DNA from: a virus
Lineage: Duplodnaviria > Heunggongvirae > Uroviricota > Caudoviricetes
Reading direction: 5' to 3' (one strand)
DNA length: 9,484 bases
IMG/VR virus record: IMGVR_UViG_2531839207_000025
Coordinates: 1-9,484 of that record
The notes beneath the pieces are model-generated. The model had not been told where the DNA came from, made no database searches, and worked only from the letters and a program-made list of their open reading frames with translations. Within the stretch, counting starts at the first letter, position 1, and every line of letters starts with the position of its first letter. Below are positions 1-9,484 of this stretch, in pieces. The position numbers and the translations under genes were made by a program.

Positions 1-282
1 ATGGTAGATTGCAGCCACGGTAATTCCAATAAAGATTATCGCCGTCAGCCTGCGGTGGCAGAATCCGTGGTTGCTCAAATCAAAGATGGCAATCGCTCAA
101 TTATTGGTCTGATGATCGAAAGTAATATCCACGAGGGCAATCAGTCTTCTGAGCAACCGCGCAGTGAAATGAAATACGGTGTATCCGTAACCGATGCCTG
201 CATTAGCTGGGAAATGACCGATGCCTTGCTGCGTGAAATTCATCAGGATCTGAACGGGCAGCTGACGGCTCGCGTGGCTTAA
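1..282 (+). CDS. aroF: DAHP synthase, tyrosine-sensitive; C-terminal 93 codons only (gene starts upstream of the window)
   Basis: Open frame from window start to a stop at 280-282; the translation matches my memory of the E. coli AroF C-terminus; tyrA follows 10 bp downstream as in the aroF-tyrA operon. Confidence 0.9.
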
Positions 283-292
283 GAGGTTTATT

Positions 293-1414
293 ATGGTTGC
301 TGAATTGACCGCATTACGCGATCAAATTGATGAAGTCGATAAAGCGCTGCTGAATTTATTAGCGAAGCGTCTGGAACTGGTTGCTGAAGTGGGCGAGGTG
401 AAAAGCCGCTTTGGACTGCCTATTTATGTTCCGGAGCGCGAGGCATCTATGTTGGCCTCGCGTCGTGCAGAGGCGGAAGCTCTGGGTGTACCGCCAGATC
501 TGATTGAGGATGTTTTGCGTCGGGTGATGCGTGAATCTTACTCCAGTGAAAACGACAAAGGATTTAAAACACTTTGTCCGTCACTGCGTCCGGTGGTTAT
601 CGTCGGCGGTGGCGGTCAGATGGGACGCCTGTTCGAGAAGATGCTGACACTATCGGGTTATCAGGTGCGGATTCTGGAGCAACATGACTGGGATCGAGCG
701 GCTGATATTGTTGCCGATGCCGGAATGGTGATTGTTAGTGTGCCAATCCACGTTACTGAGCAAGTTATCGGCAAATTACCGCCTTTACCGAAAGATTGTA
801 TTCTGGTTGATCTGGCATCAGTGAAAAATGGACCATTACAGGCCATGCTGGCGGCGCACGATGGCCCGGTACTGGGGTTACACCCGATGTTCGGCCCGGA
901 CAGCGGTAGCCTGGCAAAGCAAGTTGTGGTCTGGTGTGATGGACGTAAGCCGGAAGCATACCAATGGTTTCTGGAGCAAATTCAGGTCTGGGGCGCTCGG
1001 CTGCATCGTATTAGCGCTGTCGAGCACGATCAGAATATGGCGTTTATTCAGGCTCTGCGCCACTTTGCTACTTTTGCTTATGGGCTGCATCTGGCAGAAG
1101 AAAATGTTCAGCTTGAGCAACTTCTGGCGCTCTCTTCGCCGATTTACCGCCTTGAGCTGGCGATGGTCGGGCGACTGTTTGCTCAGGATCCGCAGCTTTA
1201 TGCCGACATTATTATGTCGTCAGAGCGTAATCTGGCGTTAATCAAACGTTACTATAAGCGTTTCGGCGAGGCGATTGAGTTGCTGGAGCAGGGCGATAAG
1301 CAGGCGTTTATTGACAGTTTCCGCAAGGTGGAGCACTGGTTCGGCGATTACGCACAGCGTTTTCAGAGTGAAAGCCGCGTGTTATTGCGTCAGGCGAATG
1401 ACAACCGCCAGTAA
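293..1414 (+). CDS. tyrA: Bifunctional chorismate mutase / prephenate dehydrogenase (T-protein)
   Basis: ATG at 293 preceded by aagagg; 373 aa; translation begins [26 protein letters not shown] and contains the GGGGQMG dinucleotide-binding motif; length and sequence match E. coli TyrA as I recall it. Confidence 0.95.
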
Positions 1415-1421
1415 TAATCCA

Positions 1422-1449
1422 GTGCCGGATGATTCACATCATCCGGCAC
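1422..1449. terminator. Hairpin between the convergent tyrA and pheA 3' ends; likely bidirectional terminator
   Basis: Inverted repeat gtgccggatga / tcatccggcac lies 8 bp after the tyrA stop and 8 bp from the pheA stop; T-rich on the plus side (cttttc), A/T-rich on the other. Confidence 0.5.
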
Positions 1450-1456
1450 CTTTTCA

Positions 1457-2617
1457 TCAGGTTGGATCAACAGGCACTACGTTCTCACTTGGGTAACAGC
1501 CCAATACCTTCATTGAACGGGTAATTTCCCCTAACTCTTTCAATGCTTTTTGCATTTCCGCTGATTCAAGATTGGCCTGAATATCCAGATAAAACATCTC
1601 TTCCCATGGATTACCGTGAATCGGGCGTGATTCCAGACGGGTCATAATCAGATTGTGGTTGCGCAGCACCAGCAACGCTTCAACCAGCGCACCGGCTTGT
1701 TGCCCGGTCGCCATTAACAACGTCGTTTTCGCCGGAACCTGGTCAGACACGTTAATGGCTTTACGTGCCAACACCACAAATCGGGTGAAGTTTTGTTGCT
1801 GATTCGCTTCAATACGCTCCAGTACCTGCAAACCGTACAAAGTGCCGCCAGCTTCGCTTCCCAACGCAGCAACATGCGGTGATTTTGCCTGTGCAACCTT
1901 TTCCATTGCCGCAGACGTACTTTCGGTATATTCAATCTTCCAGTGAGGATAACGATTAAGGAATTTGCTGCATTGCTGGAATGGCTGCGGATGGCTGTAG
2001 ACCGTATTAATAGTGGATAAATCAGTCGTGCCGGAGACCAACAAACAATGGTCGATAGTTAACGTCATCTCGCCAACAATCGACAAGCTGGTATGTTGCA
2101 GCAGATCGTAAACGTCGTTTATGGCACCGGAGCTGGTATTTTCAATCGGTACGACGGCATAGTCGGCCTGGCCGGTTTCCACCTGATTAAAAATATCGGC
2201 AAATTTGGCGCAGCCACTTTCAATGAATTGCTCAAAGTGACGGGCAGCATACTGGCGCGCCGCAAGATGGGAATAAGAACCTTTGGGGCCGAGAAAAGCG
2301 ATGCGTGCTGAGTGCGGATTAATTTTATTGAGATGTTGCTGGAGCAAAGCCTGCTGAGTTAATACGGAATCTTCAATGATGAGCTGGAACAGGCGAGTAA
2401 TGTAATGGGCGTCCAGATGGTGCGCTTTACCGAGCGTAATTAATCTTTCCAGTAAATCGCGTTCACGATCAATATCTCGTACCGGGCGATGCGAGAGCAG
2501 TTTGGCTTTTCCTACCTCGACGGCCAATTCGCGCCGCTCTGCCAGTAATGCTAATAATTTTTCATCCAGCGCGCTGATTTTCTCTCGCAGCGCCAGTAAC
2601 GGGTTTTCCGATGTCAT
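1457..2617 (-). CDS. pheA: Bifunctional chorismate mutase / prephenate dehydratase (P-protein)
   Basis: 386-aa minus-strand ORF starting [32 protein letters not shown]; ATG is the complement of cat at 2615-2617; matches E. coli PheA in length and sequence as I recall it; sits downstream of pheL and the attenuator. Confidence 0.95.
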
Positions 2618-2637
2618 AGTGTTGCCTTTTTGTTATC

Positions 2638-2668
2638 AATAAAAAAGGCCCCCCGATTTGGGAGGCCT
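2638..2668 (-). terminator. pheA attenuator (leader terminator)
   Basis: On the minus strand: GGCCUCCC-AAAUC-GGGGGGCC hairpin (8-bp GC-rich stem with one G-U) followed by UUUUUUAUU, between pheL and pheA. Confidence 0.8.
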
Positions 2669-2715
2669 TATTGTTCGTCTTCGCATTCTGTTTCACACGA
2701 CGAAACGCCTCCCAT

Positions 2716-2763
2716 TCAGGGGAAGGTAAAAAAGAATGCGAAGAAAAACGGTGTGTGTTTCAT
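2716..2763 (-). CDS. pheL: pheA leader peptide, 15 aa: [15 protein letters not shown]
   Basis: Minus-strand reading ATG AAA CAC ACA CCG TTT TTC TTC GCA TTC TTT TTT ACC TTC CCC TGA; seven Phe codons in 15; it is under the track length cutoff, so not listed there. The K-12 peptide I recall has Ile at position 4 (here Thr, ACA). Confidence 0.9.
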   Translation of the reverse strand: [15 protein letters not shown]

Positions 2764-2788
2764 GTTTGTTTCCTTAAGTGACTTTAGT

Positions 2789-2818
2789 ACAGTACCCGTA
2801 CTGTTTTCACGCTGTCAA
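2789..2818 (-). promoter_or_regulatory. pheL-pheA promoter (-35 TTGACA, candidate -10 TACTGT)
   Basis: Minus-strand TTGACA (plus 2813-2818), 18-nt spacer, then TACTGT (plus 2789-2794), about 25 nt upstream of the pheL ATG; the -10 assignment is by eye. Confidence 0.5.
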
Positions 2819-2819
2819 C

Positions 2820-2843
2820 AAAAAACGCGCCCGAAGGTGCGTT
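2820..2843 (-). terminator. Intrinsic terminator just upstream of the pheL promoter (minus-strand direction)
   Basis: Minus-strand ACGCACCUUCGGGCGCG hairpin followed by UUUUUU; placed to stop transcripts arriving from the integrase side. Confidence 0.45.
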
Positions 2844-2846
2844 GTA

Positions 2847-2930
2847 AAACCCACTGAATTCAATGTTTTCCCTTTGTTTTCAGTGGGTTTTGTTATTGGT
2901 GGGGGTTACTGATTACCCTATAAAACCCAC
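2847..2930. repeat. Repeat-rich junction between the chromosomal locus and the integrase stop; candidate attachment region or Int arm sites
   Basis: aaaacccactgaa (2847-2859) and its inverted copy ttcagtgggtttt (2881-2893) form a 13-bp-arm inverted repeat; a third aaaacccact copy at 2921-2930 ends right before the int stop codon. Confidence 0.3.
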
Positions 2931-3920
2931 TTATGTGGATGAAATGTGGATGCCTCCTTTTAACGGATTAAGTGAAATTGCATCCTGGAGGAAATCAGGA
3001 GCGAGGTGCGCATAGGTCATAGTTTGCTGGATCGTGGCGTGCCCCATAATTCGCTGGAGCGTAAGTATATTTCCTCCATTAATCATAAAGTGAGCAGCAA
3101 AGGTATGGCGTAGAACATGTACAGCCTGTCCTTTTGGTAGGTCTGGCTTAACACTGCGAAGCACCTTGCGATATTCCTCATAATTGACGTCAAACAAAAG
3201 GCCGGATTTCTTTGTTTTGATCTCACTAACAACTTCATCAGAGACAGGAATAATTCGAACTTTTCCGTTTTTAGTTTTGTTAAACGTCACGCGATTATTG
3301 ATGATGTGTTCCGCGCGTAGATTTTTCGCTTCTCCCCATCTCGCCCCAGTACTGAGACAAAGTAGCGTAATCCGCCGGGCATCACCGTTTACTGCATCCA
3401 GCAATTTGGCGATTTCTTCCGTAGTGAGGTACGTCATTTCGGGTGATTTTCGTTTCAAAGAGGGGAGGGCGCGGAGTGGATTTTCTCCGTGAAATTCTCC
3501 GGCATTTGCCAGAAGTGTAAACATTCCTCCGAGATCCGACTCATCACGCCGAACAGTAGACTCTTTTACTCCCAAAGATAAACGGGAGCTTCGATAAGCG
3601 GCCATGAAACGAGCATTAATCTGGCTAACCCTTGGATCATTCATTTCTTTGATGATTTTTTTCAACCTGGTTAGAACGCCGTTAGCATATGGCTTATTGC
3701 GTCCACCCAATTCCCACCATAACGGAAGCAGATCTGAGAGATGACGTTGCTCTGTTGGCTTTTCAAGCCATTCCTTATCGTGCATGTGGCTGAGAACATA
3801 ACGCTCAAAGGCCACTGCATCTGCCTTTTTCTTAAAAATCCGCTGAATCCGACGTCCACTTCGGCCACGCGGTCTAACATCCACTTTATACCGTCCACCA
3901 TCGAGCGCTTTAATTGCCAT
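2931..3920 (-). CDS. int: Phage integrase, tyrosine recombinase, P2 Int-like
   Basis: Minus-strand ORF; preferred start at 3920 (MAIKALDGGRYKVDVRPRGR, ggaggg RBS 9 nt upstream) rather than the track start at 3953; C-terminal motifs ILCLSTGARWGEA, HVLRHTFAAHFMINGG, LQRIMGH and YAHLAP fit the tyrosine recombinase R..H-x-x-R..Y pattern; strong resemblance to P2 Int as I recall it. Confidence 0.9.
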   Translation of the reverse strand: MAIKALDGGRYKVDVRPRGRSGRRIQRIFKKKADAVAFERYVLSHMHDKEWLEKPTEQRHLSDLLPLWWELGGRNKPYANGVLTRLKKIIKEMNDPRVSQINARFMAAYRSSRLSLGVKESTVRRDESDLGGMFTLLANAGEFHGENPLRALPSLKRKSPEMTYLTTEEIAKLLDAVNGDARRITLLCLSTGARWGEAKNLRAEHIINNRVTFNKTKNGKVRIIPVSDEVVSEIKTKKSGLLFDVNYEEYRKVLRSVKPDLPKGQAVHVLRHTFAAHFMINGGNILTLQRIMGHATIQQTMTYAHLAPDFLQDAISLNPLKGGIHISST

Positions 3921-3986
3921 TGGCAAGCCCTCCGGTGAAACGAGGAAAGACATTTCCAGTTTGTAAAACGTAAGAATAATAAAGGG

Positions 3987-4289
3987 TTAACCAATTTTCC
4001 TTTCGGATGGGGGTAAGTCCGTTGGCTCTTGCCCATAGTGTGCGAGAGCCGGAGCTATCTGCCCGGATTCAGGCGCAATTTTTCCAGTCATAAACCACAA
4101 CGCATATTTCTCAAATCTGGGGTTGTTTAGTATTTGCTCAATTACTTCAGCATTAGGGATAGTTTTACCGCTTTCATATCTCCACAGAGCATCACGGTTT
4201 AAACCAAGCATTTTTGCTGTATCCGGGAGGCTAGTAAGTCTCTCGCTTTCACGCATGATTTTTATGCGCTCTCCAATAGTCATACGCAT
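3987..4289 (-). CDS. Immunity repressor, P2 C-like (HTH)
   Basis: Translation MRMTIGERIKIMRESERLTSL...WFMTGKIAPESGQIAPALAHYGQ closely resembles P2 C as I recall it; the track start at 4304 is a TTG codon, so I prefer the ATG at 4289 (ggaga 8 nt upstream) or 4283; sits upstream of int on the same strand as in P2. Confidence 0.85.
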   Translation of the reverse strand: MRMTIGERIKIMRESERLTSLPDTAKMLGLNRDALWRYESGKTIPNAEVIEQILNNPRFEKYALWFMTGKIAPESGQIAPALAHYGQEPTDLPPSERKIG

Positions 4290-4384
4290 GTTGCAATTCT
4301 CCAACGTCTGTATTAATGTTTATACAAATGAGTTTGATTTGGGGCATCCGTCGCAAGAAATACCCCAAACAGGGAGATTATCAC
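4290..4384. promoter_or_regulatory. Divergent immunity switch region between the repressor and cox-like genes
   Basis: 95-bp spacer between divergent starts; contains tgTATTAAt and TTGATT promoter-like hexamers and the inverted repeat tttgggg(4339-4345)...ccccaaa(4363-4369); individual promoters and operators not resolved. Confidence 0.45.
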
Positions 4385-4711
4385 ATGAATGAAGAACTAT
4401 TGAGGGCATTGTTTAAGATCCCAGACCCCATCACCGTCGATGAGTTTTCCCGCCGCACAGGTAAGACCGAATCAGCCGTAAGAAAGTTGGTAGAGCGTCG
4501 ACTCATCCCTCTAACTACTGAGCGCGAGGTTTTAGGCGAGGAAGGGAGTTCGCGCCGTCTTCTCATCCTTTGGAATGAGTGGCTCGAAATGGTCTATGAC
4601 GCAACGAAACAACTTCCTCCTGAGCGTAAAGATTGGCGCAATCACTGGCTTAAGAAAGCCAAGAAGCTGGCGGAAGATTTGGGATTAGGCTTTCTTAATT
4701 TTGCTGCATGA
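4385..4711 (+). CDS. Cox/Apl-like excisionase-regulator (small HTH protein)
   Basis: ATG at 4385 with gggag 9 nt upstream; 108 aa; segment VDEFSRRTGKTESAVRKLVERRLIP resembles the P2 Cox DNA-binding region as I recall it; divergent from the repressor gene. Confidence 0.65.
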   Translation: MNEELLRALFKIPDPITVDEFSRRTGKTESAVRKLVERRLIPLTTEREVLGEEGSSRRLLILWNEWLEMVYDATKQLPPERKDWRNHWLKKAKKLAEDLGLGFLNFAA

Positions 4712-4729
4712 GATGCAGGGAGTTTTGAT

Positions 4730-5071
4730 ATGAAACAGCAACGTAATTCACGCTTTCGTAATGGTGCTGAACGCCACGCTAACCGTTTCGCTACCAGTGC
4801 ATCGCGTAGCAACTCTCGCTACAGCCTGAGCGAAACACACGCAACGCCGGATGGCTACCCAGTAAAACAAATCGGCGAGCACGCCTGGTTGATTGAGAAA
4901 GCTGGAATCGTGGTCCACAAATGCCCACGCAACCCATTTACCGGAAACCGCATTTTTGCACTGAGCAACGGCGACAATCAGTTCGGGCAGGATTTCACAT
5001 TATACGAAGCACTTCGCACGGTTGATCGTCTGCTTCGCGGGCAAAGTTTTATTAAACAGGCTGATTTATAA
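4730..5071 (+). CDS. Hypothetical early protein, 113 aa, basic Ser/Arg-rich N-terminus
   Basis: ATG at 4730 with agggag 8 nt upstream, 18 bp after the cox-like stop; I do not recognise the protein. Confidence 0.6.
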   Translation: MKQQRNSRFRNGAERHANRFATSASRSNSRYSLSETHATPDGYPVKQIGEHAWLIEKAGIVVHKCPRNPFTGNRIFALSNGDNQFGQDFTLYEALRTVDRLLRGQSFIKQADL

Positions 5072-5081
5072 CAGGTGCTTT

Positions 5082-5360
5082 ATGACCAAAGAGCATGCAC
5101 AAGGTGTATTTATCCGTTTTATTGATTTTCGCGGTGAACTGTTATTACGCGCATCAGCCATTGACGGAGTTGTTCCATCAGAAAAAAACGCAGCTACTTA
5201 CGTTTATCTGAACGGTACGCGCCTGACTGTGGAGCTTCCGTACCAGACCGTACGAGAAATCATTAGCGAAGCTGAAAAGGCACGTCAGGTTAATGGCGAT
5301 GAACCCTATATCGAAATTATTTGTATGGATTCAGAAGCTGAAATTCAGAAAGCAGATTAA
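5082..5360 (+). CDS. Hypothetical early protein, 92 aa
   Basis: Preferred start ATG at 5082 (aggtg 7 nt upstream), in frame with the track ORF 5022-5360 but not overlapping the upstream gene. Confidence 0.55.
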   Translation: MTKEHAQGVFIRFIDFRGELLLRASAIDGVVPSEKNAATYVYLNGTRLTVELPYQTVREIISEAEKARQVNGDEPYIEIICMDSEAEIQKAD

Positions 5361-5371
5361 AGGGCGTTGCG

Positions 5372-5614
5372 ATGGGCAAAGAATATAAAACTCTCATTAA
5401 CAAAGCACTTGAGCGTTTTTATTTTCGCTTAAGTGCATCAGGCGCTCATGCTGAACGTGCAGCCCGTGACTCATTGACCAGGGCAATCCGGAGTTTGTAT
5501 GACGTCGCTTTTTACGCTGATGATCTGGATGCACTTAACGAACTTTCCGAGCTGATCTGTGCCGCAGAATGCGGGGAACATATTGAACCGTATAAGCTGG
5601 GGAATATCGCATGA
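5372..5614 (+). CDS. Hypothetical early protein, 80 aa
   Basis: ATG at 5372, 11 bp after the previous stop; tightly packed in the same orientation. Confidence 0.5.
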   Translation: MGKEYKTLINKALERFYFRLSASGAHAERAARDSLTRAIRSLYDVAFYADDLDALNELSELICAAECGEHIEPYKLGNIA

Positions 5615-5724
5615 GTATATTTATCTCATGGCTTGTTCTGATGATTTCGGTGGCCTGCGCCATTGGAATTATGCGAATTATTCATTCAGTAAAAAAGATT
5701 GAACGTTTTTTCACTGGTGAATAA
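5611..5724 (+). CDS. Small hydrophobic protein, 37 aa: MSIFISWLVLMISVACAIGIMRIIHSVKKIERFFTGE; one predicted transmembrane helix
   Basis: Its ATG overlaps the upstream TGA (ATGA at 5611-5614); not in the ORF track because of the length cutoff; hydrophobic core followed by a basic tail. Confidence 0.35.
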   Translation: MSIFISWLVLMISVACAIGIMRIIHSVKKIERFFTGE

Positions 5725-5817
5725 CGATACAAATAAAACATCAAATTAAATAAGAAAACGTGAAAACCATCCGTATTAACGGAGGTATTCGCACACGCAA
5801 ATAACGGAGATACAAAA

Positions 5818-6228
5818 ATGCACGCAAAAGAAGAAGGTATCATCAGAGCACTGAAAGAAATTTCAAAGATTGAAAGCGAAGTAGCGAAAAAAGCCGTAGC
5901 AAATGCTCATATAGACGTCGCTACCCACGCAATGATAGTCGCAAAAGTCACGGCAGAAGCCGCCAAAATCATCGAAGAACAGGGTGCGGAACTTACGCTT
6001 TTCAAAACTCAACCAGTCACCGGACTGGATTTATCTAACACCGGACGCCTTATTTACACAATTGGCTCGGAGCTACAGCGATACACCATTATCGCCGGAT
6101 TACAGGGCAAATACCTGATCACTCCTCACCCCATAAGGGAATCAGAAATTCTGACAAATCTCCGCCTGATAGATCGCTCTCAAGTTGCATTCATTGATGA
6201 CGCACAGCACACCGTATTTAACGCATAG
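5818..6228 (+). CDS. Hypothetical protein, 136 aa
   Basis: ATG at 5818 with ggaga 7 nt upstream; preceded by a 93-bp AT-rich spacer; I do not recognise the protein. Confidence 0.6.
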   Translation: MHAKEEGIIRALKEISKIESEVAKKAVANAHIDVATHAMIVAKVTAEAAKIIEEQGAELTLFKTQPVTGLDLSNTGRLIYTIGSELQRYTIIAGLQGKYLITPHPIRESEILTNLRLIDRSQVAFIDDAQHTVFNA

Positions 6229-6255
6229 GGTTATTGGACAAAAAAAGGGGGGGCA

Positions 6256-6459
6256 ATGGCAATTAAGCATTTTCCCGTCGTTCGCTTTACCTCCAGAGGG
6301 CGCGAATACGAGGTCGACGAACGCCTGATTACCACTATCGACAAACATCGTTCGGAAAAGGATGCACACCACATCTACCTCACTGACGGCACTTACTTCT
6401 GCGCCACTAATGTGGCGCGGGTAAACCTTATCCGACAGGTACAGGAGCATCGTAAATGA
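6256..6459 (+). CDS. Hypothetical protein, 67 aa; first gene of a four-gene translationally coupled module
   Basis: ATG at 6256 immediately after an A7-G7 tract that serves as the RBS; its stop overlaps the next start (ATGA). Confidence 0.55.
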   Translation: MAIKHFPVVRFTSRGREYEVDERLITTIDKHRSEKDAHHIYLTDGTYFCATNVARVNLIRQVQEHRK

Positions 6460-6674
6460 GCAGAAAGCGAATCACACGCAGGCATCGCCGCACACACATG
6501 AATTCCTTACCGACGCTGAAAGAACTCATTCAACACGAGATCGCTGATTTCTGCGCACCGCTGGGGTCGCCTGGCGAACCGGAAACGCCAGAAGCGATGC
6601 AGCGCGAACTCATGATGCGCATCGATAACGTTTTTGACTTTTTCCTGAATAACAAAAGAGAGCAATCAACATGA
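6456..6674 (+). CDS. Hypothetical protein, 72 aa, strongly basic N-terminus (SRKRITRRHRRTH)
   Basis: ATGA overlaps at both ends (6456-6459 and 6671-6674). Confidence 0.55.
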   Translation: MSRKRITRRHRRTHMNSLPTLKELIQHEIADFCAPLGSPGEPETPEAMQRELMMRIDNVFDFFLNNKREQST

Positions 6675-6874
6675 ACAAAAAGACCTGGTTTCGCGCATAT
6701 ATGTGGGCGCTGGTATGCGTCCTCGTCTCTCTCATTCTGTATGCAGGACTACTCCCCCGAATGATTTCATCAGACAGCTCCTTCCTGGTATTGCTGGGCA
6801 TTTTCATTGCCATGCTGTACCCGGCAGGCGTTGTTCGCCTTTTCAGTAAGTACATCAAGGAAATCAAACAATGA
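6671..6874 (+). CDS. Small integral membrane protein, 67 aa, two predicted TM helices
   Basis: Hydrophobic stretches WALVCVLVSLILYAGLL and FLVLLGIFIAMLYPAGVV; ATGA overlaps with both neighbours. Confidence 0.6.
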   Translation: MNKKTWFRAYMWALVCVLVSLILYAGLLPRMISSDSSFLVLLGIFIAMLYPAGVVRLFSKYIKEIKQ

Positions 6875-7701
6875 AGAAATTCAAACTCTTTCAGATTCTC
6901 CCGCTTTTTGCCGCCATCCTGCTGGTTGGCTGCGATCGCGTTGAGCCAGGTAATGTGGGCATCAAAGTCAACAAGCTGGGCGACGACAAAGGCGTTGGCG
7001 AAGTGGTTGGCGTTGGCCGCTACTGGACTGGCTGGAATACCGAGGTTTACATCTTCCCGACCTTCAAACAAATGAAGACCTACGATGACCCGTTCAGCTT
7101 CCAGATGAGTGACGGCACAACCATCGGCTATCACATCGGCGTGGCCTACAAGGTCGATCCATCCAAAGTTACCACAGTGTTTCAGACCTACCGCAAAGGC
7201 GTGGACGACATTACCGACACTGACCTGCGCCAGAAGATCGCCGACGCACTCAACCGACTGGCCAGCAAAATGACCACAGATAAATTCATCGACGGTGGCA
7301 AGTCTGAACTGCTGGATTCAGCACTTAAAGATATTCAGGAAGAGATGACCCCCATCGGCATTCAGGTCATGAGCCTCTCTTATGTCGGTAAACCGGAATA
7401 TCCGCCAACCGTTATCGACAGCATTAACGCCAAAGTCACGGCAAACCAGAAAACCCTGCAACGCGAACAGGAAGTCAAGCAACGCGAAGCAGAAGCCAAC
7501 ATGTTGCGCGCAGAAGCTGCCGGACAGGCTGATGCCATTCGCACAAAAGCCCAGGCTGAAGCCGACGCCATTCGTTTACGCGGTGAAGCTCTGCGCCAGA
7601 ATCCCGGCGTTATGGAGCTGGAAGCAATCAACAAATGGAACGGCACGCTACCGCAATACATGACCAGCAATACCGCTGTTCCGTTTGTTCCGGTGAAGTA
7701 A
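6871..7701 (+). CDS. Lipoprotein with SPFH/Band-7 (stomatin/prohibitin/HflKC-like) domain, 276 aa
   Basis: N-terminus MKKFKLFQILPLFAAILLVGC has a lipobox (LVGC); the body, with a long Ala/Glu/Arg-rich predicted helix (REQEVKQREAEANMLRAEAAGQADAIRTKAQAEADAIRLRGEA), resembles SPFH-family organisation; assigned from sequence pattern, not a search. Confidence 0.75.
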   Translation: MKKFKLFQILPLFAAILLVGCDRVEPGNVGIKVNKLGDDKGVGEVVGVGRYWTGWNTEVYIFPTFKQMKTYDDPFSFQMSDGTTIGYHIGVAYKVDPSKVTTVFQTYRKGVDDITDTDLRQKIADALNRLASKMTTDKFIDGGKSELLDSALKDIQEEMTPIGIQVMSLSYVGKPEYPPTVIDSINAKVTANQKTLQREQEVKQREAEANMLRAEAAGQADAIRTKAQAEADAIRLRGEALRQNPGVMELEAINKWNGTLPQYMTSNTAVPFVPVK

Positions 7702-7707
7702 TTAAAC

Positions 7708-7732
7708 CCGGCCAGTGAAAACCGCTGGCCGG
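7708..7732 (+). terminator. GC-rich hairpin 7 bp after the SPFH gene stop; possible terminator or RNA-stability element
   Basis: ccggccag / ctggccgg 8-bp stem with a 9-nt loop; the nearest T-run (atttttt, 7745-7751) is 12 nt downstream, so not a canonical intrinsic terminator. Confidence 0.3.
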
Positions 7733-7869
7733 AGCAGTATCAGGATTTTTTAGTATGCCGTTCTCACAAAAAAACCGCTTGCCATGCCGCAATCAGTCAG
7801 GTTACATTTCCGCTGCACCTCATAAAACGGGTGCCGGGTTTCGCAGCCTGCTGACTACAAGAGCGCACA

Positions 7870-7889
7870 ACCGCGCCAGCGGTTTTTTT
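7870..7889 (+). terminator. Candidate intrinsic terminator inside the ORF-free spacer
   Basis: accgc-gcca-gcggt short hairpin immediately followed by seven T; a second T7 run at 7910-7916 has only a weak stem before it. Confidence 0.35.
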
Positions 7890-7930
7890 GTGCGTACTGT
7901 ATTGCCACGTTTTTTTCGCGTCAGAATTAT

Positions 7931-8006
7931 GGCGGGGCGTACGGGGCCGACTTCGGTCGGGCCGGGATCTCTTGTAGCCGGTACTGCGAACCTCGTACGT
8001 CTCGCC
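7931..8006 (+). ncRNA. Candidate structured RNA element, 76 nt, family unknown
   Basis: 13-bp closing stem ggcggggcgtacg (7931-7943) / cgtacgtctcgcc (7994-8006) with two G-U pairs that would be A-C mismatches on the opposite strand; internal hairpin GGGCCGAC-UUCG-GUCGGGCC (7944-7963); in an ORF-free spacer. Confidence 0.25.
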
Positions 8007-8068
8007 ACCCACAGTTTCGCAGCTCTGGATGGTGAGTTTTCACAACTTACTACAAGAGGCCACATATC

Positions 8069-8299
8069 ATGGCAAACCGCAAACAGCACCGCGCTATCGC
8101 GGAGCGTCGTCACATCCAGACTGAAATCAACCACAGACTTTCCCGCGCATCACGCGTCGCGCAAATCATGCACATCAATATGCTGCATGAGCGCAGCCAC
8201 GCACTATCAAACATTTATTCCGCCTCTGTTTTCAGCTATCTGGCGGATGATCTGCACGAGCTTCAACAGCTCATCCAGCAGCAAAACAAACTCCATTAA
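8069..8299 (+). CDS. Hypothetical protein, 76 aa
   Basis: ATG at 8069 with aagagg 9 nt upstream; ordinary amino acid composition, unlike the overlapping 206-codon frame. Confidence 0.5.
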   Translation: MANRKQHRAIAERRHIQTEINHRLSRASRVAQIMHINMLHERSHALSNIYSASVFSYLADDLHELQQLIQQQNKLH

Positions 8300-8371
8300 T
8301 TCCTGTTCCGGGCCTTTCCTGCACCTTGCGGCGGGAGGCCTTCGCACATCTGTAACAAGAGGATTGCCGCA

Positions 8372-8737
8372 ATGATTCTCGCCAACGACTTTCTTGAATA
8401 CCTGCTCAACACAGAACGTGATCTTGCCGCTCGCGTGCGTGATCGTTATGACATGTACCTGAAATCCCTGCCTGTACCGCAGCTCGCTGACGGAAAGATT
8501 GTTATTGATGGTCGCTACATGATTGACAGCCACGAGGGAAATTACAGGCTTTACCGCATTGAAGGTGGCACCCAGTCCGTTATTGGCATTTACCAGCGCC
8601 CATCCTCTGCAATCGTCGATGTGATTGCCGACAGCATCCGCATCACACATCGCCATGCCGACACAGAAGACACCGTGCTGGAAATTCAGCGGCTGGCTAC
8701 AGTCTGCCGCGACACCCTGAATGGCATGACGAAGTAA
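8372..8737 (+). CDS. Hypothetical protein, 121 aa
   Basis: ATG at 8372 with aagagg 9 nt upstream; directly precedes the large downstream gene. Confidence 0.6.
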   Translation: MILANDFLEYLLNTERDLAARVRDRYDMYLKSLPVPQLADGKIVIDGRYMIDSHEGNYRLYRIEGGTQSVIGIYQRPSSAIVDVIADSIRITHRHADTEDTVLEIQRLATVCRDTLNGMTK

Positions 8738-8743
8738 ATCACT

Positions 8744-9484
8744 ATGACGGCAGAGTACATCAGGGACTGGCAACAACCGCGCCACGCAGTGGGGCGTGAA
8801 GGAACGGGGATCCCCGCTCCTGAATCCGCGCTTTCCTCCTGGCTGGATGCCTACCGGGTAGAGAACGAGCGCCGCCAGGAAATGGCTGATGCGGCGTTCT
8901 CCGCCACGCCGCTGGGCAACCTGATTAATAAAAGCCTGGACGCACAGGAAAAACAGGACAAAACCATCACACTGGCAGGAGACGCCAGAAAACAGGCACG
9001 CGGCGCGGTGGATGAAGCCATGGCCTCGCTGCGCCTGCTGCCGTCCTATCTGCGCGATCCGCTTATTCGCCACCTCTCCTTCCTGCGCAAAAAACAGGAA
9101 GCCGATCGCCGGAAAGGCAAAAAGAGCTGGCAGGCGGAACGCTATGCACGCGGAACCCTGCGCAAAATATTCGAACGTCTGGATAGCACTGACGGACGCT
9201 GGCTGACACCGGGTTATCGCTCCCTTGCCGGACGCGAACGCCTGGACGATTTGCTTTACCTGCCGCAGCTCAACAAACACCAGATACAGACGCTGGCCAC
9301 CATGACGGCGGCGATGTTCAGCAGCACCTTCGAAAAACTCTGCGATGGCTTTGGCGCGACCGATGGCGAGCTGACCATGGATGTAACCCTGAAGGCGTAT
9401 CAGATGCTGGCCCGCATGGCGTTACACCTGCACGCCATGCCTCCACATTATGACGCACTGACAACAGACAAAGACCGGAGGAAC
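8744..9484 (+). CDS. 5' part of a large gene, open to the window end; possibly a P2 gpA-like replication initiation endonuclease
   Basis: ATG at 8744, 6 bp after the previous stop, in frame with no stop for 247 codons to the window end (missing from the track because it has no stop); the position after int-C-cox and small early ORFs corresponds to gene A in P2-like phages; sequence resemblance to gpA is from weak memory. Confidence 0.55.
   Translation, partial: MTAEYIRDWQQPRHAVGREGTGIPAPESALSSWLDAYRVENERRQEMADAAFSATPLGNLINKSLDAQEKQDKTITLAGDARKQARGAVDEAMASLRLLPSYLRDPLIRHLSFLRKKQEADRRKGKKSWQAERYARGTLRKIFERLDSTDGRWLTPGYRSLAGRERLDDLLYLPQLNKHQIQTLATMTAAMFSSTFEKLCDGFGATDGELTMDVTLKAYQMLARMALHLHAMPPHYDALTTDKDRRN

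Follow-up and report, generated by a model that had tools for sequence, protein, structure and literature searches.

The window analysed here is a stretch of 9,484 nucleotides (positions 1 to 9,484 of the IMG/VR virus record IMGVR_UViG_2531839207_000025), in which host genes are followed by genes of a phage:

1-282, plus strand: aroF', host gene.
293-1414, plus strand: tyrA, host gene.
1457-2617, minus strand: pheA, host gene.
2639-2764, minus strand: Phe leader (host DNA), consisting of the pheL coding sequence at 2716-2763 and the attenuator (Rfam Phe_leader, 132 bits).
2813-2818, minus strand: -35 hexamer TTGACA of the pheL/pheA promoter, recognised from the sequence and identical in prophage-free K-12.
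2931-3920, minus strand: int, a P2-type tyrosine integrase of 329 aa from the annotated start (RefSeq WP_000974887.1).
3987-4289, minus strand: C-type immunity repressor of the HTH kind (Pfam HTH_31 and HTH_3; PHROG 147).
4385-4711, plus strand: Cox homologue of 108 aa, divergent from C (Pfam, PHROG and pairwise alignment).

The assignment of the Phe leader and pheL is supported by the RefSeq annotation of the corresponding locus of strain E2855, where identity to the window is 100%. The int reading frame is open to 3953 and ends in a TAA stop codon at 2931-2933 (minus strand). Its product matches Pfam Int_N and Phage_integrase, shares 54% of its residues with P2 Int along all 329 aa (E 3e-136) and aligns with it at the N-terminus (MAIKALDGGRYKVDVRP here, MAIKKLDDGRYEVDIRP in P2) as a P2-type arm-binding domain. 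The product of the divergent gene shows 28% identity with P2 Cox (E 3e-9 in a pairwise alignment), matches PHROG 272 (E 2e-4) and scores 25.3 bits with Pfam Phage_Cox, just under the cut-off of 27.5 bits; presumably, it acts both as the excision directionality factor and as a repressor of Pc. From the cox homologue onward, the early genes up to the end of the window are P88/Xuanwuvirus-like.

A sequence-only reading of this DNA had proposed that a prophage ends here in the interval between raiA and pheL, and a megablast search of positions 2600-3000 against 5426 complete E. coli genomes bears this out. Positions 2600-2844 are present in all 5426 genomes, and positions 2845-3000 in only 125 of them, the near and far prophage arms being found in the same 125. 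The raiA-pheL site is uninterrupted in 5273 genomes and split in 153. In strain E2855 the prophage is located between intact raiA and pheL; thus, the element sits in the interval, as had been suggested, but a replacement, the other option that had been left open, does not hold for raiA, which is intact at the far end, 37.8 kb away. The int stop codon is 113 bp from the pheL -35 hexamer, close to the earlier estimate of about 110 bp. As had also been noted, no tRNA gene lies near the junction, and neither tRNA nor tmRNA genes were found anywhere in the window. A tRNA/tmRNA-targeting integrase of the 186 type was considered and rejected because such genes are absent from the window and the arm repeats are P2-type rather than tgccGCCActt. 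P2-type integrases are known to target non-tRNA, mostly intergenic, sites (PMC3448106).

The core was defined by a three-way comparison of the empty site attB (L001) with the near and far junctions. The K-12-type attB reads ...GTCAAC-AAAAAACGCGCCCGAAGGCGCGTTG-GCGATACACTCAATATAAAGGA and continues into the raiA stop codon, and the far prophage end of E2855 reads ...GCTTTAC-AAAAAACGCGCCCGAAGGCGCGTTG-GCGATACACT. The following features were placed in this way:

2818-2844, minus strand: att core of the BOP' type (attL), a hybrid copy of the raiA intrinsic terminator (three-way junction comparison).
2833-2837, no strand assigned: GAAGG, the strand-exchange segment, limited on the left by off-site insertions and on the right by the phage-specific T at 2838.

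Both prophage ends carry the segment 2818-2844, a repeat of 27 bp whose copies differ at one position. E2855 has exactly two such copies, at a distance of 37,755 bp from each other, and the 5273 genomes with an uninterrupted site have a single one. In K-12 it is the raiA intrinsic terminator, with a stem of 8 bp, a loop of 4 nt and a T6 tract, located about 23 nt past the raiA stop codon. In the window the stem is formed by 2824-2831 and 2836-2843, the loop CGAA at 2832-2835 is read as UUCG on the transcribed minus strand, and the minus-strand T-run occupies 2820-2825 (an A-run on the plus strand). Thus, the phage has the raiA terminator hairpin as its att core, and the presence of a copy at each prophage end leaves raiA with a perfect terminator. 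The alignment with the prophage-free raiA-pheL region, which had been recommended as a check, placed both the junction and the core at 2818-2844. The earlier proposal that AAAACCCACT forms the att core fails, as no copy of this decamer exists at the far end; the repeat that was expected there is present in the form of the terminator copy. Window positions 2818-2952 are the int-proximal junction (BOP', attL) of a 37.8-kb prophage of the P2 family (Peduoviridae) inserted in the raiA terminator.

The point of strand exchange was narrowed down from natural junctions. Position 2838 is T in 8 of 8 aligned lysogens and C in both attB and the raiA-side copy. Since the T is found only in the pheL-side copy, it is phage-derived, and the exchange took place to its left. 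The left limit comes from off-site insertions of the same phage. On plasmid pCREC455-3 the two junctions read ...CTCCAA-GAAGG-TGCGTTGTAAAACCC and ...CGCGCCC-GAAGG-AGCATTGACTC, so that GAAGG alone is duplicated at both, bordered by target or phage bases. The phage sequence of the IMG/VR contig L071 borders on phage-plasmid DNA natively carrying ACAAACGCTCAGAAGGTGCG, which is consistent with a crossover in GAAGG. Strand exchange is therefore confined to GAAGG, the terminator loop plus the first stem bases, and the terminator stem arms presumably serve as inverted core-type Int sites. A second P2-type integrase, 57.5% identical and found in 6 genomes, recombines at this core as well, and T is again left at the position of 2838. 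One match on a 129-kb plasmid, at first taken as a candidate episomal attP, proved to be an off-site insertion into a tail-fibre gene. The excised attP was absent from INPHARED phage records and from IMG/VR and JGI metagenome contigs, so the T assigned to attP derives from the junctions only; the attP of the excision circle is expected to read ...GCTTTAC-AAAAAACGCGCCCGAAGGTGCGTTG-TAAAACCC....

Sites for the integrase on the prophage arms could be recognised by a repeat search and by the consensus of P2-type arm sites, tgTGGaCa (PMC3448106):

2933-2952, plus strand: putative Int arm-type sites P'1 and P'2, two copies of ATGTGGATG 11 bp apart, in the last codons of int.

The distal (P) arm carries GATGTGGAC and TTGTGGATG. 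The four repeats, gaTGTGGACag and ttTGTGGATgt in P and taTGTGGATga and aaTGTGGATgc in P', have one orientation and a spacing of 11 bp. Measured from the core start, the P arm TGTGGA motifs of the reconstructed attP lie at -59 and -48, the positions that they have in P2; measured from the core end, those of the P' arm lie at +90 and +101 (P2: +88 and +99). The distance from the first P to the first P' site is 175 bp here and 174 bp in P2. In the P2 reference record (NC_001895), the annotated P' arm and the 3' end of int likewise overlap. The stretch that separates the P arm sites from the core contains an IHF-like sequence, AAACAATTTGTTA, with 1 mismatch to WATCAANNNNTTR; P2 has its IHF site at the corresponding place. 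Judging by consensus and spacing, the Int arm-type sites are most probably these TGTGGA direct repeats, two over the int 3' end and two in the distal arm. The match of TGTGGA to the consensus tgTGGaCa and the P2-like spacing on both arms argue against AAAACCCACT as an arm site, a role suggested for it previously that now appears unlikely. Taken together, the assignments of the junction, the core and the arm sites are regarded as nearly certain.

Between the core and the P' arm sites lies an interval of 86 bp with a conspicuous set of repeats:

2846-2858, plus strand: box A, AAAACCCACT followed by GAA, the core-proximal arm of an inverted repeat (motif and repeat search, shuffles).
2859-2878, no strand assigned: A/T-rich spacer of the inverted repeat, containing TTCAATG (CATTGAA in the int sense; comparison of P' arms).
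2879-2891, minus strand: box B, inverted AAAACCCACT followed by GAA, the second arm of the inverted repeat (motif and repeat search).
2899-2908, minus strand: box C, a degenerate copy TAACCCCCAC matching at 8 of 10 positions (from the sequence; absent from the earlier reading).
2922-2931, plus strand: box D, the third exact AAAACCCACT, overlapping the int stop codon by one base (motif and repeat search).

The three copies of AAAACCCACT and the inverted repeat that had been read from the sequence were found exactly as described. The decamer is present at 2846-2855 (plus), 2882-2891 (minus) and 2922-2931 (plus), the last copy abutting int, and the arms 2846-2858 and 2879-2891 are perfect over 13 bp and can be extended to 18-nt arms with 89% complementarity. 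Allowing at most one mismatch, AAAACCCACT has 4 matches in the window against 0.59 expected, a number reached in 0 of 200 shuffles. When the interval is shuffled with its dinucleotide composition kept, a perfect inverted repeat of such length appears about once in 1000 trials. There is also an 11-nt direct repeat, TAAAACCCACT, at 2845-2855 and 2921-2931. Boxes A-D form two inverted pairs with spacings of 36, 17 and 23 bp. No further exact copies of AAAACCCACT were found in the 46-kb locus of E2855 that holds the whole 37.8-kb prophage. A natural variant of box B (AGCGGG) occurs in EC556 and L034, and box C sits in a family-conserved block, GGTTAA..ACCCCA, the G-run of which differs in length among lysogens. 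The lysogens differ from each other by 0-3 positions in 95 bp, which makes them too alike to reveal constraint on the boxes.

More distant comparison was possible with the P' intervals of relatives having integrases 58-70% identical to the one studied: prophages of Klebsiella, Raoultella, Symbiopectobacterium/Sodalis, Providencia, Xenorhabdus and Chania, and IMG/VR contigs, of which L034, L042, L066, L071-L076 and L079 were informative for the arm, most others ending exactly at the int stop codon. The sequence CATCCACATTnnATCCA at the int 3' end is kept in all relatives checked, and the block GGTTAA..ACCCCA in all relatives compared. A hairpin resembling a terminator closes their P' regions at a distance of about 105-110 bp from the arm sites, and the spacing from core to arm is conserved whatever the sequence in between. 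A significant perfect inverted repeat of 8-13 bp adjoins the core in 10 of 12 lineages, P2 included, the exceptions being L066 and L073; its sequence differs among lineages, and its position is conserved. The Fisher combined probability over the 12 lineages is 7e-10, a value inflated by relatedness. In P2 the repeat has 18-nt arms with 83% complementarity and falls within the annotated Cox region. The closest phage record, 3LV2017 (Int 64% and Cox 68.5% identical), has an inverted-repeat arm AACCCCATGA about 80% like AACCCACTGA. Since the inverted repeat recurs by position across lineages, that of the window may be seen as the local version of a conserved architectural element rather than as an oddity.

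In position, 2845-2931 corresponds to the stretch of P2 that is annotated as a Cox site; P2 Cox acts both at the switch promoter Pc and at attP (PMC3936717). We therefore propose, on the grounds of position, the P2 precedent and co-inheritance with cox, that the P' arm may have its accessory-factor region in this 86-bp interval and that the Cox homologue of the phage (4385-4711) may nucleate on boxes A-D. By bending attL, it would then permit Int-mediated excision and block re-integration. The designation of boxes A-D as candidate Cox boxes for excision control, which comes from analogy with P2, is a tentative one, to which we give slightly less than even odds. The explanation as a whole, a P2-type prophage junction in the raiA terminator including the accessory-region and Cox-box reading, is given a probability of about 0.55.

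If Cox boxes they are, they differ from those of P2. The P2 array is defined by TTAAA(G/C)NC(A/C) in at least 6 copies phased at 10-11 bp, at attP as well as at Pe/Pc, and a periodicity of 10-11 bp has been reported for the P2 cox-boxes (PMC3936717). In the window TAAAACCCA matches this consensus at 8 of 9 positions, yet the consensus hits the window 22 times against 26 expected, and equating TAAAACCCA with the P2 box TGAAAGCCC reverses the orientation of the pair relative to P2. AAAACCCACT was also tried as an operator of the Pe/Pc switch and rejected: 4290-4384 holds no copy even with mismatches, and the sharing of k-mers between the arm and the switch region is at the level of chance. In view of the consensus hitting at chance rate, the spacings of 36, 17 and 23 bp and the lack of copies in 4290-4384, the boxes are not P2 cox-boxes as defined, but may be the cognate boxes of a Cox that is 28% identical to that of P2. 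In relatives, the P' arm shares an 8-mer of the ATACCCCA type with the switch region, in which TTTGGGGTAT..TACCCCA makes up an inverted repeat. On the other hand, L007 and L066 have, by eye, apparently the same core and near-identical switch regions with a different inverted repeat, which argues against strict sequence-specific recognition.

Another explanation could be that the interval works as RNA, its hairpins, located in the 3' untranslated part of the C-int transcript, serving to terminate or stabilise this transcript or to target it for processing in a manner similar to the sib retroregulation of lambda. Read in the int sense, 2812-2935 folds at -39.3 kcal/mol (z = -4.6), and the hairpin of the inverted repeat alone at -20.4 kcal/mol (z = -5.1), ending in UUUU and standing before a weakened hybrid terminator (-9.0 against -14.4 kcal/mol for the perfect copy). 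Conservation of a repeat in position and not in sequence is the pattern expected of structure, and the variant in EC556 and L034 retains pairing as G.U, which is possible only on the int-sense strand. However, the folding shows no int-sense bias over the 12 lineages (the mean favours the antisense strand by +2.4 kcal/mol, the sense strand being better in 5 of 12), and this favours a function at the level of DNA. In addition, the U-tract after the hairpin is missing in most relatives, the stem requires a 20-nt loop, the equivalent P2 DNA is annotated as a Cox-binding site, and no Rfam family was found in 2800-2960, where the sole match, SpF19, had 29 bits against a cut-off of 60. A role as RNA is thus considered unlikely.

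A broader reading, of the same low probability in our judgement, links the core and the repeat: the P2-type integrases of this group (58-70% identical; Escherichia, Klebsiella, Raoultella, Symbiopectobacterium/Sodalis, Providencia and Xenorhabdus) may form a clade specialised to recombine in Rho-independent terminator hairpins, with the stem arms as inverted core sites and the loop as the crossover. The second, position-conserved inverted repeat could then be a cruciform, a DNA hairpin recognised by its shape or an RNA element of the int 3' end instead of a set of Cox boxes.

The interval might also bind IHF or another bending protein of the host, like the H' site of lambda, and the repeated motif would be a by-product of symmetry around the bend. 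By eye, YAANNNNTTGATW, the IHF consensus on the reverse strand, is perfect at the homologous place in L072, L074, L011, L073 and L081; others have 1-2 mismatches, and the consensus overlaps one arm of the inverted repeat. In several relatives, where an arm coincides with a perfect consensus, IHF rather than Cox may be the main binder. In the window, however, both candidate positions have 2-3 mismatches by eye, and the only match with at most 1 mismatch in a formal scan is in the distal P arm, as in P2. The spacer TTCAATG takes the position of the IHF consensus of relatives, but with at least 2 mismatches to WATCAANNNNTTR by eye it is treated as a lead. Since IHF binding also leaves unexplained the exact identity of three copies over 10-13 bp and the copy at the int stop codon, we think it quite unlikely as the function of the motif.

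Finally, the repeats might be functionless, a leftover duplication or palindrome in a non-coding spacer of which only the length is needed. Such a view is in line with the two lineages that have no significant inverted repeat (L066 and L073), with the point variants in boxes A and B among lysogens and with a core-to-arm distance that is kept irrespective of sequence; it is made very unlikely by the joint occurrence of a perfect 13-bp inverted repeat and a third exact 10-mer (p about 0.001 or less) and by the inverted repeat at the same position in 10 of 12 lineages, among them P2, where it is protein-bound. The original suggestion that the AAAACCCACT copies are the att core or Int arm-type sites is extremely improbable in spite of three exact copies in the interval, of which one abuts the core and one int, and a loose 7/10 likeness to the core half-sites ACAACGCACC and AAAACGCGCC by eye, because no copy exists in the other arm or elsewhere in the prophage to make it a duplicated core, arm sites are needed on both arms, and TGTGGA, not AAAACCCACT, is kept in every relative.

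The insertion leaves the host with two unequal terminators. The far-end (raiA-side) copy is perfect (-14.4 kcal/mol), and termination of raiA should therefore be unchanged, as far as folding energies predict. The pheL-side hybrid (-9.0 kcal/mol) has an A.C mismatch at one stem position on the transcribed minus strand, and the hairpin 2824-2843 was absent from the output of a simple terminator scan. A terminator separating C-int from the pheL promoter had been proposed from the sequence; it is indeed placed there and oriented against int-sense transcripts, but what stands there is raiA's own terminator, restored in hybrid form, that is, the junction itself, and neither new nor separate. It is preceded by the -20.4 kcal/mol hairpin of the inverted repeat. 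In the broader and improbable reading given above, the weakened hybrid could also let C-int transcripts reach pheL-pheA in this lysogen; any effect on pheA, as suggested in the earlier reading, would have to arise from such read-through. The -35 hexamer of the pheL promoter abuts the T-run of the terminator core, and the host sequence is unchanged from about -56 downstream relative to the pheL start (an estimate that puts 2818 at about -36). Thus, the phage avoids damage to its site, leaving raiA with a perfect terminator and the pheL promoter with native upstream DNA to about -56.

No description of a raiA/yfiA-pheL integration site was found in the literature searched, though one may still have been published, and the locus is not among the P2-like integration sites listed in PMC3448106. 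INPHARED phage records gave no nucleotide match over 2800-4750, the best protein identity of the int/att module being 64%. The mechanism is that of a standard P2-type site, at a chromosomal position for which we found no description. The analysis assigns a precisely defined attB, the raiA terminator, to a prophage that recurs in E. coli (in 125 of 5426 complete genomes, a second integrase type being present in 6 more), maps its crossover to 5 bp from natural junctions alone, and corrects the assignment of the core and arm sites from the AAAACCCACT repeats to the terminator and the TGTGGA repeats. This may be of use in prophage annotation, in curing or engineering, and as an additional orthogonal P2-type Int/att pair.

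Since the layout is that of P2, it will hardly surprise a specialist. The P2 record (NC_001895) gives the order ogr terminator, Int P arm, IHF, attP core, Cox (74 bp) and Int P' arm over the int 3' end. Common to both phages are a terminator, two TGTGG repeats in the P arm, an IHF-like site, the core, about 87-89 bp with an inverted repeat, and two P' repeats over the int 3' end, with spacings that agree within 1-2 bp, as well as the gene order int-C-cox and an intergenic, non-tRNA target. P2 differs in its locI core, AAAAAATAAGCCCGTGTAAGGGAGATT, which is not a raiA terminator sequence, and in its boxes, TTAAA(G/C)NC(A/C), which are replaced here by the AAAACCCAC type with another spacing and orientation. 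The remainder of the present phage is P88/Xuanwuvirus-like, with parM and hok, and not P2-like. In the Klebsiella phage 3LV2017 (Reginaelenavirus), too, an intrinsic-terminator hairpin (AAACCCGGAGCACTCCGGGTT) is annotated as attL/attR, and the P' arm resembles that of the window in having two CATCCAC sequences, an ACCCC box and an inverted repeat (CCCCATGA/TCATGGGG) adjoining the core; however, its host is another one, its terminator and therefore its attB are different, and it has no third exact copy at the int stop codon. With the attP of lambda (C-O-C') the present site shares a heterobivalent integrase, arm sites and accessory sites for bending proteins, which in lambda are the IHF H sites and the Xis/Fis sites. 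In lambda, however, the P arm holds the Xis sites, and sib is found past attP; in the present phage the accessory region separates the core from int and remains joined to int in the prophage. As in the common habit of phages to duplicate the 3' end of their target, the interrupted host element is restored, in this case a terminator instead of the 3' end of a tRNA gene.

The raiA-pheL site is split in 153 of 5426 E. coli genomes, and two integrase types account for 125 and 6 of these split sites, so that about 22 remain. The second is also a P2-type integrase, 57.5% identical to the first, and has the same raiA-terminator core; it is found in E. coli 1604D011 (locus L081, 2990-4119) and in five other genomes, and at the position equivalent to window 2838 it too leaves a T. 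There are two ATGGAC arm sites in its P' arm, the int-proximal arm of the attachment site, along with an inverted repeat of 8 bp (CGCTTCTT/AAGAAGCG) and a perfect IHF consensus.

The same phage as in the window is also inserted off-site, within a tail-fibre gene of the 129-kb plasmid pCREC455-3 (NZ_CP183151.1; loci L003, L004 and L089, positions 1-34400). The target, GAAGGAGCATTG, is similar to the core's right half, GAAGGTGCGTTG, and the duplication at the two junctions consists of GAAGG only. In the IMG/VR record UViG_2531839662_000010 (L071, 3135-5460), the core is where this int arm meets DNA of 48-57-kb plasmids (their ParB/methyltransferase region), which natively have ACAAACGCTCAGAAGGTGCG; this join is either a second insertion at a secondary site or a chimeric contig.

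Among the lysogens, the stretch between the core and the int stop varies. The G-run of the degenerate box C (window 2901-2905) ranges from 5 to 7 G, box A has the point variant AAACCCCACT in TW10828, box B reads AGCGGG in EC556 and L034, and a G to A variant occurs at window 2865. The int reading frame itself (window 2931-3953) continues without a stop for 11 codons upstream beyond its annotated start (3920); since P2 Int aligns with it from the annotated Met onwards, the real protein is probably the shorter form.

The Pe/Pc switch (window 4336-4375), between the C repressor and the cox-like gene, contains an inverted pair, TTTGGGGCAT and ATACCCCAAA, that is kept in relatives. A 14-mer of the switch, ACCCCAAACAGGGA (window 4362-4375), recurs exactly within the P' arm of a Sodalis-like relative (L009, 994-1007), which hints that one protein may recognise both places.

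Outside the window, several tail genes of the E2855 prophage (L002) are annotated as pseudogenes. This prophage also encodes (L002 5089-6802 and 32732-34007) a Com-family regulator and a DNA methyltransferase, both adjoining the raiA-side junction, as well as a Hok/Gef toxin and a ParM-type partition module, a cargo that is unusual for a P2-type phage.

Follow-up and report, generated by a model that had tools for sequence, protein, structure and literature searches.

What lies between the immunity genes and the replication gene of this prophage? In the window (the whole stretch of DNA that was analysed, 9,484 nt), positions 4385 to 8737 begin with a cox-like gene, beside int and C, and end before a replication gene. 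A preliminary description of this segment saw a departure from the canonical P2 layout, a patchy composition, and variable cargo of the kind typical of defence or anti-defence hotspots. We consider it likely, for the two points taken jointly, that a P88-like E. coli prophage (Xuanwuvirus, Peduoviridae), integrated beside pheL, has its early lytic operon in this segment, and that the spacer is an unannotated IsrK-C4 antisense-RNA switch before a homologue of P4 epsilon. The spacer, an antisense-RNA regulatory cassette passed over in the preliminary description, is the most informative feature of the segment.

Overall organization of the locus

The layout of the operon is an ordinary mosaic of a common P88-type (P2-family) prophage. 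The identity to phage P88 is about 96% at the nucleotide level (95.7%) across the shared backbone, and at least 80% of positions 2600-9484 is present in 83 complete E. coli genomes. A detailed comparison was made with 75 related loci, drawn from the best 80 of 235 matches; these are closely related, so sequence counts are not counts of independent events. The order of the backbone is kept in the 75 loci, with several discrete optional modules, and the spacing between the 37-aa gene and A varies stepwise, from 1006 to 3360 bp. The region is truly unlike that of P2, but alignment with the relatives shows that its content and order are the norm in the P88-like subfamily and are not peculiar to this locus. 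The exchange of cargo between conserved anchors, as first described, is observed across the related loci.

The same backbone genes, in the same order, are found in P88 (Xuanwuvirus P88, NC_026014), vB_EcoM-569R5, P884B11 and Citrobacter phiSM. The SPFH pair, the IsrK-C4-derepression cassette, the DUF5405-like gene and A are also common to P88 and its relatives. There are differences from P88, however. The int-C-cox module of the window is another allele (41-50% protein identity), the window has a 136-aa orphan that P88 does not have, the wHTH gene of P88 is missing from the window, and the Ead-like gene is shortened.

Gene content of the early operon

Eleven genes are found between the cox-like gene and A, in agreement with the earlier count of about eleven. 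The features outside the spacer are as follows.

4385..4711, + strand: cox-like gene, member of the int-C-cox immunity module, which travels as a unit
4730..5724, + strand: P88-type backbone block of four genes, no function assigned
4730-5071, + strand: DUF4761 (Pfam, 231 bits)
5082-5360, + strand: phrog_3800 (PHROGs match)
5372-5614, + strand: DUF4754 (Pfam, 182 bits)
5611-5724, + strand: 37-aa membrane peptide, backbone gene
5725..5817, no strand: AT-rich intergenic junction (GC 0.33), insertion point of module 1
5818..6228, + strand: optional module 1, 136-aa orphan 'prophage protein' (phrog_9338)
6256..6459, + strand: backbone gene phrog_3459, 67 aa (PHROGs, E=8e-45; 73/75 loci)
6456..6674, + strand: 72-aa variant of the Ead/Ea22-like gene (sequence comparison)
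6671..7701, + strand: optional module 2, 67-aa membrane protein (6671-6874) and 276-aa SPFH/Band-7 lipoprotein (6871-7701)
8069..8299, + strand: 76-aa homologue of epsilon (E), the helper-derepression protein of P4; putative antirepressor (Pfam Derepression PF25738)
8372..8737, + strand: 121-aa gene, probable DUF5405 relative, counterpart of P2 Orf81/83 and 186 CP83
8744..9484, + strand: replication endonuclease A, N-terminal part, right-hand anchor (Pfam Phage_GPA, 38.8 bits)

The conserved backbone consists of the cox-like gene, DUF4761, phrog_3800, DUF4754, the 37-aa peptide, phrog_3459, the DUF5405-like gene and A. Three optional modules sit at fixed junctions of this P88-type backbone in the window: the 136-aa orphan, the small membrane protein with the SPFH lipoprotein, and the spacer cassette.

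The cox-like product matches phrog_11919 (E=6e-70) and the Cox-like phrog_272 (E=2e-4), and its Pfam Phage_Cox score of 25.3 bits is slightly under the cut-off of 27.5. This gene is confined to loci that share the int allele of the window and whose C allele is either that of the window or a related one (71-72%). The four genes at 4730..5724 are found in nearly all of 82 related loci, with a GC3 of 0.33-0.49, and no relatives of them were found among solved structures. The 72-aa variant occurs in 13 of the 75 loci; its similarity to the 98-104-aa Ead/Ea22-like protein, which 50 of the loci carry, is limited to the C-terminal ~49 aa. The MarR_2-type wHTH gene that usually precedes the Ead/Ea22-like gene (62/75 loci) is missing here.

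Next to A, gene 8372-8737 probably encodes a protein distantly related to P2 Orf81/Orf83 (DUF5405), with an hhalign probability of 86.9% (E=4e-6). As a result, one more P2 anchor is probably kept than had been seen before. The 121-aa gene is linked to the A allele, and a 129-aa homologue (23% identical) takes its place wherever A is of the 60-66% type. A is annotated as replication endonuclease in the relatives, and the GC content of 8744..9484 is 0.59.

The window shares with P2 and 186 the divergent C and cox-like genes, an A-type replication endonuclease and probably a DUF5405 gene upstream of A, and its C is of the P2 type. On the other hand, it lacks B, orf78, DUF2732 and a DksA-like gene of the P2/186 early operon (cox-orf78-B-orf80-83-A in P2), and neither P2 nor 186 has C4/isrK. 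A tblastn search with the P2 and 186 early proteins (E<=10) returns only noise from the window, the best match of P2 B having E=3.0, so that no gene of the region resembles B, as had been noted. Among all window ORFs, int and C alone are matched in P2 and 186 by tblastn; besides these two, which lie outside the region, the links to P2 are A, a cox-like gene and probably the DUF5405-like gene. The annotation of 186 also has no homologue of P2 B, and the P2 layout is therefore not canonical for the whole family.

Base composition

The composition is patchy, as had been judged by eye. The segment 5600-5830, described as markedly AT-rich, has a GC content of 0.359, which places it in the bottom 1.1% of all 231-nt windows. 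The GC-rich character assigned to 7380-9484 (0.552) is clear in 8541-9484 (0.581), but 7380-8540 has just 0.529. In 200-nt bins, GC varies more in the prophage part (variance 0.00322, reached by 0/2000 shuffles) than in the host part (0.00096), and GC3 is 0.43 from cox to 6228 versus 0.63 from 6256 to A (chi2=54, p=2e-13). The main compositional step is near 6250, not at the limits proposed earlier. This pattern lies in backbone genes common to all relatives and is therefore old.

The spacer carries two predicted RNAs with matched recognition boxes

The spacer at 7702-8068 (367 nt) has no credible protein gene, as its first description as a large non-coding spacer held, but it is not empty. 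Two RNAs are predicted in it, one IsrK-like and one C4-like, and each scores above its Rfam gathering threshold.

7779..7808, + strand: promoter-like site, TTGCCA-18 nt-TACATT (consensus scan)
7815..7889, + strand: IsrK/seqA-like RNA (Rfam isrK, 66.7 bits; gathering 50)
7840-7846 and 7855-7863, + strand: target boxes a1 and b1 in the IsrK-like RNA, pairing with the C4 boxes
7869-7884, + strand: hairpin, then a T run, the intrinsic terminator of the IsrK-like RNA (sequence scan)
7925..8012, + strand: C4/CI-type antisense RNA (Rfam C4, 81.1 bits; gathering 45)
7969-7977 and 7984-7990, + strand: C4 recognition boxes b' (hairpin loop) and a' (unpaired), from the fold
8016..8058, + strand: downstream target, a2 (8016-8022) and b2 (8050-8058), pairing with the C4 boxes

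The promoter-like block is nearly invariant in 66 loci, and transcripts from the predicted promoter would begin with the first base of the IsrK-like RNA, at about 7815. Both boxes are exposed in the minimum-free-energy fold of the C4 RNA (-47 kcal/mol). Gene 8069-8299 has its Shine-Dalgarno sequence, AAGAGG, at 8054-8059, and box b2 overlaps it. A LexA box or other obvious signal input was looked for, and none was found, which counts against the proposed switch.

The three sets of boxes change in concert, being 98.5-100% paired across 38 distinct sequences. Between a1b1 and a'b', 608 of 608 cells are paired, with 11 of 16 pairs altered on both sides and a covariation score of 0.666 (0.127 in shuffles, reached by 0/500); slid controls are 28-53% paired. 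Between a'b' and a2b2, 98.5% are paired, with 10 pairs altered on both sides and a score of 0.629 versus 0.120. Variability in the box columns is about fourfold that in the scaffold (0.80 versus 0.20 bits, reached by 0/20000 random column sets). Five a alleles and 13 b alleles are seen in 17 combinations. The a and b boxes of the window (TTCGCAG/CTACAAGAG) are unlike those of P88 (TTTCCAC/CAACTACAG). Cognate boxes have a duplex energy of -17.8 kcal/mol, compared to -3.5 kcal/mol for pairs with neither box in common.

The cassette behaves as a unit: isrK, C4 and the epsilon-like gene are all present in 61 of the 75 related loci and all absent from the other 14. The cassette is found in 1154 of 5426 complete E. 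coli genomes.

The epsilon-like protein and the C repressor

The 76-aa protein encoded after the spacer matches PF25738 with 34 bits (cut-off 27) and P4 epsilon by BLASTP (30% identity, E=3e-10). Its gene is under purifying selection (dN/dS = 0.2-0.5 in its own frame). P4 epsilon is an antirepressor of P2-type C repressors, and from the homology we infer that the 76-aa protein would act in the same way. The C protein of the prophage is 52% identical to P2 C and retains W64, T67 and I70; mutations of T67 and I70 weaken binding of the P4 E protein (PMC2995052).

It counts against this reading that epsilon-like and C alleles are not strictly coupled: the same epsilon-like allele is found with several C alleles, and the C of the window with two epsilon-like alleles. 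The two are statistically associated (mutual information 0.91, versus 0.41 in shuffles), but linkage confounds this result, since C is associated with the b box as well. P88 has a C without a cleavage domain, and this phage was obtained after mitomycin C treatment (PMC5285337).

Comparison with known systems

Satellite P4 has its elements in the same order (seqA - cI/CI RNA - seqC - epsilon), directly before a homologous protein. The same Rfam families, isrK, c4-a1b1 and C4, are involved, and the P4 immunity region matches isrK (60.8 bits) and C4 (74.9 bits) directly upstream of epsilon. IsrK and C4 have been equated with P4 seqA and CI RNA (PMC3632133). However, P4 epsilon targets the repressor of another element, its helper, whereas the window cassette is within a helper-type phage, beside its own P2-type C. 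In P4, CI RNA leads to transcription termination (PMC4825925, PMC3632133), whereas b2 in the window covers a ribosome-binding site. As the P4 RNA does not work by a translation block, the level of control here is uncertain. The same combinatorial box variation is found in 80 P4-like satellites, but the box sequences are not common to the two groups.

In P1/P7 immI (c4 - icd - ant) and in the antirepressor control of N15, a processed antisense RNA with two recognition boxes likewise controls an antirepressor operon, with a1b1 upstream and a2b2 downstream (Rfam C4, c4-a1b1; PMC3632133). The controlled protein of the window is unrelated to Ant or Icd of P1/P7, however, and the cassette resides in a P2-family myovirus whose repressor is a P2-type C instead of C1. 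Citron and Schuster reportedly described in 1990 that the box differences between P1 and P7 make both phages heteroimmune.

The window matches the same Rfam isrK family as the Gifsy-1 isrK-orf45-anrP region of Salmonella. In Gifsy-1, a promoter precedes a short IsrK RNA that ends at a terminator of its own, and read-through extends into an antirepressor gene whose translation stays off unless IsrK acts in trans; IsrK in trans raises antirepressor translation 140-fold (PMC4825925). Gifsy-1 is a lambdoid phage, however, and AnrP, its antirepressor, has no relation to epsilon. In the published model a small coupling ORF, orf45, takes the place where Rfam recognises C4 in the window, and the frame in the orf45 position of the window has no stop before the gene.

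Alternative explanations

A P4-style second immunity is possible, though we doubt that it is the main role of the cassette. Constitutive C4 would stop transcription, by Rho polarity or termination, in an incoming phage with the same boxes, and the genes affected would be the epsilon-like gene, the DUF5405-like gene and replication gene A; the variable boxes would be heteroimmunity specificities and not parts of an induction switch. The position of the cassette directly upstream of the replication module is consistent with this, as is the same architecture in P4, where CI RNA prevents expression of replication genes (PMC3632133, PMC4825925). Diversified boxes on an invariant scaffold are expected for escape from the RNA of a resident, and the variation in the satellites points the same way. 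However, the location of b2 on the Shine-Dalgarno sequence points to translational control, as in P1. Moreover, the ribosome-binding site of gene 8372 shows no covariation with the boxes, and a scan of the + strand from 8012 to 8744 showed no terminator-like site. This role is compatible with the antisense switch and does not exclude it.

The reading of the region as a defence or anti-defence hotspot, with variable genes that protect the lysogen from other phages or counter host defences, is improbable. The candidates would be the 136-aa orphan, the membrane protein with the SPFH lipoprotein, and the alternative cargos of relatives. These modules are indeed optional and at fixed junctions. In the relatives, the gap between the 37-aa gene and phrog_3459 is either empty (~89 nt) or filled (355, about 530-546, or 845 nt), and some carry opposite-strand, membrane-like ORFs of 155-161 aa at the same junction. 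The module 2 pair occurs together in 19/75 loci. Its 67-aa protein is placed by PHROGs under 'membrane protein, moron' (phrog_1130), and its SPFH gene (Pfam Band_7, 108 bits; nearest solved relative HflK, E=1e-4) is 92% identical in DNA to a gene of the unrelated Stx2a-converting lambdoid phages, as is typical of morons. The 136-aa orphan is present in 31/75 loci as several alleles of 35-93% identity, and its homologues, none of them named, are nearly all from Escherichia/Shigella, with one from Citrobacter. Its AlphaFold model (pLDDT 78.9) has a helical hairpin and a small SH3/KOW-like barrel; the best Foldseek match in the PDB has just E=0.027 and TM 0.3, and the fold resembles nothing known. 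PADLOC gave no credible defence match for any window ORF or for any of eight alternative cargo proteins from relatives. The cargos are small single genes and not multi-gene systems, several of them DNA-binding (wHTH, a multi-HTH protein), and most of the region is conserved backbone. The earlier suggestion of a hotspot is thus left without support.

It is very improbable that the cassette is a stray, non-functional fragment of a P4-like satellite or other element. Its closest characterised counterpart is in P4, and it is missing from P2 and 186 as well as from the 14 loci, but it has the same position in virion- or plaque-forming phages including P88 and phiSM (PMC5285337, PMC6456863), has no other P4 gene alongside, is widespread in E. 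coli genomes, encodes a protein under purifying selection, and keeps all three box sets matched.

Least credible of all is a protein encoded by the spacer (206-aa ORF 7755-8375, an 'ash family protein' pseudogene in RefSeq): its frame is open in 58 loci with a weak Pfam Phage_ASH match (22.9 bits, under the cut-off of 26), but its dN/dS reaches about 1 or more in the overlap with the epsilon-like gene, the promoter-like site and intrinsic terminator lie inside it, the DNA matches two RNA families above gathering, RNA pairing explains the variation, and the Phage_ASH match of the P4 'cI' ORF itself falls on the CI/C4 RNA gene.

Proposed function of the cassette

In the antisense switch, which we favour, the internal promoter would produce a short IsrK-like RNA bearing a1 and b1. 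Read-through of its terminator would yield a C4-like RNA with the complementary a' and b'. Use of this promoter, read-through and processing by RNase P are assumed here from the sequence features. C4 would pair with a2 and b2 on the mRNA and cover the ribosome-binding site, thereby silencing translation of the epsilon-like gene, and IsrK could serve as a competing target (decoy) for C4. The epsilon-like protein, once made, would most likely bind and inactivate the prophage's own P2-type C, leading to lytic growth.

Overall organization of the prophage region

The window passes from the Escherichia coli chromosome into a prophage, with the following features.

Window start: E. coli aroF (3' end), tyrA and pheA, followed by the Phe leader
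2639-2764: Phe leader (pheL; Rfam Phe_leader, 132 bits)
From about 2930: prophage, following the host part
2931-3920, minus strand: tyrosine integrase
3987-4289, minus strand: helix-turn-helix repressor (C), 100 aa
4385-4711: cox-like gene, first in a rightward operon
From 8744: replication endonuclease A, into which the operon runs

Only about 170 nt separate the integrase end of the prophage from the Phe leader, and the attachment site must therefore fall in 2765-2930, directly upstream of the control region of the phe operon. The prophage is assigned to the P88-like phages (Xuanwuvirus, Peduoviridae), with 95.7% identity to phage P88 in the segments they have in common (BLAST). Among 5426 complete E. 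coli genomes, 83 contain at least 80% of the segment 2600-9484, and in some of these the match is single and collinear.

Relatives were collected with DUF4754 as the anchor (the best 80 of 235 IMG/VR matches, two genome loci, P88 and one E. coli chromosome), and the window proteins were mapped onto them. The segment from the 37-aa gene through A is covered by 75 loci. A scan of genome contigs gave two loci only, one of them in a 226-kb contig labelled Vagococcus sp. (NZ_JBQPOM010000071.1). Its P88-like early genes are 86-98% identical to the E. coli ones, and the label is likely to reflect contamination or assembly mislabelling. In the E. albertii relative (L006), a match to the STnc130 sRNA (Rfam, 132 bits) is located at 2740-2874, upstream of the integrase end of the prophage.

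Comparison of the early operon with P2, 186 and P88-like phages

As counted in the preliminary description, eleven ORFs are located between the cox-like gene and A. None of them resembles P2 gene B, which is needed for lagging-strand synthesis; the reverse tblastn search at E<=10 gave noise, with a best match of E=3.0 for P2 B. Among the window proteins, only int and C were matched in P2 and 186 (tblastn). The orf78, orf80 (DUF2732) and orf82 (DksA-like) genes of P2 were not found in the window, tblastn in both directions giving noise, and no window protein has a Pfam match to DUF2732 or a zinc finger. The cox-like gene has a Phage_Cox score of 25.3 bits, under the Pfam cut-off of 27.5 (phrog_272, E=2e-4), and its position and orientation, divergent from C, are those expected for Cox. 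The partial A protein is an A-type rolling-circle replication endonuclease (Pfam Phage_GPA, 38.8 bits; cut-off 31.4). The 121-aa gene upstream of A (8372-8737) probably belongs with P2 Orf81/83 and 186 CP83 among the relatives of DUF5405, judging from the alignment of its family with these proteins (hhalign probability 86.9%, E=4e-6; the profiles are shallow, and a direct Pfam match is lacking). This link to P2 had been overlooked.

The early operon had been described as a departure from the canonical P2 layout. It does differ from P2, but the arrangement is ordinary for the P88-like subfamily and is no peculiarity of this prophage. The backbone order DUF4761 - phrog_3800 - DUF4754 - 37 aa - phrog_3459 - ... 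- A is kept in the 75 loci, and each of the genes named is near-universal there. Moreover, a P2 B homologue is absent from 186, going by the 186 annotation, and the P2 layout is therefore no family-wide canon. What was first noted is the usual mosaicism of a subfamily of the P2 family that is both common and already known.

The region is correctly described as variable cargo between conserved anchors, since optional units are found between the near-universal backbone genes in the 75-locus comparison. Between the 37-aa gene and A, the spacing varies stepwise over a range of 1006-3360 bp, in discrete values, and the configuration in the window is among the larger ones. The exchangeable units are the int-C-cox immunity module (about 10 C-motif types), a 136-aa orphan (31 of the 75 loci, with several divergent alleles), a MarR_2-type wHTH gene (62 loci, the window being without one), an Ead/Ea22-like gene (50 loci), a 67-aa membrane protein together with an SPFH lipoprotein (19 loci), the spacer cassette (61 loci), and the DUF5405-like gene, whose alleles switch in step with A. 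The window has a 72-aa variant of the Ead/Ea22-like gene (6456-6674), in which the C-terminal part alone is kept and the N-terminus is different. The missing wHTH gene and this short Ead form (junction at 6459) look like a deletion or replacement common to 13 loci.

A defence or anti-defence hotspot had also been suggested. The PADLOC scan (PADLOC-DB 2.0) does not support this idea: the window ORFs, and eight alternative cargo proteins taken from relatives, gave no credible match, only HTH-level or sub-threshold ones (E>=1e-4). By Pfam, the alternative cargos are mostly small DNA-binding or membrane proteins.

The homologues of the 136-aa orphan are unnamed and come almost entirely from Escherichia/Shigella, with one from Citrobacter. 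Its AlphaFold model (pLDDT 78.9) predicts a helical hairpin and a small SH3/KOW-like barrel. The homologue search, AlphaFold and Foldseek against the PDB gave no significant structural neighbor and no functional assignment for this protein, and sequence searches of solved structures with five small proteins gave nothing meaningful.

The SPFH gene (6871-7701) encodes an SPFH domain (Pfam Band_7, 108 bits), and the nearest solved relative of the protein is HflK, the FtsH modulator. Its N-terminus reads as lipobox-like (LLVGC). At the DNA level, the SPFH gene shares about 92% identity with an early-left gene of Stx2a lambdoid phages, which suggests that unrelated phage families have recently exchanged this single accessory gene, and it behaves like a moron. 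A literature search for a role of SPFH proteins in phage defence or exclusion gave nothing relevant. The Stx2a lambdoid counterpart (2947-3774 of L088) is annotated as 'serine protease' in many cases and is located between the CI-side early genes and xis/int. At the junction that holds the SPFH pair in the window, some relatives have opposite-strand ORFs of 155-161 aa with hydrophobic stretches (for example L018, 8413-8880, minus strand, and L048, 4259-4744, minus strand). These are possible morons; PADLOC gave nothing for them, and the only Pfam match is a sub-threshold one of the L048 ORF to ATP-synt_I.

The patchy base composition noted by eye is also seen when computed. The GC content of 5600-5830, 0.359, ranks in the lowest 1.1% among stretches of 231 nt, and 8541-9484 has a GC content of 0.581. 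The GC variance of the prophage part in 200-nt bins (0.00322) is exceeded in 0 of 2000 shuffles, and the host part shows about one third of it. In addition, GC3 is 0.43 in the genes from cox up to 6228 but 0.63 in those from 6256 up to A (p=2e-13). The AT-rich patch corresponds to the 37-aa gene and the intergenic junction that receives an optional gene. The patchiness had been taken to suggest modules of different origin. It is real, but AT-rich and GC-rich genes alike belong to the backbone and are 95-100% identical in relatives, and it is therefore an old property of the lineage and not a sign of recent import.

A predicted antisense-RNA cassette in the spacer

The value of the analysis lies in the overlooked spacer (7702-8068, 367 nt). 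It contains no credible protein gene, as described earlier, but it is filled by two Rfam-recognised RNAs that had been passed over. Read from its sequence, the spacer is a putative antisense-RNA gate of the P4/P1 type before an epsilon homologue (8069-8299), with many orthogonal specificities, inside a helper-type phage. The elements are listed here.

7779-7808: promoter-like site (consensus scan; predicted start at the first base of isrK)
7815-7889, plus strand: isrK RNA (Rfam, 66.7 bits; gathering threshold 50)
7840-7846 and 8016-8022: boxes a1 and a2, TTCGCAG, complementary to a'
7855-7863: box b1, CTACAAGAG, complement of b', within IsrK
End of isrK: intrinsic terminator, a hairpin and then a T run (consensus scan)
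7925-8012, plus strand: C4 antisense RNA (Rfam, 81.1 bits; gathering threshold 45)
7969-7977: box b', CTCTTGTAG, in the loop of the second hairpin of C4
7984-7990: box a', CTGCGAA of C4, in an unpaired stretch
8050-8058: box b2, CTACAAGAG again, overlapping the Shine-Dalgarno sequence (8054-8059) of the gene starting at 8069

The RNA is of the C4 type, with two exposed recognition boxes (b' in a hairpin loop and a' unpaired). The upstream isrK element contributes a1 and b1, both complementary to C4, and a2 and b2 are positioned downstream, at the start of the controlled gene. The c4-a1b1 match of Rfam in the window is weak.

Sixty-six loci contain 41 distinct upstream sequences, 38 of which were aligned. 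The scaffold is almost invariant in these sequences, and the boxes change jointly at all three places. With the pairing model drawn from the window's own sequence, which inflates the number of paired cells but cannot generate many compensatory changes, 608 of 608 cells are paired between a1b1 and a'b' and 98.5% between a'b' and a2b2. For a1b1 and a'b', changes on both sides are observed in 11 of 16 pairs (142 cells), the covariation score is 0.666 compared to 0.127 in shuffles (reached by 0 of 500), and the pairing in slid controls is 28-53%. The score for a'b' and a2b2 is 0.629 compared to 0.120. There are 5 alleles of the a box and 13 of the b box, in 17 combinations, and the entropy is 0.80 bits in the box columns and 0.20 elsewhere. 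The mean duplex energy is -17.8 kcal/mol for cognate boxes, compared to -3.5 kcal/mol for pairs with neither box in common.

Two further candidate elements were rejected. A partial b-like site at the ribosome-binding site of 8372-8737, considered as a third C4 target, is invariant whatever the b allele. A promoter of C4's own (7902-7930) is unlikely, as its -35 hexamer is not conserved and its -10 hexamer overlaps the 5' end of the RNA, which would place the transcription start inside the first stem. A search for LexA boxes (CTGT-N8-ACAG, at most one mismatch) gave two matches, which is the chance level, both in coding sequence and neither near the cassette, and thus no evidence of an SOS link.

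The epsilon-like protein and the C repressor

The 76-aa protein encoded by 8069-8299 belongs to the Derepression family (Pfam PF25738, 34 bits; cut-off 27) and shares 30% identity with P4 epsilon (BLASTP, E=3e-10). The dN/dS ratio is 0.2-0.5 in its frame, compared to about 1 or more in an overlapping 206-aa ORF, an 'ash family' pseudogene in RefSeq. The isrK RNA, the C4 RNA and the epsilon-like gene are all present in 61 loci and all absent in 14, and none of them was found in P2 or 186. Among 50,697 phage records, the epsilon-like protein is found only in nine P88-like ones. Many Stx lambdoid phages also have the RNA scaffold by itself, and some of them have it at Rha or antirepressor genes. 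Of the 5426 complete E. coli genomes, 1154 have the whole cassette.

The C repressor of the window, encoded in cis, is 52% identical to P2 C and retains Trp64, Thr67 and Ile70, and all C alleles across the family are of the P2-C type. The epsilon protein of P4 (E) binds P2 C, and C mutations at Thr67 and Ile70 impair this binding (PMC2995052). We infer that the epsilon-like protein would bind and inactivate the prophage's own P2-type C. Its alleles are significantly associated with those of C (mutual information 0.91, compared to 0.41 in shuffles), an association inseparable from linkage because C alleles go with the b box as well. One class of the protein, with the central segment IDRRLTRAAHIAFIMQSNTLHRLNSTISADYCA, is found only with C alleles having Phe or Tyr at the position of Thr67 in P2 C (9 of 9 loci, with three C motifs), a pattern that co-adaptation or linkage may explain. 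Treatment with mitomycin C yielded P88 (PMC5285337), and phiSM is released spontaneously (PMC6456863). Both observations fit an antirepressor route, although they are no proof of it.

In the RefSeq/GenBank annotations inspected, the cassette is not annotated as RNA, and the RefSeq label, 'ash family protein' pseudogene, misses both RNAs. The Pfam family Phage_ASH (PF10554) appears to represent a translated IsrK/C4 (CI RNA) gene. The ORF of the old 'cI gene product' of P4 (8168-8584 of L087) has a Phage_ASH score of 59.7 bits, with the matching residues on the C4 match, and a spurious ORF in the window (7755-8375) scores 22.9 bits over the isrK-C4 DNA. A census of P4-like satellites took PF10554 for its 'epsilon' marker (PMC8628076); what this marker recognizes appears to be a translated RNA gene.

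Comparison with P4, P1/P7 and Gifsy-1, and a proposed mechanism

The immunity region of P4 has the same Rfam matches directly upstream of epsilon (isrK, 60.8 bits; c4-a1b1, 44.1 bits; C4, 74.9 bits), and the a1b1 - c4(a'b') - a2b2 layout of P1/P7 immI is that of the window cassette. IsrK/C4 is equivalent to seqA/CI RNA of P4, with similar systems in P1, P7 and N15 (PMC3632133). In Gifsy-1, the isrK promoter gives a short IsrK RNA and a read-through mRNA in which the antirepressor is translationally silent, and IsrK supplied in trans raises antirepressor translation 140-fold (PMC4825925).

The sequences show the membership of the RNA families, the pairing geometry, the three-way covariation, the behavior of the cassette as a unit and the homology to epsilon; for the transcription and processing of the RNAs, the level of control, the protein target and the trigger, we infer a scheme. 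The a' and b' boxes of C4 RNA would pair with a2 and b2, masking the ribosome-binding site and keeping the epsilon-like antirepressor off. This pairing may also be polar on the downstream replication genes. IsrK, with its a1 and b1 boxes, would compete for C4, and the epsilon-like protein, once made, would inactivate the prophage's own C.

The boxes also vary in combination in 80 P4-like loci with near-identical epsilon (a', 3 alleles; b', at least 7), and hypervariable boxes are therefore general to this type of cassette. In these satellites (L089-L168), where epsilon is 97-99% identical, at least 12 CI/C4 box combinations are found. Their a' alleles (TTCTCAC, TTTCCAC and TTCCTAC) are strand-swapped versions of a targets in P88-like phages; TTTCCAC is an RNA box in satellites and a target box in P88. 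In contrast, no b allele is common to P88-like phages and the 80 P4-like loci, and this comparison gives no evidence for direct cross-talk between helper and satellite.

A broader reading, which we regard as improbable, is that the a/b-box code forms a second, RNA-based and combinatorial immunity layer of P2-family helpers and P4-family satellites, with a helper lineage that has its own epsilon-type antirepressor and a P4 immunity-plus-derepression module exchanged between helper and satellite. If so, matching or decoy RNAs could allow a helper and a satellite, or prophages resident in the same host, to silence or trigger one another, and the strand-swapped a' alleles would be a trace of such cross-talk.

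P2 is the textbook non-inducible prophage, and P4 epsilon is the textbook means for a satellite to wake it. The widespread P2-family lineage described here has an epsilon homologue of its own, behind a putative antisense-RNA gate of the P4/P1 type, and about one fifth of complete E. coli genomes have the cassette. The cassette points to a common ancestry of helper and satellite regulatory modules, and its orthogonal box alleles are a natural set of RNA specificities and a candidate second layer of immunity. If the scheme is correct, these prophages would have a built-in derepression route that is independent of RecA cleavage, which could account for the recovery of P88 after mitomycin C.

Follow-up and report, generated by a model that had tools for sequence, protein, structure and literature searches.

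Four consecutive plus-strand genes lie in the early region of the prophage studied here, the last of them encoding a putative lipoprotein with an SPFH/Band-7 domain, and the question they raise is which of them belong together and what they may do in the infected cell. The window, the whole stretch of 9,484 nucleotides analysed here, is of unremarkable base composition and belongs to a P88-like (P2-family) E. coli prophage adjoining pheA. An earlier note, made from the sequence alone, had described four open reading frames of 67, 72, 67 and 276 aa at 6256-7701, linked by ATGA stop/start overlaps at 6456, 6671 and 6871, and had taken them for one co-translated module of fixed stoichiometry. The four frames and the three overlaps were reproduced in our open reading frame list, and the genes are the following:

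6256..6459, plus strand: gene 1, 67 aa, soluble; P88 gp08-like early gene (phrog_3459)
6456..6674, plus strand: gene 2, 72 aa; short allele of the lineage's Ead/Ea22-like gene
6671..6874, plus strand: gene 3, 67 aa; predicted two-TM hairpin membrane protein (phrog_1130)
6871..7701, plus strand: gene 4, 276 aa; SPFH/Band-7 lipoprotein (phrog_200)

A mobile two-gene cassette in a P88-like early operon

The reading of all four genes as one co-translated system with fixed stoichiometry draws on the three consecutive ATGA overlaps and on the recurrence of the exact arrangement, which occurs in 128 of the 1659 E. coli genomes carrying SPFH DNA, in 10 of the 80 viral contigs that gene 4 retrieved and, among the P88-like early regions (contigs retrieved with a neighbouring gene), in 3 of 76, but it is already contradicted by the distribution and we consider it extremely improbable. 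The four genes are not co-inherited. Gene 1 was found in 76/76 P88-like regions and gene 2-type genes in most of them, irrespective of genes 3 and 4; most cassette-bearing relatives have a different upstream set (gene 1, the gp09 winged-helix protein and a full-length gp10), and outside P88-like phages genes 3 and 4 occur without genes 1 and 2. These last two behave as a pair: 20 of the 76 regions have both, 56 have neither, and none has only one of them. The unit is thus formed by genes 3 and 4, a mobile two-gene cassette. The idea of an accessory insertion holds for this pair and fails for genes 1 and 2, which are ordinary early genes of this phage lineage.

The overlaps themselves mark no special module, since 4-nt overlaps are the rule across this operon: a further one lies at 5611, between the DUF4754 gene and a 37-aa membrane ORF, and five junctions of P88 have such overlaps too. 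The remark that nothing like these genes sits in the canonical P2 early operon used the wrong reference, because the prophage is P88-like (Xuanwuvirus) and such small genes are normal content of early operons of this type.

Gene 1 matches phrog_3459 with E=7.9e-45 and gave no match in Pfam, NCBIfam or PADLOC; it is a gene of the lineage that stands outside the cassette. Gene 2 has the basic N-terminus described before, matches only positions 34-99 of the phrog_4144 profile (99 positions), and its residues 19-67 align to the C-terminal half of P88 gp10 (104 aa, Ead/Ea22-like). Its equivalent in UPEC132 is labelled in RefSeq as an N-terminally truncated pseudogene, and the short allele is also found in L155, where the cassette is absent. 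Gene 2 stands outside the cassette too, as a short allele of the Ead/Ea22-like gene (P88 gp10). Two copies of the 3' end of gene 1 (cf. L007) can give rise to its layout when they recombine, and it is possibly a remnant.

The pair occupies a segment of about 6650-7760, inserted where the first early transcription unit of the prophage ends. In the cassette-free relative L088, gp10 is joined directly to sequence starting at about 7755. The slot is variable and holds other cargo in relatives, for which no real PADLOC match was obtained.

The SPFH lipoprotein and its small membrane partner

The assignment of gene 4 to the SPFH proteins was confirmed by a match to Pfam Band_7 (PF01145) with E=7.5e-31 and 108 bits against a cutoff of 23.6, which extends over residues 23-209 and positions 2-176 of the 176 in the profile. 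Three features of the protein are relevant for what follows:

6871..6936, plus strand: signal peptide with the lipobox LVGC and Asp at +2 (6934-6936), from regular expression and hydropathy
7405..7599, plus strand: predicted long charged helix of residues 179-243, which in SPFH cages is the coiled-coil element of the wall, from DSSP on the AlphaFold2 model
7633..7653, plus strand: C-terminal K-W-N-G-x-L-P motif, from a 40-sequence alignment at 35-61% identity

The AlphaFold2 model of gene 4 is only moderate (mean pLDDT 73.8, pTM 0.55), with pLDDT 84-94 over residues ~61-180 and poorly predicted N- and C-terminal parts; it comprises strands at 28-95, helices at 97-162, a strand at 164-176 and the helix 179-243, the long charged helix that had been noticed from the letters. 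Foldseek gave as top matches erlin1/2, prohibitin, HflK/C and stomatin, with E about 1e-12, and a probability of 1.00 against erlin, prohibitin, HflK/C, stomatin and flotillin. Sequence-level matches in the PDB to prohibitin-2, HflK and HflC came from the region of the helix only. Orthology with HflK/HflC was considered and rejected, as the scores stay far below the model cutoffs: 25.7 bits for TIGR01932 (cutoff 134.4), 23.6 for TIGR01933 (159.4), 20.7 for PRK10930 (660) and 18.8 for PRK11029 (427). The C-terminal motif, one of the best conserved parts of the family, has an invariant W256 and G258, and its P261 is nearly invariant.

The lipobox L-V-G-C claimed for gene 4 was recovered by pattern and hydropathy, with Cys21 encoded at 6931-6933. 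In E. coli, Asp at +2 of a lipoprotein is an inner-membrane retention signal. The homologues of phiP27, RCS47, Cyrano and most Enterobacterales share the stretch CDRVEPG; beyond the Enterobacterales, the lipobox Cys is mostly followed by Ser, Thr or Gly, so that the Asp +2 rule is not generalisable across the family. Among the 150 best family representatives, the N-terminal membrane anchor is a lipobox in 93 and a TM anchor in 48.

Gene 3 matches phrog_1130, annotated as 'membrane protein', and the two membrane spans proposed for it agree with its hydropathy, which places hydrophobic 17-mers at residues 12-28 and 39-55 between basic termini. Its loop carries the motif L-L-P-R-M-I-S-S-D-S, corresponding to a family consensus P-x-L-I-S-x-x-S-T, and P29, S33 and G43 are invariant. 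A homologue search with gene 3 alone reached E. coli sequences only; the family was recovered by position next to the SPFH gene and with a home-built HMM. When applied to 59 genome loci (5920 ORFs), which came from a profile search of genome contigs built on a 9-sequence alignment and span Enterobacterales, Sutterella, Dyella, Methylumidiphilus, Dependentiae and Bacteroidota, this HMM picked a single ORF in each of 57, always the one immediately upstream of the SPFH gene. A recognisable homologue was missing in the remaining two (L205 and L220), and neither could one be recognised in some phages, among them Pseudomonas TL and phiCbK. The HMM also matches rV5-like (4MG), N4-like (Moo19 gp30) and Lak (Lak-B2) phages.

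We also found that the gene 3-type partner is fused to the N-terminus of the SPFH protein in 16 of 140 family clusters (full-length representatives at 50%-identity clustering), and no fusion representative had been used to build the HMM. Two of these fusions, L210 and L235, were checked on DNA as uninterrupted ORFs. They run as TM1, loop, TM2, basic linker, signal-like TM3 and SPFH, a layout that fixes the SPFH domain on the periplasmic side. A further protein, P0148, in which a gene 3-like domain seems to follow the SPFH domain at the C-terminus, was left out of the count since it may be a stop-codon read-through. Judged by its position and by these fusions, gene 3 appears to be an obligate partner of the SPFH lipoprotein. 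A partner of 60-75 aa is covered by no curated family; gene 3 has no Pfam family, and the family profile found no relative in the PDB.

Regarding known systems, the closest comparison is with the SPFH-NfeD operons (E. coli QmcA/YbbK-YbbJ, Pyrococcus PH1511-PH1510 and S. aureus FloA-NfeD). As in the cassette, a co-oriented small membrane partner lies adjacent to the SPFH gene and is sometimes fused to it, and QmcA-YbbJ (PDB 8z5g) is among the fold matches of gene 4. However, the cassette partner is a bare two-TM hairpin of ~60-75 aa with neither the NfeD OB-fold domain nor a ClpP-like protease, and the QmcA cage faces the cytoplasm whereas gene 4 is a lipoprotein predicted to face the periplasm. 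A partner of NfeD type was in fact rejected: gene 3 has no match to NfeD (PF01957) at E<0.1, 0/19 diverse partner sequences match it at E<0.01, and the partner profile searched against the PDB gave no meaningful match to YbbJ or any other protein. With HflK/HflC-FtsH, gene 4 shares a long coiled-coil helix behind the SPFH fold, HflK/C being among its closest solved structures, and probably also a domain location at the periplasmic face of the inner membrane. It differs in that the cassette has one SPFH gene and not a K/C heterodimer, in the lipid anchor that takes the place of an N-terminal TM helix, and in an identity of only 15-18%. The third comparison is with N4 gp19-gp20: gene 3 belongs to phrog_1130 and gene 4 to phrog_200, and the Moo19 record labels gp30 and gp31 as similar to N4 gp19 and gp20, gp31 being 66% identical to gene 4 and gp30 being matched by the gene 3 HMM; these are, however, catalogue entries without a studied function. 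The full-text literature searched yielded only genome-annotation remarks and a paper on P. multocida PM0222; no study found there addresses the function of a phage SPFH lipoprotein or of N4 gp19/gp20, and none treats a pair of this type as a unit or gives it a role. This agrees with the earlier impression that it is not a described system, and no known defence model matched it either.

Distribution and expression of the cassette

SPFH homologues were found in 384 phage genomes, both temperate and strictly virulent. Sampled phages, some of them model or medically relevant ones, include N4-like, rV5-like, P1-like, Stx, crAss-like and Lak representatives, most of them with a small membrane ORF upstream, and in the virulent groups the sampled SPFH genes sit among early/middle genes. 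The partner adjoins the SPFH gene in phiP27, in the P1-like RCS47, in the SSU5-like Cyrano, in the N4-like Moo19 (gp30-gp31), in the rV5-like 4MG and in Lak-B2. Stx-converting phages carry the cassette, as do free-living soil bacteria and virulent phages of environmental bacteria. Gene 4-region DNA is present in 1659 of 5426 complete E. coli genomes, nearly a third, and E. coli prophages and P1-like plasmids carry the cassette very often. Genes 3 and 4 were not noted in E. coli K-12 in this analysis. In about 25 Dyella genomes the pair is kept divergent from a BlaI/BlaR1-like sensor-repressor pair, and these chromosomal copies point to a cellular envelope role.

The cassette resembles phage morons in being present or absent at a fixed slot among collinear close relatives and in occurring on unrelated phage backbones. 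The Cyrano copy has the corresponding layout, with a terminator, a promoter-like site (10/12), the two genes and a terminator. The copy in the window differs, as a consensus scan, which proves neither presence nor absence, found no sigma-70-like promoter ahead of it and it is ATGA-joined to the early operon; for these reasons it should follow early-operon control and not be expressed from the prophage. One further element lies just 3' of the SPFH stop, inside the inserted segment:

7708..7732, plus strand: stable hairpin, from RNA folding

This hairpin has a folding energy of -21.7 kcal/mol (z = -3.6 against shuffles). It was not scored as a plus-strand terminator, and it is not a canonical intrinsic one because the T-run lies 13 nt downstream.

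Possible roles in the infected cell

We propose that the pair forms a periplasm-facing inner-membrane SPFH scaffold with a 1:1 transmembrane partner and an accessory membrane role during infection, a reading to which we give a probability of about 0.5. The product of gene 4 would be exported and lipid-modified, and held on the periplasmic face of the inner membrane because Asp follows the lipid-carrying Cys. Through its long C-terminal helix it may assemble into a ring or dome, like other SPFH proteins. The gene 3 hairpin, with both ends cytoplasmic and the short conserved loop in the periplasm, would be present at 1:1 and supply the membrane span that the lipoprotein does not have. In the infected cell, such a pair could keep part of the inner membrane apart or make it more stable, or it could form an enclosure around a host client in that membrane. 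The phage may gain from this an accessory, non-essential membrane function in lytic growth, such as keeping the envelope intact or energised, or blocking the entry of a second phage. Both architectural aspects have precedents: QmcA/YbbK-YbbJ for a 1:1 cage of SPFH protein and partner, with 26 heterodimers, and HflK/C-FtsH for a periplasm-facing cage (PMC13086221). Against the proposed scaffold we count the report that PM0222, a possibly related protein, occurs in outer-membrane vesicles and is a virulence factor (PMC9872710).

The structural likeness to HflK/C suggests a more specific role, in which the phage cage mimics host HflK/HflC, or competes with it, on the periplasmic face and alters the access of substrates to FtsH, so that phage proteins would be stabilised or the choice between lysis and lysogeny biased. 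Among bacterial SPFH cages, only HflK/C is known to face the periplasm, and FtsH lies enclosed in it (PMC13086221). HflK/C is among the best structural matches of gene 4, and the only sequence matches in PDB and NCBIfam, all weak, are prohibitin-2, HflK and HflC. Prohibitin and erlin likewise cooperate with proteolysis machinery. The FtsH role would be compatible with the host-client form of the scaffold. We consider it unlikely, given the 15-18% identity, the 19-26 bits obtained with equivalog models whose cutoffs are 134-660, and a single SPFH gene where HflK/C is a pair. Furthermore, enterobacterial and Dyella hosts are expected to have their own HflK/C, and strictly virulent phages, where no decision for lysogeny is taken, commonly carry the cassette; these many virulent homologues argue against control of lysis-lysogeny as a general role.

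A prophage defence or superinfection exclusion function, as the earlier note had suggested, in which the lysogen or the infected cell would be protected because entry of other phages' DNA is blocked at the inner membrane or because infection aborts, also seems doubtful to us. It would agree with the variable cargo slot, with the moron-like arrangement in Cyrano and with the abundance of the cassette in E. coli prophages and P1-like plasmids, and early expression in virulent phages would fit exclusion of the T4 Imm/Sp type. Known exclusion proteins also act where the pair would lie, at the inner membrane and facing the periplasm. Nevertheless, expression in the lysogen is doubtful, because no promoter of the cassette's own was detected in the window and the early operon in which it lies is under repressor control, and the pair contains neither a toxin nor an enzyme domain. 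Among the 5027 PADLOC models, no meaningful match was found for any of the four proteins: in PADLOC-DB 2.0, genes 1, 2 and 4 gave no match, and gene 3 matched only PDC-M18B, with 14 bits and E=0.008 over 21 hydrophobic residues. The stable chromosomal copies beside BlaI/BlaR1-like genes in Dyella also speak against a defence function.

A less probable reading is that the periplasm-facing cage acts early in infection as a membrane shield common to many phages, guarding the inner membrane against host suicide effectors that attack membranes or against the injection of a competing phage's genome. In five unrelated phage or phage-like contexts the cassette stands beside genes known or suspected to counter defence, an anecdotal observation: NARP1-like NAMPT+PRPS genes (bioRxiv 10.1101/2024.02.11.579819) in crAss cr85_1 and in a Desulfosporosinus phage-like contig, NADAR in 4MG, an RtcB-like ligase in phiCbK and a CCA-adding enzyme in Erwinia Harbringer. 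If true, phages would have here a new type of counter-defence or exclusion device, and Dyella-type bacteria would keep the pair as an envelope-stress module.

That the lipoprotein serves lysogenic conversion, exposed on the surface or on vesicles as a TLR2 agonist or virulence factor, is very unlikely. The precedent is PM0222, a possibly related prophage-encoded HflK/C-like protein of 25-35 kDa from P. multocida, which was found in outer-membrane vesicles, activated TLR1/2 and contributed to virulence (PMC9872710), and the carriage of the cassette by Stx-converting phages would be in line with it; but TLR1/2 is activated by any triacylated lipoprotein, Asp at +2 and an obligate inner-membrane partner oppose surface exposure, and the cassette also occurs in virulent environmental phages and free-living soil bacteria. 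The loci of Band-7 proteins with tRNA-like RNA and RtcB RNA repair (Burroughs & Aravind 2016, as far as they are described where bioRxiv 10.1101/312249 cites them) were considered separately and rejected: a tRNA lies at <500 nt in 3 of 42 loci, all of them in phages with tRNA clusters, and an RtcB-like ligase is nearby in phiCbK only.

SPFH cages have recently been solved for HflK/C, prohibitin, erlin, stomatin, flotillin and QmcA-YbbJ, so the topic is a current one, and the roles of SPFH proteins in Gram-negative bacteria are largely unclear. The cassette described here would represent a minimal, lipid-anchored and periplasm-facing version with a partner of 60-75 aa, and with two small genes it is easy to test. 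Working out its role would give a function to a very common phage 'hypothetical' pair and could show how phages manage the host inner membrane in infection.

Prophage setting and the four overlapping genes

The DNA of the window is from E. coli, its chromosomal part being 99.7% identical to E. coli chromosomes, and 125 of 5426 complete E. coli genomes share its chromosome-prophage junction. The sequence from 2931 on is the left end of a P88-type prophage of the P2 family (genus Xuanwuvirus), whose gene order matches phage P88 and E. coli UPEC132. The integrase end of the prophage directly adjoins the pheA leader peptide region (2639-2931).

Features of the window, in order
1-282: end of aroF
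293-1414: tyrA
1457-2617, minus strand: pheA
2639-2764: pheA leader (Rfam)
2931-3953, minus strand: integrase
3987-4304, minus strand: C-like repressor
4316-4711: cox
after cox, in order: DUF4761, 112-aa ORF, DUF4754, 37-aa membrane ORF, 136-aa ORF
5611-5724: the 37-aa ORF, single-TM, P88 gp07-like, ATGA overlap with the DUF4754 gene
6256-6459, plus strand: gene 1, 67 aa
6456-6674, plus strand: gene 2, 72 aa
6671-6874, plus strand: gene 3, 67 aa, two-TM protein
6871-7701, plus strand: gene 4, 276 aa, SPFH lipoprotein
7708-7732: stable hairpin, -21.7 kcal/mol, z -3.6, without adjacent T-run
7815-7889: isrK sRNA (Rfam), sigma-70-like site just 5' at 7779-7808, terminator at 7869-7884
7925-8012: C4 antisense RNA (Rfam), sigma-70-like site just 5' at 7902-7930
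8069-8299: 76-aa 'derepression protein' gene, preceded by the isrK and C4 RNAs
after it: 121-aa ORF, replication gene start

The 37-aa ORF is shorter than usual ORF length cut-offs. The isrK/C4/derepression region (7779-8299) looks like a P1/P7 immI-type antisense control module within a P2-family prophage.

The earlier note had proposed that genes 1 to 4 form one translationally coupled module ending in an SPFH lipoprotein, and this was only partly right. The four ORFs and their three ATGA overlaps are exactly as it described them, gene 3 has two hydrophobic helices with basic ends, and gene 4 matches Pfam Band-7 in a profile search (E=7.5e-31) and carries the lipobox LVGC, with Cys21 at 6931-6933 followed by Asp. 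The four-gene unit, however, did not stand. Overlaps of 4 nt do not mark a special module, being general in this operon: a fifth ATGA overlap, at 5611, leads from DUF4754 to the 37-aa ORF, and P88 has an equal 4-nt overlap at five junctions.

Co-occurrence also contradicts the module. We retrieved 78 P88-like early regions via the neighbouring 121-aa ORF, so that the sample is independent of the presence of the SPFH gene, and 76 of them were classifiable. Gene 1 was found in all 76, the winged-helix gene (P88 gp09) in 72 and a full-length Ead/Ea22-like gene (gp10) in 48, while genes 3 and 4 were jointly present in 20, jointly absent in 56 and never found singly. Three of the 76 had exactly the window's set, with gene 1, the short gene 2 and genes 3 and 4 but without gp09, and gene 1 with short gene 2 and no cassette occurred in one case, locus L155. 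Across 5426 E. coli genomes, the 6256-7701 DNA was matched in 1659, mostly in the gene 4 part only, with at least 80% coverage of the four-gene query in only 128. The match of gene 2 to its PHROG family is confined to the C-terminal two thirds, and that to P88 gp10 to the C-terminal half; the UPEC132 equivalent of gene 2 is a truncated pseudogene according to RefSeq. Set against the window (6440-6690), the related locus L007 (3180-3830) has the final ~30 nt of gene 1, with the ATGA junction, a second time inside its Ead-like gp10 region. If the two copies recombined, gp09 and the 5' part of gp10 would be lost, giving the arrangement with the short gene 2. This repeat is seen in some relatives. 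The co-occurrence counts and the gene 2 allele evidence show genes 1 and 2 to be ordinary early genes of the P88-like lineage that vary among its members.

The cassette of genes 3 and 4

The true unit is the pair of genes 3 and 4, gene 3 being a conserved, adjacent and sometimes fused two-TM partner of gene 4, and the two genes come and go together. Relative to the cassette-free locus L088, the insertion runs from ~6650 to 7760, starting in the last codons of the Ead-like gene, ending just before the sequence leading into isrK and including the hairpin at 7708-7732. The same slot holds other cargo elsewhere: a two-TM protein of 157-161 aa in L126 (3844-4317, minus strand) and L131 (3676-4161, minus strand), and a 48-aa ORF with a 186-aa helix-turn-helix protein in L155 (3643-4377, plus strand), for none of which was a convincing Pfam or PADLOC match found.

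The SPFH gene of lambdoid phiP27, P1-like RCS47 and SSU5-like Cyrano is 76-93% identical to gene 4. Directly 5' of it, overlapping its start or at most 3 nt away, lies a two-TM ORF of 62-78 aa, which carries no annotation in phiP27 and RCS47. These ORFs share no more than 20-45% identity with gene 3 and have in common the motif Y-x-x-L-L/V-P-x-L/M-I-S-x-x-S/D-T between the two helices.

A bacterial scan with one genome per species gave 59 loci from Enterobacterales, Sutterella, many Dyella and other Rhodanobacteraceae, Cupriavidus, Methylumidiphilus, Dependentiae, Saprospirales, Bacteroidales, Flavobacterium and Desulfosporosinus. We built a partner HMM from 21 seeds (16 separate upstream ORFs from these loci, the N-terminal region of the fused L210, gene 3 of the window and three phage partners) and searched 5920 ORFs of at least 35 aa. 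Of the 59 loci, 57 gave exactly one matching ORF each, which in every case immediately precedes the SPFH gene and shares its strand; as 17 of the 57 had provided seeds, the remaining 40 are independent detections. One variant among the 57 is L210, a partner-SPFH fusion. In chromosomes of Shigella flexneri (L165, 5236-6004) and E. coli (L166), a ~770-nt insert parts the partner from the SPFH gene, which, by its size and reverse-strand ORFs, we read as a putative IS1 element.

The SPFH family comprises 2919 clusters at 50% identity (E<1e-3). Among the best 150 of the 2919 representatives, 140 were full-length, and 16 of these bear the partner as an N-terminal domain, none of the 16 having served as a seed. 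Two fusions are uninterrupted reading frames on DNA, L210 and the family representative P0143, the latter on three contigs. Their layout is TM1, the conserved loop, TM2, an arginine/lysine-rich linker, a signal-peptide-like TM3 with a residual lipobox, and the SPFH domain. A linker this basic is predicted to lie in the cytoplasm, so that loop and SPFH domain would be periplasmic, a topology that agrees with the exported lipoprotein of the split version. The partner family matched no Pfam family and no solved structure.

The consensus scan found no sigma-70-like site 5' of the cassette in the window, where the pair is expected to be transcribed as the last part of the early operon, under repressor control. 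The Cyrano cassette has the appearance of a textbook autonomous unit, with a terminator, a promoter-like site (10/12 consensus positions), the two genes and a near-identical terminator. The two Cyrano hairpins (L005, 2653-2672 and 3792-3811), AGGCGTCCAAACGGACGCCT and AGGCGTCCAGTTGGACGCCT, are almost identical, and the promoter-like site follows the first. For the RCS47 cassette the promoter scan found none; the upstream gene is divergent, so a promoter must exist there.

Distribution in phages and bacteria

Of 50,697 phage records searched at the protein level, 384 contain a homologue of gene 4. Temperate carriers include P88, Stx2 phages, phiP27, P1-like and SSU5-like phages and Burkholderia phiE125 and phi644-2; strictly virulent ones include N4-like Schitoviridae, rV5-like Vequintavirinae, Pseudomonas Bruynoghevirus, Erwinia Ounavirinae, phiCbK-like Caulobacter phages and jumbo phages. 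One crAss-like phage and Lak megaphages also carry it. The pair is used by virulent and temperate phages and by some bacteria. The partner HMM also recovers Moo19 gp30, 4MG gp235 and one Lak-B2 ORF; the Moo19 record describes gp30 and gp31 as resembling coliphage N4 gp19 and gp20. Two-TM ORFs occupy the partner position in phiE125 (gp44) and the crAss-like phage (gp015), and different small membrane ORFs do so in Pseudomonas TL and phiCbK.

In the sampled virulent phages the cassette lies among small early/middle genes, near DNA-metabolism genes. In crAss cr85_1 (L229, 166-2317) and on a Desulfosporosinus phage-like contig (L220, 7205-9545) it is directly adjoined by NAMPT-like and PRPS-like genes; a pair of these two kinds makes up NARP1, a pathway of NAD+ reconstitution (bioRxiv 10.1101/2024.02.11.579819). 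Nearby are also a NADAR gene in 4MG, an RtcB-like ligase in phiCbK and, two genes away, a CCA-adding enzyme in Erwinia Harbringer. RCS47 (L004, 3802-3877; a tRNA-Met beginning 28 nt past the stop codon), jumbo phage SE_PL (L231, 2493-2566) and N4-like Pokken (L234, 2677-2751) have a tRNA gene no more than about 450 nt from the SPFH gene; this is not general, with 3/42 loci, all from tRNA-rich phages.

In about 25 Dyella genomes the pair occupies a conserved chromosomal site (e.g. L176, 2973-5427), divergent from genes for a BlaI-like repressor and a BlaR1-like M56 sensor peptidase, often with a hemerythrin gene downstream. In bla-type loci the divergent position is that of the regulated target gene, and by this analogy the Dyella arrangement hints that the pair may be induced by an envelope signal. 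Other loci in bacteria seem to derive from phages; nearby genes are a DNA methylase and DUF2303 in Sutterella, a DnaB-like helicase in Cupriavidus, and a YqaJ-like recombinase with NAMPT-like and PRPS-like genes in Desulfosporosinus.

Fold, proposed role and alternatives

Gene 4 encodes an unambiguous SPFH/Band-7 protein with an export signal and a lipobox. Its AlphaFold2 model (mean pLDDT 73.8; core 84-94) has an SPFH alpha/beta domain followed by a single long helix at residues 179-243, and the closest structures are erlin1/2, prohibitin, HflK/C and stomatin, all SPFH proteins that form cages (E about 1e-12, identity 15-18%). An identity as HflK/C was rejected for low similarity. E. coli lipoproteins with Asp directly after the lipid-modified Cys are retained in the inner membrane. 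Some E. coli/Enterobacteriaceae alleles (P0116, P0117, P0120) have Tyr instead of the lipobox Cys (GIIGYDRVEPG) and would be uncleaved signal-anchored proteins, not lipoproteins; this group is common, P0120 alone being on 175 contigs.

SPFH proteins form rings or domes, which mark out an area of membrane or house client proteins. Such cages are known for HflK/C, together with FtsH, and for QmcA, which is joined by 26 copies of its partner YbbJ (PMC13086221). The products of genes 3 and 4 may build a 1:1 periplasm-facing cage on the inner membrane, the gene 3 hairpin serving as its transmembrane fence; during infection this cage would stabilise or partition the membrane or sequester a client from the host. 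Likely ring-closing elements are the long helix and the C-terminal KWNGxLP motif, which is strongly conserved in the gene 4 family. The identity and architecture of the pair are well supported; to the cage explanation as a whole we give a probability of about 0.5.

The most specific alternative, an HflK/C-like modulator of FtsH, overlaps the client form of the cage model and is unlikely given the low HflK/C similarity, the single SPFH gene and the occurrence in virulent phages. Prophage defence or superinfection exclusion would fit a place in a cargo slot and the moron-like layout seen in Cyrano. It is doubtful, as it has no PADLOC support and fits poorly with the stable Dyella loci and with the window cassette, for which the consensus scan found no promoter. 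A virulence lipoprotein, suggested by one paper on a P. multocida prophage protein that may be a relative (PMC9872710), is very improbable. A system of all four genes, contradicted by their distribution, is scarcely credible.

The closest described arrangement to our cage-forming candidate is the SPFH-NfeD operon, with which the cassette shares an adjacent small membrane partner, occasional fusion and a probable 1:1 stoichiometry; it falls outside that class because its partner has no NfeD domain, the defining test. The pair is already catalogued, as phrog_200, phrog_1130, 'N4 gp19/gp20-like', 'lipoprotein' and the misleading 'serine protease'. In the literature we found no functional study of the cassette and no account of the pair or its fusions, and authors who noticed the SPFH gene considered its phage role unclear (PMC13239085). 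The cassette of genes 3 and 4 is unexplained, common, compact and experimentally tractable.

Follow-up and report, generated by a model that had tools for sequence, protein, structure and literature searches.

A spacer in a P88-like prophage of E. coli that very probably carries a C4 and IsrK-type RNA immunity region

What does a phage keep in about 370 nucleotides of structured sequence between two genes? The question is raised by positions 7702 to 8068 of the window, meaning the whole 9,484-nt stretch of DNA that was analysed. A first-pass annotation had described this interval as a structure-rich spacer between an SPFH gene and downstream genes, and had given an open list of possible roles: a phage small RNA, a processing or stability element, a protein-binding site, or a transcriptional insulator. 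A small RNA was among those options, but the C4/CI antisense family was left unnamed. The analysis reported here suggests with high confidence that the spacer is the RNA immunity and antirepressor-control region of a P88-like prophage, made up of a C4 antisense RNA, an IsrK-type leader RNA and matched target sites. The identification rests on family membership, structure, complementarity, co-variation and gene context.

The C4/IsrK module is of an already known kind. The family has been known since 1990, and its arrangement has been recognised in P1, P4 and Gifsy-1 and in Rfam. What looked like an ORF-free structured spacer is a textbook type of phage regulator, and current RNA family models detect the module at high score. 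In the literature that was searched, no paper pairs 'c4 antisense RNA' with 'P2-like', and the module is undocumented there in front of an epsilon-like gene in P88-like phages. Its presence at that position in P88-like P2-family phages is a modest extension, not a new type of system.

The prophage and the genes around the spacer

The window contains E. coli chromosome and a P2-family prophage, and complete E. coli genomes match its left 4.4 kb at 99.7% identity. Among phages, the element is closest to P88 and its fellow Xuanwuvirus members in the Peduoviridae; it is a P88-like (Xuanwuvirus) prophage with E. coli as its host. Sequence similar to 7702-8299, either the module itself or close relatives of it, was found in 1282 of 5426 complete E. 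coli genomes. The genes and the hairpin that frame the spacer are as follows.

293-1414: tyrA, a host gene
1457-2617, minus strand: pheA, a host gene
2639-2764: the Phe leader (pheL), which the prophage adjoins
2931-3953, minus strand: integrase, a prophage gene
3987-4304, minus strand: C-type (P2-type) repressor, a prophage gene
4316-4711: Cox-like gene, followed by small early genes
6871-7701: SPFH gene, directly upstream of the spacer
7708-7732, plus strand: GC-rich hairpin linked to the SPFH gene, with no adjacent U-tract
8069-8299, plus strand: epsilon-like 'derepression protein' gene, 76 aa, a putative antirepressor
8372-8737, plus strand: orf121, downstream cargo in the same transcription unit as IsrK and C4
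From 8744, plus strand: replication gene A (PF05840, Phage_GPA), in the same transcription unit, running off the window, which ends at 9484

All the sequence features that the first-pass annotation had described were found where it had placed them, among them the GC hairpin just after the SPFH stop. This hairpin has a 10-bp stem and a 5-nt loop, and a 59-nt segment containing it folds at -21.7 kcal/mol (z -3.3). It travels with the SPFH cassette and belongs to that cassette rather than to the RNA module, since homology to SPFH-less P88-like copies starts only at about 7765.

The gene that follows the spacer encodes a 76-aa protein which matches the Pfam family PF25738 ('Derepression') at 34 bits, above a cut-off of 27. 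P4 epsilon scores 170 bits on the same model, and tblastn aligned the 76-aa protein with P4 epsilon at 34% identity over 50 residues (E 4e-3). By these similarities the product is a distant relative of the P4 epsilon antirepressor. P4 epsilon inactivates the P2 C repressor. The earlier idea that the spacer separates the accessory genes from the replication genes agrees with its position, where the downstream genes, the replication gene included, are gated. A hairpin at 8310-8342, after the epsilon-like gene, was indistinguishable from shuffled sequence (z -0.7).

Two structured RNAs on the plus strand

An Rfam scan of the whole window matched two RNA models full-length and above their cut-offs in the spacer, both on the plus strand. 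They are listed here with the predicted promoter that precedes them.

7779-7808, plus strand: predicted sigma-70-like promoter of the IsrK/C4 transcript, a consensus match with TTGCCA, an 18-nt spacer and TACATT
7815-7889, plus strand: IsrK / P4-seqA-type leader RNA (Rfam RF01394, 66.7 bits, cut-off 50, model positions 1-77 of 77)
7925-8012, plus strand: C4 antisense RNA of the P1 c4 / P4 CI family (Rfam RF01695, 81.1 bits, cut-off 45, model positions 1-87 of 87, E 3.7e-15)

The mature C4 RNA is predicted to extend from about 7931 to about 8010, or about 76-80 nt. It is built from a 17-bp closing stem, a UUCG hairpin (7947-7960), a second hairpin (7961-7982) and a single-stranded joiner (7983-7990), and its minimum free energy fold is the family consensus. 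Much of this had been seen in the first pass as a 76-nt element (7931-8006) which contains the UUCG-capped hairpin and is closed by a 13-bp stem with the pairs G7935-U8002 and G7937-U8000. Both the hairpin and the G-U pairs are there, and the closing stem is really 17 bp long (7930-7946 with 7991-8007) and includes a third G-U pair. The same annotation had argued for a plus-strand RNA and against a DNA palindrome, and this view is upheld by the G-U pairs, by the strand-specific stability and by compensatory changes of the RNA type. Folded against shuffled controls, the plus strand reached -46.7 kcal/mol (z -4.9, with none of 200 shuffles as good) and the minus strand -29.0 kcal/mol (z -1.8). 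In an alignment of 19 homologues, 99.8% of the pair cells in the C4 stems are standard and 14 of the 27 pairs show compensatory changes, which include interchange of G-U, A-U and G-C; controls in which the pairing was slid gave 31-47%. The phage small RNA among the roles first proposed is borne out, and by homology this RNA would be cut out of a longer transcript.

The c4 precursor is reportedly a substrate of RNase P, as Hartmann et al. are said to have found in 1995. Among the aligned relatives the U at -1 and the G at +1 of the C4 5' edge (7930/7931) are invariant. So is a CC two positions past the stem (alignment columns 84-85), in a 3' A-CC that follows the stem. We infer, by analogy with c4, that RNase P may excise C4 here, and these sequence features are consistent with it.

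The IsrK RNA consists of a 5' hairpin (7815-7834), a second hairpin that carries a site called b1, a single-stranded site called a1, and an intrinsic terminator. The hairpins show compensatory changes among relatives. Its family name suggests that the RNA may bind Hfq. The terminator was predicted by a consensus scan as a stem at 7869-7884 with the U7 run 7883-7889, and its position is conserved in relatives. The first-pass annotation had noted this run and another at 7910-7916, both of which are present, and had missed that the first of them ends a second RNA. No role is supported for the second run, which has no hairpin in front of it and is unconserved: it reads TCTTTTT in other P88-like copies, and lambdoid relatives have a different, shorter linker. 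The Rfam model of the P1-type upstream segment, c4-a1b1 (RF03163), reached 20.5 bits at 7802-7854, below its cut-off of 46.7. The upstream segment is the isrK-type version of that element and does the job of c4-a1b1, as it carries a1 and b1.

The predicted promoter ends 7 nt 5' of the IsrK start, and the P88-like, lambdoid and phiKO2 loci have a promoter-like pair of the form TTGAnn...TAnAnT equally far 5' of isrK. Another candidate promoter, at 7902-7930, was considered and rejected. Other P88-like copies have TCGCCA as its -35, the conserved C4 leader sequence AAUUAU doubles as its -10, and an RNA begun there would hold a truncated C4. A search for LexA boxes near the promoters found none; two one-mismatch matches to CTGT-N8-ACAG lie inside downstream genes, no more than expected by chance, and the LexA-box scan gave no SOS link for the module.

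When the whole read-through RNA is folded, b1 and a1 of IsrK are predicted to pair in cis with the C4 segments b' and a' and to open the C4 closing stem, so that release of mature C4 would compete with this alternative fold. In the Gifsy-1 study, the inactive 'structure A' corresponds to this predicted fold.

Matched sites and their alleles

The two RNAs and the leader of the epsilon-like gene share a set of short complementary sites, all on the plus strand.

7840-7846, plus strand: b1 (UUCGCAG), inside IsrK, exact complement of b'
7855-7863, plus strand: a1 (CUACAAGAG), inside IsrK, exact complement of a'
7969-7977, plus strand: a' (CUCUUGUAG), inside the 12-nt loop of C4 hairpin 2
7984-7990, plus strand: b' (CUGCGAA), in the 3' single-stranded joiner of C4
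8016-8022, plus strand: b2 (UUCGCAG), exact complement of b', 4 nt past the end of the C4 match
8050-8059, plus strand: a2 (CUACAAGAG plus G8059), exact complement of a' at 8050-8058, with G8059 able to wobble-pair U7968

The exact 9-mer of a', a1 and a2 occurs three times in the window, all within 210 nt, where 0.04 occurrences would be expected. The order and polarity of the b and a sites permit co-linear pairing with one C4 molecule. The layout is that of P1 immI (a1b1, a'b', a2b2) and of P4 (seqA, seqB, seqC). The Shine-Dalgarno sequence AAGAGG (8054-8059), which precedes the ATG at 8069 by 9 nt, is covered by a2, and in nearly all relatives as well a2 lies on the Shine-Dalgarno. This three-way complementarity of the C4 loop and joiner, the IsrK sites and the ribosome-binding-site targets of the next gene is the functional core of the spacer, which the first reading had passed over. 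A third C4 target was considered at the ribosome-binding site of orf121 (ACAAGAGG, about 8355-8362), but it is unchanged in P88-like relatives with a different a', and the likeness of ACAAGAGG to a target is therefore coincidental.

The complementarity was followed through relatives found by blastn against a phage collection. The comparison set is 19 fetched loci with a relative of the spacer, namely P88, P88-like prophages of Salmonella, E. albertii and Citrobacter, a dozen lambdoid or Stx phages, ST64B, cdtI, phiKO2 and a Klebsiella phage; some comparisons took 19-21 loci, P4 among them. A search of genome contigs with the 76-aa protein returned three loci only. In 19 of the 19 fetched relatives isrK is followed by C4 at a distance of 20-35 nt. 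The gene 3' of C4 is an Ant/Rha antirepressor in the lambdoid relatives and icd-antA-antB in phiKO2.

Across the 19 loci the sites pair well with their own C4 and poorly with that of another locus. Mean duplex energies for cognate pairs were -13.6 (a1), -14.2 (a2), -9.6 (b1) and -9.6 kcal/mol (b2), against -4.8, -6.5, -4.0 and -3.5 kcal/mol respectively for non-cognate pairs. In a MAFFT alignment, 98.3% of the cells for intermolecular pairs between IsrK and C4 are paired and 14 of 16 pairs show compensatory changes, with slid controls at 27-53%. The covariation score was 0.926, against 0.215 in shuffles.

The recognition segments are also the most variable parts of the RNA. Variability is 0.52 bits in the stems, 1.25 in a' and 1.13 in b', and the 19 loci hold 17 distinct a' and 13 distinct b' alleles. 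P88 has CUGUAGUUG as its a' and GUGGAAA as its b', both different from those of the window. P88-like copies are 92-97% identical; their substitutions cluster in the a and b sites, and the a and b alleles reassort. A Salmonella copy (L003) combines the a allele of the window with the b allele of P88. The a' of the window is shared with a Salmonella P88-like prophage, and its b' with the Stx phages ASU11, Stx2_112808 and Stx1_14744. Clustered, reassorting changes of this kind are the pattern that would be expected of determinants of immunity specificity. If a and b are specificity alleles, phages with different alleles should be heteroimmune. These hypervariable alleles offer a convenient marker by which prophages can be told apart in RNA-immunity specificity.

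The public records treat the module unevenly. The GenBank record of the Stx2 phage F039 already annotates both non-coding RNAs side by side. The RefSeq and P88 records that were inspected carry the module with no ncRNA feature, and several lambdoid phage records annotate it as the N-terminal part of over-long antirepressor genes.

Proposed mechanism, rival readings and known systems

The findings in P1, P4 and Gifsy-1 lead us to read IsrK as a decoy and C4 as a repressor of the epsilon-like gene. Transcripts would start from the predicted promoter at about 7815, and most would end at the IsrK terminator (7869-7889) to give an IsrK RNA of about 75 nt. Those that read through would serve as the C4 precursor. 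From them the tRNA-like C4 would be cut out, with RNase P acting at the 5' end as in P1 c4, to give an RNA of about 76-80 nt. Its a' and b' would then pair with a2 and b2 on the read-through mRNA and hide the Shine-Dalgarno sequence of the epsilon-like gene. Left untranslated, the RNA would tend to be terminated early in a Rho-type manner, and orf121 and replication gene A would be held down as well. IsrK a1 and b1 would likewise pair with a' and b', both in cis within the precursor and in trans when IsrK is free, and thereby set the level of free C4. Processing, the translational block, polarity and the decoy role are drawn from analogy with P1, P4 and Gifsy-1, and on the same analogy polarity is likely to reach orf121 and gene A. 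The repression of ant by c4 comes from binding of the RNA in the region of the ribosome-binding site (PMC12197685).

The main rival to this account of the mechanism keeps the same RNAs and gives C4 a different principal action. As in P4, C4 would act mainly on the nascent a1/b1 (seqA) and a2/b2 (seqC) sequences to cause premature termination and keep gene A silent in the lysogen, with any translational block secondary. It draws on P4, where matches to both Rfam models stand in this order ahead of epsilon and the replication gene alpha, and on the presence of replication gene A in the same transcription unit here. In the summary given in PMC4825925, P4 CI is reported to terminate transcription via seqA and seqC and to keep the replication genes off. 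The position of a2 exactly on the Shine-Dalgarno, here and in nearly all relatives, is however the P1-type arrangement, and we consider mainly P4-style termination a possible but somewhat unlikely account of this locus. Translational block and premature termination by C4 are not mutually exclusive, and sequence alone cannot separate them.

Two further readings would deny the spacer a regulatory RNA. In one, it encodes a protein, the frame 7755-8375 (206 aa, 'Ash family') being a real gene and the RNA structure incidental. The first-pass claim of no credible ORF holds only after analysis, as mechanical ORFs do cross the spacer, namely this plus-strand frame and two on the minus strand (7797-8012 and 7820-8134), and some of them are annotated in GenBank records. 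In 20 of 21 loci a frame from an invariant AUG at 7929, on the C4 5' edge, reaches the next gene without a stop, where 12.8 would be expected from randomised complementary alleles, and an overlapping 'orf45' of Gifsy-1 was detected as a tagged protein (PMC4825925). The 206-aa ORF also approaches the Pfam family PF10554 (Phage_ASH), with 22.9 bits against a cut-off of 26. Where that family matches in P4 and lambdoid phages, however, is the isrK-C4-target RNA region itself. In P4 the match falls in an old conceptual CDS, 'cI', where this covers the CI RNA; in lambdoid phages it falls in the extended N-terminal parts of CDSs labelled 'antirepressor', where these run across isrK and C4. At codon positions 1, 2 and 3 the variability is 0.72, 0.70 and 0.74 bits, with no codon periodicity; it follows the RNA structure instead, and compensatory base-pair changes account for the conservation. 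Here the frame runs into the epsilon-like gene in a different register, whereas lambdoid phages have it in frame with ant. With its score below the PF10554 cut-off and no codon periodicity, the 206-aa ORF was rejected as a protein, and we regard the coding reading as very improbable; selection appears to act at most on the openness of the frame through C4, not on the protein sequence. The minus-strand ORFs, and a P88 'hypothetical protein' on that strand, had no family match and were set aside. The other reading is a plain transcriptional insulator or DNA element, in which the hairpins and T-runs only end the SPFH transcript or a palindrome binds a protein. A terminator-like hairpin with its T-run (7869-7889) and the hairpin after the SPFH stop could be taken that way. 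It would leave unexplained the G-U pairs and strand-specific stability, the RNA-type compensatory changes in the C4 stems, hypervariable loops that co-vary with distant sites, and two RNA families matched full-length; the second T-run is unconserved, and the protein-binding DNA site proposed earlier gained no support. This reading is scarcely credible.

C4 as an antisense repressor with IsrK as its decoy can be set beside the known systems. P1 and P7 immI (a1b1 - c4 - a2b2 - icd - ant; RF01695, RF03163, clan CL00128) have the same RNA family by covariance model. As here, their RNA has a closing stem and two hairpins, and two recognition segments are complementary to one upstream and one downstream pair of sites. 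In both, the downstream pair covers the ribosome-binding site of the gene that opens the antirepressor operon, a putative one here, and allele differences define specificity. Unlike P1 and P7, the host element here is a P2-family phage, the regulated gene is an epsilon-like gene of 76 aa and not icd/ant, and the upstream segment scores as isrK rather than c4-a1b1 and has its own predicted intrinsic terminator.

In P4 the corresponding elements lie on the minus strand, with the isrK model at 8692-8615, the C4 model (CI RNA) at 8507-8420 and epsilon at 8175-7888, in the same order as here. P4 and the prophage are alike in having a PF25738 gene after C4 and a replication gene further downstream, and with the same RNA models and an epsilon-type gene in both, the whole cassette is common to the two. 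They differ in spacing: P4 epsilon starts about 245 nt after CI, whereas the epsilon-like gene here starts 57 nt after the C4 match, with a2 on its Shine-Dalgarno. P4 immunity is by RNA alone, whereas the prophage also has a P2-type C repressor.

Gifsy-1 of Salmonella (IsrK - orf45 (STnc1160) - anrP; PMC4825925) has an IsrK with its own terminator, read-through, a processed RNA of about 80 nt and an antirepressor gene. Experiments there showed that IsrK controls translation of the antirepressor through pairing with the C4-like region further downstream (orf45/STnc1160; Hershko-Shalev et al. 2016, PMC4825925), and that IsrK turns on the antirepressor AnrP when provided in trans (PMC4825925). 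The model given for Gifsy-1 puts the weight on IsrK as an activator and on orf45 translation, which is coupled to anrP, rather than on repression by the C4-like RNA (PMC4825925). To its authors, IsrK is structurally homologous to the seqA of P4, and STnc1160 is comparable to CI (PMC4825925). Gifsy-1 is lambdoid and its antirepressor is AnrP, whereas the P88-like version is known from sequence. The stop-free frame from the AUG at 7929 agrees with the reported translation of orf45. In phiKO2 and N15 (icd - antA - antB), the isrK and C4 models stand in tandem directly upstream of the operon, as they do here, but these are linear-plasmid prophages with other downstream genes.

The cassette that P2-family (P88-like) phages of the helper type have in common with their satellite P4 raises a wider reading that we hold only as speculation, and rather doubtful speculation. 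The epsilon-like protein could serve the phage as its own switch for induction, or as a weapon against resident P2-like phages that are heteroimmune, and P4 could have taken its derepression and immunity module from helper phages or exchanged it with them. Reassortment of the a and b alleles could also let prophages from different families that share a cell act on one another's antirepressors. The passage of ribosomes through the C4 gene may be part of the switch and keep its frame open. That a P2-family phage shares the cI-epsilon cassette of P4 bears on the origin of the helper-derepression machinery of this satellite.

The read-through RNA and the frame through C4

The RNA that would read through from the isrK leader into the C4 antisense RNA and on to the downstream gene was folded as a whole (window 7815-8075, plus strand), and its minimum-energy structure has a free energy of -105.5 kcal/mol, with a z-score of -4.3. 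In this predicted fold, the b1/a1 sites of IsrK pair in cis with the b'/a' recognition segments of C4, the closing stem of C4 is opened, and the a2/Shine-Dalgarno region is single-stranded. As modelled, the cis-paired read-through RNA and processed C4 are alternative states.

The frame of the AUG at the 5' edge of C4 (window 7929 onward) runs without a stop from C4 to the start of the next gene in 20 of 21 loci. Randomised complementary a/b alleles would leave it open in 12.8 loci (P about 4e-4, where the allele sets are only partly independent). The remaining two frames, counted over a longer span from the start of isrK, contain stops in 20 of the 21. No codon periodicity was found. The open frame fits the translation reported for Gifsy-1 orf45, a frame which overlaps a C4-like RNA.

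PF10554 and public annotation of the RNA module

What Pfam family PF10554 ('Phage_ASH') models appears to be the isrK-C4-target RNA module in conceptual translation, and not a protein. The regions concerned are:

7755-8375, plus strand, window
8168-8584, minus strand, P4 (L021)
646-1797, lambdoid locus L008
647-1804, lambdoid locus L015

In P4, the family matches the annotated 'cI' CDS over the CI RNA. In lambdoid phages it matches the N-terminal extensions of 'antirepressor/Rha' CDSs, whose annotations are too long by about 360-600 nt. A survey of P4-like satellites took PF10554 as its epsilon marker (PMC8628076), whereas P4 epsilon itself belongs to PF25738.

RefSeq lists no ncRNA in the corresponding spacer of E. 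coli RIVM_C037166 (L001 3001-3367), where locus tag RS08460 is skipped. The GenBank record of P88 has a minus-strand 'hypothetical protein' spanning both isrK and C4 (L002 5033-5221).

Alleles, flanking cassette and prophage junction

Alleles were compared with L003, L010, L011 and L013. The a' allele of the window is identical to that of the Salmonella P88-like prophage (L003), and its b' allele, CUGCGAA, to that of lambdoid phages ASU11, Stx2_112808 and Stx1_14744. Given these shared alleles, partial cross-recognition among unrelated prophages is conceivable.

Within window 6871-7764, the SPFH gene together with the 7708-7732 hairpin behaves as an insertable cassette on sequence comparison. 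Homology to the window begins only at about 7765 in P88-like vB_EcoM-569R5, P884B11, PhiR44_2 and Shae_phiSM, and a different gene lies upstream of the shared part in Shae_phiSM, the phage checked.

At the chromosome junction (window 2639-3953), about 170 bp separate the end of the prophage integrase gene from the pheL/pheA leader, an Rfam Phe_leader match of 132 bits; the 9,484-nt window contains no tRNA gene. In 125 of 5426 complete E. coli genomes, coverage of the window's initial 4.4 kb, junction included, reaches at least 80%.

Separately, in phage TL-2011c the Rfam model sRNA-Xcc1 (RF02221) is matched over its full length downstream of the Rha gene (L018 2023-2106), scoring 79.6 bits where the cut-off is 53.
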